Shown piece by piece: positions 1-64,000 of a stretch of DNA of 64,000 bases (within the stretch, counting starts at the first letter, position 1; the number at the start of each line of letters is the position of its first letter). The stretch lies in NCBI GenBank assembly GCA_965262725.1, contig OZ253555.1, positions 256,001 through 320,000 of the forward strand, written 5' to 3'. The position numbers and the translations under genes were made by a program. The stretch comes from Dehalococcoidia bacterium (GTDB taxonomy: Bacteria; Chloroflexota; Dehalococcoidia; UBA2979). The notes under the pieces were generated by a model. It had not been told where the DNA came from. It saw only the letters and a list, made by a program, of their open reading frames with translations, and did no database searches.

Positions 1-394
1 CATTGGAGAACGTGGTGGCGTTGAAGGGCTCGTCTGAGATGTTGAGGTCCTGAACAGCAAGTCGTAGCGCAGCCGCTCGCAGAACTGGCGCTCGCTGCGG
101 ATCGAGTAGAGCGCGATCAGCAGGCTCGCCTTGAGCAGGTGCTCGGGCGGGATCGAGGGCCGCCCCTCCGTTGAGTACATCGTGTCGAACAGCGGCGAGA
201 GCCGCCGCAGCACGGCATCGACGATCGGCTTGATGCGGCGAATCGGGTGGTCGTCCGGGATGAAGGAGTCCGGCGTCACCGCCAGCAGCATGTTGGTCTG
301 ACGCTCGGCGTCGCCTCGCATGGGGCAGCCTCCACGCTACGCCCCCGCCGCCAGCCACATCTTGCCAGACGATCAGGGGTTTTCCATCACCCTG
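1..394 (-). mobile_element. IS5-family element, left end and frameshifted transposase 5' part (ATG at 321), running off the window
   Basis: Minus-strand translation MRGDAERQTNMLL...DHPIRRIK...GRPSIPPEHLLKASLLIALYSIRSERQFCERLRYDLLF. The frame breaks near 50. Terminal IR-like CAGGGTGATGGAAAACCCC starts at 394. Confidence 0.8.
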
Positions 395-499
395 TTAGAA
401 GCTCGGCACAGGCTCCTCTACCGGACATCACGCGCAACCCCGCTGCGAGGATGGCGAAACGCCGCTCCGCCGGAGGAGGCCGCCACGTCGGCCTTGCGG

Positions 500-665
500 A
501 TAGGACCGTCCCTCATAGAAGCCGTTGCGCCGGGTGATGCGCTCGGGGCTGCGCTCCTCGAGGAGACTGCCCTGCACCCGCTTGACGCAGCCGTTGGTCT
601 GGGGCTTGCCGGCGCGGATGAAGCGCTGGCGGGCGCCAATCTGAGTGACCCTCTCGCCGAGGGAC
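500..665 (-). pseudogene. Integrase-core transposase fragment (IS481/IS3-like)
   Basis: IGARQRFIRAGKPQTNGCVKRVQGSLLEE resembles the P-x-T-N-G-x-x-E-R motif of rve transposases. Confidence 0.55.
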
Positions 666-667
666 CT

Positions 668-915
668 TAGCTTAGCCTCTTCAACTCGTTCAACGTCAGC
701 CCAGCGTACTTGGCCTTCCACTTGTAGAAGGTGGCTTCGCTCACTTCATCCCTGCGACATAACTCCACTGTCTTGGCCTCTGCCTCTGCCTCCTTCAGGA
801 CCGCTATGATCTGCTCCCCTGTGTAGCTCTTCCATGCCATGAGCTCTTTTTGCTATGTCCTATGTTACCCGGAGGACTCTCCTTACCACTTCTGCTCTTT
901 TCTGGGGTAATGTCA
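668..915 (-). mobile_element. IS3-family remnant (left IR plus truncated orfA)
   Basis: TGACATTACCCCAG end at 915. orfA-like translation MAWKSYTGEQIIAVLKEAEA...SEATFYKWKAKYAGL. Confidence 0.7.
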
Positions 916-957
916 ATACCTTTGTGCGCGCCCGTTTTGTTTGATTTAGTTACTGAG

Positions 958-3900
958 TCAGTTCCCGCCGTCAAGCTTGGAGACTCTAACGGTGTGAGTA
1001 TCTCCCGTATCTTCGACGACAGTGATTTCATAACCCCTTACAGTGATGCTTGTTCCTACCGGTAGGATAGGAGACTGGTCCATGATGCCCTCTCCGCCGT
1101 CGGTAGCGAATCTGATTGGCAATTTTCTCAGTGACGAATCCACCGTGTACACCACAACGCCGTCGTTGTTTACGAAATCTCGGTCATAGCCCTTAATCTG
1201 ACCTGCATCGTGGCCGATATTTCTTCGGCTCTCTATAACTATTACTTCAGTCTCGCCTACCGGGACTGCAATCATTGCCACTCCGTCACCGGGCCGAGCA
1301 ATCGCGGTCAGAGTGACGGTAGCTGACGGCTCGACGATGCATCGTATCTGCGCAGGATCAAGCCAACCGAGTTGCCATCTGCTCCATGCCAGCATCTCGT
1401 ACGGTTTCTGGGCGAACTCTGGCGCACTCCTAGGCGCAAGATAGAAGCCTTCCAGTCCCATCAATCCGGCCTCCACCTTTATCCATCTCATATCAGCAGG
1501 AGGGGATGGGATATTAAACGGATCGGGATACAGATCCGTGAGTCCGAGCACATGAGCCACTTCATGTGCGCCGAGATATCCCCAACCACCAGTGGTGTCA
1601 TTAAACACGTGATTAAAAACGAGGCCGATTTGAGCAGTCGGTATCAGCTTGTCGCTGATTTGGACGGCGCCGCCAGTCTGCCCGCTGAAGAAGTATGCGC
1701 TCGGTAGCACAGTGACTACTACATCAATCTCTGAGAAGTCCATCTCCGCGAGGGCAAGCTCAACCGCCTCGACGCTAATGTCTGAGGATATGACGCCCCC
1801 CCTCACTTGCACCAGGTCGTGAATATCGGTGAAGAAGGCGGCGAGGCTGTGGCGAGCTCGAAGCCAGCCGTGCAGCGGCACCATCTCGACGTCAAGTTTC
1901 CCGTAACTGGCCGTCTCCAAGTATTCCTCAACCGCAAAAAGATTTGTGCGGTTCGACGAAGAGTCGTAGTGTTCGGCTTCCGCGCGCGTGGAGTAATCTG
2001 CAACGGCATCTGGAAAGTCTACGAAGAGCACCGCTATCCGCAACTTGCCGACGGACGGTACCCACGCAGGGCGCGGAAAGCCAGCCGTCACACCTCCGAG
2101 GGCTCGGTCGGGGGGACGACACTCGAGAGCGCTGGCCGGAGCGGCCTCCTGCGGGAGGCGGGACCACCAATCGTTGGGCGCCGCCACGTCCTGGTTAGGT
2201 TCATAACGCTCGACTTGCGCGCAGCCTTCTTCAAGACCATCCCGGCTTCCTCCGTGCGCACTGAAAATGTAGATTTGCGACCACTGTGAAGCAATTTCAT
2301 TTACGAACAGGAGTTGTTCTCCATCGGGCGACCAAGCCGGTTGTCCGATGTCTCCTGGGAGGTAAGTAATGCGCCTTTCATCAGTTCCGTCAGCATTGAT
2401 CAAGACTATGGCGGTGCATTCACCCAAGTCCCTGGTGTATGCGATTTGTGAAGAATCGGGAGACCATGACATTCCCCCGCGCAGTCCTCCGACCGCATGG
2501 TTCGCGACAATCTCTCGCCTGTTGGAGCCGTCAGGCGCCATGAGCGCCAGTTGGCCGTGCTCTGTCACATACCCGATATTGGCGCCGTCGGGCGACCATG
2601 CTGGGCTACGCTCCTCCGTAGAACCGGCAGTGAGCGGTGTCTCGTTTGAGCCGTCAACGTCTATGGTCACGATATAGCGATCGCCTTCAAAAACGCGTGC
2701 GAAGACTATCTGGTTTCCATCTGGTGACCAGGAAGGGCTATTGTCCCAACCGGGGCCGCTCGTCAACTGCGCCATGTTGGATCCATTTGCTTCAATCACC
2801 CAGATGTGCCGCGCCCAGTAGGGATCGCCGCTCCCGCCGTTCTCTACGGCAAGGACCAACCTCGTACCATCCGGAGACCACGCAGTGCGGCTGGCGGCGC
2901 TCGCCCCAACACTGCCGTGTGGCTCATATCGATAGAGGTCACGCAGATGCTCGCCGTCGCGCTTCATAACCGAGACCCCGGCGTTCTGCACGTAGGCGAT
3001 TTCGGCACAATCTGACCTCCACGAGGGAGATCGGTTGCCTCCCAACGAGCCGGTGACCGGCACGGGCGTATCGTAGGTTCCATCTCCGCATGAACCGGTC
3101 ACAGGAGGCACCAACCCCAAAGGGATGACCGTGCCCGTCGTCAACTGGTTGCCGCCGAGGTTCAGCTCACTCAGGTTGGTGAGGTCATCCAGTGCGGCCG
3201 GGATGGGCCCCGTCAACTGGTTGCCGCTGAGGTCCAGGTGTTCGAGGTTAGTGAGGTTGCCCAGCTCGGCCGGGATCGGCCCTGTCAACTGGTTGGTCCC
3301 GAGGTGCAGCCCACTCAGGTTGGTGAGGTTGCCCAGCTCGGCCGGGATCGGCCCCGTCAACTGGTTAGCCCCGAGGTACAGCCCACTCAGGTTGGTGAGG
3401 TTGCCCAGCTCAGCCGGGATCGGCCCTGTCAACTGGTTGCCGCTGAGGTCCAGGTGTTCGAGGTTAGTGAGGTTGCCCAGCTCGGCCGGGATCGGCCCCG
3501 TCAACTGGTTGTCCTTGAGGACCAGCTCAGCGACACGGCCGTCGCTGTCCATGGTGACGCCGTGCCACTCATCGAGGGGCCTGTCACTCAGCCAGTTCGT
3601 GCCGGTGATCCAGCTTGCGCCACCCGAGGCGTTGTAGAGGGCGATCAGCGCCGCCCGGTCCGGCGATACCTCCGACTCCGGCAGGCTCACCGTGAGCGGC
3701 GTGCTCACCAGCCAGCGCCCGACTGAAGCCGCGGCCGGGAAGAACCGGGCCCGCGGCAGCAGCCGCTCGCTCCACTCACCGTCCGCCTCGCGCTCCCGTA
3801 GCGCGAACTCCGTGCGCCCGTCGGCGAGGCGCTGCGCCGTGATGCGTACCTCGGTCCCCGCGGCATCATCGCCAGCGCCCGGCGCGCGCACCGTGAGCGG

Positions 3901-4149
3901 CGTGCTCACCAGCCAGCGCCCGACTGAAGCCGTGGCCGGGAAGAACCGGGCCCGCGGCAGCAGCCGCTCGCTCCACTCGCCGTCCGCTTCGCGCTCCTGC
4001 AGCGCGAACTCGATGCGGTCGCTGGCGAGGCGCTGCGCCGTGATGCGCACCTCGGTCTCGTGGCTCGTACCGGAGGCGGTGATGGCGGTCATGCCCAGCA
4101 CCGCGATCAACCCCACCAGCGCCAGAACAGCCAGGCGTGCGCGCACCAC
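958..4149 (-). CDS. Secreted multidomain protein: duplicated N-terminal domain, LRRs, TolB-like (PD40) propeller and M6-like zinc metalloprotease
   Basis: Signal peptide; 24-aa LRR units (NQLTGPIPAELGNLTNL); repeated PxWSPDG motifs; HEVAH zinc motif with VLFVDFPD and LGLTDLY. Confidence 0.85.
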   Translation of the reverse strand: MVRARLAVLALVGLIAVLGMTAITASGTSHETEVRITAQRLASDRIEFALQEREADGEWSERLLPRARFFPATASVGRWLVSTPLTVRAPGAGDDAAGTEVRITAQRLADGRTEFALREREADGEWSERLLPRARFFPAAASVGRWLVSTPLTVSLPESEVSPDRAALIALYNASGGASWITGTNWLSDRPLDEWHGVTMDSDGRVAELVLKDNQLTGPIPAELGNLTNLEHLDLSGNQLTGPIPAELGNLTNLSGLYLGANQLTGPIPAELGNLTNLSGLHLGTNQLTGPIPAELGNLTNLEHLDLSGNQLTGPIPAALDDLTNLSELNLGGNQLTTGTVIPLGLVPPVTGSCGDGTYDTPVPVTGSLGGNRSPSWRSDCAEIAYVQNAGVSVMKRDGEHLRDLYRYEPHGSVGASAASRTAWSPDGTRLVLAVENGGSGDPYWARHIWVIEANGSNMAQLTSGPGWDNSPSWSPDGNQIVFARVFEGDRYIVTIDVDGSNETPLTAGSTEERSPAWSPDGANIGYVTEHGQLALMAPDGSNRREIVANHAVGGLRGGMSWSPDSSQIAYTRDLGECTAIVLINADGTDERRITYLPGDIGQPAWSPDGEQLLFVNEIASQWSQIYIFSAHGGSRDGLEEGCAQVERYEPNQDVAAPNDWWSRLPQEAAPASALECRPPDRALGGVTAGFPRPAWVPSVGKLRIAVLFVDFPDAVADYSTRAEAEHYDSSSNRTNLFAVEEYLETASYGKLDVEMVPLHGWLRARHSLAAFFTDIHDLVQVRGGVISSDISVEAVELALAEMDFSEIDVVVTVLPSAYFFSGQTGGAVQISDKLIPTAQIGLVFNHVFNDTTGGWGYLGAHEVAHVLGLTDLYPDPFNIPSPPADMRWIKVEAGLMGLEGFYLAPRSAPEFAQKPYEMLAWSRWQLGWLDPAQIRCIVEPSATVTLTAIARPGDGVAMIAVPVGETEVIVIESRRNIGHDAGQIKGYDRDFVNNDGVVVYTVDSSLRKLPIRFATDGGEGIMDQSPILPVGTSITVRGYEITVVEDTGDTHTVRVSKLDGGN
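3135..3525 (-). repeat. About five near-identical 72-bp tandem repeats encoding LRRs
   Basis: Repeated gtcaactggttg...gaggttgcccagctcggccgggatcggccc units. Confidence 0.9.
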
Positions 4150-5078
4150 GAACTCCCTGCCCTGTCGGAGCGGCGACCGTTCGAGTCGACCGCCAAGGTC
4201 ACACTATCTGCCCCGCGAGAGCACAGGCAGGTCGAATCACACCGATCGTTCTTGTCGAAAGAGACCGGTGACATTGGTACAAATTGTCGATCGCCAGGGT
4301 CATTGATCCACGCGTCGCCACGGTCATTAGACCACCCGGGACGCCGGTAGGCGGCTTGATATCAGTGAGCGTCTAGCGCGTCAATCACCTCCCGTCTGCG
4401 CCTCGAGCAGGGCGCGGTGCGGCGAGAGCCGCTGGCGGTAGCTATCGCCCTCGATCACGATCTGGTAGCTGGCGTTGGCGAGGCGGTCGAGGGCGCTGTT
4501 GCCGAGGATCGGGTCGTCGAAGAGACCCAGCCATTCCTCCACGGCGCGGTTCGAGGTGATGACGAAGCTGGAGCTGCGGTGGCGCCCGATGACCAGCTCG
4601 TAGAGGTCGATGGACTGCTGCGCGCTGAGGCGATGGAGCCCGAGGTCGTCGAGGATGAGCAGGTCGGGCGCGAGGAAGCTTCGAAAGACCTTCTCGGCCG
4701 AGTGGTCGACGCGGGCCTGCACCATCTCGCGGAAGTAGTGGTCGGCCGGGGCGAAGCGGACGCTGCGTCCGGAGCGGACGGCTGAGTAGCCGAGCGCCTG
4801 GGCTAAGAAGCTCTTGCCGACGCCGACGGGGCCGACGAGCAGGACGTGCTCGCGGCGGTCGAGGAAGTGCAGCGAGAAGGCGGCGTCGAGCAGGCGGCGG
4901 TCGAGCCGGATGGCGGCCGCCCAGTCGAAGTCCTCGAGGCGGCAGAGCTGCTCGAAGCCGGCCTGGCGCAGGCGCAGCTCCAACCGCCCGTGGTCGCGGC
5001 GGCTCACCTCGTCGACGAGGAGGATCTGCAGGAAGTCCGCGTAGTCGAGGTGGTCGCGCCGCGCGAGGGCGATGCGCT

Positions 5079-6499
5079 GAGATATCGTCAAGAGTTGTGG
5101 ATCGCTGGCCAGGGCAAGTTAGGCGGCGTACCTCCCGTGGCGTGCATCGTCGCTCGCATCCGGGCTGACGGCTCGTTCCTGTAGGACGCCATCGACGAAG
5201 ACGCCGCCCGCCCGGACGACGGCGACGAGATGCGGGGCATTCACCCGCCGCCAGCGCTGCTGCGCCGCGTCGAGCAGCTTGTAGGCCATCGCCAGTCCCG
5301 CCGACCGGGAGCCGGCGCCCTTCGTGACGCGCTGGCGCAGCCGGACCGTGGCGAAGGTGGACTCGATCGGGTTCGTTGTGCGCAGGTGCACGTGGTGCTC
5401 GGACGGGAAGTCGTGGAACGCGAGCAGCCGTTCGAGGTCGTCGGCGACCTTCGCTGTCGCCTTCGGCCACTGCGCGAACTGCCCGGCGAAGGCGCGCGCC
5501 GCATCCAGCGCCCCGGCGCGCGTCGCGGCTCCGGAGACGGTGTGGAGCGCCCGCGCCGCTTCCCCCTGGACGCGCTCGGGCAGCGCCGCCAGGACGTTCG
5601 CGGTCTTGTGCACCCAGCAGCGCTGCTCGCGGGTCCGGGGAAAGACCTCCCGCAGCGCCGCCCAGAACCCGAGCGCCCCGTCGCCGACGGCCAGCTCGGG
5701 GTCGCGCATGCCCCGCTCGCGCAGGTCCCGCAGCAGGTCGAGCCAGGACTGGGTGTCCTCACGGTAGCCGTCCTGCACGGCCACCAGCTCCTTGCGGCCG
5801 TCCGGGCGCACCCCGACCAGCACCAGGCAGCAGAGCCGGTCCTCCTCGAGACGCACGGTGAAGTGGACGCCGTCCGCCCAGAGGTAGACGTAGTCGACCT
5901 CGGCCAGGCTGCGTCGCTGCCAGCGCTCGTGCTCGGCCTGCCACGCCTCCGTGAGCCGCCCCACGGTCGAGGCGGAGAGCCCCGCCCCCGAGCCGAAGAA
6001 CGCCGACAGGGCGGGCAGGAAGTCGCCCGTCGAGAGCCCGCGCAGGTAGAGCAGCGGCAACACCTCGGTCACCTTGGGCGAGCGCCGCATGTAGGGCGGC
6101 AGAAGCGCCGAGATGTAGCGCTCGCCGGGACGGCGGTCGTCGACGCGCGGCGCCTGTACGGCGACCCGTCCCGCGGCGGTCGTGATCTCTCTCGCGCGGG
6201 CGTAGCCGTTGCCGACGACCACGCGGCGGCCCTCTCTATCGACCGCGCCCGCGTGGCGCTCGAGGTAGGCCTGCCGTTCGGCCTCCAGCGCCACCCCGAG
6301 CATCTCCTGGGCGGCCATGCGGCAGAGCTCGTCCAGTCCGACCTGCGTCCCCGGCCCCGCTTCCCGCTCGCCTCCCTCATGGACTATCCTCAACATCCGG
6401 CGTACTCCTCCCCGGCCGGCTTCCCGGCCACTCCTGTTGACTCAGGGAGGGTACGCCGCCTCTCTCTCCTGGCTCATCCACAACTTCTGGCTATACCTC
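5079..6499 (-). mobile_element. IS256-family element
   Basis: Imperfect IRs gagatatcgtcaagagttgtggat / gaggtatagccagaagttgtggat. 9-bp TSD CGATGCGCT at 5070-5078 and 6500-6508. Confidence 0.9.
5119..6396 (-). CDS. IS256-family transposase
   Basis: YLWADG, DGALGF, QRCWVHK and LRTTNPIESTF motifs. Confidence 0.92.
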   Translation of the reverse strand: MLRIVHEGGEREAGPGTQVGLDELCRMAAQEMLGVALEAERQAYLERHAGAVDREGRRVVVGNGYARAREITTAAGRVAVQAPRVDDRRPGERYISALLPPYMRRSPKVTEVLPLLYLRGLSTGDFLPALSAFFGSGAGLSASTVGRLTEAWQAEHERWQRRSLAEVDYVYLWADGVHFTVRLEEDRLCCLVLVGVRPDGRKELVAVQDGYREDTQSWLDLLRDLRERGMRDPELAVGDGALGFWAALREVFPRTREQRCWVHKTANVLAALPERVQGEAARALHTVSGAATRAGALDAARAFAGQFAQWPKATAKVADDLERLLAFHDFPSEHHVHLRTTNPIESTFATVRLRQRVTKGAGSRSAGLAMAYKLLDAAQQRWRRVNAPHLVAVVRAGGVFVDGVLQERAVSPDASDDARHGRYAA

Positions 6500-6580
6500 C
6501 GATGCGCTCGGGCAGGGTGTCGAGCATACGGCCGAGCTTGAGGCGCTTGAGCAGCGGGCGGAGGTCTGAGGTGGTGGCGG

Positions 6581-8161
6581 TCATCGTGGTGCTCCTGTCG
6601 GGGTCTGCGTGCGGGACTGGGCGAAGACGGAGCCCGAGCGGGCGAAGCGCCCCGGAGGCGGCGGCAGCTCGGGCTGGTCTGGGGTGCTCTCCTGGTCGAG
6701 GGCGCGGACGAGGATGCGCTCGAGGCGGCGCACGTCGATGAGGTCGACCTCGAGCGCGCGGCGGCAGGCGGCGTCGAGGCGGTCCGGGGAGTAGCGCTCG
6801 GCGAGGCGCAGCAGCTTGTGGCCCTGCCGCAGCTTCGCCCAGGGCAGGGAGCCCTCGAAGAGACGCTCGGCGTAGGCGCCCACGGCCTCCCCCAGCTCGG
6901 CGGCGCGGCGCTGTATCCAGTCGGGCGCCCGCCTGGTGTAGGGGGTGAGCTCGGCCGGGTAGTCGTTCGGGTCGGTGGCCCGGCCGCCCCGGCGCTGGCG
7001 CGGGTGGACCTTGATGAGCTGACCGCGGTGGTAGATGCGCACCAGCTTCGAGCCGAGCTGCACCTCGACCTTCTGGCGGGGCGGGCAGGCCGTGGACGGC
7101 ACCGAGTACAGGGCGTACTGGCAGGCGATGTGGTGGTCGGGATGGACCGTGGCGGTCCGCCAGTCGGGGACCTCGTAGGGCTCGCCGTCCCAGGGAGCGA
7201 GGAGAGGGAGCTCCTCCTCCCGGAAGACCTCGAGCGGGCGCCGGCGTGTCGTGCCGTGGATGCGCTGCCCCGCCACCTCCAGGCACCAGCTGCGGGCGGC
7301 GGAGCGCAGGTCGACGACGTCCCGGAAGTCGCCGCCCTTGAAGAGGCGCTCGCGCACGTAGGGGATGCTGCGCTCGACGCGCGGCTTGTCGCGGGGATGA
7401 CGCACGCGCGCGGGGTCGGTGATGAAGCCGCGGTGGCGGGCGTACTCGAGGAAGCCCCGCGTGAAGCGCGGGTGCAGCGCGTCGGCCCCGGCGACGGCGG
7501 CCGGGAAGTTATCGATGACGAGGTAGCGCGGCACGCCCCCGAAGAAGGCCCAGGCCTCCTCCAGGCCCTCGATCACAGCGTCCAGCTTCTGGCTGGTGGT
7601 GGGCCACACAAAGCAGTGGCGGGAGTAGCGCCAGACGACGACCAGCGCCCACACCGCGCGCCGGCGGCCGCTCTCGGGGTCCCGGATGAAGCCGAGGCGG
7701 CCGAAGTCCATCTCCGCCACCTCGCCCGGCGGCCCGTCGTCCATGCGCACGGTCGACGGCAGCCGGTGGCGCCAGCCGCGGCGCCGGATGAAACGCCGCA
7801 GCGTGGTGTAGGAGACCTCGCAGCCTCGTCCGGCGAGGAGCTCCTGGATGCGCGTCAGTTGCAGGCGGTCGGTCTCAAGCCAGCGCTCGATCCGCTCCGC
7901 CCAGGGCGAGAGCAGCTCCTCGCTCGGCGCCTCGACCTGCCGCGGGCCGGAGAGGCTCAGCGTCGCCAGCGCGGCGAGCTGCTCCTCACTCGGCTCGGGA
8001 CCGCCCGGCGTGAGGCCGGCCGCCTCGGCCGCCTCGACGTAGCGGCGCACCGTCACGCGCGATAGCCCCGTGCCGCTGGCGATGCGGCGCTGGCTGAGCC
8101 CCGCCTGCCAGCGTCGAATGATCTCCTGGATCTCCACCCCGTGTACCTCCCGGTAGGCCAT
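6581..8161 (-). CDS. istA: IS21 transposase IstA
   Basis: N-terminal HTH; PGEVAEMDFG, IDN and DKPRVER motifs. Confidence 0.92.
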   Translation of the reverse strand: MAYREVHGVEIQEIIRRWQAGLSQRRIASGTGLSRVTVRRYVEAAEAAGLTPGGPEPSEEQLAALATLSLSGPRQVEAPSEELLSPWAERIERWLETDRLQLTRIQELLAGRGCEVSYTTLRRFIRRRGWRHRLPSTVRMDDGPPGEVAEMDFGRLGFIRDPESGRRRAVWALVVVWRYSRHCFVWPTTSQKLDAVIEGLEEAWAFFGGVPRYLVIDNFPAAVAGADALHPRFTRGFLEYARHRGFITDPARVRHPRDKPRVERSIPYVRERLFKGGDFRDVVDLRSAARSWCLEVAGQRIHGTTRRRPLEVFREEELPLLAPWDGEPYEVPDWRTATVHPDHHIACQYALYSVPSTACPPRQKVEVQLGSKLVRIYHRGQLIKVHPRQRRGGRATDPNDYPAELTPYTRRAPDWIQRRAAELGEAVGAYAERLFEGSLPWAKLRQGHKLLRLAERYSPDRLDAACRRALEVDLIDVRRLERILVRALDQESTPDQPELPPPPGRFARSGSVFAQSRTQTPTGAPR

Positions 8162-8336
8162 CGCTGCTCCCTCCGCTGGGGATGCAGGCGATGGTGGCCG
8201 TACCGGCGACCCGGGCGGGCAGGAGTCCCTGACGGGGTGGATCAATGACCCTGGCGAAGTGGATCAATGACCCTGGCGATCTGGCGATTTCGTGGTCTAT
8301 AGACCTTGGCGATTCACACAAATGAACTCCTGCTAG

Positions 8337-9544
8337 GGCAAGTCTGATCAGGTGGGTCTAGCGACCCAGTTTCGCCGCGGTCAGGCGCTCTCAGGCGGAT
8401 TCCCGATGACAGTGGTCATATCCGCCCCCTCGCGGGCCCCTGTGGCTCCCCTCCTCGCCCCGTGTGGGGCGGGGAGGGCGCACTCCACCCACGGTCAGGC
8501 ACGGTGCGGCTTCGCGGTGAGCAGGTTGTGGAACCCCAGCAAGACCGCACACCGCTCGTGGTTCTTGAAGAGACCCCGGTACCGCACCTTGGCGTAGCCG
8601 AAGCGCCGCTTCACGCTGTAGAACGGGTGCTCCACCAGCGCTCGCACCGATGCCTTCCGCTTCTCCTCGACGGCCTCAGGACTCTCCGGGTCGAGCGCAC
8701 GCCGGAGGCCCGGGCGCATCGCCACGTTCCAGTCCTTGACCCTGGAGTCCGCGTTCTCGGGTCTCTTCTGCACGCCCCGGTACCCGGCGTCGCCGTAGAC
8801 CTCGGCTTCCTCGCCGTGCAGCAGGCGGTGCGTCTCAGACACGTCCGACACGTTCGCAGGCGTGGTCGTGAAGTTGTGGACCAGTCCAGTATCCCTGTCG
8901 GCGCCGATGTGCAGCTTCATCCCGAAGAACCACTGTTTCCCCTTCTTGGTCTGATGCATCTCCGGGTCCCGCGCCCGCCCGCGATTCTTCGTCGACGATG
9001 GCGCCGAGATGATGGTCGCATCCACGATGCTGCCCTCGCTCAGCTTCAATCCCTTGCTCGTGAGGTGCTCGTTGATGAGTTGGAGGATCCTGCTACCCAG
9101 GGAGTGGCGCTCGAGCAGGTGCCGGAAGTTGAGGATCGTCGTCTCGTCGGGGATGGGCTCGGAGAGCGTGAGGAAGCAAAAGGCTCGCACCGACTCGGCC
9201 TCGTGGAGCAGATCCTCCATGCCGGGGTCGCTGAGGTTGTAGCAGAGTTGCACGGTATGGATGCGCAGCATCACGGAGAGCGGGTAGGGCCTCCGCCCGC
9301 GGCCCGGTTTCGGGTAGTGGGGCTCGATGGCTGCTTCGAACCTCTGCCACGGGACGAGGCCATCCAGCCGTTCGAGGAACTTCTGGCGGCGCGTCTTGTA
9401 GCCATCCCGCTCGAACTCGACTCTCGCGAATGTCGGCTGATGCATGGCAGCGCTCCCCTTTCCCGGAGGAGTGCCATGATCGCATATAGTCATCGGAGTG
9501 TGCATGTGCTCCAGTAACGACGCGGCGACCTGTTCAGAGAACCC
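8337..9544 (-). mobile_element. IS5-family element
   Basis: CTAG on both flanks (8333-8336, 9545-9548). IRs ggcaagtctgatcagg / gggttctctgaacagg. Confidence 0.88.
8495..9445 (-). CDS. IS5-family transposase
   Basis: VDATII, FGMKLHIG, GDAGYRG and RALVEHPF motifs. Confidence 0.92.
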   Translation of the reverse strand: MHQPTFARVEFERDGYKTRRQKFLERLDGLVPWQRFEAAIEPHYPKPGRGRRPYPLSVMLRIHTVQLCYNLSDPGMEDLLHEAESVRAFCFLTLSEPIPDETTILNFRHLLERHSLGSRILQLINEHLTSKGLKLSEGSIVDATIISAPSSTKNRGRARDPEMHQTKKGKQWFFGMKLHIGADRDTGLVHNFTTTPANVSDVSETHRLLHGEEAEVYGDAGYRGVQKRPENADSRVKDWNVAMRPGLRRALDPESPEAVEEKRKASVRALVEHPFYSVKRRFGYAKVRYRGLFKNHERCAVLLGFHNLLTAKPHRA

Positions 9545-9569
9545 CTAGGTCCGCCGATGCCACGCGGCT

Positions 9570-10005
9570 CACGAACCGGCTGCGCGACGCCCTCACCGGT
9601 CTCTCACCGGCCCTGGAGCGCGTACTGGGCCCCAAGCTCCACAAGGCGGGGGCACGGGACCTGCTCGCCCGCTACCCGACACCGCAGGCGCTGGCCACGG
9701 CGGGTCGCGGCCGCATCGCGCCGACGCTCCGGAAACGCTCGCCGCGCCTCGCGAAGGCGCTCACAGAGGCCGTCACCGAGGCCCTCGACGCCCAGACCGT
9801 GGTCGTACTCGGCTCGGTCGCGATGGGTCGGGTGATCGCTGAGGTCGCGACCGAGCTGGAGCGCACGCAGCAGCGGCGGGAGCGGCTCGGCGCGGAGATC
9901 GGGGAGCTCTTCGAGGCCCACCCTTTCGGCCTCATCCTCAGCTCCCTGCCGGGGGTCGGGCCGAGGACGGGGGCGCGGATGCTCACCGAGATCGGTGACA
10001 TCCCG
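9570..10005 (+). pseudogene. IS110-family transposase internal fragment
   Basis: HPFGLILSSLPGVGPRTGARMLTEIGDI; truncated at both ends. Confidence 0.7.
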
Positions 10006-10681
10006 GGCCCTCATCGATCTCGCGGCGAGCACGTGCAGTCTTCACCTCCGCCGCCGCCACGCGCGCCGGGCCGCGGCGGTTAGGGGGAAGAGTGCCGGGG
10101 GGCGACCGAATTCCAGTCGACATCGCTGGTCGATCCACTCGAACGGAGGGTCCTCGTGTCGAATTCCGATCGATGTCGCTCAAGACGGGCCGCCGGAGAG
10201 TGCTCGGGTCCCGTCAAGCTCCGCCGGGCCGGTCGCACGGAGCGAACGTCCCGGACCAACGAGTGGGGCGGGATCGAAACAGTCCGTCCGGCGGCGTCGT
10301 GATCTCCCCGGAGGAATAGAGCTGGCCCTCCAGGCGGTCGCCGCAGCACTCGATGGAGCCGTCGGTCCTGAGCCCCGCCGCCTGATGACGAACGATCTGA
10401 CAGCTCATGGAACCATCCGGACGCGGCGAGCGTATATCTTGGCAAGGAGGGTACCGGCGCACATCGACCAGCGGCGCTGACCCTACCCCACGACCCGCGG
10501 AGCGTGAGCGTGTGTGCCCGGCGACGGCTTCGCCCTGCGCTGTCAGGACGATGTCGCGACCCAGGTCTGGCCGGCGCGTGCCGCTCACGAACCGGAGCCG
10601 CGGCAGCCGCTGCGGAGCCGGCTTCTTCGGGATGCCCTGACCCGCGCAGCCAAGGAGGCTCACGTGCGACCACCACAGCGG

Positions 10682-12355
10682 ATGTACCGGATTCTCGCCG
10701 CCATCGCCGCGGTCTCGCTGCTGACGGCGGCGACGGTCGCCTGCAGCGGCGACGACGACGACAATGACGGTGGGAGCGCCAGTTCCGTGGCTACCGCGGC
10801 GGCGGGCGTCGAAGCCCTGCGGTCTTCCGGGAGCGCCGGGCGAGCGACCGCTGTGACCGCGGCGGCCACAGCAGCCCCGCTAGCAGCCGCAGTAGCCGAA
10901 CCGCCTCGGCGCGCCGAGCCACCGGAGACGACGTTCAGGAACTACGGGCGAACGCCGTTCGCCGATACCTCCACGGACGCCGTCTCCACGTTCAGCCTCG
11001 ACACCGACCGCACGTCGTACTTCCTCGCCCTGACGTGGGCCCAGAACGGCTACACGGTCGAGCCCGACTCCGTGCGGGCGGAGGAGTGGGTCAACGCCTT
11101 CGACTATGGGTACAACCCGCCCCGCTACGACGACAGCTTCGCCATCACGAGCGATGTGGTGGGGCACCCCCTCGGAGGAGGCCGGCATCTCGCCCGCATC
11201 GCCTTCCAGGCGCCCACGGTGCCGGACGACACGCCGGTCAACGTGACGCTCGTGCTCGACGCCTCCGGCTCGATGCGGGACGGCAACCGCGTCGCCATCG
11301 CCCGGGAGGCGGCGGAGGCCATCCGCCAGAGCCTCAGCCCTCGTGACCGCATCGCCGTGGTCCACTTCACGACCGAGGTGCTGAACCAGTACACCGTCGA
11401 GCACCGCCGGCCCGACGACGGCGATGTCGCGCGGTCGATAGGGCGGCTCGCGCCGCACGACAGCACGAACGTGCAGGCCGGGCTCGACCTCGGCGTCCAG
11501 CTCGCGAGCGAGGCCCGCCGGGAGCGTCCCGACGCCTACAACTACATCATCCTGATGTCCGACGGCGTCGCGAACGTCGACGCCACCAATCCCTTCGCCA
11601 TCCTCGAGTCCTCGCCCGACGCGGACTCCCGCAACCCGCTGCGGCTCATCACCGTCGGAGTGGGCATCGCCAACTACAACGACTACCTGCTCGAGCAGCT
11701 GGCCCAGCACGGCAACGGCTGGTACCGCTACCTCGATGACACCACCCAGGCGCGTCAGACGTTCAGCCGCGAGAACTGGATCGCCCTCTCGACCCCCTTC
11801 GCCGACCAGGCCCGCGCCCAGGTGATCTGGGATCCGGCGCGGGTCAGCTCCTGGCGCATCGTCGGCTACGAGAACCGCATTACCCCCGATCACACCTTCG
11901 AGCAGAACCGGAGGGAGTTCGCCGAGCTGCCGTCCGGGGTGGCCACGACGGTGTTCTACGAGCTGGTTCTCCACGACGAGGGCCGAGGACGCTCGCAGCC
12001 GCTGGGCACTGTCGAGGTGCGGTGGGTCGATCCCGCATCCGGGACCTCGCTCACGCAGTCGTCGGTGGTGGCGGGCCGCACGGACGTCCCCTTCGACGCC
12101 GGAGACCGCCATCTCCGCCTGGGGGCGATCGTGGCGCTCGCCGCGGACCGCTACAGCGCGCTGTCGCCGCAGCTCGAGAGTTCCGCCGTCGATCTCGGCG
12201 GCATCGCCTCCGACCTGTCCGCACTGCGAGCCGAGCTGGGGGTGCTCGAGGAGCGGCTGGGCTCGGCACCGGCCTACCGCGACTTCCGCTTCCTCCTGGA
12301 CCAGCTGGCGGCGGCGGCGGAAGAGCAAGCGCCATCGTCGGGCTACAGCCGGTGA
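10682..12355 (+). CDS. vWA-domain lipoprotein (YfbK/DUF3520-like)
   Basis: Lipobox TVAC; STFSLDTDRTSY; MIDAS motif DASGSM; RIVGYENR. The start could lie slightly upstream. Confidence 0.85.
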   Translation: MYRILAAIAAVSLLTAATVACSGDDDDNDGGSASSVATAAAGVEALRSSGSAGRATAVTAAATAAPLAAAVAEPPRRAEPPETTFRNYGRTPFADTSTDAVSTFSLDTDRTSYFLALTWAQNGYTVEPDSVRAEEWVNAFDYGYNPPRYDDSFAITSDVVGHPLGGGRHLARIAFQAPTVPDDTPVNVTLVLDASGSMRDGNRVAIAREAAEAIRQSLSPRDRIAVVHFTTEVLNQYTVEHRRPDDGDVARSIGRLAPHDSTNVQAGLDLGVQLASEARRERPDAYNYIILMSDGVANVDATNPFAILESSPDADSRNPLRLITVGVGIANYNDYLLEQLAQHGNGWYRYLDDTTQARQTFSRENWIALSTPFADQARAQVIWDPARVSSWRIVGYENRITPDHTFEQNRREFAELPSGVATTVFYELVLHDEGRGRSQPLGTVEVRWVDPASGTSLTQSSVVAGRTDVPFDAGDRHLRLGAIVALAADRYSALSPQLESSAVDLGGIASDLSALRAELGVLEERLGSAPAYRDFRFLLDQLAAAAEEQAPSSGYSR

Positions 12356-12476
12356 CCGGTTCCCCCGGGCGGAGCTAGACGCATGTGCGTGATGCCGGCC
12401 GCGGCGTGCAACACCCCGCAGCGCCGCGGCCGGCATCGCTCATCGGATCCCGCCGGCGAGGCAGAGCGGTCCGCTG

Positions 12477-14545
12477 GTGCCACGGCGTAACACCCTGCGG
12501 AAGCTGACCGTCGTGGCGATGGCCCTCGTGCTCGGCCTCATCGCGGTTTCGGGGACGGTTCCCCTGGCGCTGGACGATGGATTCCACAGCCAGCGGCGCC
12601 TCCGCTACGGCGACATCAACCTCAACACCGCGCCGCCCCAGGAAGACTCCTCCCTGCCCGAGGACGGCGTCGTGTCGCTGGCGGGACGTGCCGGTGACCA
12701 CGGGTACCGGGACGGAGGCGGCGACGAGGCGGGCTTCGGGTGGCGCCCCGAAGCGTCGATGGGAATGGCCGTCGACCGTGATGGAAGCGTGGTCGTGGCG
12801 GATTTCCGCAACGGGGCGATCCGCCGCATCTCGCCCGACGGGACCGTCACGACCATCGTGGGGGGAAACGGGTTTGGTTCACGCGATGGCCCCGCGGAGA
12901 CCGCTCAGTTTGACGGACCGACCGACGTGGTCGTCGATCCGGAGGGAGCCATCTACGTCGCCGACTGCTGGGCCGACCGCATCCGGAAGATCACCCCCGA
13001 CGGGATGGTGACGACCGTCGCCGGGTTCACCCAACCCGGCAGTCCGCCGCACCACCGCGATGGCCGCGCCGAGGACGCCGTCTTCATCTCGCCCTGCGGG
13101 CTTGCACTCGGTCCTGACGGCGACCTCTACATCATCGAGCAAATCCGGGTCCGGCGGCTCTCGCCCTCGGGGTGGGTCACCACGTTTGCCGGGGGACGAG
13201 GCCAGGTCTATCGGGACGGCCCGCGAGACCACGCGCAGTCCGGCGCCCTGCAGGACATCGACGTGGACGCCGAGGGCAACGTCTACGTGATCGACGCGAA
13301 CAAATACGTGCCCGGCAGGGACGGGATCCACTACGCCGTTCGCAGGATCGCTACGAGCGGCTGGGTCTCCACGCTCTACCGGAACGGCCCGCCACGCTCC
13401 GGCGGCGTGCTGGCTTACCCCCGGGGGATCGCGGTCACACCCGGCGGCGAGGTGTACGTCACGAACACCGGGCGCAACCAGATCGTGCGGGTCGACGGAC
13501 GCGACAGGCTGGTGGCGGTGGCCGGCACGGGCGACGACGGCTACCGCGACGGCCCCCGCGATCAGGCGCGCCTGAGCCTGCCGGGAGCGCTCGCCATCGC
13601 CCCCGGCGGCGCACTCGTCGTGGTCGAATCAGGGCGACAGCATGGTTCGTGTCGTGAACCCGGATGCCGACGGGAGCTTCACAGGCGTGAAGCAGGCCGT
13701 GATTCCCGATGTCCCGCGGCTTGAGGGTGTGCGCGTCGGCCGGGTGAACGAGCCCGGCGGGATCCTGAACTATCCCCACGGCATCGCGCTGGACGCCGAT
13801 GGACGCATCATCGTCGCTGACACGGGACACCACGCGATTCGACGCATCACGCCGGAGGGGGCCATGCAAACCGTGGCGGGCGGCGCCGGCGAGGGGAGCC
13901 GCAACGGTCCCCGCGATCAGGCGCAGTTCTCCTGGCCCAGCAGTGTTGCCGTGGACCCTCGTGACGTGGTCTATGTGGCGGACACCGGGAACGACGGTCG
14001 GTGGCCGGGAGCAACCCTTCACCAACCCCCGGGGGCTGGCCTTCGATCCGGAGGGCAACCTGCTGTTCGCCCAGCACAACAGGGGGAACATCCTCCGCCT
14101 CTCGGTCGACGGCGAGGTCTCGATCGTTGTGGACGAGGGCAACGACTTCATGGGGGGGCTCGCAGTCGATGACGAGGGGACCGTGTTCTACGCGATCCAC
14201 AAGCTCCCCGCGACCTCCATCCGGAAGGTCGACAGAGACGGCATCGTCTCCACGGTGTTCGAAGATCGTCCCGGGAGGTACGGCGGCATCTTCTCGGACA
14301 ACGTGCCCGGCCTGGCCGTGGCAGCCGACGGGACGCTCTACGCCGTCGACTGGCAGTTCGGCCGGGTCGTCCGGATCTCCCCCGGCGGGGAGGCCGCGAT
14401 CGTTGTCGGGCGGGACTCGTTCCACGATTCCGGGCACTTCCAGCCGACGGCGATCCTCGTGACCCCGGAAGGCGACCTGCTCGTCCTGGACTCGGGCAGG
14501 AGAGTCATCTGGGAGATCACGCTCGGGAACGAGGAAGAAGACTAG
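12477..14545 (+). pseudogene. NHL-repeat secreted protein with two frameshifts (near 13635 and 13995)
   Basis: NHL repeats (IYVADxxNxRIRKITPDG) continue across three successive reading frames. Confidence 0.75.
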
Positions 14546-14689
14546 CCCCGCTGTTGCGGAGATCGAGTAGAGACAAGACGGGCGGCGTCTTCCGGCACCG
14601 GGTCGGTGAGCGGAGGCGAAACGGACGGTGCGCCGTCGACCGCGAGCGTCGGAGAGACCTGTCCCCTCCTTGAGAGGGGCCTGCGTCGA

Positions 14690-14850
14690 GCGGCCGGCCG
14701 AGGTAACTCGAGACGGCCGAGTCGAGCTCGGAAGCAGATGCGGAGACCTGGCTCCTGCAGATGCCCTCGCAGCCGAGGGAGCGCACCAGGTCGTCGACGC
14801 GGCGGGTGGAGACCCCCTCCACGTAGGCCTGCTGCACGACCGACAGGAAG
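14690..14850 (-). pseudogene. IS256 transposase fragment
   Basis: QQAYVEGVSTRRVDDLVRSLG motif. Confidence 0.75.
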
Positions 14851-14860
14851 GGCGCGACGG

Positions 14861-15271
14861 CTACTCCGGGCTGAGACCCACGACCAGGTCGCGCAGCGTG
14901 ACCAGGCCGCGGGGCGCCCCGGCGTCATCGACCACCAGCGCGCGAGAGGCGCCAAGTCGCACCAGCAGCCGCACCGCGTAGCGCGCTAGCATTCCCGAGC
15001 GCACCGCCAGCGCAGGCTTCGTCATGACCTCGTAGACATTGACCCGCTCCGGTGCGCGGTCGCGCGCGATCACCTCCTGCGCCAGGTCGTTCACCGTGAT
15101 CAGTCCCAGCTCGTCGTCGTCGTGGCGCCGGTTGACCACCAGCGAGCTGATCTGCAGCCGCTTCATCGTCGCCATGGCCTCGGCCACCGTCGCCAGTCCG
15201 TCGATGGCGTGCACCTCCGACCCCATGATGTCCGACACGCGTATCGCCCTCTTGTCGCCCTGATCGGTCAT
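14861..15271 (-). CDS. CBS-domain protein
   Basis: Tandem CBS motifs (VSDIM..., GLITVNDL, VYEVMTKP). Confidence 0.88.
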   Translation of the reverse strand: MTDQGDKRAIRVSDIMGSEVHAIDGLATVAEAMATMKRLQISSLVVNRRHDDDELGLITVNDLAQEVIARDRAPERVNVYEVMTKPALAVRSGMLARYAVRLLVRLGASRALVVDDAGAPRGLVTLRDLVVGLSPE

Positions 15272-15618
15272 AGCGCGCCTTCCAGCTCCGCCATGAGCGT
15301 GGGCAACTGCGTCGAGAGGCCGACGGCGTCCTCGATGGTGAGCTGAAAGGCGACGCCGGCGCCGTGCTCTCGGTCCATGCCGCCGGCCGCCGCGAGGCGC
15401 TCCAGGATGTCGCGGGCCCGCGGCTCCGCCACGAGAAAGAGCACGACGTCCCGGCTCGCCGCCAGGTCCAGCCCGAGAAAGGTCTTTGCCGGCTTCAGCC
15501 CCTCGCCACGCACACTGCTGATGATGGTGGCGCCGGTCGCGCCGCCCGCCCGAGCGGCATCGATGATGTGGTTCGTCTTCTCGTTGCTCACCAGCGCGAC
15601 GACCAGCGCCATCTTCAT
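15268..15618 (-). CDS. P-II-like regulator
   Basis: MKMALVVAL...IDAARAGGATGATII...GVAFQLTIEDAVGL; translationally coupled to its neighbours. Confidence 0.8.
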   Translation of the reverse strand: MKMALVVALVSNEKTNHIIDAARAGGATGATIISSVRGEGLKPAKTFLGLDLAASRDVVLFLVAEPRARDILERLAAAGGMDREHGAGVAFQLTIEDAVGLSTQLPTLMAELEGAL

Positions 15619-16403
15619 GATTCGACCTCCTGGCGTTCGCTCCGGGTGCGCCAGCGTCCGACCCGCCCGGCGACGATGGCGTAACCTAGCACCGACATGA
15701 TGGGAAAGACACTGGCGAAGGCGATCAGCCCAAATCCGTCGATGAGCGGGCTGCGCCCCGGGACGTTGGCGGCGAGGCCCAGCCCCAGCGCCGCCAACAC
15801 CGGCACCGTGACGGTCGAGGTGGTGACACCCCCGCTGTCGTAGGCCAGCGGGATGATGGTGCGGCTGCTCGCGTACGTCTGCACGATGACGACGACGTAG
15901 GCTGCCACGATGTACCACGGCAGCGGCGTGCCCGTCACGATGCGGAAGCACCCCAGCGACACCCCGACGGCCACGCCCACCGCCACGGCGATGCGGAGCC
16001 CCCAGGCGTTCACCGCGTGGCCCGACACCTCCTCGGCCTTCAGCGCCACGGCGATGAGGGCCGGCTCGGCCACCGTCGTCGCAAAGCCGATGGACGCCGC
16101 GAAGAGATAGACGACCCAATAGTCCTCCCACCGCACCGCGCCCGCCAGCGCCGACGCCCCTGCCGTCTCCGTGAGTTGCCGCGCCATCGTCTCGCCGATC
16201 GGGAACAGCGCCTGCTCCAGCCCGATGAGGAACAGCGCCAGCCCCAGCAGCACCATGACCGACCCGGTGGCGATGCCCCCGATGTTGGGCAGGCTGCGCC
16301 GCAGCACCCCCACCTGGAACACCACCAGGATGACGACGATGGGCGTCACGTCCCGCAGCGTGTACAGCAGGGTGTCGCCGAAGCGCGCCAGGAACTCCAG
16401 CAT
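15615..16403 (-). CDS. DUF1538 membrane protein
   Basis: [11 protein letters not shown] and AYDSGGVTT motifs. Confidence 0.85.
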   Translation of the reverse strand: MLEFLARFGDTLLYTLRDVTPIVVILVVFQVGVLRRSLPNIGGIATGSVMVLLGLALFLIGLEQALFPIGETMARQLTETAGASALAGAVRWEDYWVVYLFAASIGFATTVAEPALIAVALKAEEVSGHAVNAWGLRIAVAVGVAVGVSLGCFRIVTGTPLPWYIVAAYVVVIVQTYASSRTIIPLAYDSGGVTTSTVTVPVLAALGLGLAANVPGRSPLIDGFGLIAFASVFPIMSVLGYAIVAGRVGRWRTRSERQEVES

Positions 16404-17116
16404 CACGCCACCATCCCGTAGCCCAGCACGCAGATCATGGGGCTGAGGCTGGCGAAGGCGATCAGCCCGAAGCCGTCGAGCATCGGGTTGCGCCCCCGGA
16501 TGGTGGAGGCGAGACCCACCCCCAGCGCGGTGACCAGGGGCACCGTGATCGTGCTGGTCGTCACGCCCCCCGAGTCGTAGGCCACCCCCACAATCTCCTC
16601 GGGCGCGAACAGGGTCATCACCATGACCAGCACGTAGCCACTGATGATGAAGCGGTGAATGGGCCACCCCTTCAGGATGCGCAGCACCCCGAGAACGATG
16701 GCGAGGCCGACGGCGACGGCCACCACCCCGCGCAGCTCAAGGGCGTACCGGTCCCGGGCAGCCTGGCTGCCACCGATGAAGTCCGCCTCCGCCGCCACGT
16801 CAGCCGCCTCGGCCGCCACGGCGACGAGCGCCGGCTCCGCCACAGTGGTGCCGAAGCCGAGACAGAACGCCAGCCCCAGCAGCGCCGTTGCGCTCCCCTT
16901 GCGCGCCATCCCATGGGCCAGCGCCTCGCCCAGCGGGAACAGTCCGCTCTGCAGCCCCTGGACGAACAGCGCCAGCCCCAGGACCACGCACACCAGCCCG
17001 ACGACCACGTTGGCGATGTCGGGAAAGGGCTGTCGGAGGACGACGACCTGGAAGAAGGCGATGACAGCAAAAATGGGTGCCAGATCTCGCAGCGCGCCCA
17101 GAGTCTGCTTCCCCAT
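16403..17116 (-). CDS. DUF1538 membrane protein
   Basis: [11 protein letters not shown] and AYDSGGVTT motifs. Confidence 0.85.
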
Positions 17117-17179
17117 GGCTAGCGCGAAACCAGGCAAGCCAGACTCCTCGCGTGTGTATTGCACGGGGGATTGTGCATC

Positions 17180-17437
17180 ATGCGAACGACGATCTCACTC
17201 GATGAGCGGCTTGCGAGGCAGGTGTGGCGGGCCGCCGCCGCGCAGGGCATCAGCATGAGCTCCTTCATCGCCCGAACGCTGGACGATGCCATGAAGCGGC
17301 GCGAGCCGGCGGAGCGGCCGCCGTTCCAGCTGGTGACGGTGCGCGGCGTTCGTTCCCGCGCCGGCGGTGACCTCGACCGGCCCCGGGCACTCGATGCACG
17401 GGAGGACCAGGCCCGCTTTCCCGCAGAGGGCCGGTGA
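17180..17437 (+). CDS. RHH (VapB-like) antitoxin
   Basis: [13 protein letters not shown]-terminus. Confidence 0.75.
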
Positions 17438-17443
17438 GCCCGG

Positions 17444-17545
17444 ATGCTGCTTCCCGACGTCAACGTGCTGGTGACGCACACGTCGAGGACTATGCGAACT
17501 GGGTCACGCGCCTGGCGACGGGGCCGGAGCCGTTCGCCCTCTCGG
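17444..17545 (+). pseudogene. VapC/PIN toxin remnant
   Basis: MLLPDVNVLV start, followed by a frameshift and truncation. Confidence 0.65.
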
Positions 17546-17797
17546 CGGCATCCGCTGCGCCCCGACGTCATGTAGCGACGCGCCGCAGCGGCGATCCGAG
17601 GAGGCACGGCTGGGCACCGCCCCGGACTGCGCCGCGCCCGGTGCGGCTGGGTACGACAGCGGCTGGCGTGCAGGTGGCGAGCACCTCCAGCTCGCGGCGC
17701 CGGCGGCGGCGCATCGGGGACCGCCCCCGCTCGCCATCGTCTTCGGCGGCACGCCAGGCCGTCTCATTGGTCACGAAGTTCGTGCTACACTGATTTC

Positions 17798-18028
17798 GTG
17801 CGGAACGTGACCATCGTCCTCGACGACGAGACGGCGCGCTGGGCGCGAATCGAGGCCGCGCGGCGGGACACCAGCGTGTCGCGACTGGTCGGCGGCCTGA
17901 TCCGGGAGCAGATGGCACGCGAGGACCGCTACGAGCGGGCCCGGCGCTCCTACCTCGCACAGCCGCCCACGGACATCAGTTCCCGTTCGGGGGCCTACCC
18001 GTCCCGCGACGAGATGCACCGGCGGTGA
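17798..18028 (+). CDS. CopG/RHH antitoxin
   Basis: MRNVTIVLDDETARWARIEAA...SRDEMHRR; overlaps the PIN gene at GTGA. Confidence 0.8.
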   Translation: MRNVTIVLDDETARWARIEAARRDTSVSRLVGGLIREQMAREDRYERARRSYLAQPPTDISSRSGAYPSRDEMHRR

Positions 18029-18480
18029 GTGTCTTCGTCGATACGAACGTCCTGGTATATGCACGAGACGTCCATGATCCCGAGAAGTGCCGGAAGGCCC
18101 GCACCTGGATGGAGCACCTCTGGTCGTCCCGCGAAGGGCGACTGAGCGCACAGGTCCTGAACGAGTACTACGTCACCGTCACCGGGAAACTCGTGCCCGG
18201 TCTTCCGCCCGCTGAGGCCCGAGCCGACATCGAGCGGCTCCTGACCTGGAGCCCGCTCCCGGTCGACGCGACCCTCATCGAGGATGCGCTCGAGATCGGC
18301 GAGGCCGGGGCGTTCTCGCACTGGGATGCGCTGATCGTTGCCGCCGCCCAGCGAGCAGGCTGCGAGTTCCTGCTGACGGAAGACCTCAGCGACGGACGGA
18401 CGATCGACTCGCTCACCGTCATCAGCCCTTTCACACACGATCCCCGCCCCGGTCGAGAGCAGCCCGCCGGGCACGACTGA
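18025..18480 (+). CDS. PIN-domain (VapC) toxin
   Basis: FVDTNVLVYA, VLNE, WDALI and LLTED motifs. Confidence 0.88.
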   Translation: MSVFVDTNVLVYARDVHDPEKCRKARTWMEHLWSSREGRLSAQVLNEYYVTVTGKLVPGLPPAEARADIERLLTWSPLPVDATLIEDALEIGEAGAFSHWDALIVAAAQRAGCEFLLTEDLSDGRTIDSLTVISPFTHDPRPGREQPAGHD

Positions 18481-18632
18481 GGCCACGGCGGCCGGGCGTG
18501 GCGCGGACCAGGCGACTGTGTTTGAGCTTGCCGGAGTCGACAGTGAAGGCCTTGAGATCCGCCGCCCCTGCGGATCTCCCCACGCTGCCACTCGGGTAGG
18601 GCCCGCACGATCGGGCTCGTGCCCGTCTCGTC

Positions 18633-20933
18633 TCAGCGGCACAGCAGGCCGAACTGGTAGCCGCGCGCGGCCAGGCCGTCGAGCACGGTCTCGAGGGCGG
18701 CGACGGTCTGTGAGCGCTCGCCGCCGCCATCGTGCATGAGGATGATCGCGCCGGGGCGCACGCTGGACAGCACGTGCGAGGTGATCTGCTCGGCGCCGGG
18801 CCGGCGCCAGTCCTGCGTGTCGATGCTCCACAGCACGATCGATTTGCCGAGTTCGGCGGCCAGCTCCCTCGTCTGCGCGTTCATCGCCGCGTACGGCGGG
18901 CGCAGGCACGCGATGGGGTCGACGCGATCGCCGGCGGCGGCGTGGAGCGCCTCGTCGGCCGCGGCGACCTGCGAGATGAAGAGCTCGCGCGGGGCCTTGT
19001 CGAGCCAGATGTGGTCGAAGGTGTGGTTCTCGGCCTCGTGCCCGGCGGCGATCATGCGGTCGACAATCTCCGGGAACCGCGAGACGTTCTGGCCGAGCGC
19101 GAAGAACGTCGCCGGCGCCTCGTACCGCGCGAGGAGGTCCAGCACCCTCGGCGTCCACGTGGGGTGCGGGCCGTCGTCGAATGTCAGGTAGACGACCGGC
19201 GCGCCCGCCCGGTCGTGCGCCGCCGGCTCAGACGGCTCGACGTTCCCGGTCGGCGCGGGCTCCGGCTCGGGCTGCTGCCACGCTGCCTCGATCGCGTCCC
19301 ACGTCGGGCCGTCGACCACGCCCGTCGGTTCGAGGTCGGCCTCCTGCTGAATCTGGATCACGGCCTCGCGCGTGGGCGTGTCGTAGACGTCGTAGTAACG
19401 GCCCGAGTCGACGAAGCCGAGCGAGCGCACGCGCGCGAGGCGCTGCTGCAACGCTCGCACGAAGCGCCCGCGGTCGCCCGACCCGAGCGTGAGCCCACCT
19501 GCGAAGCGCTCCGGAGGCGGCGCCGTCAGCAACTCCTCGGCTGCCGGTGTCTCGGGTGGCAGGCCGGGCGCCTTCCCGGCGGCGTCAAGGAACGCCACCG
19601 CCTGCTGGAGGAACGCGTCGTCCGGTGCGAGCTCCGCCGCTCGGCGGGCCGCCTCGCGCGCGCGGTCGAGGTCGTCGGGCGACGCGAGCACGAGCCCGAG
19701 CGCGCGGACCGCGTGGACGGACGGGTCGTCGGGGCGCTGGCCGCTTGCCCGCTCGCTGTAGTCGAGGATCGTCACGGCCATCGTCGCGAGATCGGTCTCG
19801 GCGGCGGTGTTCGCGATCAGCGGACCGTCGAGGGCAAACGCATCGGCGGGGGAGTGCTGGCGCATGAGGTCGAGCGCGGCCGCGTACTCGCCGGCGAGCA
19901 CGTTGGTGAGCAGCGGCTGGCCCGGCGAGCCCGCGTGGGCGAGTCGCAGCGCCGCGCCCTGGTTGACGAGGATGGAGAGCCAGCGCAGGCCGTCCTCGCC
20001 CGGCGCCCGGCTCGCCGTCGTCACGGCGAGCGCCGCGGCCTCCCTCCAGAGGTCGGCCTCGGCCAGTTGGACGACGCGCGCGGCGGCCGTCGCGGCGTCG
20101 CCCGCGAGGCCGGGTGGCACTCGGAGCGGCGCGTCGCTGAGCGCGGAGCCGTCCCAGCGGTGGATGCGGACGGCGTGCTCCTCGACGGCACAGGCGTAGC
20201 AGAACACGTAGGGGTTCGAGGTGTTGAGCACGAACTCCGGCACGCCGTCACCGTCGAGGTCCGTGATCTCGCCCGCGTTGGGTCGCGAGCTGATGTGCGA
20301 GAGCGCGGTCGAGATGACGCCGGTAGCAGCGGCGAAGCGGATCACGTCGAGCGTCCCCGCGTGGGCGCCCGTCGGGCCGCGGACCACAATCCAGGCGCTG
20401 CCGGGCGTGATCGACAGGAGATCGACTTCGCCGGTGCGCTGGGGGGCCGACTCGATCTCGACGCGTGCGAGCTCGGGCGACCACGACCCGCCGGCGTTGA
20501 GCCGGTAGACGGCGACGATGTGGAAGAAGTTCACGGGGTCGCCGGCGGCGTTCACGTACCCGGGTTGCGGGCCGCCGGTGAGGACGGCCCAGTAGCGACC
20601 CTCCGCGTCGCTCAGTTCGAGGTCGAGCGCGCGCGCCTCGAGCAGGTTCTCTCCGAACTCCTTGGCGATGTCGGCGAGCACCATCGCCTCGAGTTCGGCG
20701 GCGTGCTGCGCGAGCTCGGCGGCGGTGGGTGCAGGCGGAGGCGTGGGGCTGGGCGCTGGTGTCCGGGCGGGTGCGGGCGTCGCGGCGGGAGGCGGCGACG
20801 GGCTTGTCGTCGTCGTGGGCTCGGGCGTGTCGCTGGAGCTACCGAACGGGTTGCACGCCACGAGCACCAGCGCGCCTGCGGCGAGGAAGGCGGCAGCCAG
20901 TTGCCGGCTCATCGAACGAACGGTAGCAGCCAC
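18633..20933 (-). CDS. Lipoprotein with peptidoglycan-binding and polysaccharide deacetylase domains
   Basis: Lipobox LVAC; TGVVDGPTW; YLTFDDGP, ENHTFDH, RPPY and IILMHDG motifs. Confidence 0.88.
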   Translation of the reverse strand: MAATVRSMSRQLAAAFLAAGALVLVACNPFGSSSDTPEPTTTTSPSPPPAATPAPARTPAPSPTPPPAPTAAELAQHAAELEAMVLADIAKEFGENLLEARALDLELSDAEGRYWAVLTGGPQPGYVNAAGDPVNFFHIVAVYRLNAGGSWSPELARVEIESAPQRTGEVDLLSITPGSAWIVVRGPTGAHAGTLDVIRFAAATGVISTALSHISSRPNAGEITDLDGDGVPEFVLNTSNPYVFCYACAVEEHAVRIHRWDGSALSDAPLRVPPGLAGDAATAAARVVQLAEADLWREAAALAVTTASRAPGEDGLRWLSILVNQGAALRLAHAGSPGQPLLTNVLAGEYAAALDLMRQHSPADAFALDGPLIANTAAETDLATMAVTILDYSERASGQRPDDPSVHAVRALGLVLASPDDLDRAREAARRAAELAPDDAFLQQAVAFLDAAGKAPGLPPETPAAEELLTAPPPERFAGGLTLGSGDRGRFVRALQQRLARVRSLGFVDSGRYYDVYDTPTREAVIQIQQEADLEPTGVVDGPTWDAIEAAWQQPEPEPAPTGNVEPSEPAAHDRAGAPVVYLTFDDGPHPTWTPRVLDLLARYEAPATFFALGQNVSRFPEIVDRMIAAGHEAENHTFDHIWLDKAPRELFISQVAAADEALHAAAGDRVDPIACLRPPYAAMNAQTRELAAELGKSIVLWSIDTQDWRRPGAEQITSHVLSSVRPGAIILMHDGGGERSQTVAALETVLDGLAARGYQFGLLCR

Positions 20934-21001
20934 GGGAGCGCTACGGATGACACCAGCTCAGATCGGACTGGAGGCGAACGGCGACACGTGCAGAAGAGCG
21001 G

Positions 21002-21235
21002 CACAACACGAGCGTCCGCGCGACCGCCCTCGTCCTCCACGCCCTCACGGAGGCGGATCCCCGCCATCCCCTCATCGAGGAGGCCGCCCGCTGGCTCGTG
21101 CTCGCGTGCTCACAAGAGCGCTGGACGACCTCGGTCGAGCGGGCACAGGGCATGGCGTCGCTCGGGGCCTTCGCGGAGCTGACCGGCGAACTCCGGAGCG
21201 CCTACGACTACCGCTTGCTGCTCAACACGCGCCAG
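21002..21235 (+). pseudogene. Internal fragment of an alpha-2-macroglobulin-like gene
   Basis: HNTSVRATALVLHALTEADPRHPLIEEAARWL...RAQGMASLGAFAELTGE aligns by eye with the ORF at 62779-63987. Confidence 0.75.
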
Positions 21236-21347
21236 ATGCCGTGCCCGCCGTGAGCTGCCTCGGCCGTCTCACGGAATGCTAGCGGGCGTCCTGCCCCGGT
21301 AGCGGTGTGCGGCCGCGATGTGTCCGGCTCAGTCCGCTGGATCAGAT

Positions 21348-21773
21348 TCAGAGAGGGTTGCGCCAGCGCAGGCCCGGGAATCGGCCGAAGTCCGCGTCGT
21401 TGGAGTGCAGCTCGGCCTGATACTCGATCGTGAGGGCGGCGATATGGGCATCCGTCACGAGGTTGGCGCCGACGCCCGACGCTATCAGGAGGCGGCGGAA
21501 CAGCGTCAGGTGCTCCGCGCCGGGGTTGAGCGGCGTGACGTGGGGGAAGTCGAACCACTCCCGCACATAGTCAACGGCCTGCTCCGGCGTGCACGGCTCG
21601 CTGAGCACGCTCGCGTGGGTGAGTAGACGGACGAAGCCGGCCGCCACCAGCCAGGGGACGCCAACCCGATCCGTACCGTTGACGAGATCTTCCCACCAGC
21701 GACGGGCGGGCGCGTGCAACGCCGTGGCGTCGTTGTGGGCGTAGATGAGCAGATTCAGGTCGGGGACGATCAC
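21348..21773 (-). CDS. VapC-family PIN toxin
   Basis: MIVPDLNLLIYA, DAHIAAL and SNDADF motifs. Confidence 0.88.
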   Translation of the reverse strand: MIVPDLNLLIYAHNDATALHAPARRWWEDLVNGTDRVGVPWLVAAGFVRLLTHASVLSEPCTPEQAVDYVREWFDFPHVTPLNPGAEHLTLFRRLLIASGVGANLVTDAHIAALTIEYQAELHSNDADFGRFPGLRWRNPL

Positions 21774-22027
21774 CCCGCGGACCGCCTCGCGAATGCTCCA
21801 GCCTCAAGCTCGTCGTTCAACTGGTTGAGCCGGAGCGGATCGACGCCGGGCTTGAAGCCGCTCTGATTCGGGCGGACCCGGTAGGCGGGTCGCCCTTCCT
21901 CAACGGCCAGCGACATCCCCCGGCGCAAGGCATCATTGACGACCTGCTTGAACGGCCGGTCCCGGAGACGAGCCTGCTCCCGCAGGGCGGCGGCGACATC
22001 GTCGTCGAGCGTCAGCGTGGTTCTCAT
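21770..22027 (-). CDS. VapB-like antitoxin
   Basis: MRTTLTLDDDVAAAL N-terminus; coupled to the PIN gene. Confidence 0.82.
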   Translation of the reverse strand: MRTTLTLDDDVAAALREQARLRDRPFKQVVNDALRRGMSLAVEEGRPAYRVRPNQSGFKPGVDPLRLNQLNDELEAGAFARRSAG

Positions 22028-22030
22028 AGG

Positions 22031-22044
22031 CACATCATGATGTG
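22031..22044. promoter_or_regulatory. Palindromic operator directly upstream of the antitoxin start
   Basis: Perfect 14-bp palindrome CACATCATGATGTG, 3 nt before the ATG. A related copy lies at 30612-30623. Confidence 0.55.
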
Positions 22045-22697
22045 TGATCAGTATGATGTCTAGATGCCGACAAGCCCCTGCTGCCTTCATCTCGCGCTCC
22101 GGGAGCGCGATGAGGCCGACCGCCTCGGTCGCTCGATGGGCCACCGCCGTGCACACCAGGGGATGTGATCGGCCGTGCCAATGTCATCCCCACCTGTACC
22201 ACTCGGTCGTCAGCGCCATCATTCGCGTTCATCTGTCGTTTTCGGCTGCACCCCGGAACCGTAACCGGCCACATCCCGGGAGGAGCAGCAGCGAACCGCC
22301 GACGACTGCATCCCCAGACGTAGCAGCCTCGCCGGGGACTGGCGTTCGCGAACCGAGGGCGTAGCTCGCGACCGCCCGCGCGGCCGCAGACTCACGTGGA
22401 CTGCCGGGCCGTCGCGAGGTCGTAGCTGGCCTGACGGCTGAGCCACAGCCCTGCCCCTCCAGGCCCTCGCCCCCCTCGCGGACTCGAGTCAAGACTCCCG
22501 GGAGGGGTCGGCGCCGCGATCCCGGGCCCACCCTCGAGTCTCGTCCGGCGCGGGAGGCGGGACGACTTCACCGTGATGTCCGCTACGGCCGGGGAGGCCG
22601 CCTGCGGCAATAGTGCTCGCAGACGGGTGCGGTTCCGGACCCGGCGCACACCGCCCGGGACGACCAAGCCGCGCAAGCAGTCAGGGCTGAGACGATT

Positions 22698-22988
22698 TCA
22701 GGCAGATGCCTCAATGAGCGGTTCGATGGCGCTGATGTCCGTCTTGGCCCGGGCGATGTCGAGGTCGTACATCCGTTGGAGGTTCAGCCAATAGTCCGGA
22801 GTCATGCCCAGCGCCCTTCCGATACGCAGCGCTGTATCAGCCGTAATGGATCTGCGGCAGTGGACGACATCGTGGATGCGTACCTGTGGCACCTTCATCG
22901 TCTTCGCCAGGCGGTACTGGGTGATGTCCAGCTCTTCCATAATCTCAGCTAGATGTTCTCCGGGGTGGATCGGTTCGGCGGTGGTCAT
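22698..22988 (-). CDS. higA: HigA-family antitoxin
   Basis: PIHPGEHL, ITADTALR and YWLNLQ..YDL motifs. Confidence 0.88.
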   Translation of the reverse strand: MTTAEPIHPGEHLAEIMEELDITQYRLAKTMKVPQVRIHDVVHCRRSITADTALRIGRALGMTPDYWLNLQRMYDLDIARAKTDISAIEPLIEASA

Positions 22989-22999
22989 GGGTGTCCTCC

Positions 23000-23278
23000 T
23001 CAGTGGTAGTCGGTGACGTCGATCTCCATCGCGCCTCGGTCTGTCCAGACAAAGCACACGCGCCACTGGTCGTTGATGCGAATGCTGTACTGGCCCTTCC
23101 TGTCTCCGATCAGGGCTTCGAGCCGGTGCGAGGGCGGCACCCGAAGGTCGGTGAGCGCCCCAGCCGCCACCACTCGCTGTAGCCTCACGCGCGCCCGGCG
23201 CTGGATGTCGGCCGGCAATCGACGGACCGGCTGTCCGTCGAAGAGTCGTTGGGCATCGTCATCCCTAAACCGGTTCAC
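23000..23278 (-). CDS. higB: HigB (RelE-family) toxin
   Basis: PPSHRLEAL.GDRKGQYSIRINDQWRVCF..DYH; lies upstream of higA. Confidence 0.88.
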   Translation of the reverse strand: MNRFRDDDAQRLFDGQPVRRLPADIQRRARVRLQRVVAAGALTDLRVPPSHRLEALIGDRKGQYSIRINDQWRVCFVWTDRGAMEIDVTDYH

Positions 23279-23450
23279 CTCTGACGATGCTAACGACTCA
23301 CGTTACTAATGTCACGGATACATATTGCGAGCGGGTCGGGGATCGCGCCCACGCGTGCGCGCCTCCACGCGGCGTGGACGAGCTGACGCTGCGGGTAGCG
23401 ATCGCACATCTGCGCACTCTCCAGGCACCCGCCACCGGCACGCCGCGTCC

Positions 23451-24509
23451 TCAGTCCGCCGCGGGCACGGGTTGGCCGTAGATGTGCACCGCGCGCGTCG
23501 GGAAGGCGAACTCGACGCCCGCCTCGCGGAAGCGGCGCAGCAACTCCAGATTGATCGCCTGCTGGGTGTCCATGTAGACGCCGTACTCCGCGGTCAGCAT
23601 GTGGTAGACCGCCTCGAACTCCAGCGCCGACTCCCCGAAGCCGCGGAAATGCGCGCGATCGAAGCGTGTCGTGGCCTGCTGCTCGACTGCCTCCCGGATC
23701 ATCCCCGGGATCGCCTCGATCTGTTCGAGCGGCGTGCCGTACGTGACCCCGAGGGTCAGCACCACGCGCCGCTCGTCCATCCGCCCGAAATTGCGGATGC
23801 GCGAACTCAGCAGATCGCTGTTGCCGATGACCAGTTGCTCGCCGCTGAGGCTGCGCAGATGCGTCGTCTTCACGCCGATTCGCTCGACGCTCCCCGACAT
23901 ATCCCCCGCCGACACGAAGTCGCCGACCGCGAATGGCCGATCCAGCACGATCGCCAGCGAGGCGAATAGATCGCCGAGGATGCTCTGCGCCGCCAGCGCA
24001 ATCGCGATGCCGCCGATGCCCAGCCCTGCGACCAGCGCCGTGACCTGCACGCCGAAGTTGTCGAGCGCGAGAATGAGCAGCAGCGACCAGAGGACGAGCG
24101 TCCCGATGTAGCGACCGGCCTCGGTGACGCCGGGGGCGGCGAAGTCGGGATCACGCGCGCGCTGCCAGCGCGCCGCGAACGTGATGGCTGCGCTGCCCCA
24201 GAGGCCGCCCTGCACCGTCATTGCGATGACGGCGACGGCGCGCACGACGCGCACGAGCTCGTCCGGCATCGTGACGGCGTTCGCGCCCGCGAAGAGCGCG
24301 ACGATCAGGATGATCGCCTCGTGGGTGCGCCGCTCCACCGCCGCGGCCAGGCCCCGGAGCGGAGTCGCCGCGCCCTCTTGCGGCCCGCGCTCGGTGATGC
24401 GAACGAGCACCCAGCGCAGCAGCAACACCGAGGCGAAGACACCGGTGGCGATCAGCGCCGCGGCAACCCAGTCCTCGACGCTGTTGCCCCGGAAGGCATC
24501 CCAGTCCAT
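23451..24509 (-). CDS. MscS-family mechanosensitive channel
   Basis: AGLGIGGIAIALAAQ..L.DLFAS...DRPF.VGD motif. Confidence 0.9.
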   Translation of the reverse strand: MDWDAFRGNSVEDWVAAALIATGVFASVLLLRWVLVRITERGPQEGAATPLRGLAAAVERRTHEAIILIVALFAGANAVTMPDELVRVVRAVAVIAMTVQGGLWGSAAITFAARWQRARDPDFAAPGVTEAGRYIGTLVLWSLLLILALDNFGVQVTALVAGLGIGGIAIALAAQSILGDLFASLAIVLDRPFAVGDFVSAGDMSGSVERIGVKTTHLRSLSGEQLVIGNSDLLSSRIRNFGRMDERRVVLTLGVTYGTPLEQIEAIPGMIREAVEQQATTRFDRAHFRGFGESALEFEAVYHMLTAEYGVYMDTQQAINLELLRRFREAGVEFAFPTRAVHIYGQPVPAAD

Positions 24510-24526
24510 GCCTCCGATCCTACGGG

Positions 24527-24790
24527 ATGACTGCGTCACGCCTGGACAAGGCGCGGATCCGCGTCACCTGGGGCTCCACGATCTTCGAGCTGGCGGGATC
24601 GATTGGCCGGCGCTGGTGCGTGGGGCGGCGGCGCAGCCTGATCGTCACGAAGCACGGAAAGCCCGTAGCCCGCGTCGTCCCCTACGAGAGCCGGGGAGCC
24701 GACCTCATAGACAGCCTGCGGCACACGCTCACGGTCAGGGGCGACATGTTCACGACCGGCATCCGCTGGGATGCAGATGCTCAATCTTGA
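24527..24790 (+). CDS. Phd/YefM-like antitoxin with a possibly damaged N-terminus
   Basis: IVTKHGKPVARVVP motif. Confidence 0.6.
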   Translation: MTASRLDKARIRVTWGSTIFELAGSIGRRWCVGRRRSLIVTKHGKPVARVVPYESRGADLIDSLRHTLTVRGDMFTTGIRWDADAQS

Positions 24791-25137
24791 CACGCACATT
24801 CTCATCTTCGCGCTCGGAGGCGAGCTGCTGCCCCGGGAGCACAGCCTGTTGGCCGGGAACAGATGGGTCCGTGTCGTCCATCGTGCTGTGGGAGCTGGCC
24901 AGGCTCGTGCAACTCGGCCGGCTGGATATCAACCTGGACGACCGGGAGGTGGGACGCATCCTGAGCCGGCTGCGGGTGTGGCCGATTGACCTGGCCGTTG
25001 CACGCGCGTCGACCCGCCTGGACTTCAGCAGCGATCCGGCGGACTAGCTCATCGCTGCGACCAGCGTCGTGTACGACATCCCCCTTGCCGACGCGCGACA
25101 ACATCATGCGAAGCTCGAAGAGCGTCCCCCTGGCATA
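24777..25137 (+). pseudogene. PIN toxin pseudogene
   Basis: MLNLDTHILIF / SSIVLWELA / DPAD*LIAATS, with frameshifts and an internal stop. Confidence 0.72.
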
Positions 25138-25149
25138 GGAGGCACTGTG

Positions 25150-25268
25150 CGTCTCGGCTCAGCGGCACAGCAGGCCGTACTGGTAGCCGCGCGCGGTCAG
25201 GCCGCCGAGCACGGTCTCGCGGGCGGCGACGGTCTGCGAGCGCTCGCCGCCGCCGTCATGCATGAGGC
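25150..25268 (-). repeat. Diverged copy of the 3' end of the deacetylase gene (18624-18740)
   Basis: Shared ctcagcggcacagcaggccg...gagcgctcgccgccgcc...gcatgagg. Confidence 0.85.
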
Positions 25269-25482
25269 ATGCTCTCCCGGCTCACCGGTTTCGAGCTGGC
25301 GGCGGCGCCGTGACGCCGCCACGGCACGTTCCGATGTGAATCGTTATCGAATTTGTACCAAATTAGTAGATCGGCGGCCGGGGGCGAGTGGCGGGAAGGG
25401 TTCCGCACCGTGGCAGCACGTCCTGCTCCGCACGCCTGCGGTGAGTGCGGACTAGTGGCGGCCGCTCCGTGGCTCGCGGCCG

Positions 25483-28293
25483 ATGTCCCGTGTGGTCATC
25501 CCGATCGGCCCGACTGAGATGCTACCGGCGGGGTCGGGCTCCGATCGGCGGCTCGGTCTTCTTGCCGTCTTCGCCCTTCCGCTGGTGGTGATGCTCTTTT
25601 TTTCGTGGGCGGAACCGGCCTCCGGCGCCACGACGACAGGCGGGGAGAGCAGAGAGCCGGTACGGGCCGCGGCGGCGCAGGCGAGCGTCGGCGCGGACCA
25701 GCCGGAACTGGGCTCGGCAGCCCTCGCCTCCGTCAGCACCGGCTGGCTCCATACGTGCGGCGTCAGGACCGACGGATCCGCCTCCTGCTGGGGCAGCGAT
25801 TCGCACGGCCAGGCCGCGCCTCCTGACGGGACCTTCACCTCCGTCAGCGCCGGGTGGCTCCATACGTGCGGCGTACGGACCGACGGATCCCTCGCCTGCT
25901 GGGGCCAGGATGCATCGGGGGAGGCCACGCCTCCTGACGGGACCTTCACCTCCGTCAGCGCCGGGTGGCTCTACACCTGCGGCGTGAGGACCGACGGCTC
26001 CGCCTCCTGCTGGGGCGACGATGCATTCGGGAGGGCCACGCCGCCGGAGGGGACCTTTGCCTCCGTCAGCGCCGGGGGCGTCCTCACCTGCGGCGTCAGG
26101 AGCGACGGCTCCGCCTCCTGCTGGGGCTGGAACACGGACGGTCAGGCCGCGCCGCCGGAGGGGGAATTCACCTCCGTCAGCAGCGGAGAGCTCCACGCCT
26201 GCGGCGTCGGGACCGACGGCTCCGTCACCTGCTGGGGCAGTGGTGCCCGCGGCCAGGCCACGCCTCTGGAGGGCACGTTCTCATCCGTCAGCGCCGGGCG
26301 CCTCCACAGCTGCGGAGTGAGGACGGACGGCACCGCCTCCTGCTGGGGCAGTGATGCCTTCGGCCGAGGGACGCCGGCGGTCGGGGCGTACGCCTCCGTC
26401 GACGCCGGGGACCGCCACACCTGCAGCGTCCAGACAGACGGCTCCGTCGCCTGCTGGGGCTGGAACGAGTCCGGACAGGCGACGCCGCCCGGCGGGGAGT
26501 TCACCTCCGTCAGCACCGGCCACCGCCATACCTGCGGCCTGCGGGCCGACGGCACCGCCTCATGCTGGGGCGATGATCCGCACGGCCAGGCCACGCCGCC
26601 TGAGGGGCAGTTTGTCTCCGTCGGCTCCGGCTACAACCAGACCTGCGGCGTGAGAGCCGACGACACCATCGTCTGCTGGGGCTGGGACGAATACGACCAG
26701 GCCACACCGCCCGCCGGAAACTTCGTCACCACCAGCGCCGGGGGATCCCACACGTGCGGCGTGAGAGCCGACGGCTCCGTCGTCTGCTGGGGCGATGATG
26801 AACATGGCCAGACCCGGGCACCGGCCCGGGCGTTCGCCTCCGTCAGCGCCGGCGAGTTCCACAGCTGCGGGGTGGAGGCAGGCGGCTCCGTCTCCTGCTG
26901 GGGCGACAATCGACACGGTCAGTCCACGCCGCCCGACGGGACGTTTGCCTCCGTCAGCGCCGGCTGGGAACACAGCTGCGCCGTGAGAACCGACGGCTCC
27001 GCCTCCTGCTGGGGCAACAACGAGAAGGGCCGCTCCACTCCGCCCGACGGGACGTTCACCTCCGTCAGCGCCGGGCCGCGCCATAGCTGCGGCGTGAGAA
27101 CCGACGGATCCGCCTCCTGCTGGGGCAGTGACGCGTTTGACCGGGCCACTGCGCCCGACGGGCAGTTCGCCTCCGTCAGCGCCGGGTGGCTCCATAGCTG
27201 CGGCGTGAGAACCGACGGCTCCGTCGCATGCTGGGGCCAGGACACAGACGGCCGACACGCACCACCGGAGGGGGAGTTCGCCTCCGTCAGCGCCGCGCGG
27301 CTCCTCAGCTGCGGCGTGACAAGCGCGGGCTCCGCCTCATGCTGGGGCCCGGATCGCTCCCACCGGTCCAGGCCGCCCGTCGGAGAGTTCGCCTCCGTCA
27401 GCGCTCGGTGGCTCCACGCCTGCGGCGTGAGAACCGACGGATCCGTCACCTGCTGGGGCGATGATGACGACGGCCAGGCCACACCGCCCGTGGGGGAGTT
27501 CGCCTCCGTCAGCACCGGCGGGTACCACGGCTGCGCCCTGAAGACCGACGGATCCGTCACGTGCTGGGGCGATGACAACTACGGCCAGGCCACGCCTCCG
27601 GAGGGGACGTTCAGCGCTGTGAGCGTCGGGGGGTTCCACACCTGCGGCGTGAAGACCGACCGCTCCGTCGTCTGCTGGGGCTACGATCTCTTCGGCCAGG
27701 TCACGCCTCCGGACGGAAGGTTCGCCTCCGTCAGCACGGGTGCATTCCACACCTGCGGCCTGAAGAGCGACCGCTCCGTCGCCTGCTGGGGCTCGGATTC
27801 CCGCGGCAAGACCACTCCACCCGATGGGACGTTCGCCTCCGTCAGCGCCGGACTGGCCCACACCTGCGCCGTGAAGACCGACGGCTCCGCCATATGCTGG
27901 GGCTACGAGCTAGCTGGTCGGACCGCGGCTCCCGACGGGACGTTCGTCTCCGTCACCGCCGGTGTGAACCACTCCTGCGGGATCACGACCGGCGGCTCCG
28001 TCACCTGCTGGGGTCTGGACGACCACGGGCAGGCCACGCCGCCGCAGGGGGCGTTCACCTCCCTGACCCTCGGGCGAACGCACACGTGCGGTGTCACACC
28101 CAACGGCACCGTCACCTGCTGGGGCGACGACGGAGGAGGCCCGGCCACCCGCCCGAACGAGACGTTCGTCTCCATCAGCTCCCGGGAGCGCCTGACGTAC
28201 GGCGTGCGTAGTGACGGCTCCATCGTCTACTGGGGCGTGAGGGTGGACGCGGACAGCGCGCTCCGCCTCATCGCGGAGGCCGGCGGGTCATGA
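25483..28293 (+). CDS. RCC1/BLIP-II-like repeat protein with more than 20 repeats of about 37 aa
   Basis: SVSAGxxHTCGVRTDGSxxCWGxxxxGQATPP tandem units after a hydrophobic N-terminus. Confidence 0.9.
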   Translation: MSRVVIPIGPTEMLPAGSGSDRRLGLLAVFALPLVVMLFFSWAEPASGATTTGGESREPVRAAAAQASVGADQPELGSAALASVSTGWLHTCGVRTDGSASCWGSDSHGQAAPPDGTFTSVSAGWLHTCGVRTDGSLACWGQDASGEATPPDGTFTSVSAGWLYTCGVRTDGSASCWGDDAFGRATPPEGTFASVSAGGVLTCGVRSDGSASCWGWNTDGQAAPPEGEFTSVSSGELHACGVGTDGSVTCWGSGARGQATPLEGTFSSVSAGRLHSCGVRTDGTASCWGSDAFGRGTPAVGAYASVDAGDRHTCSVQTDGSVACWGWNESGQATPPGGEFTSVSTGHRHTCGLRADGTASCWGDDPHGQATPPEGQFVSVGSGYNQTCGVRADDTIVCWGWDEYDQATPPAGNFVTTSAGGSHTCGVRADGSVVCWGDDEHGQTRAPARAFASVSAGEFHSCGVEAGGSVSCWGDNRHGQSTPPDGTFASVSAGWEHSCAVRTDGSASCWGNNEKGRSTPPDGTFTSVSAGPRHSCGVRTDGSASCWGSDAFDRATAPDGQFASVSAGWLHSCGVRTDGSVACWGQDTDGRHAPPEGEFASVSAARLLSCGVTSAGSASCWGPDRSHRSRPPVGEFASVSARWLHACGVRTDGSVTCWGDDDDGQATPPVGEFASVSTGGYHGCALKTDGSVTCWGDDNYGQATPPEGTFSAVSVGGFHTCGVKTDRSVVCWGYDLFGQVTPPDGRFASVSTGAFHTCGLKSDRSVACWGSDSRGKTTPPDGTFASVSAGLAHTCAVKTDGSAICWGYELAGRTAAPDGTFVSVTAGVNHSCGITTGGSVTCWGLDDHGQATPPQGAFTSLTLGRTHTCGVTPNGTVTCWGDDGGGPATRPNETFVSISSRERLTYGVRSDGSIVYWGVRVDADSALRLIAEAGGS

Positions 28294-28427
28294 TTCCCTG
28301 GGGCGCCACGCGGCGCTGAGCCACACCTGCGGCTCTCAGCGAAGCCGGGGAGGCCGTGTGCTGCGGCTGGAACGACTGCGGTCTGGCTCGTTGGAGTGAG
28401 CGCGTGTGGCAGCGAGTCGACCAGAAC

Positions 28428-30206
28428 ATGGTCAGGGGTGGGTTCGCCCTCTGTCTGTTCGCGGCGGTGTTGTCGGCGTGCGGCCCAGACGAGTCCCCCG
28501 CAGCCACAGTGACTCCAGCGCCGTCGACACGCGTCGTCATCGAGACCCCCTTGCCTGCTACGCCGTCCCCAACCGCCACGCCTGACGTCATACGCACGCC
28601 CAGGCCACCGCCGGTACACACAGCCACCCCGTCGCCCGCGGCCACACCTTCAGCAACGTCGACCACCACGCAGACGCCGAGCCCTACCCCGCAGCGCGAG
28701 AAGGAGACGCCGCCTGCGCCTGGCGAGCCGCGCGAACTCCCGGCGGGATTCACGGTCTTCTATTGGGTTGCGCCTTGCTACGGCTGCGGGTTCGGGGTGA
28801 GTGATGTCCGTCGAGTGGTCTTCGATGAAGAGGCGGGTGCTCTGCGGGAAGAGCGTCTCCTCGAGTTCTTCGACGACCATTCCGAGTGCGTGGCTGGATT
28901 TGCACTCGGCCAGAGCGGGCGCGAGATGGCGGCCACGCTGTGGCCCGCTCACTGCGGGGACCCGATGGCCGTCTACCGGAGAGGGGACCTCTGGCTGTCC
29001 AGCGACGGCGGCGCCACGTGGGAGCAGTGGGGACCGCTCCCCTCAGATGCCTGGGTTGTTGGAGTGACCGCGGAGGACGTTGCGGTTGACGAGGGAATGT
29101 CCACCCCCCGACGGGTGCGGTGGCTCATCTCCGGCACCGAGCTGTCGCCCTCCGAGCGCGTCCAACTGGGGGGTGAGCGTCTTCTCAGTGACGAACTGAG
29201 CGTTGGGGAGTGGGCCGGTCTACCTCTCCTGTTCGACCACGAGACAGGAGTCGCCCACCCTATCGCAGGGTTGGCCGAGACCGGCAACTCCTACATCCCC
29301 CTCCACGTCGTCCCGCCGGGGAGCCCGCCGTGGGCGACTGCCGAGTCCGCCGCCACGCCGGCTGCGGCGCCTGCGCCGACGCCGACACCCACTCCGACCA
29401 CCCCTGTTCAGGTAGCGTCGTGCGCGTCAGGAGTCGCGGTCCCGAATCCGGCCACGAACGAGCAGCTCGTGGGGGAATGCGAACATCTGCTCGCGCTCAG
29501 GGACACACTCGCGGGAACCGGGACGCTCAGCTGGAGCGCCGCGAGGGACATGGCAAGCTGGACCGGCGTGACGGTGGAGGGGACACCCGGGCGGGTGGCG
29601 AAGCTGGATCTGGCGAACAGCGGGTTGACGGGCGAACTCTCGGGCCTGCTGGGCAGGCTCACCTCGCTAACGGAGCTGCGGCTGGACGGGAACGCCCTCA
29701 CGGGCCGGATCCCGTCGAAGGTCGTCAGGTTGACGCGCCTCACGGATGCCTACCTGGCCGGCAACAGCCTGACAGGTTGCGTGCCGCCGCCGCTCCGGGC
29801 GGTGGCCAACAACGACATGCCCTCCCTCGGCCTGGGGGACTGCGACGCCCCGACTGACGTCTCCGACCGAACTCGAGGGGATCCGCTCCCGGTCGGCACC
29901 TATCAATACACGGCGTCATCGCGGCACGTGCCTCTCGTGTTCGATATCCCACCCGGCGCCAGCGTGGCGTTGGATGGCCTAGTCATCACCGAGCCGCAGG
30001 AAGGGACTGGCGACTCCACCGAGGGTCTACTGCTGCGAGACGAAGCCACACAATCGTGGCTGTGCCTCGATCTACGCCGCGCAATCGAATGCAATCGCTG
30101 GGTGCAGCCGGGTCAGGGTCCCGCGCGATCGGGCGAGTCTGATCTCGACGCGATCTTCGACCGCATCGTCGAATCCCTATGGTTGGCCGAGCGGAGTGGG
30201 GAGTGA
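28428..30206 (+). CDS. Lipoprotein with Pro/Thr linkers and an LRR module
   Basis: Lipobox LSAC; WTGVTV...LDLANSGLTGEL...L.GN.LTG.IP. Confidence 0.75.
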   Translation: MVRGGFALCLFAAVLSACGPDESPAATVTPAPSTRVVIETPLPATPSPTATPDVIRTPRPPPVHTATPSPAATPSATSTTTQTPSPTPQREKETPPAPGEPRELPAGFTVFYWVAPCYGCGFGVSDVRRVVFDEEAGALREERLLEFFDDHSECVAGFALGQSGREMAATLWPAHCGDPMAVYRRGDLWLSSDGGATWEQWGPLPSDAWVVGVTAEDVAVDEGMSTPRRVRWLISGTELSPSERVQLGGERLLSDELSVGEWAGLPLLFDHETGVAHPIAGLAETGNSYIPLHVVPPGSPPWATAESAATPAAAPAPTPTPTPTTPVQVASCASGVAVPNPATNEQLVGECEHLLALRDTLAGTGTLSWSAARDMASWTGVTVEGTPGRVAKLDLANSGLTGELSGLLGRLTSLTELRLDGNALTGRIPSKVVRLTRLTDAYLAGNSLTGCVPPPLRAVANNDMPSLGLGDCDAPTDVSDRTRGDPLPVGTYQYTASSRHVPLVFDIPPGASVALDGLVITEPQEGTGDSTEGLLLRDEATQSWLCLDLRRAIECNRWVQPGQGPARSGESDLDAIFDRIVESLWLAERSGE

Positions 30207-30519
30207 CGCGACGGGATGGCTCCGGTGCCGATCGCCATCACCGCTCCCGCGCATGGCGGGACTATGGCCAGACCAACCCGCGGCGTGCGCCTGTGCGGTG
30301 CCGATGGCCCCGCGATGACGATGTCCTCGGTTCGCTCTCAGCACTCGCGGGCGGGGTGACCTGCGGCCGCGCGGCAGTTCCAGCAGGTAGCCGCACGCAG
30401 CGGGTCACCTCGGGCGCCGTCACCGCCTGCGGACCTGTGCCGCGGCTCGGCTCGAGCCCACCGAGGAGGTTGCAGCCGGGACGGCCGACGAACAGCCCTC
30501 GGCGCAGGGCATCATGGAC

Positions 30520-30625
30520 TACGTGGGTGAACGGCCGGTCCGGGGGGACGGGCCCGCTCCTCCAGGGCGTCGGCGATGTCGTCGTCCAGCGTCAGTGTCG
30601 TCCTCATACGAACATCGTGATGTCC
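30520..30625 (-). pseudogene. Orphan VapB-like antitoxin remnant with its operator
   Basis: MRTTLTLDDDIADALEERAR, paralogous to 21770-22027; no toxin gene follows. Confidence 0.65.
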
Positions 30626-30760
30626 AGATGCCGAATGCGAGTCGTGGAGCAGATCGGCGCTATCGAAGGCTGAGCTATCGCCCGCGCCGCGCACGTGCTC
30701 AACTGGTAGAAGCGCCGCCCGAGACGGCACTCCCCAGCCCCATCTCACCCGGAGACGATC

Positions 30761-32632
30761 ATCACAGCCTCTTCCACCCTCACGAACCCCCGGGTCGGTG
30801 CGCGCGCCGTCCGCGAGGACATCCGCAACGTCGCGATCATCGCCCACGTCGATCACGGCAAGACAACGCTCGTCGACGCGTTGCTGCGCCAGTCGGGGCA
30901 GCTCGACGCGCGCGTCGAACTCCCGGACCGGGTGATGGACTCGAACGACCTCGAACGCGAGAAGGGCATCACCATCCTCGCGAAGAACATGGCCATCCGC
31001 GTGGGCGACGTGAAGGTGAACATCATCGACACGCCGGGTCACGCCGACTTCGGCGGTGAGGTCGAGCGCGGGCTGACGATGGTGGACGGGGCTCTCCTGC
31101 TGGTCGACGCGAGCGAGGGACCGCTGCCGCAAACCCGCTTCGTGCTCCGCAAGGCGCTCGAGCGCAAGCTGCCGATCATCCTCGTCGTCAACAAGGTCGA
31201 CCGCCCCGACGCTCGTATCGCCGAGGTCGTCGACGAGGTCTACGAGCTCTTCCTCGACCTGGACGCGACCGACGAGCAGATCGACTTCCCGATCGTCTAC
31301 TGCGTCGCTCGCGACGGCACGGCCTCGCTGGACCCGGAGTGCCGCGGCACCGACCTCGCGCCACTGATCGAGGTGCTGCTTCAGAAGATCCCGGCGCCGA
31401 CCTACGAGGTCGGCCACGGTCTCCAGGCACTGGTCACGAACCTTGATGCATCGCCGTACGTCGGCCGCCTCGCCCTGTGCCGGGTCATTAACGGCGTGCT
31501 GCGGCGAGGAGAGCAGATCGCCTGGTGCCGCCGGGACGGCACGGTCGAGCACGCGACGCTGCGGCAGCTCTACGTCACCGAGGTGCTGGAGCGCGTCGAG
31601 GCGGAGTGGGCCGGGCCGGGAGAGATCGTCGCCATCGCCGGCATCCCCGACATCACGATCGGAGAGACGCTGGCCGACCCCGACGATCCGCAGCCGCTGG
31701 AGCTGATATCCGTCGACGAGCCCAGCCTCTCGGCGCTAATCGGCATCAACACCTCGCCGCTCGCGGGTCGCGAGGGCGATCGGCTCACTGCGCGAATGCT
31801 GAAGACCCGGCTCGACGCCGAGCTGGTGGGCAACGTCTCGCTGCGCATCCTGGACTCCGTGCATCCCGACTCCTGGATCGTCCAGGTGCGCGGTGAGCTG
31901 CAGCTCACGATCCTCGTCGAGACGCTGCGCCGCGAGGGCTTCGAGCTGACCGTCGGCCGGCCCGAGGTCGTGACGCGCCAGATCGACGGCAGGCGGCACG
32001 AGCCGGTGGAGGCGCTGACCGTCGACATCCCGGAGGAGTACCTCGGGGTGATCACGCAGCTGCTGGCGCTCCGCAGGGCACGAGCGACGCGGACCATCAA
32101 CCACGGCAGCGGACGGATCCGCCTTGAGTACGTCGCGCCCTCGCGAGGGCTGATCGGCTTCTACACCCAGTTCATGACCCTGACTCGCGGCACCGGCATC
32201 GCTCACCACACCTTCCAGGGCTATGAACGCTGGTACGGCGACCTGACGGGCCGCCCGACCGGCAGCCTGGTCGCCGATCGCCGCGGCGAGACCCGGGGCT
32301 ACGCACTGATGAACCTCCAGGAGCGGGGGGCGCTCTTCGTCGGCCCGGGGGTCGAGGTCTATCAGGGGATGATCGTCGGCGAGAACTCACGCGCCGGCGA
32401 TATCGACGTCAACCCGACCCGCGAGAAGAAGCTCACGAACATGCGCGCGGCCGCCGCGGATCGGACGGAGAAGCTCGTGCCGCCGCACGTGCTGTCGCTC
32501 CAGCTCGCTCTCGAACTTCTCCGCGAGGACGAATGCCTCGAGGTGACGCCGCTCGCCATCCGCCCGCGCAAGGTCATCCTCGACCCGAACGGGCGCGCGC
32601 GGGCGAAGTCGGCGCGCGCCGGGCGGGACTAG
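30761..32632 (+). CDS. typA: Translational GTPase TypA/BipA (start codon uncertain, possibly ATC)
   Basis: [42 protein letters not shown] and KLTNMRA motifs. Confidence 0.92.
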
Positions 32633-33128
32633 CCGGGAGACCGGCGCCCGCGGACCCGCCCCCAACGAGAGCGTCTGCTGGTCGGCGCGCGCCCGCACGC
32701 CGGGGTATAGTCAGAGTCCCTGACGGGTGGAGGCCCCCATGCGTGGACACGCCGCCCGCAGTCTCCGGTCCGGGTGGGGTCGCGCAGCCGCTCTCGCGCT
32801 TCTCTCCGTCGTGCTCGCCACCGCCTGCGGCTCGGATACGACCCCCACCGAGACGGCGACGCCCGCGCCGACGCAGGCACCTGCGACGGCGACCCCCGTT
32901 CGGACGCCCACGCCGCCGCCCACGCCGGCACCTGCGCCATCCATCGGCGATCTCGTCGTGACCGACAGCACCACCGTGGGCGACCTCACGGCCTCCCTCT
33001 CCGAGTCCGAGGTCGCCTGCCTGCGCGCCACGATCGGCGAGAGCATCTTCGACGCGATCCTCGATATTCCTCTCCGGGAGATTCCCACCGGCACTCCTGA
33101 CCTGCCGCTCGAATGCCTCGCGCCCAAG

Positions 33129-34786
33129 CCCTGATCCACCGAAGAAGAGTGCGCGAGCGGCTGGGGTTGGGTGCTCCGCTGTAGCTGGGACAATGGTTTT
33201 TGACCGAATCACGTCACAGCCACAGGGAGCACCCATTCGATGTTAGCAACGAGCAGCCCCGACCGGATACACATCGCCTTCGACGACGACCGCCTCGTGG
33301 ACCACGCGGGCCTGCTGCTCCCGGCCACGCTCGCTGGCCGGCTCGGCCTCCGTGAACTGGCAGACGCCCACCTCGACCTCGGTGACGCAGCGGGGCGGGC
33401 GAACGTCGGCGACAAGCTGATGACTCTCATCGCCTCGGCGCTCGCGGGCGGCGACTGCATCGATGACGCCGATGCCATGCGCTCAGGCGGCGCCGGGCGC
33501 GTGCTCGGCTGCACGGTGAAGGCGCCGTCCACCCTCGGGACGTTCCTGCGCAGCTTCCGCTGGGGCCACGTCCGCCAGCTCGACCGCGTCAGCCGCGAGT
33601 TGCTGGCCCGCAGTTGGGCGGCCGGGGCGGGACCCGGCGCGGCACCGTTCACGATCGACCTCGACTCGACGCTCTGCGAGACCTACGGACTGGCGAAAGA
33701 GGGCGCCCGGCACCACGGCTACACGGGCGTGCGCGGCTATCACCCGCTGCTCGCGGTGGCGGCCGGGACGGGTGAGGTGCTGATGGCCCGGCTGCGCGGG
33801 GGCCGTGCCAACACCGCTCGGGGGGCCGCCCACTTCCTGCGTGAGACGGTGGGCCGGGTGCGCGACGCCGGGGCGAGCGGGCAGCTCACGGTGCGCGCCG
33901 ACAGCGGCTTCTACAACCACGCTGTCGTCGCCGTCTGTCGCAAGCAGGATGTCCGCTTCTCCATCACCATTCGCCAGCAGCCGAACGTACGCCGGCTGAT
34001 CGAGGCGATACCGGAAGAGGACTGGACGCCGATCCCGTACTGGCAGGACGACGGCGCCGCTGTCGCCGAGACGACCTACACGCCGTTCCAGCACACGAGG
34101 GACGCCACCGCGGTGCGGCTCATCGTGCGGCGCGTCAAGCCGACGCCCGGCTCACAGCTCGCGCTCTTCGTGAACTACATTACCACGCCTTCATCACCGA
34201 TCGCGCGGGGGAGATGATGGAGCTGGAGGCCGACCATCGCCGTCACGCCGAGATCGAGAACGCGATCCGCGACCTCAAGTACGGCGTCGGGTTGAACCAT
34301 CTCCCCTCGGGCCGCTTCGCCGCGAACGCGGCGTGGCTCGCGGTGCAGGTGATCGCGCACAACCTCGCCCGCTGGACGGCACGCCTCGGGCTCGGCGAGG
34401 GGATCGTGACGACCAGGACGCTCAGGCGGCGCTACTTCTCTCTCGCCGGACGGCTCACCCACTCTGCCCGGCGGTGGACCCTGCACCTCCCGAAGCGCTG
34501 GCCCTGGGCCGGGCAGCTGGCAGCCGCGCTCGCGCGACTACGGGCGATACCGCTCCCGACCTGACGCCCGCTCACAGCGCCGAACCGGAGCCGAAGCTCG
34601 CGCCAGCATGCCCGCGCACGCCTCGCGCACCCTCGCGCCCGCACCCTCAGCGCCCCCGAGCGGCGCTGAGCGACGACTCCTGGCTCCGGCCCGCCCCCGG
34701 CGCCGCCCGGCGAACGCCGACACACCCGTCGAACTCTCCGGCAGCCCGGCACCCCGCCTCGTCAAGCTTCGTTCGGTGGATTCGAG
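33129..34786 (+). mobile_element. IS1380-family element with a frameshifted transposase (33240-34564)
   Basis: IRs ccctgatccaccgaa / ctcgaatccaccgaa; TSD CCAAG at 33124-33128 and 34787-34791; IDLDST and RADSGF motifs; frameshift near 34180. Confidence 0.88.
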
Positions 34787-35471
34787 CCAAGAGCGCGATC
34801 GGCCTCAACATCGCCTTCATGTCCGTGGAAGCCGGCGGACTGAGCGCCGAGACACGCACCTGCATCGCGTCCGTCGCCATGGAGCACCCCGCCGCCTTCG
34901 GGATCGGCCCACCGCCCACGGCCGATGACTTTGCAGGCCTGTTCGGCGCAGGCATACAGATGAACCTCTGCCTGACCGACGAGGAGGCCGCCGCTCTCGC
35001 AGGTGCGGGCGGCGACGGACTCCCGCCGCCCTCGGTCATACGGTGCATGGAGGAGCAGATCGGCAGCCTGGACGACCTCCTCGCCGCCTTCTTGGCTCTG
35101 ATGGGCGAGGAACCGGATCCCAGCGCGGCGCTCGGCCTGTTCGCGGCAGCTCAGGAATGTAGGGTCAGGGGCTGGCGCGGTGCGAGCCGTAGGCGGTGGC
35201 GCATCAGTTCCAAGCCGGTTTCCCGGTGGTGCCCAACTCCACGGCCATAGCAGCGTCCGTCTCCAGCCCCTGCCACATCGAACCGGACGTGAGGTTCTCC
35301 CTCATCCGGCTCACCGATGCCCTTCACCAGATGGCATGCAGCGCTCCCCACAACGTGGGTCGTGCCTTGGCCAGCCGGTACAGCATGTGCGGAGAGCCTC
35401 GAACTGGGAATGATGCTTACATCTGGCCCCACTTTGATCCTCTGATCTGGCCCCACCCCCGGGGACCGGGA

Positions 35472-36254
35472 TCAGGTCGTTGGGGCACCTCCTCTCGGGG
35501 AGGTCGAGGCCCGGAGCCGGTAGGACTCGGTGCCGGTCTCGATGATATGGGCACGGTAGGTGAGGCGGTCAACGACGGCCGCGGCGAGACGAGGGTCGGT
35601 GAAGATGCGGCCCCACTCGGAGAACGGGGAGTTGGAGGCGACGGCGACCGATGCCCGTTCCTCGCGCTCGGTCAGGATCTGGAACAGCATTTCGGCACCG
35701 CGCGGGTCGAGGTGGACGTACCCGAACTCATCCAGGCAGAGCAGGTCGAGGCGGCCGTAGCGGGCGACGAGGCGTGAGAGCGCGCGATCATCCGACGCTT
35801 CGGCCAGTTCATTCACCAGGGCGGCCGTGGTCATGTACCGCACGCGCAGCCCCAGGTGGCAGGCGGCCATGCCGAGGCCGATGAGCAGGTGTGACTTCCC
35901 GGTGCCGCTGTCACCGAGCAGGACGACGGGCTCGCCCCTTTCGACCCAGTCGCAGCGCTCCAGCGTGGCGAGCGCCGGCGCGTCGACTGTCGGCGCCGCC
36001 TCGAGGTCGAAGTCGGCGAGGTACTTGAAACGCGGGAACCGCGCCTCGACGATACGGCGCTGACGGCGCCGCTCCTCACGGTCATCGCGTTCGGCTCCCA
36101 GCACTTCGGCGAGATAGCCCAGATGGGTGATCCGGTCTCGGACCGCGGCTTCGGCGAGCGGGAGCGCCTGCTTCCTGACGGTGGGGAGACGGAGCTCGCG
36201 GCAGATCGCCTCGATTGTCAGCTCCGCGGCCTGGTCGGTGAGGGGTGCTGTCAT
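35472..36254 (-). CDS. istB: IS21 helper ATPase IstB
   Basis: GDSGTGKS, LLCLDE and AAVVDRL motifs. Confidence 0.9.
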   Translation of the reverse strand: MTAPLTDQAAELTIEAICRELRLPTVRKQALPLAEAAVRDRITHLGYLAEVLGAERDDREERRRQRRIVEARFPRFKYLADFDLEAAPTVDAPALATLERCDWVERGEPVVLLGDSGTGKSHLLIGLGMAACHLGLRVRYMTTAALVNELAEASDDRALSRLVARYGRLDLLCLDEFGYVHLDPRGAEMLFQILTEREERASVAVASNSPFSEWGRIFTDPRLAAAVVDRLTYRAHIIETGTESYRLRASTSPRGGAPTT

Positions 36255-36270
36255 CGGGTGCCTCCTGTGG

Positions 36271-37905
36271 TCAGCGTGCCGTCGACACCGCAGCGGTGAC
36301 GGCGGTTGTGGTGGTGTGCGACGCGTTCTCGGCAGACCGCGGAGCGCGGGAGCGCCCGCCCGGCGACGTGCCGGGCCATCGGGAATCACCCGAGAGCAGC
36401 GCATCGTAGCCATCGAGGAGCGGGGCAGGTCGGTCGTAGCGCTCCAGGTGCGGTCTCTCGACGGCGGCGTCTGGTGGCCTGCGGTCGGCGAGACGGCGCG
36501 CCTCGATGGCGACCAGTTCGGGGTTCACCGACTGGATCCTGTTGACCGTCCCGAGCGCGGCGTGCACCGCCGTGAAGGGAAGATGGCGATGCAGGAGCAG
36601 GACCTCGATGTACGCCTGCGTGCCCGCGCGGTCGCCGAGCTTGCGGCGGGCGCGGTCCCAGAAGCGCTGATGCTCGGCTGTGACGTGTCCCTTCGCACGC
36701 GCCTGCTGGAGCGCCACCGAGCCCGGGACCGCCCCGGGCTTGCGCGCGAGCACCTCCAGATAGTGGTCGAGCAGCAGGACCTCTGCTCCGGTGCGGGCGC
36801 TGCGCTCGTGGTGGGCGACTTCACGCCCCTCGGCCCACACGGTCAGGCTGTTCCCGGACAGCCGCACGTCCAGCTTCCGGCCTGCATAGGCCGCCGGGAC
36901 CGAGTAGCGGGAGCTACGCACGGCGATGCGCGCCTTGCGGTCGACCTTCGCGCGCAGCGGGATTGACGGGTCGAAGCGCTCCGCCGGAAGCGGACGCAGC
37001 GAGGCCTTCTCGTTCTCTCCCATCTCGCCGACGGTGGCGAGGCGGCTCTCGATGTGCCGGGCGTCGTCGGTGCGGTCCGCCTCCCGCACTCGTTCGTTCA
37101 GCTCGCCGAGGGTCGCCACCTTCGGGACCGGCACGAAGTGCCGCCGGCGGAAGCGGCCGACCTCGCCCTCCACACCGCCCTTCTCGTGCGCGCCCTCGAT
37201 GCCGGGCTCACAGAAGAAGCTGTCGAAGCCGTAATGCGAGCGGAGCGCGATGAAGCGCTCGGTCTGCAGGCGCTCGCGTCCCTGCAGCACGGTGGTGACG
37301 GCCGCCGTCAGATTGTCGTAGCGGATGCGCCGCGGCACTCCGCCGAGCCGCTCGAAGGCGACCACGTGCCCCTCGAGCAGAGACTCCTGGCCCTCGCCGA
37401 CGAAGCAGACGTGCGCCGCCCGCCCCGAATGCGAGAGCCGCATCACGAACATCGCCAGCCGGGTCTCGACGCCCTCCAGCCACACCGTCACCGTGCCGAA
37501 GTCGACCTCCGCCTCCTCGCCGGGAGGATGGACCTGCGGGATCGTCACAACCGCGCGCCCGCCCTGGATCTCGCGACGCAGGCGCGCGACGCAGGCGCGG
37601 ACCGTGGGCTCGGCCACCGTCGCCCCGTGTTCGTCGACGAGGCGCTCCCAGATGCGCCGGGCCGTGTGCCGCTGCTTGCGCGGCGCGCTGAGGTCGTCCA
37701 CGAGCCAGCCCCGGATGACCGAGACGTACGGCCCGAGCTTCGGGGCCACGCGGGTCGCCTGCTTGCGTTCCGGGGGTATCGCCGACCCAAGAGCCTGCCG
37801 CACCGTGCGCCGGTGCACGCCATGCCGGCGTCCCAGCTCATGGATCGACAGCTCCTCCTCCCTCGCCATCCGTCGGATAGACTCGAACAGCTCCACTCTC
37901 GACAC
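36271..37905 (-). CDS. istA: IS21 transposase IstA
   Basis: PGEEAEVDFG, YDN and HEKGGVE motifs. Confidence 0.92.
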   Translation of the reverse strand: MSRVELFESIRRMAREEELSIHELGRRHGVHRRTVRQALGSAIPPERKQATRVAPKLGPYVSVIRGWLVDDLSAPRKQRHTARRIWERLVDEHGATVAEPTVRACVARLRREIQGGRAVVTIPQVHPPGEEAEVDFGTVTVWLEGVETRLAMFVMRLSHSGRAAHVCFVGEGQESLLEGHVVAFERLGGVPRRIRYDNLTAAVTTVLQGRERLQTERFIALRSHYGFDSFFCEPGIEGAHEKGGVEGEVGRFRRRHFVPVPKVATLGELNERVREADRTDDARHIESRLATVGEMGENEKASLRPLPAERFDPSIPLRAKVDRKARIAVRSSRYSVPAAYAGRKLDVRLSGNSLTVWAEGREVAHHERSARTGAEVLLLDHYLEVLARKPGAVPGSVALQQARAKGHVTAEHQRFWDRARRKLGDRAGTQAYIEVLLLHRHLPFTAVHAALGTVNRIQSVNPELVAIEARRLADRRPPDAAVERPHLERYDRPAPLLDGYDALLSGDSRWPGTSPGGRSRAPRSAENASHTTTTAVTAAVSTAR

Positions 37906-38990
37906 ACTCCTCTTCCCTCGCTCCGGGAGTCATGCAGTCACCCGAGCGTAGGTCCTGGATGGGTCGGGGGTGGGGCCAATTCAAAGGATCAAAACGGCTC
38001 CAGGTGGGGCCAATTCAGAGCATCATTCCCACCGAACCCTACCAAGTGGTTGCTAGCCCCGAGGGGCACTCACCAGTCCACACCCCCAGCAACATGCACG
38101 GACAAAGTAGGGGTCCTTCCCATCACCGGCGGTTATGTTGTCCGTCCGGCTCCAGCGGTACTACGACCCCCTCCGCCACCCTTCCGGCTGGCTGTCCACT
38201 TCCCGGCTCTGACCGGTTATAGGACGCCTCGCTCCGACGCCCTCTCACAGGGTGCCGGGCCGGGGAGGGCTTCTCCGGTTCCCGTCGCTACCTTCCGTAC
38301 GTTCCACGTCCCATACGCCGGGAGGTTTCTTGAGGCTGCATTCCAGGATCTTCACCTCGTCCATGGCCTTCGCCCTGACCACCCGGGCTCGGCTCCTCCT
38401 TGGTCCTGTCAATAGACAGGCGAGTCTCACGGCGCGGCAGACTTCGCGTCATGCTGCGGACCGCACGTTTGCTCCCCCTCATAGGGCTCTTGACGTCGGG
38501 CTTCGACGCAGACCGTTTCCCGTCCACGCCGCCGACCTGCTAACGGGCCTCCTGACAGTTACCCGTGCCGGACTCTCACCGGCTGGCAGCAACGAGCATG
38601 TCTCCGGACCGGTCACGTCATCACGTCACCACCCCTTCGACTTCCGGACGCACGCGGGGCCGACCTCGAAGGAGCCCCAGGTCTGCCTAGTGTCCCGAGT
38701 TGCAAATGCTGAAAACAATCGCACCGAGCCTCGCAGGCTTGGTCCGCTCAGTGGAGGCTTGGGTCGCAACTGGAACGAGCACCGGATGCGCTTCATCTCG
38801 CACAAGACCACCGACCAGATCCTTGAGTAGGGTCAGGGGCTGGCGCGGTGCGAGCCGTAGGCGGTGGCGCATATTGCCAGGCCGGTTTCCCGGTGGCGCC
38901 CATCTCCACAGCCGTAGCATCGTCCGTCTCCAGCCCCTGCCGCCTCGAACCGGACGTGAGGTTTTCCCTCATCCGGCTCACCGATGCCCT

Positions 38991-41190
38991 TCACCGGGCG
39001 GCATGCGGGGTGCCCCGCCACGGTCGATATGGCCGTGGTGCCACGACGCGCTGTCCAGCTAGCGAGATGAGCCCCAGACGGTCGGCGACGGGAAACGGGT
39101 GCCCGCGATGGCGTCGCCGCCAACGCAACCGCTTCCCCAGCCAGAGTTTGAGTCTCCACATGGCAAACCAGTGCAGGACGTCGAACGCCCTCGCCGAGTT
39201 GCCGTAGCGGAAGTAGCTCATCCAGCCGCGGAGGTAGCGATTGACTTCCTCCACGACCTGCCGGGGACTCAGCAGCAGACGCAACCGCGCCGTGATTTCA
39301 CGGATGCGGTCCCGCGCCCGCTGCATCGCTCGCCGTGAGGGCCAGCGTGCGAGGAACTGGATATTCTTGTTGCGCTTCGCACGTACCCAGCGATGCTCGA
39401 AGCCGAGGAACTCCAGCCCCTCGCCTCCCTCCCGCAGGTGCACGATGCGCGTCTTCTCCGCCTTGAGCTCCAGTCCGAGCTCACCCAGCAGGTCACGCAG
39501 CAGGGCCAACGCCCGCTCCGCTTCCTCCCGGCTCCGGCAGAGCACCACGAGGTCATCCGCATAGCGCACCAGCACGCCATCACCCTTCGCCTCCCAGTCC
39601 CGGTCCAACCGGTGCAGGTAGACATTGGCCAGCAGCGGGGACATCACCCCGCCCTGCGGCGTACCCGTCGCGCTGTGCTGCACGACCCCCGACTCCATCA
39701 CACCGGCACGCAGCATCGCCCGTACCAGCTTCAGGAGATTGCGGTCGCATATCCGTTCCTCGACGGCCGTCATCAGACGGTCGTGTAGGGTCAGGGGCTG
39801 GCGCGGTGCGAGCCGTAGGCGGTGGCGCATCAGTTCCAAGCCGGTTTCCCGGTGGTGCCCAACTCCACGGCCATAGCAGCGTCCGTCTCCAGCCCCTGCC
39901 ACATCGAACCGGACGTGAGGTTCTCCCTCATCCGGCTCACCGATGCCCTTCACCAGATGGCATGCAGCGCTCCCCACAACGTGGGTCGTGCCTTGGCCAG
40001 CCGGTACAGCATGTGCGGAGAGCCTCGAACCCTACCAAGTGGTTGCTAGCCCCGAGGGGCACTCACCAGTCCACACCCCCAGCAACATGCACGGACAAAG
40101 TAGGGGTCCTTCCCATCACCGGCGGTTATGTTGTCCGTCCGGCTCCAGCGGTACTACGACCCCCTCCGCCACCCTTCCGGCTGGCTGTCCACTTCCCGGC
40201 TCTGACCGGTTATAGGACGCCTCGCTCCGACGCCCTCTCACAGGGTGCCGGGCCGGGGAGGGCTTCTCCGGTTCCCGTCGCTACCTTCCGTACGTTCCAC
40301 GTCCCATACGCCGGGAGGTTTCTTGAGGCTGCATTCCAGGATCTTCACCTCGTCCATGGCCTTCGCCCTGACCACCCGGGCTCGGCTCCTCCTTGGTCCT
40401 GTCAATAGACAGGCGAGTCTCACGGCGCGGCAGACTTCGCGTCATGCTGCGGACCGCACGTTTGCTCCCCCTCATAGGGCTCTTGACGTCGGGCTTCGAC
40501 GCAGACCGTTTCCCGTCCACGCCGCCGACCTGCTAACGGGCCTCCTGACAGTTACCCGTGCCGGACTCTCACCGGCTGGCAGCAACGAGCATGTCTCCGG
40601 ACCGGTCACGTCATCACGTCACCACCCCTTCGACTTCCGGACGCACGCGGTATCGACTCGAAACACGAGGCGATGTCCGTCTCCACTACCCACCGCCTGC
40701 CCCGCCACGCCTCGTCAATGAGGACCTGCAGGGCGTCATGGGCCGAACGCTTCGGGCGGAAGCCGAAGCTGCATGGCAGGAAGTCGGCCTCGAAGACCGG
40801 CTCCGTCACGAGCTTCAGCGACGCCTGCACGATGCGGTCGCGGACCGAAGGAATCGAGAGCGGGCGCTCTTCCGACCGACCGGGCTTGGGTATCCAGACC
40901 CGGCGGCTCGGCTGCACCCGGTATCTTCCCTCCTTCAGTTCCGTGGCCAGTTCATCCAGCAGGCGCTCCACGCCGTAGCGCTCGACCTCGGCGAGCGTGA
41001 CGCCGTCGATACCGGCTGCGCCGCGATTGCGACGCACCTGCTCCCACGCGCGCTCCAGAATGTCTCTGCGATAAACCTTGTCGTAGAGCGCATGAAAGCG
41101 TCTATTGGGGTCGGCCTTGGCCGCCCGGTAAAGCGTGCGTTGTAGTGTTCGGACCTTGTCTTGGATGGAGTTAGCCGCTTGGGCACTCAC
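38991..41190 (-). CDS. ltrA: Group II intron RT/maturase (about 445 aa when spliced, no endonuclease domain), interrupted by ORF-less intron copy 2
   Basis: GAAGIDG, IPKPG, DRIVQ, SFGFRP, DIASCFESIP|HDRL, GTPQGG, RYADD, FLGF and LRGWMSYF motifs. Confidence 0.93.
39785..40646 (-). mobile_element. ORF-less group II intron, copy 2 (862 nt), inside the RT gene
   Basis: Same sequence as copies 1 and 3 by eye. Precise removal gives CCG C|AC GAC (P-H-D). Confidence 0.95.
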
Positions 41191-41808
41191 CGATTCATCC
41201 CTACTCCCCACGCGTGAGCAAAGCAGGGGTCCTTCCCATCACCGGCGGTTGTGTTGTCCGTCCGGCTCAAGCGGTACTACGACCCCCTCCGTCACCCTTC
41301 CGGCTAGCTGCCCACTTCCCGGCTTTGACCGGTTATAGGGCACCTCGCTCCGACACCATCTCGCAGGGTGCCGGGCCGGGGAGGGCTTCTCCCGTTCCCG
41401 TCGCTACCTTCCAAACGTTCCACGCCCCTTACGCCGGGAGGTTCCTTGAGGCTGCAGCGCAACGCGCATTCAGGATCTTCACCTCGTCCATGGCCTTCGC
41501 CCTGAATTGCCGGGCTCGGCTCCTCCACTATCCGTTAACGACGCGGCAGGCTTCGCTTGATGCTGCGGACCGCTTGGTTGCTCCCCCTGATAGGGCTCTT
41601 GACGTCGGGCTTCGACGTGGACCGTTTCCCGTCCGCGCCGCCGACCTGCTAACGGGCCTCCTGACAGTTACCCGTGCCGGACTCGCACCGGCTGGCAACG
41701 ACGAGCATGTCTCCAGACCGGTTACGTCATCACGTCACCCGCCCTTCGACTTCGGGACACACCAACCTCACCGGATATCTCAATCGCATTTCCAATTCAG
41801 GACACTAG

Positions 41809-43714
41809 GACGCTGGTGCCAAACTCGAGTCACGGCGGCCGCAGTCGGTGTGAGAGGGAAGTGTAGCGTCGGGTGGGCGCGGGTCGGGAGTTGCGCCGCT
41901 GGGGAGTGAGCGGGGCCGGCATCGACCCGGGGACCCCCGGACGCAGGCTCTCCCGCAGTCGCCCCCGCCTCCGTCTCCCCTACGAGGGCGCTGTGACCGC
42001 CCACCGGGTTGGTGTGTGATGCAGGCCCAGGACCGCCAACCGCGCCAGGTTGACGGAGGCGGCGAGCAGATTGTGGTCGGCGTCGACCTTGAGACGGCCC
42101 CGGACACGGGCGACGCGGCCCCCGTGTCTGCGACGGGTCGTATGCGCCACCTTGCGTTCGACTCGCGAGCGGACCGCGCGGTAGCCGGATAGCCACCCGG
42201 GAGTCTCCTGGCGTGCCCGGGCGGCCGCGAGACTGGCCTCGTGGACGCCCACCGCGACGGTGCGTCCCCCGCGCGATGTGGTGCACTGCGCGCGAAGCGG
42301 ACAGGGGCTGCAGGCGCCCCGGAAGCAGGCGGTTCCCGAGCCGTCGGAGGCGCGGCGAATCGGCACCGTCACCTCCGCGGGGCAGGTCACGGTGCCCCTC
42401 TCCAGGTCGATGGTGAATCGCTCCTTGCTGAAGTGCTGATGCGGCGCGGTCGCTCTCTGAGTGCGGCAGCGGGACTCGACCCCGTGCTGCTCCAGCACCT
42501 CCTGGAACGCGCCCGAGCCGTAGGCCGAATCGCCGTAGACCGTCGGTGTCCCGGTGCTCGCCTCCGCAGCCGCGTCGGCGGCTAAGTCGTGTGCCCCTGC
42601 GTCCTCCAGCAGGTCCGTGATCAACTCCTCCGCAACCTCCCCGTCCGCCACGTTGCCCGCGGTCACCGTCGTGTGGGTGATGAGCTCCGACTCCGGGTCG
42701 ACCGCCAGATGGCCCTTGTAGCCGTCGAAGCCGTGCGCGGAGCTCTTGCGTCCGTGGCGGGCGTCGGTGTCCACGGTCGAGATGATGCGGTCCCTCGCTA
42801 CCCGCCGCGCAATCACGAAGCGCCCGCCGTCGTCCTGCTCGAGGTCCTGCCCCACCACGGCCGCACAGAGCTCGCCCGCCCGCTCGACGTGCCCGTCGAG
42901 CTCCCGGCCCTCCAGCACCCGCAGGCAGCGCGATACATCGGCCGCCAGCTCGTCGATGAGCGCCCGCGCGGCCTCGCGGTCCTCCCAGTCGCACGGAGGC
43001 TTCCCAGCGGCCCGGTAGTCGTCATCGCGCTCCAGCACCGCCCGCAGCTCGGCCCCGAGTCCGGGCGCATCGAGGCTCTCCGCCTCCCGCAGCAGCCCGC
43101 GGAGCGACGAGCGGAGCAACGTCACCGTGTCCTGCGTGGCGACGGCGTCGTAGAGCGGCGTGGAGTCCAGCACACGCTGAGCAGAGAGCAGCTTCGCCTC
43201 GCGCGCCACCGCGAGCGTGGCCTCGAAGATGCGCCGGGGACGCTCGGAGCCGGCGAGGCGAGCGCGCATCGAGACCAGGACCGTGTGCACGAAGCCCGGC
43301 GCGTCGTAGTCGAGTCCGCCGCAGGCGAACTTCCAGCGGGCGTCCCACTCGAAGGCCGCCACCGCCTCGCGGTCGGAGAGGCCGTGGAGTCGCTGCAGCA
43401 CCATGACCGTGGCGACGACGCGGGACGGAACGCTGCGGCGGCCGCGAGCGGCGAAGAGGTCGGCGAACATCTCGTCGGGGAAGAGGCGTTCACCCTCGCG
43501 GGCCAGGAGGGTCCAGATCGAGTTCCCGGGAACCCTCTCAGCGACGTAGGCGGTGCTCTTGAAGAGGTGGGGCTGCCTGGAGGTCTCTCCGAGTGTCATG
43601 GGCGCGCCTTCCGCTGCGAACGGAACTGATCACCCACATGATCGCATCCCGTGACTCAGCTCGCAACGCGACCCCGCCTCCAGCGGCACCCACCGTCCAA
43701 AAAACACCAGCCTC
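41809..43714 (-). mobile_element. IS1182/IS5-like element
   Basis: IRs gacgctggtg / gaggctggtg; CTAG at 41805-41808 and 43715-43718. Confidence 0.8.
41980..43599 (-). CDS. IS1182-like transposase
   Basis: GLSDREA, VLDSTPL, DGYKGH, GDSAYG, zinc-ribbon CxxCPLRxQC and RSRVERK motifs. Confidence 0.85.
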   Translation of the reverse strand: MTLGETSRQPHLFKSTAYVAERVPGNSIWTLLAREGERLFPDEMFADLFAARGRRSVPSRVVATVMVLQRLHGLSDREAVAAFEWDARWKFACGGLDYDAPGFVHTVLVSMRARLAGSERPRRIFEATLAVAREAKLLSAQRVLDSTPLYDAVATQDTVTLLRSSLRGLLREAESLDAPGLGAELRAVLERDDDYRAAGKPPCDWEDREAARALIDELAADVSRCLRVLEGRELDGHVERAGELCAAVVGQDLEQDDGGRFVIARRVARDRIISTVDTDARHGRKSSAHGFDGYKGHLAVDPESELITHTTVTAGNVADGEVAEELITDLLEDAGAHDLAADAAAEASTGTPTVYGDSAYGSGAFQEVLEQHGVESRCRTQRATAPHQHFSKERFTIDLERGTVTCPAEVTVPIRRASDGSGTACFRGACSPCPLRAQCTTSRGGRTVAVGVHEASLAAARARQETPGWLSGYRAVRSRVERKVAHTTRRRHGGRVARVRGRLKVDADHNLLAASVNLARLAVLGLHHTPTRWAVTAPS

Positions 43715-43934
43715 CTAGGGCCCGCTCACATTGGCTGCCGGGCATCGTGGACCCGACGGTAGCCCGGTCGCGCGCCGGTTGGCGGGTCTCACCTCCCTCA
43801 TGGGCACTTTCCATCAGCAAGGCTGGCTGGCCCCGCCGGGCTCCCAGGTGGAGGAGCCGGGCGAGAGCGCGAGGCGACAAGGGGGACCGCAGGCGATCGG
43901 GCGCTTCGTGAAGTGTGGCCCGCGGCGCGGCGCG

Positions 43935-44249
43935 CTACCCGGCCGCGCGCGCCAGCGCCCGCTCGACCCACTCGCGCTCGGGCAACCCGCGCAGTCCCGC
44001 CGCCGTGGCGTAGACCCGGCAGCGGGGCGTGCAGTCGGCGCATACCTCCCAGCCCGGCTCCACGTCGAGACCGTCGACGCGGATCGTCGGCGAGCCGGGG
44101 AAGCAGAGCAGCCGCCCCGTCGGCTCGTCCTCGACGGCGATCTCCTCGACCTGAGGCGAGAGGCCCAGCGCGCAGGCGACGTCGGCGATGAGCGTGCGGG
44201 CCGAGCGGTAGTGCGGACACCCGGTGGACCAGAGAAGCTCCACCCGCAC
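43935..44249 (-). CDS. Small thioredoxin-like protein
   Basis: VELLWSTGCPHY...FPGSPTIRVDGLDV...CRVY. Confidence 0.7.
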   Translation of the reverse strand: MRVELLWSTGCPHYRSARTLIADVACALGLSPQVEEIAVEDEPTGRLLCFPGSPTIRVDGLDVEPGWEVCADCTPRCRVYATAAGLRGLPEREWVERALARAAG

Positions 44250-44314
44250 CCTGCGCCTCCGTCCCCGCTCCTTCAGATTACCTCCCGCTGCTCTCCCCAG
44301 ACAGCGCCGGCGGA

Positions 44315-44878
44315 TCAGGACCGGTGCGCCCAGCCCGGCCCGGCGACGCGCTCGAGGTCGCCCGGCGCCGCGGGCGCAAGCGCCTGAAGAAGCTCGGCGA
44401 CCGAACGCCCGAGCAGCGGGTGGCGCTCGGTCGCGGCGATCTCGGCGAGCGGAGCGAGCACGAATCCGCGCTCGTGCAGCCGGGGATGGGGCACGACGAG
44501 CGCGGGGCACGCGACGACCTCTCCCTCGATCAGGAGGATGTCGACGTCGAGCGGGCGCGCCGCGTTGCGCGGGGCGTCGAGATCGCGCCCGGCCGCCGTC
44601 TCGATGCGCTTCGCCGCCGCCAGGAGCTCGGCCGGCCGCAGCGCCGTCTCACCACTCACGACGGCGTTGAGGTAGCGGGGCGGGGCGGAGAGTCCGGCGG
44701 GGGGCTCTCCCCACGGCGCCGTCTCGTAGAGCGACGAGACGCTGTCGACATCGACGCCGCGTACGCGCAGCTCCCCGATGGCCCCGGCCAGCTGCGAGGC
44801 GCGATCGCCGAGGTTCGCCCCCAGGCCGAGCCAGACCCGGCGCCTCGGGGATCCCCCGTCCCGGCGGCCGCCCTTCAT
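44315..44878 (-). CDS. folK: 6-hydroxymethyl-7,8-dihydropterin pyrophosphokinase
   Basis: LGLGANLGD, SSLYETAPWG, RPLDVDIL and PHPRLHERGFVL motifs. Confidence 0.93.
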   Translation of the reverse strand: MKGGRRDGGSPRRRVWLGLGANLGDRASQLAGAIGELRVRGVDVDSVSSLYETAPWGEPPAGLSAPPRYLNAVVSGETALRPAELLAAAKRIETAAGRDLDAPRNAARPLDVDILLIEGEVVACPALVVPHPRLHERGFVLAPLAEIAATERHPLLGRSVAELLQALAPAAPGDLERVAGPGWAHRS

Positions 44879-45777
44879 CCCGCCGGCGGCGACGCGCGGT
44901 GAGGGGAGGGCGCACCCGGCGGCCAGCCGCGAACGACCGCGTCGGCGACGCGGGCGACCCGCGCCATCTCCTCCACGTCGTGCACGCGCACGAGGTCGGC
45001 GCCGCTCGCCACGGCGAGCGCGACGGTCGCCGCCGTGCCCCAGAGGCGGCGCCCGGGATCCGGCTCATCGAGCACGAGCCCGATCGTCGACTTGCGCGAG
45101 GTGCCGATGAGGAGCGGCCGGCCGAGCGGCCGCAGCTCCCCGAGCCTGACCAGGATCTCGAGGCTCTCCCGAGGCTCCCAGCCGAAGCCGAAACCCGGGT
45201 CGAGCACGAGCCGCTCCTCGGCCACGCCGGCGGCGCGCGCGGCGCGGAGCGACTCCTCAAGACCCGCCCGCGCGTCGGCCACGGGATCGCCCGAGCTGCG
45301 CCGGAAGCGCTGGTTGTGCATCAGGATCGCGGGCACGCCGGCGGCGGCCAGAAGCGGCGCGAGGGCGGGATCTCCCAGGAGCCCGCGCACGTCGTTGACC
45401 GCGTCGGCACCGGCGTCGACGGCGCGCCGGGCCACCTCCGCCTTCGAGGTGTCGACCGAGATCGGCGCGTCGATGCGGGCGCGCACGGCCGCAAGCACCG
45501 GGCCGAGGCGGCGCCACTCCTCGTCGGCGTCGACGAGGGCGGCGCCGGGCCGCGTCGACTCGGAGCCGATATCCACCAGATCGGCTCCTGAGCCCACGAA
45601 ATGCTCCGCGCGCTCCGCCGCGGCGCCCGGGTCGAGCTCGCCGTCCCCCGAGAAGGAGTCGGGCGTCGCGTTGAGCACCGCCACCAGGTAGGTACGCGCC
45701 CCCCACTCGAAGCTCCTGCCGCCGATCGTGATCGCGGCGGGAGTGCCACAGACGCCGGCTGCGGGAACGTTGCTCAC
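44875..45777 (-). CDS. folP: Dihydropteroate synthase
   Basis: LNATPDSFS, ESTRPG, DPGFGF, GTSRKS and VRVHDV motifs. Confidence 0.93.
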   Translation of the reverse strand: MSNVPAAGVCGTPAAITIGGRSFEWGARTYLVAVLNATPDSFSGDGELDPGAAAERAEHFVGSGADLVDIGSESTRPGAALVDADEEWRRLGPVLAAVRARIDAPISVDTSKAEVARRAVDAGADAVNDVRGLLGDPALAPLLAAAGVPAILMHNQRFRRSSGDPVADARAGLEESLRAARAAGVAEERLVLDPGFGFGWEPRESLEILVRLGELRPLGRPLLIGTSRKSTIGLVLDEPDPGRRLWGTAATVALAVASGADLVRVHDVEEMARVARVADAVVRGWPPGAPSPHRASPPAG

Positions 45778-46229
45778 TCGGGCCCGTCCACGATCTCGAG
45801 GGGCTCCTCCACGACGTCGCCGCCCCGGAGGATGTGGAAGGCGCGCACGGGAGGCGGCTCCTGCGCGAGGGAGACTAGGAGGTACCAGGTCCCCGGGTAC
45901 ATCGGCTCGGAGTCGACGGCGCCGGGAGGGAAGAAGGCCATCCGCACGTCGGTCGGCGAGGGACGCCCCTCGGTTGCCACGTGCGAGTGGTAGATCGCGA
46001 AGAGCCGCTCCCCCCGCCGCTCGCGGCTCTCCTCGAGCCGCATCTGCTCGAGGCCGTCCATCTCGTAGCGGTACGGGCTCGCCGCGACGTTGCGCACGCG
46101 GTGCAGCTCGAACTCCCCGTCGGGGGCCCGGTGAATAAGGCCGCACGCCTCGTTCGGAAGCTCGTCGCGCGCGTGCGCGACGAGGGCGTCGGCGAGGTCG
46201 CGCGGTATCTCCGGCACCCCTACGTCCAC
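45774..46229 (-). CDS. JAB/M67 metallopeptidase (Mec-like)
   Basis: NEACGL and YHSH...PSPTD JAMM motif. Confidence 0.88.
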   Translation of the reverse strand: MDVGVPEIPRDLADALVAHARDELPNEACGLIHRAPDGEFELHRVRNVAASPYRYEMDGLEQMRLEESRERRGERLFAIYHSHVATEGRPSPTDVRMAFFPPGAVDSEPMYPGTWYLLVSLAQEPPPVRAFHILRGGDVVEEPLEIVDGPE

Positions 46230-46624
46230 TCCCCGGGCTCGCCGTCGTCGATGCACGCCTGGGGGGTCATGCGCATCTGCAGGTAGCTCGCGCTCGCCGG
46301 GCCGGGCTCGAGGTGCTCCACCCAGTGGTCCCACTCCTCCTCCGGCAGCCGCTCGAGGAGATCGGCGACCGGGAGGTGAACGAGCGACCGGCCGTCGGGC
46401 CCCGACGCGAGCCCCATGTCCAGGGACCAGCGGCCGGGGAGCGCGATGCGGCCCACGGTGCGCGTGCGCAGCAGCGTCGCCCCCGGCCGCGTCCGGTAGC
46501 GGTCGATCACCGAGGCGTCGAAGCGCAGGTGCAGCCGCGCGGCATCACGCGCGGCGAGCGCACGACGGAGCACCGCCCGCTCGAGCGGGACCGAGGAGTC
46601 CTCCCGGCGGGCGGGCCCCGTCAC
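46220..46624 (-). CDS. Hypothetical protein
   Basis: 134-aa ORF tightly packed within the operon. Confidence 0.65.
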   Translation of the reverse strand: MTGPARREDSSVPLERAVLRRALAARDAARLHLRFDASVIDRYRTRPGATLLRTRTVGRIALPGRWSLDMGLASGPDGRSLVHLPVADLLERLPEEEWDHWVEHLEPGPASASYLQMRMTPQACIDDGEPGEWT

Positions 46625-46627
46625 GAA

Positions 46628-47449
46628 CTAGCGCTCGATCGGGACGTCGATGAGCGAGCCGTACTCCGTCCACGAACCGTCGTAGTTGCGCACGTCGGGG
46701 TACCCGAGCAGGTGCTTGAGCGCGAACCAGGTGTGCGAGGAGCGCTCGCCGATGCGGCAGTAGACGATCGTCGAGTCGCCGTGGCTCACGCCGGCGCCCC
46801 CGTAGAGCGCCCGGAGCTCGTCCTGGGAGCGGAAGGTGCCGTCCTCGTTGACGGCCCGCGCCCACGGGATGCTCCACGCGCCGGGGATGTGGCCGCCGCG
46901 CTGCGCCGTCTCCGACATGCCGGGCGGGGCGATGATCTCGCCCGAGAACTCGGCGGGGCTCCGCACGTCGACGAGCTGCGTGCCCGCGGCGACGGCGGAG
47001 AGCACGTCGTCCCGCTTCGCCCGCAGCGCCGGCTTCGCCTCCTGCGCGCTGTAGCTCGCCGGGGCCACCTCCGGCACGTCGGTCGTCGTGGGCCGCTCCT
47101 CCGCGAGCCACTTCACGCGCCCGCCGTCCATCAGCGAGACGTTGTCGTGGCCGTAGAGCTCCAGCTGCCAGAGCGCGTAGGCGGCGAACCAGTTGTTGTT
47201 GTCGCCGTAGAGCACGACGTGCGTGTCGTTCCCGATGCCGGATGCGCCGAGCAGCTCCTCGAGAGCCTCCCGGGAGAGGATGTCCCGGCGCGTCGAGTCC
47301 TGGAGCTGCGTCGTCCAGTTCCAGGCGACGGCCCCCGCGATGTGCCCTCCCGCGTAGGCCTCGGTGTCGACGTCCACCTCCACCAGCCGGACGCCCGCGT
47401 CGGCGCCATGCTCCACCACCCAGTCGCTGGTCACCAGCTTCTCAACCAT
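46628..47449 (-). CDS. Tandem-rhodanese sulfurtransferase (SseA/CysA-like)
   Basis: GHIAGAV, YCRIGERS and NYDGSWTEYG motifs. Confidence 0.9.
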   Translation of the reverse strand: MVEKLVTSDWVVEHGADAGVRLVEVDVDTEAYAGGHIAGAVAWNWTTQLQDSTRRDILSREALEELLGASGIGNDTHVVLYGDNNNWFAAYALWQLELYGHDNVSLMDGGRVKWLAEERPTTTDVPEVAPASYSAQEAKPALRAKRDDVLSAVAAGTQLVDVRSPAEFSGEIIAPPGMSETAQRGGHIPGAWSIPWARAVNEDGTFRSQDELRALYGGAGVSHGDSTIVYCRIGERSSHTWFALKHLLGYPDVRNYDGSWTEYGSLIDVPIER

Positions 47450-47505
47450 GATCTTTCCTCCTGCACTCCGCGGCCGCGGCGCCCCTGCGGGCGCGGTGCC
47501 GCGGT

Positions 47506-48441
47506 CTACCACCACATCTTTTCCCGGATGTCCTCCTCGATCTCCGCGTACTCCTTCGACCAGAGGCCGGTCGAGAGATACTTCCACCCGCCGTCGGCGA
47601 GCAGGCAGACGATTTCCCCGCTCTCCATCCGCTCCGCCAGCCGCTGGGCGGCGCGGATCACCGCGCCCGCGGAGATGCCGGCGAAGACGCCGCAGCGCTC
47701 CATCAGCTCCTTGGTGAGGCGGAAGGAGGTGCGCGAGTCGACGACGATGCGGCCGTCGAGGACGGAGTCGTCGAAGACCGGCGGGATGTAGCCCTCCTCC
47801 AGGCTGCGCAGGCCCTGCACGAGGTCGCCGGGGTGCGGCGCCGCCGCCACCACCTGGATCCGGGGGTCGTGCTCCTTCAGCCGGCGGCCGACGCCGGTCA
47901 GGGTCCCCCCGGTGCCCAGCCCCGCGACGAAGGCGTCGATGCCCGGAAGATCCCGCAGGATCTCGGGCGCGGTCGTCTCGTAGTGCGCGCGCGGGTTCTC
48001 GGGATTCTCGTACTGGAACGGCATGAACCAGTCGGGGTGGGCCGCGCCGACCTCGCGGGCGCGCTCGACGGAGCCGTTCGTGCCCAGCTCCCCCGGCGAG
48101 TAGAGAACCTCGGCGCCGAAGGCTTCGATCAGGCGGACGCGCTCGATGCTCACCGCGTCGGGCATCACGACCTTGACCGGGTAGCCGCGCAGCCGGCCTA
48201 TCAGGGCGAGCGCGATGCCGGTGTTGCCGGAGGTCGGCTCGAGGATGGTCTGCCCCGGCCGGAGGCGGCCGTCCCGCTCGGCGGCGCTCACCATGTAGGC
48301 CGCGATGCGGTCCTTCACCGAGCCCGTGGGGTTCTGCCCCTCGAGCTTGGCGTAGATGCGCACGCCCGGGCTCGGCGAGAGCTCGCTGATCTCGACGAGG
48401 GGGGTCTCGCCGACGAGGTCGAGCACGCCGCTGTAGAGCAT
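47506..48441 (-). CDS. cysM: CysM-like PLP cysteine synthase (sulfur-carrier dependent type)
   Basis: NPTGSVKDR, TSGNTG, GLGTGGT, ADGGWKYLSTG and a C-terminal WW; adjacent to a sulfur carrier gene. Confidence 0.8.
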   Translation of the reverse strand: MLYSGVLDLVGETPLVEISELSPSPGVRIYAKLEGQNPTGSVKDRIAAYMVSAAERDGRLRPGQTILEPTSGNTGIALALIGRLRGYPVKVVMPDAVSIERVRLIEAFGAEVLYSPGELGTNGSVERAREVGAAHPDWFMPFQYENPENPRAHYETTAPEILRDLPGIDAFVAGLGTGGTLTGVGRRLKEHDPRIQVVAAAPHPGDLVQGLRSLEEGYIPPVFDDSVLDGRIVVDSRTSFRLTKELMERCGVFAGISAGAVIRAAQRLAERMESGEIVCLLADGGWKYLSTGLWSKEYAEIEEDIREKMWW

Positions 48442-48475
48442 CGGGGGCCTCACCCTCAGAGCGGCCGGCACGCGT

Positions 48476-48754
48476 CTAGCGCCCTCCGGCGAGGGCGGGG
48501 AGGAAGGAGACAGAGTCGCCCTCCGAGAGCGCCGTCCCTGCCCCCTGCAGGTAGCGCACATCCTCGTCGTTCAGGTAGATGTTGACGAAGCGATGGAGCG
48601 CCCCGCTCTCGTCGGAGACCTGAGCGCGGAACCCCGGGTAGCGGGACTCCAGGTTCTCGATCAGCTCGGCGATGGTCGAGCCCTCGGCCTCCAGTTGCTT
48701 CTGACCGCCGACGGCCCTCTGAATCACTGATGCGACGTACACCGTCACCGCCAC
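48476..48754 (-). CDS. MoaD/ThiS/CysO-like sulfur carrier
   Basis: FVNIYLNDEDVRYL...LPALAGGR. Confidence 0.85.
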   Translation of the reverse strand: MAVTVYVASVIQRAVGGQKQLEAEGSTIAELIENLESRYPGFRAQVSDESGALHRFVNIYLNDEDVRYLQGAGTALSEGDSVSFLPALAGGR

Positions 48755-48833
48755 CTGCAGCCCCCCACCCGAATCCGGCCCGCCCGCGCCACCCGGAGGC
48801 GGGGCGAGGGGCCTCTCGTCGTCTGTCGGCGCG

Positions 48834-49757
48834 CTACGCGTGCACGCCCTCCCGGCTCTCCACGAGCACGCCGTCCACTTCCTCGGACACAACCAGGGGC
48901 GGCGTGCCGCAGAACTGGTCGTAGTCGATGAGCTCGTGGATCGACGGCTCGTCGCCGCAGAGCGGGCACGCCGGGTCGCGCCGTAGCCGCATCATGCGGA
49001 ATTCCATGGTGAGCGCATCGATCAGGAGCAGCCGGCCGACCAGAGGCTCCCCGATCCCGAGGACCTGCTTGAAGACCTCGGTCGCCTGGATCGAGCCGAC
49101 CACGCCCGTGATCGCCCCCAGCACCCCCGCCTCGGCGCAGGACGGAACGAGGCCCGGCGGCGGCGGCGCCGGGTAGAGGCAGCGGTAGCAGCCCTGCCCG
49201 GGCGTGTAGACCGTCGCCTGCCCGTCGAAGAGGAGGATCGAGCCGTCGACCAAGGTCTTCCCCGAGAGGTAGGCGGCGTCGTTCACCAGGTAGCGCGTCG
49301 CGAAGTTGTCGGCGCCGTTCACCACGATGTCGTAGGAGGGGATGATCGCAAGCGCGTTGTCCGACGTGAGCGGCTGCTCGTGCGTCTCGACGGTGATGTG
49401 CGGGTTGTAGGCGAGCAGCGACTCCTTCGCCGAGAGGATCTTCGGCCGCCCCACGTCGGCGGTCTGGTGGAGGATCTGCCGCTGGAGGTTCGAGAGGTCG
49501 ACGATGTCGAAGTCGACGAGGCCGATGCGCCCGACGCCGGCGAGCGCGAGGTAGAGAGCCACCGGCGAGCCGAGCCCGCCGGCGCCGACGACCAGCACGC
49601 TGGCGTTGCGCAGCTTGCGCTGCCCGACCGGGCCGACCTGGCCCATGATCATGTGCCGCGAGTAGCGCATCACCTCATCCGGCGTGAAGGCGCTCCCCGG
49701 GGGCGGCCCCGCCGGCGTGGCCTCCGCCCCGCCTGTCGAGATTCCGGTGTCGCTCAT
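48834..49757 (-). CDS. moeB: MoeB/ThiF-family adenylyltransferase
   Basis: RYSRH, GAGGLG, SNLQRQ, CYRCL, SCAEAGV and CPLC motifs. Confidence 0.9.
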   Translation of the reverse strand: MSDTGISTGGAEATPAGPPPGSAFTPDEVMRYSRHMIMGQVGPVGQRKLRNASVLVVGAGGLGSPVALYLALAGVGRIGLVDFDIVDLSNLQRQILHQTADVGRPKILSAKESLLAYNPHITVETHEQPLTSDNALAIIPSYDIVVNGADNFATRYLVNDAAYLSGKTLVDGSILLFDGQATVYTPGQGCYRCLYPAPPPPGLVPSCAEAGVLGAITGVVGSIQATEVFKQVLGIGEPLVGRLLLIDALTMEFRMMRLRRDPACPLCGDEPSIHELIDYDQFCGTPPLVVSEEVDGVLVESREGVHA

Positions 49758-50035
49758 CGTGCCCCTCCTGCCAGCGCGGGGATGACTGCCACGTGGTCGC
49801 CGTTTGAGAGCACGGTTTCGACCCCCGCCAGATCGTGTATCACGCGATTGTTGACGTAGATATTGATATGCGCCGGTACCCGGCGCTCGCGATCGTAGAC
49901 GAGGTGGTCGAAGCCCGGGTAGGCCGCGTCCAGCGCGTCCAGCACGTCGCGCACCGTCCCTCCCTCGACGCTCACGTACTCGCGGTTCGCGGTGAAGCGC
50001 CGAAACGGCGACGGAATGTAGACGCGGACCGGCAT
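49754..50035 (-). CDS. MoaD/ThiS-like sulfur carrier
   Basis: Beta-grasp-like sequence ending IPALAGGAR. Confidence 0.85.
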   Translation of the reverse strand: MPVRVYIPSPFRRFTANREYVSVEGGTVRDVLDALDAAYPGFDHLVYDRERRVPAHINIYVNNRVIHDLAGVETVLSNGDHVAVIPALAGGAR

Positions 50036-50045
50036 CTCAGCCTCC

Positions 50046-50981
50046 CTAGAACGCCACGCTGAGGTAGCGCTCGCCGGTGTCGCAGAGCATCGTCGCCACG
50101 CGCGCCCCGGAGCCGAGCTGCTCCGCGACGCGCGCCGCGGCCCAGACGTTCGCGCCGGCGGAGATCCCGACCAGGAGCCCCTCCTCGCGCGTCAGCCGCC
50201 TCGTCATGGAGAAGGCGTCCTCATCGGAGACTGCGATCACCTCGTCGTAGATCTCGCGGTTGAGCACGCCGGGGATGAAGGAGGCGCCGATGCCCTGGAT
50301 GGCGTGCATCCCGGCGCGGCCGCTCGCGAGCACCGGAGAGCGCGCGGGCTCGACTGCGACGATGCGCACGCGGGGGAGCGACTCCCTGAGCACCTCGCCG
50401 ACGCCGGTGATGGTGCCGCCGGTGCCCACGCCCGCCACGAAAGCGTCCAGCCGACCGCCGGTCGCCTCCAGTATCTCGGGACCGGTCGTGAGGCGATGCA
50501 CCTCCGGGTTCGCCGGATTCTCGAACTGCTGCGGCATGAAGTAGCCATGTGTCTCCGCGAGCTCACGCGCCGCGTAGACGGAGCCGGTCATCCCCTCGAT
50601 CGCCGGCGTCAGGACGATCTCCGCGCCGAAGCGCTCGAGCAGCCGGCGGCGCTCGACGCTCATGTCTTCCGGCATGGTGAGAACGAGCCGGTACCCCTTG
50701 CAGGCGCAGACCATCGCGAGCCCGATTCCGGTGTTGCCGGAGGTGGGCTCCACGAGGGTGTCTCCCGGGGTGATCTGGCCCGCGCGCTCGGCGGCCTCGA
50801 CCATCGAGAGCGCGATGCGATCCTTCACCGAGCCCGCCGGGTTCATCGACTCAAGCTTCCCCAGGATCTCGCTCCCCGGGGGCGCGACGCGGCTCAGTCG
50901 CACCAGGGGCGTCCGCCCGATCAGCGAGAGCACCCCGTCGGCGAGGACGGGCCGCGCCTGGGACTCCCGTTCCCCCCTCAT
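50046..50981 (-). CDS. cysK: Cysteine synthase A
   Basis: NPAGSVKDR, TSGNTG, HAIQGIG and DTGERYLS motifs. Confidence 0.92.
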   Translation of the reverse strand: MRGERESQARPVLADGVLSLIGRTPLVRLSRVAPPGSEILGKLESMNPAGSVKDRIALSMVEAAERAGQITPGDTLVEPTSGNTGIGLAMVCACKGYRLVLTMPEDMSVERRRLLERFGAEIVLTPAIEGMTGSVYAARELAETHGYFMPQQFENPANPEVHRLTTGPEILEATGGRLDAFVAGVGTGGTITGVGEVLRESLPRVRIVAVEPARSPVLASGRAGMHAIQGIGASFIPGVLNREIYDEVIAVSDEDAFSMTRRLTREEGLLVGISAGANVWAAARVAEQLGSGARVATMLCDTGERYLSVAF

Positions 50982-51051
50982 CGGCGCTCTCCCCCTCACC
51001 GCCGGCGGCGCGCAGGCGCGCGGTCTCCTTACCACCGGGGCGCAACCTCGC

Positions 51052-51510
51052 TCAGATGCTGTACGACGGCGCGATTCGGTCCCGGCGAGCGCTATCGCGC
51101 GCCAGGAGCTCGGCGAGCGTGACCGATGCGAGCCGGGCGCGCATCGCGTCGTATATCTCGCTCCACACCCACTGCTGTCCGCAGATCACATGCTGCTCCG
51201 AGTGCACCTCGCCGTCCTCCAGACACGCGAGGGGCGCGAGCGAGCCTTCGAGCGACTCCAGCACGTCGAGCAGACGGATCTCCGACGCCGGTTGGGCGAG
51301 CTCGTGGCCGCCGCCGGGGCCCCGGGTCGAGCGGACGAAGCCGTCACGCCTGAGCTGCGCCAGCAGGTGGTCGAGGTAGGACTCCGGGATCTGCCGGCGC
51401 GCCGCGATCCCCGTGCGCTGCACCGGCCCCTCCCCCTCGTGGAGGGCGAGCTCGATGAGGGCCCGCACGCCGTAGTCGCCCTTGGTCGAGAGCCGCACTG
51501 CCTCACCCAT
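51052..51510 (-). CDS. Rrf2-family regulator (CymR/IscR-like)
   Basis: LSTKGDYGVRAL...STRGPGGG. Confidence 0.88.
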   Translation of the reverse strand: MGEAVRLSTKGDYGVRALIELALHEGEGPVQRTGIAARRQIPESYLDHLLAQLRRDGFVRSTRGPGGGHELAQPASEIRLLDVLESLEGSLAPLACLEDGEVHSEQHVICGQQWVWSEIYDAMRARLASVTLAELLARDSARRDRIAPSYSI

Positions 51511-51668
51511 CTCCGGCGCGCGCACCGCGCCGGCGGAGGCGGCGAGCGGTGGAGCGACTGTATTGTCGACTAAGTCACTCGAGATTGTAGCATGGTACGA
51601 TCGCGGTCGGGTCGTCCCTCCGGGGCCGGGCTGACACACAGGCACGTACCGGCGCAAGGAGGTTTCTG

Positions 51669-52160
51669 ATGACCGTGATCGATGACCTACTGGAGAACAA
51701 CGCGAGCTACGCAGCGAGTTTCGACAAGGGAGCCCTGCCGCTCCCGCCGGGACTCAACCTGGCGGTCGTGGCCTGCATGGACGCCCGCCTCGACACCCAC
51801 AAGCTGCTCGGCATCGGGGAAGGCGACGCGCACGTCATCCGCAACGCGGGCGGGGTCGTGACCGACGACGCCATCCGCTCGCTGACGATCTCGCAGCGCC
51901 TCCTGGGCACGACCTCGATCCTGCTCATCCACCACACCGACTGCGGCATGTTGACCTTCCGCGACGACGCCGTGAAGGACGCGATCGTGGCCGATACCGG
52001 ACTGCGGCCGGCGTTCGCCCTCGAGGCGTTCGGCGAGCTCGATGCGGACGTGCGGCAGTCGATCGCGCGCATCCAGGCGAGCCCCTTCGTCCCGCACAAG
52101 GACGACGTGCGCGGCTTCGTCTACGACTGCGCGAGCGGGCGGCTGAACGAGGTCAGCTGA
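51669..52160 (+). CDS. Beta-class carbonic anhydrase (small type)
   Basis: CMDAR, RNAGG and HTDCG motifs. Confidence 0.9.
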   Translation: MTVIDDLLENNASYAASFDKGALPLPPGLNLAVVACMDARLDTHKLLGIGEGDAHVIRNAGGVVTDDAIRSLTISQRLLGTTSILLIHHTDCGMLTFRDDAVKDAIVADTGLRPAFALEAFGELDADVRQSIARIQASPFVPHKDDVRGFVYDCASGRLNEVS

Positions 52161-52280
52161 CCCGCCCGTTGGCCCTCCGCCCGGGGGTTCACGAGCTCGA
52201 TCCCGCAGCCTGAGACGCTGTCGTCCCCTCGACGTGGCACGTGGGGCCGTCGCTGGCATGTGGCCGGGCGAGGAGCCTGC

Positions 52281-53180
52281 CTAGTCGGAGGCCGCGGCTC
52301 GCTCGCGTAGCAGGCCGGTGATCGCCCGGATCGTCTCCTGAAGCGTTCTGCCTGAGTCGATGGTCTCGGGGCTCTCGTCCGCGAAGGGCGTCGCGGCGAG
52401 GAGCCTGAACATCTCCGCGGCTCCCTGGTGGAATCGGGGCGTGACGCCGGCTTGCTCGAAAGTCCCGGCGATCTCCTCCATCTCCCCGATCCAGCGGCCG
52501 GCGTTCGCGGGAAGGCCGGGGATGCCGGACTCCATCTGCGAGAGCGTCCCGCCCTGACTCTGCCCGAGCTCCTCGACGAGCTCGTCGTAGAGGCCGAGCG
52601 AATCCGCGGCGGCGAGCATCGCGACCCTCAGCGCGTTCGTTCCCTTCGTCATCGACGCGTAGCACATCTTGATCGCCGACGCCCGCCCGATGGAGGGGCC
52701 GAGGTTCCGGACGGCAACGCCCGCGCCGTCGAGCTCGTCCATCAGGCCGGCGCCGGGGCCGGAGGTGTAGATCCGGGGCACCGCGCCCCTGGCCGGTGAG
52801 GATCCGATGATCCCGGCGTCGATGTAGTCGCCGCCGGCGCCCCCGATGATGGCGGCGATCGCCGACGCCGATCGCGGGGAGACCGCGTTGCAGTCCGCGA
52901 ATGGTCGCGAGGTCCCGGTGGCGCGCATCGCCTGCGCCACCTCCGTCGCCAGGGCCGCCGCCTGGGACGGGACGAGAATCGACATGATGAGATCGGCCTC
53001 ACGGACCACGTCCTCAAGTGAGGGAACATCCCCGAAGCCCGCGGCGGCCGCCAGCTCCCGCGTCCGCTGGCTCCTCCCGGCGAGACAGGTGATCACGGTG
53101 TAGCCGCGCTCGGCGAGCACCTTCCCCACGCCGTGACCCATGTCCCCCGGGCTGAGGATGGCGATTCTCCGGAGTGCCAT
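52281..53180 (-). CDS. NAD(P)-dependent beta-hydroxyacid dehydrogenase-like protein (DUF1932 type)
   Basis: ILSPGDMG, ASAIKMCYA and RWIGEMEEI motifs. Confidence 0.8.
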   Translation of the reverse strand: MALRRIAILSPGDMGHGVGKVLAERGYTVITCLAGRSQRTRELAAAAGFGDVPSLEDVVREADLIMSILVPSQAAALATEVAQAMRATGTSRPFADCNAVSPRSASAIAAIIGGAGGDYIDAGIIGSSPARGAVPRIYTSGPGAGLMDELDGAGVAVRNLGPSIGRASAIKMCYASMTKGTNALRVAMLAAADSLGLYDELVEELGQSQGGTLSQMESGIPGLPANAGRWIGEMEEIAGTFEQAGVTPRFHQGAAEMFRLLAATPFADESPETIDSGRTLQETIRAITGLLRERAAASD

Positions 53181-53257
53181 GGATCCGTCCTGACGACGTC
53201 CGCGCGGATCGCCCCGTCCGCCCGCAGCCGCGTGCGGCTCGCCGGTGAGGGCGAGCG

Positions 53258-53536
53258 CTAGCGAGCGCCCCCCGCAACGGCGGGCACGATCGAGACCTCG
53301 TCGCCGTCGCCGAGTTCCGTGTCGAGGCCCTGGAGGAAGCGCACGTCCTCGCCGTTCACGTAGACGTTGACGAAGCGCCTGAGACCGCCCTCGTCACAGA
53401 GGCGCTCGCGGATTCCGGGGAAGGCGCCCTCGAGCTCGTCGACGACGCCGGCGAGCGTCGCGGCGCCCGAACTCACCGTGTCACGCTCGCCGGTGAGCTG
53501 ACGCAGCGGTGTCGGGATCTTCACGGTGACGCTCAT
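53258..53536 (-). CDS. MoaD/ThiS-like sulfur carrier
   Basis: FVNVYVNGEDVRFL...VPAVAGGAR. Confidence 0.88.
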   Translation of the reverse strand: MSVTVKIPTPLRQLTGERDTVSSGAATLAGVVDELEGAFPGIRERLCDEGGLRRFVNVYVNGEDVRFLQGLDTELGDGDEVSIVPAVAGGAR

Positions 53537-53539
53537 CGG

Positions 53540-53782
53540 CTAGCCCTCCACCACATCGCCCGCGAGCGGGTCGACGCGAACGCCCTGCTCCTCCGCCCAC
53601 GCGATCGCGCGCTCGATCTCCCCGGGCTCGCCGTTGAGCTCAAGGATCACCCACCCCACCTGCTCGTCCACGTCGGCCATGCGGATGTTGGTGACGATGT
53701 CGTAGAGGTGGCCGATACGGTAAATCACCGGCTCCTGGATCAGCTTCGGCTGAAACGTGAATCGCACGCGGCGGCTCGCCAT
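53540..53782 (-). CDS. Stand-alone NIL-domain protein
   Basis: EPVIYRIG..YDIVTNIRMADV...GWVILEL.G. Confidence 0.75.
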   Translation of the reverse strand: MASRRVRFTFQPKLIQEPVIYRIGHLYDIVTNIRMADVDEQVGWVILELNGEPGEIERAIAWAEEQGVRVDPLAGDVVEG

Positions 53783-53784
53783 GA

Positions 53785-55050
53785 TCACGCCCCCGTTCCG
53801 GCGGTCGCCGCGGCGACGGGCCGCCTGCGCCCCGCGAGTGCCTCCGCGAATGCCTCGGCGCGGGCGGGGACGCGCAGCGGTTCGGCGACGTGCCCGGCGA
53901 CCGCCTCCACGGTCTTGAGACCGGCGCCGGTGATGAAGGCGACGGTCTCCTCCTCCGGCGCGATCGCTCCCGCTTCGACGAGCTTCTTCAGGCAGGCGAC
54001 CGTCACGCCGCCCGCCGTCTCGGCGAAGATGCCCTCGGTCTCGGCGAGTAGCCGGATGCCCGCGACGATCTCCGCGTCGGTCGCCATCTCCGCTCCGCCC
54101 CCCGTCTCCTCCATCTTCTTCAGCGCATAGTAGCCGTCGGCCGGGTTCCCGATCGCCAGCGAGCGCGCGATCGTGTTCGGCTTCTGCGGGACGAAGTTGA
54201 ACGTGCCCGCCTGATGCGCCGTCGTGATCGGCGAGCAGCCGGCGGCCTGCGCCCCGAACATGCGCGTTCGTGGCTCCTCTATCAGCCCGAGCGTGGCGAA
54301 CTCCGTCAGTCCCTTGTGGATCTTCGTGAAGAGCGAGCCCGAGGCCATCGGGACGACGCAGGCATCCGGCGAGCGCCAGCCGAGCTGCTCGGCGACCTCG
54401 AAGCCGAGCGTGCGCGATCCCTCCGCGTAGTAGGGGCGCACGTTGATGTTCACGAAGGCCCAGGGGTAGTTCTGCGAGATCTCCGTGCACAGTCGGTTCA
54501 CGTCGTCGTAGGTGCCGTCGACCATCACCAGCGTGGGGTCGTAGACGGCGCTGCCGACCACCTTCCCGTGCTCGAGGTCGTCGGGGATGAAGACGTAGAC
54601 CTCCATCCCGGCGCGCGCCGCGTGCGCGCAGACGGCGTTGGCGAGATTGCCGGTCGAGGCGCAGGCGATCACGTCGTAGCCGAACTGGCGCGCCCGGGCG
54701 ATGGCGACGGAGACGACGCGATCCTTGAACGACCACGTGGGGTTCACGGTGTCGTTCTTGAGCCAGAGCGTCTGAAGCCCCACCGCCTCCGCGAGGCGGT
54801 CGGCGCGCTGCAGCGGCGTGAACCCGGTCCCGATGTCGACGCGGAACTCCGGATCGCAGGGGAGCAGGTCGGCGTAGCGCCAGAGCGTGGCCGGCCCCGC
54901 CTCGATGCTCTCGCGGGAGACGTGGGCGCGCATCGCCTCGTAGTCGTAGGCGACCTCGAGCGGGCCGAAGCAGAACTCGCAGGAGTAGATCGCAGCGAGC
55001 GGGTACTCCCGCCCGCACTCCCTGCAGCGCAACGCGCGATCAAAGGACAT
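53785..55050 (-). CDS. Threonine synthase-like PLP enzyme, possibly an O-phosphohomoserine sulfhydrylase
   Basis: N-terminal CxxC..CxxC; NPTWSFKDR and ASTGN motifs; SAM riboswitch upstream. Confidence 0.82.
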   Translation of the reverse strand: MSFDRALRCRECGREYPLAAIYSCEFCFGPLEVAYDYEAMRAHVSRESIEAGPATLWRYADLLPCDPEFRVDIGTGFTPLQRADRLAEAVGLQTLWLKNDTVNPTWSFKDRVVSVAIARARQFGYDVIACASTGNLANAVCAHAARAGMEVYVFIPDDLEHGKVVGSAVYDPTLVMVDGTYDDVNRLCTEISQNYPWAFVNINVRPYYAEGSRTLGFEVAEQLGWRSPDACVVPMASGSLFTKIHKGLTEFATLGLIEEPRTRMFGAQAAGCSPITTAHQAGTFNFVPQKPNTIARSLAIGNPADGYYALKKMEETGGGAEMATDAEIVAGIRLLAETEGIFAETAGGVTVACLKKLVEAGAIAPEEETVAFITGAGLKTVEAVAGHVAEPLRVPARAEAFAEALAGRRRPVAAATAGTGA

Positions 55051-55224
55051 GGTGGCGGCTCCGGATGGGCTCGGGGTGGAGATGGGATGCCCGGTGCGCG
55101 CTCGCCCCACGCGGAGCGACGGCCCGGGCTAGAGCATCATCCTTCCGGCGTGCCGCCGTGCGGCGGCGCCCCGGCGCCGACTCGGTGCCTCCGTGGGGAT
55201 GGTGCTCTGCATCAACGTGCCTCT

Positions 55225-55346
55225 GCTCATCGCTCCCGGCGCTCGTGCGCGGCCACCGGGTCGGCTGGGGCACCGCATCCCCCCTCGGTCGGGGGAGGGT
55301 TGCCGTGGCTTCGTCGGGCCGATTCCCTCTGCCACTCGTGATGAAC
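55225..55346 (-). ncRNA. SAM-I (S-box) riboswitch
   Basis: TTCATCACGAGTGGCAGAGGGAATCGGCCCGACGAAGCCACGGCAACC...GGTGCC...GATGAG matches the SAM-I consensus. Confidence 0.85.
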
Positions 55347-55386
55347 GACCCCGGCGTGCATACGCGTCCCGGGGCGCCCATCGAGG

Positions 55387-56259
55387 CTAGGTGCGCCCTC
55401 CCGTCGCGTCAAGGCGAGGCGCGCCGGAGGGGGACGGCCCTCTGCGCCACACCCAGATCACGAGCGGCACGGCCACCAGCACCACGATGACGGAGACCAG
55501 CTGCGGCACCCGCAGCAGTCCCGCCGCGGTCTCCGCGGAGTCGACGCGCAGGTCGGTCAGGAAGAAGCGCATCACCGCGTAGCTCACGAGATAGGTGAGG
55601 AAGAGGAGGCCGGGCCGGGGTCGGAACCAGCTGCTCCTGAAGTAGAGCGCGAGCAAGAGGCCCATGATCAGGAGATCGCCCAGGAGTTCGTAGGTGGTCG
55701 CGGGGTGGTGGGCGCCGAAGGCGATCGAATGCGCGAACGCCGGCGAATCGGGGTGCGTGTAGACGACCCCCCACGGCAGATCGGTCACCGTCCCGAGATG
55801 CTCGCCGTTCACGAGATCGCCGAGTCGTCCCGTCGCCTGCCCGAGCAGCGCCGTCGGCGCAGCGATGTCGAGGGCGGGCCCGACGGGGAAACCCCGCCAC
55901 CAGGCCCAGAGGATCCCGCCGAGGAAACCGCCGAGGATCGCGCCCCAGATCGAGATCCCGCCCTCGGTGAGGGCGAGGATGTCGCCGGGGTTCTGGCCGT
56001 AGACGTCCCAGTGCTCGGCGACGAAGAGCGCCCGCGCCCCGATGATGCCGGAGGGCACCGCCGCCAGCGCAATGGAGTAGACGTGGTCCGGGTCGTAGCC
56101 GATCCGATCCGCCAGCCGGAGCGCGATCCACATGCCCACGAGGACCCCCGCCGCGGTGAAGAGCCCGTGCCAGGTGAACATCAGGCTGCCCAGCGTGGCT
56201 ATGTCGGGGTTCCAGGGAATCTCGATGGCGAGGGCGGTTGCGGGAAGGGGACCCATCAC
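55387..56259 (-). CDS. lgt: Prolipoprotein diacylglyceryl transferase
   Basis: TWHGL, GAR, GGISIWG, GRLGD..NGE and HPATTYE motifs. Confidence 0.9.
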   Translation of the reverse strand: MMGPLPATALAIEIPWNPDIATLGSLMFTWHGLFTAAGVLVGMWIALRLADRIGYDPDHVYSIALAAVPSGIIGARALFVAEHWDVYGQNPGDILALTEGGISIWGAILGGFLGGILWAWWRGFPVGPALDIAAPTALLGQATGRLGDLVNGEHLGTVTDLPWGVVYTHPDSPAFAHSIAFGAHHPATTYELLGDLLIMGLLLALYFRSSWFRPRPGLLFLTYLVSYAVMRFFLTDLRVDSAETAAGLLRVPQLVSVIVVLVAVPLVIWVWRRGPSPSGAPRLDATGGRT

Positions 56260-56364
56260 ACCTCGCTCGACGCGGCGCCCGGACGCGCGCCGATCCTACA
56301 GGGTGCCCCCCGTGCGCGCTCAGGGGCGCGTTCGGGGGCGCGTTCGGGGGCGCGGGCGTGCCCG

Positions 56365-57171
56365 CTACTCGGCGGGCGGCCCGAAGAGCCGCTCGTAGAG
56401 GGCGCGCACCTCAGCGGGCGGGAGGCCCGCGCCGAGGAAGCTCTCCCCCACGTGCACCTCGGCGTGCAGATGCAGTTCGGTGCCGGGATCCGTCACCGAC
56501 TCGGGCGTGCCGGATTCGCCGATGAAGGCGATCAGATCCCCCCGCGCGACCGCGCGACCCTGGAAGATCCCCTGGGCGACGCCGGCCAGGTGCGCGTAGC
56601 GCGTGACGATCCCCCGGCCGTGATCCACCCACACCTGCCGCCCGCGGTAGATGTCGAGCGTCTCCGGGTCGCTGTAGCCCTGCGCCTGGGTGAGAGCCGC
56701 GAGCTCCTCCACCTGCTCGGGGGTGATGTCCGCGTAGCGGTGGTCGGCGCGCAGCACCACGCCGTCGTACATGGCGTAGACCGGCGTCCCGCGCTCGATC
56801 ACCGCGCAGGCCGAGCCGGGATACCAGTCGACGCCCTCGTGCACGCCGTTGCGGTAGGCGCGCGGCGCGTTCGGCATGAGGCCGTCGTAGCCGGGGAGGC
56901 AGCCGCCCTCCACCGGGTAGAGGAAGCCCCGGAGGTCCTCGGGGTCGAGCGTCGAGGGGGGAGGGGTCGGCGTGAAGGGGAGCGGCGAAGGCGTCGGCGA
57001 TGGCGTGGACGTCGGCGTCGGGGTGGCCGGCGGGGTGGTCGGCGTCACCACGGTGCCGTTCGCGATCACGCGCACGTCCTCGTCACCCCCCGAGCCGAAG
57101 CACGCGGCGAGCAGGAGCGCGGGGACGGCGGCGGCGGCTACGAGCAGGAAGCGGCGGCGGGTGGTACGCAC
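56365..57171 (-). CDS. M23-family peptidase lipoprotein with a twin-arginine-like signal
   Basis: RRRFL, LAAC, HEGVD, YAHL and HLH motifs. Confidence 0.88.
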   Translation of the reverse strand: MRTTRRRFLLVAAAAVPALLLAACFGSGGDEDVRVIANGTVVTPTTPPATPTPTSTPSPTPSPLPFTPTPPPSTLDPEDLRGFLYPVEGGCLPGYDGLMPNAPRAYRNGVHEGVDWYPGSACAVIERGTPVYAMYDGVVLRADHRYADITPEQVEELAALTQAQGYSDPETLDIYRGRQVWVDHGRGIVTRYAHLAGVAQGIFQGRAVARGDLIAFIGESGTPESVTDPGTELHLHAEVHVGESFLGAGLPPAEVRALYERLFGPPAE

Positions 57172-59082
57172 GGCACTCTCCCCCGGCTCCGGCGCCCCGA
57201 GAGGGGGGCGTAGACCGCATCCTGAGAGAACCTACAGCGGAACCGGCGCGAGCAGTAGCGGTCTCGCACGAACCCCGGCGTGCCCCGGGTGCGTGAAGGT
57301 CAGAATCTCGTCGCGCCAGAACACCGACGCGAGCGGGTGCGTGTCCTGTTTGTCCTTGCCTGCGTCCAAATCTGTAGACGTCCGGTTCGCCATCTCATGC
57401 TCTACTAGTTTCGGCCTCGCTTGATTGTCCGAGCGCGGCGACCCGCGATGTCCTATGTGTGGGTTACGAGTACGGTTCGTCATTGTCCCCATCGCTCTCC
57501 ACGGTCCGAGTGACATCGAATAGGTCCATCAGCCTTAAGCGAAGAGATGGGACCTCTTCTTCGCGTTCAATCGACGCCTCGGGAGCCGCGAGAGGAGGTA
57601 GTGATTCAAGCACGCCGGGAACGGAACGGAGCCGCGACTCGGAATCGTAGAACTCGACGTCCCAAGCGTCCAGCGCAGCGAACTCTGGTCTGCACTGGAA
57701 GTGTGCCTTAGTGCCCAACCACCCCTTCCTAGGGGCTTCGTATGCTAGAAGCCATTGGTCGGATCTCAACTCCTCCTTAGTAATCAGTCCGAGCCACTTC
57801 GTCTTGTCCAGCCCGGCGAGTAGGCCGCGGCGCTCGGCGTCCAACGCCAACACGGCGACTACGGAGTCAGACATGGCACCCAGCGTTCGCCCGACGCTAT
57901 CGTCGAGGCGCACTTCAAACGCTATCGCCCCCCACAACGCCCAAGCGACTTCACTGCTGCCTCCGAGTGGCACATGTCTCACGATTACGCGACTGAGGGT
58001 GTCGCGAACCGCATCCTTGTTCAGCGGAAGCCCCTTTCGTGTGTGCTCAAGAAGCGACCCCATCGCTCTCCTGATGCATCCGGGCTCGACGAGGACCGCT
58101 TGAAGTAGAAGGTCGTGCACCAAAGACCAATTCCCGCCCTGAATCTCCAACCATCTCAAGCTGCTTGCTGCCCACCTCACGGGGGCGGCAATATGCAATG
58201 CGTCCCCCAGAGAGGCCGCTAGGTCAAAGTAGCGGATGAGATCATCAGCCTGAGCGGACGGTCGGATCTGAAAGCCACGAAGCTGCGCTTTCCAGGTGGG
58301 CATCATGGGCACTGGGATCCTACTGATCGCAGTCTTTGTCGCGTTGAGCTGGAGTTCGTAGTGCGCGAGTTCGGAGCGAAGCGTTGCGAGAATCCGGTCG
58401 GCATCTGCTTCTGAACCCACCCCAAACTCGTAGTCATCGATGATTCGCATGCCCTGCAAGTCCGGGAACTCCGCCTGGAGAGCCGCATCCACTCGCGACA
58501 TGATCAACTCTGAAAGGGCGAACGACCAAGAGAGTCCAATCGGAATACCAATCGTCTGATTGTCTTGCCCCCGGCGAAGACCGCGGTCGAGCCGCTTCCC
58601 TAGAAGGGTGCAGTCACGCGGTTTCTCTTTCGCAGTCGCCTTTGTATGGAGCGCCCAGGGCAGGGCGTGCGTGTACAACGTTGGATAGAACTGCGACACA
58701 TCGGCACGCACGACGTGGCTACTCCAACACGAATCTCTGCGCGCCGGACGTCCTGTTGCCGCCTGGTGTGCGACCAAATCAGGGTACGGAGATTGCTGGC
58801 ATCTGAAACGGTGGGACGACTCATCGCATAGTGCGAGAGTCGATGGACATCTCGAAGAGCGTCCCAGTGGTCAACGACAATCCGCGCGACCGCGAGAGCG
58901 GCGGTAGGACTCGGTATCGAAAACTGCCGAGGCAGATTGCCTGGCCGCACCAGATGGTGACGCACAGGCTTGCTGGTTGGCTGGTCATCCTCATTGAACT
59001 CGGTCGGAAGGGTCTTGAGGTGTCCGGCGGCGGCGGCAGCGAATGAGCTACTCGTGAACGGGGGAGGTAGCTCATCGGTCAG

Positions 59083-60731
59083 CCCGGATCCACCGGTGAC
59101 CGGTGTTGAGCCGTGCGGAGGAGCGCGAAGCGGCCGTCGTGTGAGGTGCGGGAGCCGTTTGTGACTCCCGGAGGAGTGCTCGGCGCTGTCCGGGGCGTGT
59201 GATCAGCAGGGGAGACCGGCGCGGAGGCGATTGCGGACAGGCGGGCGCGCGGCGCTGGTCCGCGAGCGGCGAGGGGGAGCGGCGTCAGGTCGGGAGCGGG
59301 AGCGCGCGCAGCCGTGCGAGGGCATCGGTGAAGTGACCGGCCCATGGCCAGCGCGCCGGCAGATGGAGCGTGAACCGACGAGCAGAGCGGGTCAGCCGCC
59401 CGACGAGAGCGAAGAGCCGCCGCCGGAGCGTCCGGGTGGTGACGATGCGCTCGCCGAGCCCGAGCCGCGCCGTCCAGCGAGCGAGATTGTGGGCGATCAC
59501 CTGGACCGCGAGCCAGGCGCCGTTGGCGGCGAAGCGGCCGGACGGCAGGTGATTGAGCCCCACGCCGTACTTCAGGTCGCGGATCGCGTTCTCGACCTCG
59601 GCGTGGCGGCGATGGTCGGCCTCCAGTTCGAGCGTCTCCCCGTCGCGGTCGGTGATGAAGGCGTGGTAGCTATACGTCGCGAAGAGAGCGAGCTGCGAAC
59701 CAGGCGTCGGCCGCACGCGCCGGACGATGAGCCGCACCGGGACGGCGTCCGGCGCGTGTGCGAACGGCGTGTAGGTCGTCTCTGAGACATCGGCGCCGCC
59801 CTCCAGCCAGTACGGGATCGGCGTCCACTCCTGTTCGGGAATCGCCTCGGTCAGCTTCCGCAGCTTCGGATGCTGGCGGATCGTGACCGAGAAGCGGACA
59901 TCCATCTCGCGGCAGGCAGCGACCACCGCGCGGGAGTAGAAGCCGCTGTCGGCGCGCACCGTGAGTTGCCCGTTCGCTCCGGCATCGCGGACTCGACCCA
60001 CCGTCTCCTGTAGGAAGTGGGCGGCGCCCCGGCCGCTGTACGCACGACCCCCGCGCAGCCGGGCCATCAGCACGTCACCCGTCCCGGCCGCCACCGCGAG
60101 CAGCGGGTGATAGCCGCGCGCACCGGTGTAGCCGGGGCGCTGCGCCCCCTCCTTGGCGAAGCCGTAGGTCTCGCACACCGTCGAATCGAGGTCGATGGTG
60201 AATGGCGCCTCGCCGGGTCCGGCCCCGGCGGCCCAGGCGCGGGCAAGCAGCGCGCGACTGACGCGGTCGAGCTGGCGGACGTGGCCCCAGCGGAAACTGC
60301 GTAGGAAGGTGCCGAGCGTGGATGGCGCCTTGACGGTGCATCCGAGAACGCGCTCTGTGCCGCCGGCGCGCAACGCATCGGCATCGTCGATGCAGTCGCC
60401 GCCCGCTAGCACGGAGGCGACGAGTGTCGCGACCTTGTCTCCCGCGTTCGCCCTGCCCGGTGCGTCGCCGAGGTCGAGGTGACGGTCGACCAGCTCCCGC
60501 AGGCCGAGACGTTCGGCGAGCGTGGCCGGCAGGAGCAGACCCGCGTGGGCCACCAGGCGGTCGTCGTCGAAGGCGATCGAGAGCCGGGCGGGGCTGCTCG
60601 GTGATAGCATCGAATGGGTGCTCCCTGTTTCCGGTGGATCGTTCGCTTCACGACCATTCTCCCAGATTCAGAGGAGCACCCAATTCCCTCTCTTCGCGAC
60701 TGCATCCACGCTCTCCTTCGGTGCATCCGGG
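59083..60731 (-). mobile_element. IS1380-family element
   Basis: IRs cccggatccaccg / cccggatgcaccg; TSD GTCAG at 59078-59082 and 60732-60736. Confidence 0.9.
59285..60610 (-). CDS. IS1380-family transposase (intact)
   Basis: IDLDST, RADSGF and HAEVENAIRDLK motifs. Confidence 0.9.
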   Translation of the reverse strand: MLSPSSPARLSIAFDDDRLVAHAGLLLPATLAERLGLRELVDRHLDLGDAPGRANAGDKVATLVASVLAGGDCIDDADALRAGGTERVLGCTVKAPSTLGTFLRSFRWGHVRQLDRVSRALLARAWAAGAGPGEAPFTIDLDSTVCETYGFAKEGAQRPGYTGARGYHPLLAVAAGTGDVLMARLRGGRAYSGRGAAHFLQETVGRVRDAGANGQLTVRADSGFYSRAVVAACREMDVRFSVTIRQHPKLRKLTEAIPEQEWTPIPYWLEGGADVSETTYTPFAHAPDAVPVRLIVRRVRPTPGSQLALFATYSYHAFITDRDGETLELEADHRRHAEVENAIRDLKYGVGLNHLPSGRFAANGAWLAVQVIAHNLARWTARLGLGERIVTTRTLRRRLFALVGRLTRSARRFTLHLPARWPWAGHFTDALARLRALPLPT

Positions 60732-61021
60732 GTCAGGTAGCCGCGCGCTAAGAGACCCTCCAGCGTGATGTCAGCCAATACGTGCCCCCTGCGAGTTCCG
60801 TCAGGTGTGCGCCCCGCGCCAGATCTGATGGCGCGGAATCACTGGGTCAGGCGGCCTAGCCTCAACACCTGGGCGAAGCGCCTCGGCCTCGTCGCCGGTT
60901 ACGCCGCCCCTCCCGAGCCCACACGCCCGGAACCGCCGCCGGCCATGCGGCAGGCAGCCTCTTGCTCTCCCGTTTGTCCTGCTCGGTGGCAACCGAAGCT
61001 AAGCACGCTGGTCACTCCGTC

Positions 61022-62792
61022 TCAGTCGGAATTCTCTGCCTGCCCCAGCGGGGGCTCGGTCGGGGCATTCAATATCGCCTTCTTGACCTCATCCGAGAAG
61101 TCCCGTTGTAGGGTCAGGGGCTGGCGCGGTGCGAGCCGTAGGCGGTGGCGCATCAGTTCCAAGCCGGTTTCCCGGTGGTGCCCAACTCCACGGCCATAGC
61201 AGCGTCCGTCTCCAGCCCCTGCCACATCGAACCGGACGTGAGGTTCTCCCTCATCCGGCTCACCGATGCCCTTCACCAGATGGCATGCAGCGCTCCCCAC
61301 AACGTGGGTCGTGCCTTGGCCAGCCGGTACAGCATGTGCGGAGAGCCTCGAACCCTACCAAGTGGTTGCTAGCCCCGAGGGGCACTCACCAGTCCACACC
61401 CCCAGCAACATGCACGGACAAAGTAGGGGTCCTTCCCATCACCGGCGGTTATGTTGTCCGTCCGGCTCCAGCGGTACTACGACCCCCTCCGCCACCCTTC
61501 CGGCTGGCTGTCCACTTCCCGGCTCTGACCGGTTATAGGACGCCTCGCTCCGACGCCCTCTCACAGGGTGCCGGGCCGGGGAGGGCTTCTCCGGTTCCCG
61601 TCGCTACCTTCCGTACGTTCCACGTCCCATACGCCGGGAGGTTTCTTGAGGCTGCATTCCAGGATCTTCACCTCGTCCATGGCCTTCGCCCTGACCACCC
61701 GGGCTCGGCTCCTCCTTGGTCCTGTCAATAGACAGGCGAGTCTCACGGCGCGGCAGACTTCGCGTCATGCTGCGGACCGCACGTTTGCTCCCCCTCATAG
61801 GGCTCTTGACGTCGGGCTTCGACGCAGACCGTTTCCCGTCCACGCCGCCGACCTGCTAACGGGCCTCCTGACAGTTACCCGTGCCGGACTCTCACCGGCT
61901 GGCAGCAACGAGCATGTCTCCGGACCGGTCACGTCATCACGTCACCACCCCTTCGACTTCCGGACGCACGCAGCACCCACTCGAGGTATCCGGGATCCTC
62001 GCTTCTGACGTCCACCAGCGCACGGCCGGCGTACCTCCCGAAGTTCATCAGGACCCTACCGTCGCGCCACACAAGCCTCCCATCGGGGTCGAGCCACGAT
62101 GGGTCGGGGCGTCGCTGGCCCGAGAGACGATCGAGTTCCTTGAGTTCGGTGGGGAGATTTGCGTAACGCTCGAACTGTCCCCACAGCACCTCAACCGAGC
62201 TCATCGCGTCGGCGATCGCGCTGTGCGCAGCTTCGATCTCTCGCCCCGTGTAGAAGTCGACGGCCGCCGCCAGGTCCCTGCGTTCGCGATCGTGAAAGAT
62301 CCTGAGGGCGTCCACGACCCACCGATGGGAGATCGAGAACTCGATCCCCGCCCGGCGGAACTCTGCCTCCAGCAGCGGAATGTCGAAGCGGACGACACCG
62401 AAGCCCGCGAGATCGCAGTCGAGCAGGAACTCGGCCACCGCCGGCGCCGTCTCGGCGAACACTGGCCGCTCGGCAACGAGCTCGTCGGTGATCCCGTGCA
62501 CCGCGCTGGCCCCCGCTGGTATGGGGACGCCGGGATTGACTCTCGTGTGGAGGAGTTCGGTCTCCCCCGACGGGTACAGCTTGATTGCACCGATCTCCAC
62601 GATGCGGTCGCTCAGCGGGTCCGTTCCCGTCGTCTCGAGATCGATGAAGACGAGCGGGCGGAGCAGGCCGAGCCGGCCCGCGAGCTCGCGAGCCTTCGGC
62701 TCTAGCGTGCTGGGCCGCTGCGCGAGCCTCCTGGCTCCGTGATCGTCCGACGATACGCTCTCGATGAGGTGCTCCCTATCAGTCGCCCACAA
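61022..62792 (-). CDS. DEDD 3'-5' exonuclease (DnaQ-like, about 302 aa when spliced), interrupted by ORF-less intron copy 3
   Basis: FIDLETTG, FD and AHSAIADA motifs. Splicing joins YLEWVL-Q-RDFSDEVK. Start codon uncertain. Confidence 0.85.
61108..61969 (-). mobile_element. ORF-less group II intron, copy 3 (862 nt)
   Basis: GTGCG...CCCTAC ends; same sequence as copy 2 by eye; no TSD. Confidence 0.95.
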
Positions 62793-64000
62793 CGGTGAAG
62801 CGGCCACTGTCGCTGCGTCCGAAAACCTCTGGGAAATACGACTCCTCGGCGCGGGCGGGCGGGACGATGAACTCTCCGGGCGTCGTCGCGCGGGCGTAGT
62901 ACACGTACTCATGCACGCCGCGCGGAAGCGAGCTGGCCTGCAGCACGAGGCGGTCGTCGCGGATGTCGACGTGCCGCCACGGGCTGTAGTACCAGGCATA
63001 CCAGGGCGCGTAGTCCTCCGGCGCCGATTCCAGGCGGGTCGAGCGGCGGTCGGCCTCCAGCTGCTGGATCAGCTCGGGCGCGACGGTGCGCAGCTTCGGG
63101 TTGATCGGTTCGAGGCCCGACGGCAGGAAGTCCTCGACCAGGACGAACAGGCGGTCGTGCGGAGCCACGATCGTGACCTGGACGCGGACCACATCGCCGA
63201 GACTGGCGCTGGTGACGACCTCGTCGGGCTCGCCCAGCAGCGAGTAGCGGTGGGAGATCGCCAGTCCGCGGTTGAGGGCTTCGATGCCGAGCGCGGGCGT
63301 GACGTAGCGGAGGTTGAGACCGTAGTACATGCGGCCGGGATCAGTGCTGCGCTGGAGCTGGACCCGGCTGACCTCGCCCAGCGGCAGGTCGACGAGCGGG
63401 ATCTCCGTGCCATCCAGGTAGTCGCCGGCCGGCACGTCGAAGGTGCCGTCCAGCACCTCGCGCGTATTGAGCCAGACGGAGTAGTCGTACCGGCCGAGCG
63501 TCTCCCCGGTGAGCTGCGCGTAGGCCCCGAGCGAGGACATGCCCTGTGCACGCGCGACCGTAGTCTTCCACTTGCCCAGCGAGCGCGCATGCACGAGCCA
63601 GCGCACGGTCTCCTCGATCAGCGGGTGCCTGGAATCGACCTCCGTCAGGGCGCGCAGCACGAGGGCGGTGGTGCGGACGCTGCTGTTGTGCATCGAGCCG
63701 GCGCGTCGCTCATCCTCCCAGTGGTTCCCGTTCGCGCTGGCGATGATGTCCGCCGTCAGGTCGTTGAGGAGCTGCCGCACGGGTTCCACGGAGACATCGT
63801 GCCCGGTGGCGAGCAGCCCGAGCAGCAGGTAGGCGCGGCCCCAGTTGGTGAGGCGCGAGCGCTCCTGCTCCACGGTGGATCGCATCGCGGGGGCGTGCAC
63901 GTAGGGGACGAATCCGCTCTGACCCCAGGCTGCTGTCAGCGCGTACAAGAGGAACGCGTTCTGGTTGGGGTCGACCGGGGAGATCACATCCGCCCGGCGA
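62779..64000 (-). CDS. Alpha-2-macroglobulin-family protein, C-terminal part (5' end outside the window)
   Basis: VEDFLPSGLEPIN, DIRDDR and YYARATTPGEF.VPPA.AEE.YFPEVFGRS motifs. Confidence 0.9.
   Translation of the reverse strand, partial: RRADVISPVDPNQNAFLLYALTAAWGQSGFVPYVHAPAMRSTVEQERSRLTNWGRAYLLLGLLATGHDVSVEPVRQLLNDLTADIIASANGNHWEDERRAGSMHNSSVRTTALVLRALTEVDSRHPLIEETVRWLVHARSLGKWKTTVARAQGMSSLGAYAQLTGETLGRYDYSVWLNTREVLDGTFDVPAGDYLDGTEIPLVDLPLGEVSRVQLQRSTDPGRMYYGLNLRYVTPALGIEALNRGLAISHRYSLLGEPDEVVTSASLGDVVRVQVTIVAPHDRLFVLVEDFLPSGLEPINPKLRTVAPELIQQLEADRRSTRLESAPEDYAPWYAWYYSPWRHVDIRDDRLVLQASSLPRGVHEYVYYARATTPGEFIVPPARAEESYFPEVFGRSDSGRFTVVGD

Follow-up and report, generated by a model that had tools for sequence, protein, structure and literature searches.

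The locus lies on the minus strand of a 64,000-nt stretch of a Dehalococcoidia genome (the window; contig OZ253555.1, positions 256,001 to 320,000). It consists of a group II intron, A, whose reverse transcriptase (RT) gene is interrupted by a second, ORF-less group II intron, M. In window coordinates, its features are as follows.

38827..41762, minus strand: composite twintron of 2,936 nt, outer RT-encoding group II intron A with inner intron M
41763..41808, unstranded: 5'-exon side of the host element, which is MITE-like and transposase-less, terminal repeat ...GGACACTAG (12 flanks compared)
40647..41762, minus strand: 5' segment of the outer intron with D1 to D3, the start of D4 and RT exon 1 (RF02003 match and alignment to M)
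40647..41211, minus strand: RT exon 1, amino acids 1 to 188 and the first base of the His189 codon (RVT_1 profile 1-83, TIGR04416 profile 2-137)
39785..40646, minus strand: inner ORF-less group II intron M (28 genomic copies, RF02003 match, D5/D6 model)
39906..39938, minus strand: domain 5 hairpin of M, with AGC triad and 2-nt bulge (Rfam D5 models, fold)
39785..39901, minus strand: domain 6 of M, unusually long, bulged A at 39791 (fold)
38991..39784, minus strand: RT exon 2, last two bases of His189, amino acids 190 to 452 and the stop codon (RVT_1 profile 90-204, GIIM, TIGR04416 profile 140-352)
38827..38981, minus strand: D5 (38947-38979) and long D6 of the outer intron (RF00029 match at 38914-38981, 41.5 bits; D5 models)
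38687..38826, unstranded: 3'-exon side of the MITE-like host element, starting CTAGTGTCC (12 flanks compared)

Twintron anatomy and the interrupted RT gene

Without its insert, intron A measures 2,074 nt, from 5' GTGTG at 41762 to 3' ...CCCTAC at 38827, and its core matches the Rfam model RF02003 (group-II-D1D4-4) at 41558-41694 with 95.3 bits. M measures 862 nt and runs in sense orientation from GTGCG at 40646 to ...CCCTAC at 39785. The final 40 nt of the two introns are identical, and the bulged A of the A domain 6 is expected, by homology with M, at 38833. M is inserted in the domain 4 ORF loop and so leaves the outer ribozyme domains uninterrupted. As in a twintron, the inner intron is complete and its precise removal yields a continuous outer intron. 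The outer ends of A are fixed by 14 empty copies of its target in the genome, one of them identical over 35 nt. This target site is conserved within a family of insertion sequences and the MITEs derived from it; judging from the transposase C-terminus, we take the MITE-like host element to be an IS630-family derivative.

The unspliced frame (41211 to 40606) reads ...CFESIP, continues into a 13-residue tail, RASGSRRGGDVMT, and stops. Scripted removal of 39785-40646 yields a single open frame reading ...ESIP-H-DRL..., in which the His codon spans the junction as C|AC, and the expected spliced junction is ...GATACCGC|ACGACCG.... The codons ...FESIP|H at the insertion site presumably belong to RT block 3. 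The restored RT has 452 aa if translation starts at GTG 41211 and 445 aa if it starts seven codons on, at GTG 41190; its YADD motif is intact. A first-pass annotation of this DNA had described an 862-nt ORF-less intron in sense orientation within the RT of a related intron, a stop after a 13-residue tail, and restoration of DIASCFESIP-H-DRL and an RT with YADD upon exact removal. All of these statements are borne out on the minus strand, its RT length of 445 aa corresponding to the later GTG.

RT exon 2 encodes RT4-7, including YADD, and the maturase X/GIIM domain. Against TIGR04416 (group II RT/maturase) the two halves score 172.4 and 214.5 bits, each below the cut-off of 300 bits alone and above it in sum. 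The halves nearly abut in both the TIGR04416 and the RVT_1 profiles, and the break in the RT is therefore clean. No HNH/En domain was matched by Pfam, and only about 40 aa lie beyond GIIM; the A IEP is thus En-minus, a state known within the family (classes C to F; PMC4424553). The solved structures nearest to the A RT are those of group II RTs (7uim, 6ar1, and 6me0), which give no more than a hint of the intron class.

M is a 28-copy repeat, a type of sequence that confuses assemblers, and repeat collapse or a chimera could in principle have placed it within the RT gene. This is extremely improbable. The junctions are identical at 15 loci, each with its own flanks, and the genome is assembled as a single contig; the insertion is base-exact against continuous homologues. 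Short-read unitigs from two other studies (runs X3 and X7) extend 23 to 27 nt from RT exon 2 into M, short of the 31 nt set as the threshold for bridging, and directly joined RT exons are absent from the contigs of the runs examined. Misassembly, which the earlier annotation had named as a possible refutation, is thereby ruled out. The locus is confirmed as a genuine twintron, with nesting far beyond chance.

Ribozyme features, derivation and retargeting of M

The ends of M are of the 5' GUGYG and 3' AY type (...CTAC at 39785), and are fixed because the RT frame is exactly restored and the 28 copies agree. Its D1-D4 core matches RF02003 over the full model (1-138) at 40442-40578, with 102.8 bits against a gathering score of 49 bits. 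For D5/D6, a long insert in D6 keeps the RF00029 score (37.5 bits) just under the gathering score of 40 bits. The fold of D6 has a z score of −4.67, with none of 200 shuffles as stable, and its bulged A is unpaired and 7 nt from the 3' splice site. With these ends, core and D5/D6, and with the EBS/IBS pairings given below, M has the hallmarks of a group II intron and is a predicted ribozyme.

M is 86% identical to A in D1-D3 and 89% in D5-D6, aligning to nt 1-544 and 1879-2074 of A, and it retains remnants of the N and C termini of the RT. In addition, nt 552-664 of M align at 82-83% with the D4a/ORF-start region of the intron at locus L002, from a related genome. The view of the inner element as a non-autonomous relative of the outer intron is upheld by these identities and remnants. 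Features of an ORF-less intron mobilized in trans are present: the ORF is deleted, its remnants, D4a and the ribozyme are kept, and the related introns A and B (a relative of A, 75-81% identical, with 3 copies) occur in the same genome. The differences between M and A fall precisely at the two EBS loops, each of which pairs with its own target.

40414..40419, minus strand: EBS2 of M (GACUCG), pairs with CGAGUC at −14 to −9 of the RT target (M/A alignment, target comparison)
40371..40375, minus strand: EBS1 of M (GUGGU), pairs with ACCGC at −5 to −1 of the RT target (M/A alignment, target comparison)
41529..41534, minus strand: EBS2 of A (CGGAUA), pairs with UAUCCG at −15 to −10 of its 5' exon (target sequences, alignment)
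41505..41509, minus strand: EBS1 of A (CAAUU), pairs with GGUUG at −5 to −1 of its 5' exon, with two G-U pairs

The target of M in the RT gene spans a 14-nt stretch, and all 11 possible EBS/IBS pairs form there. At ectopic sites the EBS1 pairing is preserved despite C/U and A/G changes; 10 of the 12 other M sites reach at least 9 pairs, versus 2.9% of 20,000 random genome positions. The alignments show M to be an ORF-deleted derivative of an A-like intron, with EBS1 and EBS2 changed to pair with the RT gene.

The insertion orientation of M follows the direction of replication. All but two of the 28 copies point away from dnaA (478 kb). The two orientation switches match the turning points of the cumulative GC skew: the one at 0.41-0.54 Mb coincides with the minimum (at 0.40 Mb, with a flat stretch up to 0.45 Mb), the one at 2.54-2.56 Mb with the maximum (2.51 Mb). 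The sign of the strand bias expected from fork priming derives partly from the general mechanism. Replication forks provide the priming for En-minus group II introns (PMC4424553). The near-identity of the copies, the kept IBS pairing and the orientation of 26 of 28 copies with replication point to recent mobility of M.

Copies in the genome and in relatives

The genome, a single contig with 91.55% marker completeness, holds 28 copies of M. Of these, 27 do not differ at all, and the remaining copy is truncated and has a single mismatch, the only one in 24,140 aligned nt. The 28 copies occupy 14 distinct kinds of site, and 15 of them are flanked by the RT 5' exon. Every A locus (12) and every B locus (3) has M in the same codon, at position 1116|1117 of A. 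Removal of M leaves an intact 452-aa RT in eight A copies, and the RT of B3 is likewise intact. Target sites of A are found both empty (14) and filled (12). For M no empty site was seen anywhere in the genome, even with up to 7 substitutions allowed over 35 nt.

No continuous A/B-type RT frame was found in the genome, and the search for an intact helper copy that the first-pass annotation had proposed returned none (0 of 12 A, 0 of 3 B). Since every A/B RT gene is interrupted, an A/B-type RT needs prior splicing of M. The earlier claim that the RT can be made only after the inner intron has been spliced thus holds for the A/B family in all 15 copies. An unassembled plasmid may hold an intact A/B-type RT copy.

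Among the A copies, 7 differences occur at 3 sites in 24,943 nt, and the compared parts of the three B copies show none. These differences are too few to decide between mobility of the twintron as a unit and re-homing of M. One A copy contains a tandem M-M, and identical M copies reside in A and in B, though the two are only 75-81% alike; M therefore homes independently. Several copies carry later insertion sequences (A loci, 5 of 12; B loci, 2 of 3; stand-alone M, 1 of 12), and given these hits the elements may now be inactive. Two further copies of M lie in the window.

38033..38653, minus strand: second M copy, 5' part, nt 1-621 (RF02003 match at 38449-38585)
35405..38032, minus strand: IS21-family element splitting the second M copy (IstA-like ORF 36271-37905, IstB 35472-36413)
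35159..35404, minus strand: second M copy, 3' part, nt 617-862 (genome comparison)
61108..61969, minus strand: third M copy, in sense inside an RNase_T/ExoX-like exonuclease gene (Pfam)

The second copy is inserted 173 nt downstream of the twintron, and the element that splits it matches Pfam IstB_IS21 (1e-60) and Mu-transpos_C_2. The insertion point of the third copy in the ExoX-like_C domain follows position 25 of the 30 in the profile. Stand-alone copies are found in sense within plausible genes, in antisense (for example, in histidine-kinase-like and phosphotriesterase-like frames) and between genes; open frames are common at 70.6% GC, and the Pfam check of host-gene context covers the exonuclease case only.

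At two further loci, L001 and L002, the RT is uninterrupted. The L002 intron, from a related genome, is 87% identical to A, with 2,073 nt and an RT continuous over amino acids 2 to 452; the two loci represent a continuous, ancestor-like form. Full-length M was absent from 60 relatives. Across 400 genomes of the class, the sole full-length match was a 911-nt ORF-less intron in G371, which is 73% identical and separately derived. Exact-pattern scans of metagenome contigs for the junction of exon 1 with M and for the region of the M deletion junction gave no match.

A self-reinforcing loop and competing readings

The explanation that we favor, and regard as probable, is that RT made from M-spliced transcripts serves both A and M in a self-reinforcing loop. 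The RT would act as maturase and reverse transcriptase for both introns. Like other ORF-less introns mobilized in trans, M has kept its D4a region and ORF ends. Both introns would spread by endonuclease-independent, replication-fork-primed retrohoming. Production of the A/B RT depends on splicing of M, and splicing of M would probably depend in turn on the A/B RT; this would make up the positive-feedback gate that had been suggested earlier. Low-level protein-independent splicing could seed the loop. New A copies would arise either as whole twintrons or through re-invasion by M. The A lineage, the B lineage and the one tandem M-M call for at least three separate entries of M into an RT gene.

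The complete occupancy of the RT sites (15 of 15), with no continuous A/B frame left, could also mean that M knocked out every A/B RT gene, leaving a silent family of fresh fossils without any gate, in which the near-identity of the copies reflects only how recent the burst was. Insertion sequences or a class-C intron remain unpurged in 5 of 12 A, 3 of 3 B and one stand-alone M, as this reading would have it. The sequencing runs, too, are compatible with it. Seven are listed: X1 is RNA (share 0.12), X2 is guessed to be RNA (share 0.10) and five are of unlabelled kind; X1, X2, X3 and X7 were compared with 39500-41000 as assembled contigs, which show presence only. X1 and X2 contain pieces of 263 nt and 179 nt identical to internal M, together with D5 pieces of about 35 nt from other organisms. 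The RT exons are uncovered in the X1 and X2 contigs, which are silent on expression and splicing alike. No joint skipping 39785-40646 is reported for any of the four runs, a weak observation given that limit of contigs, and the search for transcript support came out empty. Even so, M keeps every ribozyme hallmark tested, lies in sense where exact splicing restores the frame, and also sits in sense in apparently intact host genes such as the exonuclease gene at 61108-61969, and in eight A copies the RT coding sequence would still be intact. A dead family is therefore unlikely.

The first-pass annotation saw no other group II RT in the window, which is correct for the window and does not extend to the genome. 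There, 12 continuous RT frames with YADD belong to class-C introns (our name here for RF02005 introns, independent of the bacterial classes A-F, CL and ML). They are the sole continuous group II RT frames found, the nearest about 16.4 kb past the window end. M, and possibly A, could thus be served by a class-C RT, a host factor or robust self-splicing, which would make the interruption of the A/B RT irrelevant to M. Contact between the families is evident: a class-C intron is nested in M at 734423-736345, a three-level nest of class-C intron in M in B exists in the genome, and class-C introns lie in A-like introns of relatives at a homologous site. "Driver" IEPs of relaxed specificity are, moreover, documented in Thermosynechococcus elongatus (PMC2882425). 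Those drivers are, however, 84-100% identical to one another, whereas the class-C RT shares 38-40% identity with the A RT, the introns match different Rfam models (RF02005 versus RF02003), and class-C introns have no nucleotide similarity to M outside the RT motifs. Service of M without feedback is accordingly quite unlikely.

If the self-reinforcing loop operates, A, B and M might constitute a natural bistable retroelement switch, with a heritable on or off state and a 2.9-kb twintron propagating as a unit; we offer this tentatively. It is similarly speculative that RT would be present only in lineages where RT or rare protein-free splicing had already removed M. Less likely than the switch is a bypass through the 328-codon frame 38991-39977, which runs from the 3' end of M into RT4-7 and the X domain and might allow unspliced RNA to be translated into a MatK-like protein with maturase function only, which would prime the loop. 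About 64 stop-free codons of this frame lie in M, unsurprising in such GC-rich DNA, and no Shine-Dalgarno-like sequence was seen for it by eye.

Relation to known nested introns

An ORF-less intron nested in the IEP ORF of its helper is already known in kind; the notable part here is the saturation of the helper genes. In T. elongatus, ORF-less TeI3 introns are nested in the IEP ORF of related TeI4 helpers (Mohr, Ghanem and Lambowitz, 2010, PMC2882425). The inner introns there, like M, come from a single ORF deletion, have diverged in EBS and have identical copies, and they are mobilized in trans, as is proposed for M. The outer introns also target an insertion sequence, and the authors discussed movement of the twintron as a unit as well as separate movement of its two introns. 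The inner intron of T. elongatus, however, lies between the first two ATGs, so that IEP is possible from the second ATG without splicing, and 2 of 8 ORF-containing introns have continuous ORFs; the IEPs there are of a different lineage and possess an En domain (PMC2882425). Here, the phylum is a different one, the IEP is En-minus, the insert is mid-RT (amino acids 188/189) and every one of the 15 family copies has the interruption. Because of this position, no bypass start gives a full RT.

The original account of the nested introns of Methanosarcina acetivorans is reportedly that of Dai and Zimmerly in 2003. In this archaeon, according to PMC4424553, group II introns home into the ORFs of related introns and serve as perpetual homing sites, giving nests of up to five levels that are balanced by recombinational deletion; three levels are seen here. 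For the twintron of Trichodesmium erythraeum, splicing of the inner before the outer intron was shown in vivo (Pfreundt and Hess, 2015, PMC4649490); this twintron interrupts a conserved host gene, and its splicing order bears on removal of the outer intron, not on production of a helper protein. In Chaetomium thermophilum, a group IIA1 intron interrupts the homing-endonuclease ORF of the group I intron mS1247 (PMC4801052). There too a nested intron breaks a mobility-protein ORF and was considered a regulator of its expression, but the nest is of a group II intron in a group I intron, in a mitochondrion, and its inner intron is independent of the interrupted protein.

No account of a helper family with every copy occupied came up in literature searches, and a full-text search found no description of group II introns in Dehalococcoidia, its sole match being unrelated. 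The present case extends intron-in-intron homing, proliferation of ORF-less introns and insertion-sequence targeting from cyanobacteria and archaea to Dehalococcoidia. With 28 near-identical mini-introns saturating all 15 RT genes of the helper family, in an anatomy that still permits restoration by splicing, the genome provides an exceptionally clean natural experiment on the coexistence of a non-autonomous group II intron with its helper. Were splicing shown, IEP expression would require obligatory sequential splicing, and feedback or bistability of retroelement activity would become measurable. For annotation pipelines, nested introns of this kind can hide a whole RT family or make its RTs look like pseudogenes.

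The twintron and its reading frame

The twintron consists of an outer, RT/maturase-encoding group II intron (A) and an inner, ORF-less group II intron (M) located in the RT gene of A. The intron ends were read in the sequence, and D1-D4 were located with Rfam.

41762 (5' GTGTG) to 38827 (3' ...CCCTAC), minus strand: outer group II intron A
40646 (5' GTGCG) to 39785 (3' ...CCCTAC), minus strand: inner intron M, 862 nt
41558-41694, minus strand: D1-D4 of A (RF02003, 95.3 bits)
40442-40578, minus strand: D1-D4 of M (RF02003, 102.8 bits)
38991-39977, minus strand: 328-codon open frame running from the D5 region of M in frame over the 3' splice site into RT4-7 and the maturase domain

The Rfam D5/D6 model RF00029 matched A with 41.5 bits and M with 37.5 bits, the latter slightly below the 40-bit gathering score. 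The last 161 nt of M were predicted to fold into a canonical D5 hairpin followed by a long D6, in which an A lying 7 nt before the 3' end is unpaired (z-score of −4.67, with equal stability in 0 of 200 shuffles).

The unspliced RT frame, starting at the GTG at 41211, enters M and stops after RASGSRRGGDVMT. Excision of M in silico produced the junction ...GATACCGC|ACGACCG..., joining ...ESIP-H-DRL... through a His codon split C|AC. The resulting frame contains YADD and is 452 aa long; counted from a GTG seven codons further on, it is 445 aa. The two halves of the RT adjoin on TIGR04416 (2-137 and 140-352) and RVT_1 (1-83 and 90-204), followed by GIIM. The first-pass annotation had placed M inside the RT of A, with exact removal restoring the frame. 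The abutting profile halves and the restored frame indicate that this observation was right throughout, and boundaries, scripted excision, and profiles bore out all of its sequence particulars. The twintron is confirmed, and the interpretation attached to it is supported in part. The closest solved structures to the RT of A are group II intron RTs, and a profile search of both halves revealed no endonuclease domain. The 328-codon frame is probably a product of chance in 70% GC DNA; if translated from unspliced RNA, it might conceivably yield a maturase-like product truncated at the N terminus.

Occupancy of the RT site in the genome and its relatives

The genome surveyed forms a single contig of 3.67 Mb, and its GC content is 70.6%. 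It carries 28 copies of M. Of these, 24 are full-length and identical, three have been split by other elements, and one is truncated at nt 857 and has a single mismatch. Fifteen are flanked by the RT 5' exon, 12 lie at other sites, and one is the second unit of an M-M tandem. Intron A occupies 12 loci and its relative B, 75 to 81% identical to A, occupies 3; M was found at the identical position (A nt 1116|1117) in all 15. A search tolerating as many as 7 substitutions over 35 nt found no uninterrupted copy of this site in the genome, and the same kind of search yielded 14 empty A targets beside the 12 filled ones. Misassembly of the nesting is effectively excluded by the 15 concordant loci and by short-read unitigs from two other studies.

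Among stop-free frames that contain a YADD-like motif and span 300 codons or more, the genome has 12 continuous RTs, all from C, a third group II intron family, and none of the A/B type. The initial reading that no other group II RT is visible is true of the window but does not hold genome-wide, given these family C frames; it does hold for continuous RTs of the A/B type, of which no uninterrupted copy was found, since every locus holds M. Once M was removed in silico, 8 A copies encoded the intact 452-aa RT, as did one B copy (B3) after removal of both M and the C intron nested within that M. None of the copies can yield a full A/B-type RT without removal of M, and M is so placed that its exact splicing restores the frame. 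Help for M from elsewhere, by the RT of family C, is unlikely, because that RT is just 38 to 40% identical to the RT of A and differs in class, and the C RNA matches RF02005 without nucleotide similarity outside the RT motifs.

A-like introns with a continuous RT occur in related genomes (Dehalococcoidia MAGs). One of these (L002) is a single 2,073-nt intron piece, 87% identical to A, with RT aa 2-452 continuous, and in another (L001) the RT is continuous over aa 4-444. The RT genes of these relatives hold a similar site, with IBS2 conserved and IBS1 conserved in L002. Full-length M was not found in 60 relatives, and its sole full-length match in 400 sampled genomes of the class lies in G371, a genome from another genus of the same family. 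The intron found there is a separate 911-nt ORF-less derivative, 73% identical, with other deletion end-points and at least two copies (1972909-1973819 and 1859038-1859948 of G371:C1), neither of them within an RT gene. This independent derivative shows that ORF loss recurs in the group; nesting in the helper RT was found in the present genome alone among those searched.

Origin, targeting, and spread of M

Identity between M and A is 86% over M nt 1-551 and 89% over nt 666-862, and the segment between them aligns, at 82 to 83% identity, with a related intron from another genome, in its D4a/ORF-start region. Translation and alignment revealed RT remnants in M, namely, the first ~30 and last ~10 codons. 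The alignment and these remnants identify M, at the sequence level, as a deletion derivative with ~1.2 kb of the ORF missing.

Sharp divergence between M and A was observed at two D1 loops, each complementary to the 5' exon of its own intron. In M, GACUCG pairs with CGAGUC (−14 to −9) and GUGGU with ACCGC (−5 to −1); in A, CGGAUA pairs with UAUCCG and CAAUU with GGUUG. The M pairings are retained at the 12 non-RT sites via C/U and A/G exchanges, with at least 9 of 11 pairs at 10 of the 12, versus 2.9% of 20,000 random genomic positions. This retention argues that M has moved by reverse splicing and that its principal home is the RT gene of introns related to it. One A copy (L020, G000:C1:548384-552181) contains two complete M units head to tail with zero spacer, which implies that M may reverse splice again into an RT site already filled. 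The tandem, and the fact that A and the far more divergent B hold an identical M, show at least three separate homing events into the RT site.

The hosts of A are an insertion-sequence family and short MITE-like derivatives of it. The A copies are 99.8 to 100% identical, whereas their flanks split into several sequence variants, which indicates that A retrohomed into diverged targets and was not merely carried by one transposing copy. Few polymorphisms were seen, and they would fit either of two routes: mobility of the whole 2.9-kb composite, or a fresh invasion by M of every new A copy.

For introns whose intron-encoded protein lacks an endonuclease domain, a replication-linked strand bias is expected. 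M is oriented away from dnaA (478 kb) in 26 of 28 copies, or 25 of 27 independent loci. The cumulative GC skew reaches its minimum at 0.40 Mb (flat to 0.45 Mb) and its maximum at 2.51 Mb, and the orientation of M flips at coinciding positions, 0.41 to 0.54 Mb and 2.54 to 2.56 Mb. This bias, whose sign is probably the expected one, points to replication-linked spread. Replication-fork priming, and hence such a bias, is described for endonuclease-less introns in the relevant sections of PMC4424553, and a strand-bias survey supports it as well. Over the first ~0.45 Mb the cumulative GC skew is flat, though dnaA lies at 478 kb, and introns and insertion sequences are dense in this region.

A possible feedback, known systems, and neighboring elements

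The restored RT would probably act as maturase and reverse transcriptase for A and M alike. If M needs this RT, as is probable, its production would be self-reinforcing. M would then be a hyperparasite that exploits the best-conserved stretch of its helper as a perpetual homing site.

The nearest match is the TeI3/TeI4 system of T. elongatus. According to the sections of PMC2882425 that describe it, ORF-less TeI3 introns arose from one deletion, had their EBS retargeted, and are mobilized in trans; identical inner copies lie in the TeI4 IEP ORF of 5 of 8 ORF-containing introns, and an insertion sequence or another intron is home to some introns. There, the insert lies between the first two ATGs, so that translation bypass is possible, and two introns have continuous ORFs (PMC2882425); here, it lies mid-RT and 15 of 15 loci are filled, with no continuous member. 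Repeated homing into related introns is also described for M. acetivorans, with nests up to five levels (PMC4424553). In Trichodesmium, a twintron located in a host gene splices sequentially in vivo (PMC4649490). What sets the present case apart is the mid-RT position, the saturation that leaves no continuous family member, the En-minus class, and the lineage of the host. Full-text literature searches retrieved no paper on group II introns in Dehalococcoidia and none on a case saturated in this way. The locus is a natural setting in which to study whether sequential splicing is obligatory and whether retroelement control involves feedback.

A three-level nest was found at L019 (G000:C1:732591-737446), where a 1,923-nt class C intron (RF02005), whose own RT frame is continuous, lies at nt 722|723 of an M in a B-family RT gene. 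C-like introns occupy the homologous spot, directly upstream of D5, in the A-like introns of relatives (L001 and L006). M is also inserted in a class C intron RT gene, at the motif ...YGFSHGFRPG... (L021, G000:C1:1521918-1526026). It directly follows a ~1.36-kb insert whose end, ...GGGCTAC, resembles the 3' end of an intron. In a sister locus (1875232-1878478), a ~1.34-kb insert lies in the same place without M.

The neighborhood of the twintron is a patchwork of mobile elements, and other features of the window are as follows.

35159-38653, minus strand: second M copy, interrupted by an IS21-family element with IstA-like and IstB ORFs; the twintron lies 173 nt upstream
41980-43599, minus strand: 539-aa DDE transposase (DDE_Tnp_1_6, DDE_Tnp_1, DUF772), directly upstream of the MITE hosting the twintron
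61108-61969, minus strand: third M copy, in sense inside an RNase_T/ExoX-like exonuclease gene
25617-28247: ~22 tandem copies of a 111-nt unit (66 to 82% alike; a multiple of three)
55224-55347, minus strand: SAM riboswitch (RF00162, 58.7 bits)

Elsewhere, at least three loci of A and two of B are interrupted by insertions of similar length (~2.6 kb, matched by length alone), and the IS21-family element may favor these introns as targets. That IS21-type and other elements have since inserted in many copies would fit an A/B/M family that is already a fresh fossil, which we consider improbable. The third M copy breaks the ExoX-like_C domain of the exonuclease at position 25 of the 30 in the profile. 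The 111-nt array probably encodes a protein of 37-aa repeats.

Follow-up and report, generated by a model that had tools for sequence, protein, structure and literature searches.

An ORF-less group II intron with its own guide sequences lies within the reverse-transcriptase genes of related introns in a Dehalococcoidia bacterium

Structure of the locus

A group II intron that encodes a reverse transcriptase (RT), here called the helper intron, lies on the minus strand of the window, the 64,000 nt stretch of Dehalococcoidia bacterium DNA that was analysed, together with three copies of a related 862 nt intron without an ORF, one of which is located inside the helper RT gene (Table 1). The helper intron starts with GUGUG and ends with CUAC, and was detected in a covariance-model scan both by RF02003 (group-II-D1D4-4; 41558–41694, 95.3 bits) and by the D5–D6 model RF00029 (38914–38981, 41.5 bits, cut-off 40). 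All four intron copies in the window exceeded the gathering score of RF02003 (49), at 95.3–102.8 bits. With RF00029, 36.5–37.5 bits were obtained for the ORF-less and type C copies, just below its cut-off. Type C is, beside the helper, one of the two cognate RT variants in this genome. The helper intron is present in the genome as 12 near-identical copies, and its target lies within a short dispersed repeat; all 12 helper sites belong to this one repeat family and are non-independent. No Pfam match was obtained for the 163-aa ORF of the repeat.

Table 1. Positions in the window of the introns, the interrupted RT gene, and the guide and target sequences; the slash marks an insertion point.
Feature	Position	Strand	Description
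Helper group II intron	38827..41762	-	2936 nt with nested intron, 2074 nt without; boundaries from sequence
Helper EBS1 CAAUU	41505..41509	-	Terminal loop, columns 89–93 of alignment A1
Helper EBS2 CGGAUA	41529..41534	-	Alignment of scaffolds and exon pairing
Helper EBS3 A	41429	-	Faces +1 T at 38826; column 169 of A1, internal loop
Helper target	41763..41777	-	IBS1 GGTTG 41763–41767, 4 nt linker, IBS2 TATCCG 41772–41777
RT gene, 5′ part	40647..41211	-	N-terminal 188 codons; RVT_1 profile 1–83, TIGR04416 2–137
RT gene, 3′ part	38991..39784	-	Remaining RT, maturase (X) domain and stop; RVT_1 84–204, GIIM 1–73, TIGR04416 139–352
ORF-less copy 2	39785..40646	-	862 nt, inside helper RT gene; GUGCG start, CUAC end; RF02003 40442–40578, 102.8 bits
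ORF-less home site in RT gene	40647..40661	-	IBS1 ACCGC 40647–40651, linker GAT, IBS2 CGAGTC 40655–40660, T −15 at 40661; 5+6+1 pairs
ORF-less EBS1 GUGGU	40371..40375	-	Alignment, genome sites, comparative fold
ORF-less EBS2 GACUCG	40414..40419	-	Alignment, genome sites
ORF-less EBS3 U	40306	-	Faces +1 A at 39784
ORF-less copy 3 (ectopic site e2)	61108..61969	-	5′ exon T-CGAGTG-GGT-GCTGC/, 3′ exon A; 5+5+1 pairs
ORF-less copy 1 (ectopic site e1), 5′ part	38033..38653	-	Intron nt 1–621; 5′ exon end CGAGGTC-GGC-CCCGC/
ORF-less copy 1, 3′ part	35159..35404	-	Intron nt 617–862; 3′ exon begins with A at 35158
IS splitting ORF-less copy 1	35405..38032	-	Intron pieces share 5 nt, as for target duplication

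Profile searches of both parts of the RT gene, which is located in domain IV, identified RT and maturase domains and no HNH or other endonuclease (En) family at E ≤ 0.01, in agreement with an earlier account of this DNA (the preliminary description), in which the RT was called endonuclease-less. The two halves scored 172 and 217 bits with TIGR04416, each under the whole-protein cut-off of 300 bits because the gene is split. Removal of 39785–40646 rejoins the frame as FESIP/HDRLM and leaves it open across 461 codons. Among the sequencing runs, all of which consist of contigs, one contig of X10 was found to connect 39784 directly to 40647 and so to leave out exactly 862 nt (depth 3, ∼93% alike). 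The RNA-labelled runs X19 and X20 contain only short pieces, among them a 263 nt stretch of domain I, and gave no sign of transcription or of the spliced junction; a lack of cover carries no weight in these runs. In each of the 15 cognate RT genes (12/12 helper copies and 3/3 type C copies) the ORF-less intron interrupts the RT domain, and no uninterrupted cognate RT gene was found in the genome; that is, every helper and type C RT gene is a twintron. In the relatives L001, L002, L003 and L005 the RT motif is unsplit, and the IBS2, T−15 and +1 A are all kept.

The best named plasmid matches of the RT were introns of Streptomyces and Rhodococcus (56–61% identity), with the Rhodococcus jostii RHA1 plasmid among them at 56%. 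The intron Rh.js.I1 has been assigned to the En-less group 'g1' (PMC3552965), which, together with the RHA1 match, may hint at the class of the RT and is given here as a lead only.

The 862 nt element has retained the ribozyme together with the beginning of domain IV and the initial ∼100 nt of the RT gene; it encodes no RT, and in domains I–III it is 86% identical to the helper. Around EBS1 the two introns are identical on both flanks of a wholly different 5-mer, and EBS2 of the ORF-less intron is directly followed by an additional hairpin (CCUGUC-UAUU-GACAGG) for which the helper has no counterpart. The element derives, by loss of the ORF, from an endonuclease-less group II intron that is IIB-like. 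In these introns a bulged A was read by eye 7 nt from the 3′ end, and domain VI is enlarged by an unusual insert of ∼90 nt. The IS that splits copy 1 contains a 544-aa ORF (36271–37905) matching the Mu-transposase C-terminal domain, and from its family layout we take it to be IS21-like.

Guide sequences and their targets

According to the preliminary description, the helper and ORF-less scaffolds differ at three short positions, the putative EBS1, EBS2 and EBS3, each of which matches its own target. All of the coordinates and letters that it gave for guides and targets hold on the minus strand, for the RT-gene site (T-CGAGTC-GAT-ACCGC/A) as well as for copy 3 (CGAGT-GGGT-GCTGC/A) and copy 1 (CGAGGTC-GGC-CCCGC/, with the 3′ exon A beyond the inserted IS), and the RT-gene site is indeed the best ORF-less match, with 12 of 12 pairs. 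The perfect ORF-less site coincides with a conserved motif of the RT gene, CFESIP/HD, in both helper and type C. The helper 5′ exon reads TATCCG-GTGA-GGTTG/ with T at +1, and its pairing to EBS1 includes two G–U pairs. The type C intron, which starts with GUGCG and ends with CUAC, has ACCCU, GAGUCC and A at the same alignment positions and is flanked by exons of the form GGACUC-GAU-CGGGU/U. In the register of the family, helper EBS2 reads ACGGAU, which pairs with −14 to −10, with an additional A:T pair at −15.

Covariation was evaluated in 11 related introns, three from this genome and eight from other genomes. EBS1 paired at 4.55/5 with cognate exons versus 1.87 with non-cognate exons, the corresponding values for EBS2 were 4.36/6 and 2.21, and none of 100,000 permutations reached the observed pairing sum. 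Furthermore, EBS3–IBS3 (column 169) is a Watson–Crick pair in all seven introns with a known 3′ exon, occurring as U–A, A–U and G–C. The weakest fits were those of L007, L011 and L013, the 5′ ends of which were chosen by eye: EBS2 reached only 1–3 of 6 in each, and EBS1 only 3 of 5 in L007. The spacing of 3–4 nt between IBS2 and IBS1 that had been remarked upon earlier is real and common to the family, with IBS2 at −14 to −9 or −10 and an IBS1 of 4–5 nt, and the same target layout was found in the local introns and in the relatives L009, L010 and L012.

A comparative fold placed the guide positions in loops and not in stems. In this fold 98.2% of cells were paired, versus 32–42% after sliding the partners, and compensatory changes were present in 16 of 41 pairs. 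EBS1 lies in a 9 nt terminal loop and EBS3 in a 3 nt internal-loop strand; EBS2 falls at the junction of helices 4 and 5. Single-sequence MFE folds of both guide regions were no better than those of shuffles (z = 0.14 and 0.23) and put parts of the guides into ad hoc helices; these folds are uninformative, and the loop assignment is therefore taken from the comparative fold only. Covariation and fold support the identification of the three differing positions as EBS1, EBS2 and EBS3, with exon recognition of the IIB/IIC type. Recognition of the 3′ exon by a δ–δ′ pairing, as in IIA introns, was considered and rejected: across the three local types the 5′ neighbour of EBS1 is always G, with A, U and U at +1, and such a pair does not suit the ORF-less intron.

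Genome-wide sites and replication orientation

The genome contains 28 5′ ends of the ORF-less intron, belonging to 24 full-length copies that are 100% identical, one that is 99.9% identical and three that are interrupted. Fifteen are at the RT-gene site, one forms a head-to-tail tandem (G000 549500–551223) and 12 are ectopic. With EBS2 scored in a fixed register, the ORF-less guide paired with the 12 ectopic sites at means of 4.67/5 for EBS1, 4.17/6 for EBS2 and 7/12 for EBS3, compared with 2.50, 2.35 and 0.15 at 200,000 random genome positions. The mean total was thus 9.42/12 versus 5.0 at random, a level that 20,000 simulated sets of 12 sites never attained. Applied to these ectopic sites, the helper guide reached 3.17, compared with 3.94 at random, and the type C guide 4.67, compared with 4.21. 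The sites essentially follow the consensus CGAGT-N5-C(C/T)GC/A that had been predicted, with complementarity far above chance at the 12 ectopic sites. At +1, A was present in seven of these versus 15% expected (p about 5e-4), the other five having a different base. In e4, e7 and e8, only 1–3 of the six EBS2 pairs form in the fixed register, and a slide of 1–2 nt is needed. With sliding, a score of 10/12 or better is already achieved by about 0.9% of random positions, and the guide alone therefore cannot account for there being only 12 ectopic sites. A longer IBS1 was rejected, as −6 and −7 are unenriched for partners of the loop nucleotides.

The most informative column of the ectopic sites was T at −15, which was found in nine of 12 and likewise at the RT-gene, helper and type C targets. 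This T may be recognized by the protein. A pair of the EBS2a–IBS2a type (PMC8643678) was also weighed, since each of the three local intron types has an A directly 5′ of EBS2; counter to such a pair, the register of the helper differs and T−15 is missing in L010–L013.

The dnaA gene is located at 0.478 Mb and the maximum of the cumulative GC skew at 2.51 Mb. All 12 ectopic copies, one of which is near the terminus, are co-oriented with the replication fork (binomial p = 0.0005), and the repeat target of the helper is in fork orientation at 10 of 12 occupied versus five of 14 empty sites (Fisher p = 0.021). This co-orientation is as expected for endonuclease-less introns.

Discussion

The explanation that we consider very probable as a whole is that of a retargeted ORF-less intron with diverged EBS sequences, which would be served by an RT in trans and spread by fork-linked reverse splicing. 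Its guide would direct reverse splicing into DNA of the form T(−15)-CGAGUC(−14 to −9)-N3-NCYRC(−5 to −1)/A(+1). The inner intron would leave the RT mRNA by splicing, the RT/maturase would be translated, and both helper and ORF-less lariats would be bound by it; the resulting RNPs would reverse-splice into the single-stranded lagging-strand template at forks, where, because there is no endonuclease, nascent DNA would prime cDNA synthesis. Splicing in vivo and this mode of priming are part of the model, as is the assumption that the protein acting in trans comes from the helper or from type C. The preliminary description had proposed that one RT serves RNAs with different guides in a naturally retargeted system; the guides and sites bear this out, and for the service in trans we infer it from the 862 nt element itself, which is without any RT. 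As all 15 cognate RT genes are interrupted, the supply of RT is itself presumed.

It is very unlikely, in our assessment, that the elements are now immobile, having been distributed by past bursts and gene conversion or carried along as passengers in twintrons, with an ORF-less RNA that only splices. Such a state would agree with the lack of an unsplit cognate RT gene in the genome, with the several copies broken by IS or other introns, and with X19 and X20, which contain small pieces only and give no RNA support. However, the 12 stand-alone ectopic copies are 100% identical and fit the ORF-less and not the helper guide, and passenger transport therefore cannot have placed them there. In addition, the type C and helper scaffolds are ∼20% apart yet their inner introns are identical, which argues for recent independent invasions, as was likewise argued for TeI3 (PMC2882425), and the RT frame in the window is open once the inner intron is removed.

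Mobilization by another protein has also to be considered, since the genome contains a second, unrelated intron lineage (Rfam D1D4-6 type) with about 14 RT genes. These are mostly contiguous, about a dozen being uninterrupted, whereas every cognate RT gene is split by the ORF-less intron, and members of this lineage are nested in domain VI of ORF-less or helper introns (L033 and L003). We nevertheless regard it as highly unlikely that this RT, and not that of the helper or type C, mobilizes the ORF-less intron. It is only 36–41% identical to the helper RT, and the ORF-less intron keeps a helper-like domain IV start and RT start-codon region in addition to its similarity in domains I–III. Group II RTs usually bind DIVa of their own intron. 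Cross-complementation has been reported as only partial, and only among close relatives, in the parts of the literature compared (PMC4615759, PMC2882425). Finally, the RT protein might read the site motif as DNA, the complementarity to intron positions being coincidental; T −15, the most conserved column, cannot be matched to a contiguous partner within the ORF-less RNA, and individual sites pair imperfectly. This reading is extremely improbable given that across 11 introns these alignment positions covary with the exons to an extent that no permutation reached, that EBS3 displays three different Watson–Crick pair types, and that the helper and type C guides misfit the ORF-less sites.

A further suggestion, which is possible but doubtful, is that in the retargeted system the ORF-less intron is the obligate gatekeeper of its own helper: there would be no RT until the ORF-less intron splices, and this intron in turn probably needs RT/maturase for efficient splicing. 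If true, a self-reinforcing and possibly bistable loop would set the retromobility of the whole intron community. No description of such a loop for bacterial twintrons was found in the parts of the group II intron literature compared.

The phenomenon is real, and the general picture of group II intron proliferation is unchanged by it. What stands out locally is that every cognate RT gene (15/15) is cut within the RT domain by the ORF-less intron, which provides a test case for the coexistence of an ORF-less parasite and its helper when all helper genes have been invaded. Moreover, the genome offers a natural data set on how an En-less lineage without an experimental model selects its targets: 28 copies of the intron, 12 ectopic sites that are independent of one another, guides in three variants, and 14 helper sites that are empty. 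The rules displayed are 4–5 bp for EBS1, 5–6 bp for EBS2, a 3–4 nt linker, T −15, a 1 nt EBS3 and a strict replication-orientation bias, and the introns offer candidate parts for compact targetron-like tools.

Natural retargeting is a known strategy, documented for Thermosynechococcus elongatus, in which the ORF-deleted TeI3 occurs beside the related RT-encoding TeI4 (PMC2882425; Mohr, Ghanem and Lambowitz 2010). Three features of the TeI3 type are present here: the intron lacks an RT ORF, an RT-encoding relative occurs in the same genome, and multiple identical copies occupy sites that match its guide. As far as the parts of that paper compared extend, both systems have ORF-deleted derivatives beside related RT-encoding introns, family-specific EBS sequences that fit their own sites, and identical ORF-less copies in the helper RT ORF (twintrons), in insertion elements and elsewhere; in T. 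elongatus, mobilization in trans has been demonstrated experimentally (PMC2882425). However, in T. elongatus the introns belong to CL/IIB1 and their IEPs contain En, whereas here the RT has no En and the RNA fits Rfam D1D4-4. TeI3 sits between two start codons, so that RT can be produced without splicing by starting downstream of the insertion, whereas here all cognate genes have the insertion midway through the RT domain. The 3–4 nt between IBS2 and IBS1 also differ from TeI3/TeI4.

In their protein, the present introns resemble RmInt1, RmInt2 and Sr.md.I1 of Sinorhizobium, which are En-less and belong to class D/IIB3 (PMC4075523, PMC4615759). In the passages of these papers compared, the Sinorhizobium introns share with the present ones an En-less RT/maturase, a home site in a repeated mobile element, a one-nucleotide EBS3–IBS3 pair, related introns of one genome with diverged guides, and an insertion bias to the lagging-strand template. 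T−15 is critical for both RmInt1 and RmInt2, which the T at −15 here parallels. In that system an EBS3 U pairs with the first G of the intron and gives rise to head-to-tail tandems, which the ORF-less tandem found here (EBS3 = U) resembles. The RmInt1 target, with IBS2 at −13 to −9, a 7 nt IBS1 and a 1 nt linker, differs from the layout described above, and the passages compared mention no natural ORF-less RmInt1 derivative.

Engineered targetrons (retargeted Ll.LtrB, EcI5, RmInt1 and TeI3c/4c) likewise combine one RT with RNAs of altered EBS1, EBS2, EBS3 or δ (PMC4075523); these are laboratory constructs, whereas the retargeting here would be natural, as judged from sequence. Nested introns have also been reported in Methanosarcina acetivorans (Dai and Zimmerly 2003, compared only as described in PMC4424553 and PMC2882425), where, as here, ORF-less and RT-encoding introns home into related intron sequences and form multiply nested arrays, although the host is an archaeon. 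Triple nesting in the present genome is represented by one case (L033).

Intron anatomy and the interrupted RT gene

All intron elements in the window lie on the minus strand, and their coordinates are collected in the table. The helper intron, which encodes a reverse transcriptase (RT), carries within its RT gene an 862-nt ORF-less derivative. Rereading of the sequence confirmed every coordinate and letter that the preliminary description had assigned to the three exon-binding sites (EBS1/EBS2/EBS3) and their exon partners (IBS1/IBS2/IBS3): CAAUU/CGGAUA/A in the helper and GUGGU/GACUCG/U in the ORF-less intron. The two scaffolds match exactly on either flank of EBS1, and the pentamer between is wholly different. 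Four RF02003 cores were found by Rfam, three of them mutually identical.

Coordinates of intron-related features (window positions unless prefixed; G000, source genome, in which the window is C1:256001-320000; L038, coded locus)
Feature	Position	Strand	Detail
Helper intron, RT-encoding	41762..38827	-	GUGUG to CUAC; sequence reading
ORF-less intron nested in helper	40646..39785	-	862 nt, GUGCG to CUAC; sequence reading
Second ORF-less copy	61969..61108	-	Sequence reading
Third ORF-less copy, IS-split	38653..38033, resumes 35404..35159	-	Sequence reading
IS splitting third copy	35405-38032		544-aa ORF with Mu-transposase C-terminal domain; 313-aa ORF
RF02003 domain I-IV cores, mutually identical	38449-38585, 40442-40578, 61765-61901	-	Rfam
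RF02003 domain I-IV core, helper	41558-41694	-	Rfam
D5-D6 match, single	38914-38981	-	Rfam
Helper home repeat	38684-38826 and 41763-41810; L038:1362-1553
Second-lineage examples	G000:C1:336424-337533, 1683319-1684386, 2472058-2473167

Excision of 39785-40646 joins ...FESIP to HDRLM... in a 461-codon open frame. The two RT halves correspond to positions 1-83 and 84-204 of the Pfam RVT_1 profile, followed by the maturase domain GIIM, and to positions 2-137 and 139-352 of TIGR04416; a profile scan of both halves found no endonuclease family at E <= 0.01. Relatives in MAG records labelled Dehalococcoidia are 79-91% identical, and among these L002 is an uninterrupted intron whose alignment to the 2074 nt of the helper forms a single block at 87%. 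Four of the five relative loci (L001, L002, L003 and L005) have an unbroken DIVSCFESI(P/S)H motif, and their unoccupied RT site retains T-15, CGAGTC and +1 A; the fifth, L004, gave no match to this motif. A single low-depth contig in sequencing run X10 passes from 39784 straight to 40647, a skip of exactly 862 nt. Both intron pieces are also present in X10, with diverged RT flanks. Several runs from other studies (X10-X18) contain between 0.62 and 0.69 of the words sampled from a 1401-nt stretch, approximately the share of the 862-nt intron alone, which hints that near-identical ORF-less copies with diverged flanks occur in other samples.

The IS in the third copy is flanked by intron pieces that overlap by 5 nt, and its ORF layout resembles that of IS21. 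One copy (L032) of type C, a third, related RT-encoding intron, is also broken by ORFs of 544-aa and 313-aa sizes, and ∼15 similar AAA-like frames are spread over the genome.

Genome census

The genome contains 28 ORF-less 5' ends, comprising 24 full-length copies that are 100% identical, one at 99.9% and three that are interrupted. Fifteen copies share one RT-gene site, in 12/12 helper and 3/3 type C copies (type C and the ORF-less intron are 79% identical in domain I), and no uninterrupted cognate RT gene, helper or type C, was found in the genome. A further 12 copies (given e numbers below) are ectopic, at mutually unrelated sites. One census copy belongs to a head-to-tail tandem of two ORF-less introns in a helper RT gene (locus L034, G000:C1:549500-551223), of which it is the second unit. 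This tandem fits insertion beside an earlier copy, in which the EBS3 U would pair with the first G of the intron, a pairing reported for RmInt2 (PMC4615759).

Pairing of guides with targets

The ORF-less guide was scored at the 12 ectopic sites in a fixed register (IBS1 -5..-1, IBS2 -14..-9, IBS3 +1), giving means of 4.67/5 for EBS1, 4.17/6 for EBS2 and 7/12 for EBS3, compared with 2.50, 2.35 and 0.15 for 200,000 positions drawn at random from the genome. A total as high as the 9.42 observed was reached by 0/20,000 simulated 12-site sets, so the complementarity expected at further insertion sites is borne out. On the same sites the helper guide (3.17 versus 3.94 at random) and the type C guide (4.67 versus 4.21) remained at background. 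The column profile shows C at -4 and -1 (11/12 each), C/T at -3, G/A at -2, G at -11 (10/12) and -13 (9/12), and A at +1 (7/12), with T at -15 (9/12) carrying the most information. When the register was allowed to slide, as the EBS2 fit at e4, e7 and e8 requires by 1-2 nt, T was found by eye directly 5' of a (C/A)G(A/G)G core at 11/12 sites. With sliding, ∼0.9% of random positions reach at least 10/12; the choice of sites must therefore depend on more than the guide, necessary though the guide is.

The homologous positions in type C read ACCCU, GAGUCC and A, and its sites read GGACUC-GAU-CGGGU|U (two copies) and CGACUC-CUU-CGGGU|U. The comparison was extended to 11 introns, namely the three local ones and eight relatives (L002, L003, L007 and L009-L013), of which L007 and L009-L013 were obtained by searching 401 genomes of the phylum, with a match in 22. 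Cognate pairing averaged 4.55/5 for EBS1 and 4.36/6 for EBS2, against 1.87 and 2.21 in non-cognate intron-exon combinations, and 0/100,000 permutations reached the observed cognate sum. EBS3 pairs with +1 in all seven introns with a readable 3' exon, as U-A (2), A-U (3) and G-C (2). The proposed covariation of guides with targets thus holds beyond the original pair, with type C and the relatives changing the same positions together with their own exons. Poor fits were obtained for L007 (3/5 and 1/6), L011 (EBS2 3/6) and L013 (EBS2 1/6); since the 5' ends of these three were set by eye, that of L013 being the non-canonical GCGUG, some of these introns may have misplaced ends or be ectopic. The unusual IBS2-IBS1 spacing is likewise real, and a 3-nt gap is common to L009, L010 and L012, which makes it a trait of the family rather than a local oddity.

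Comparative structure

The 11 aligned guide regions were folded using RNAalifold and recounted after dropping two weak intra-loop pairs, leaving 41 pairs in eight helices. In this fold 98.2% of cells are paired, versus 32-42% with partners slid by 1-3 columns, compensatory changes occur in 16 pairs, and the covariation score was reached by 0/500 shuffles. EBS1 (columns 89-93) falls within a terminal loop of 9 nt, and EBS2 (columns 45-50) in the single-stranded junction linking helices 4 and 5, with a variable hairpin just 3' of it that is absent from the helper and L003. EBS3 (column 169) belongs to a 3-nt strand that separates two helices and faces columns 33-35, the topology of the IIB/IIC coordination loop. 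In this comparative fold all three guide positions are thus unpaired, as had been anticipated; single-sequence MFE folds did not reproduce the comparative structure, were no better than shuffles and are uninformative on this point.

Replication orientation and proposed mechanism

dnaA is located at 477,809-479,134, and cumulative GC skew reaches its maximum at 2.51 Mb. Up to 409,808 and past 2,562,191 the ORF-less copies are on the minus strand, and from 537,614 to 2,536,486 they are on the plus strand, with two exceptions, both within helper copies. Co-orientation with the fork was found for 12/12 ectopic copies (binomial p = 0.0005), of which e11, at 2.536 Mb, is near the terminus; GC skew is flat over 0-0.45 Mb. 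The helper target lies in a ∼190-nt dispersed repeat with at least two sequence sub-families, the 163-aa frame of which has no Pfam match. The genome has 14 empty helper sites, 11 of them exact and most oriented against fork movement; 10/12 occupied versus 5/14 empty sites are co-directional (Fisher p = 0.021). Such a bias would be expected of introns using the lagging-strand template and a nascent DNA primer, and PMC4075523 and PMC8919778 describe it for RmInt1 and for several En-less classes, respectively.

In the proposed mechanism, the inner intron would leave the RT mRNA by splicing, via perfect 5+6+1 pairing, allowing production of an RT/maturase that would bind the helper, type C and ORF-less lariats alike. 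The RNPs would then reverse-splice into the single-stranded lagging-strand template at guide-fitting sites, and cDNA synthesis would be primed by nascent DNA. Recognition of T-15 probably falls to the protein, as it does for RmInt1 and RmInt2 (PMC4075523 and PMC4615759). The reading that one endonuclease-less RT may serve RNAs with different guides is supported; trans-mobilisation itself we infer.

Relation to known systems

This strategy is already known, with several precedents. The ORF-less derivatives of T. elongatus likewise have diverged EBS and home into the helper RT ORF and insertion elements, and their mobilisation in trans was described and tested (PMC2882425). Nested homing into intron ORFs is described for Methanosarcina in PMC4424553 and PMC2882425. 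According to reviews (PMC4424553), ORF-less introns are rare in bacteria and are found together with related introns that encode an IEP. The present case differs in its En-less lineage, its target layout (T-15, IBS2 at -14..-9, a 3-4 nt linker and a 4-5 nt IBS1), insertion mid-RT domain in every cognate gene, and a ∼90-nt domain VI insertion with triple nesting. A 56% match on a Rhodococcus jostii plasmid provides a lead to the 'g1' group of PMC3552965 as candidate class. Neither this particular element nor this genome was described in the literature searched, a limited set of main texts. The value, of moderate interest, lies in a rich natural data set and a twintron arrangement in which all cognate genes are invaded.

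Domain VI and the second intron lineage

Domain VI is unusually long at 38827-38945, 39785-39905 and 61108-61228. Because an insertion of ∼90 nt separates GGCAGGGGCUGG from CCAGCCCCUG-A-CCCUAC in the distal part of the domain, the matches to RF00029 are 143-158 nt long; insertions of differing lengths are also present here in relatives L029-L031. A second, unrelated group II lineage is present in ∼14 genome copies with mostly contiguous RT genes, RNA of RF02005 (D1D4-6) type and an RT 36-41% identical to that of the helper. At L033 (G000:C1:732400-737600) nesting is triple, with an RF02005 intron at nt 722/723, in domain VI, of an ORF-less intron within a type C RT gene. Helper-like introns of other MAGs (L001, L003 and L005) have ∼1.9 kb insertions at the homologous position, just beyond which an RF02005 core starts in L003. 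The ∼90-nt insertion is a landing site for the second lineage. The ORF-less copy e7 (G000 1524130) lies between two RT-like matches of one second-lineage member. Elsewhere in the window, a SAM riboswitch (RF00162) was matched at 55224-55347 on the minus strand with 58.7 bits, against a gathering score of 44.4.
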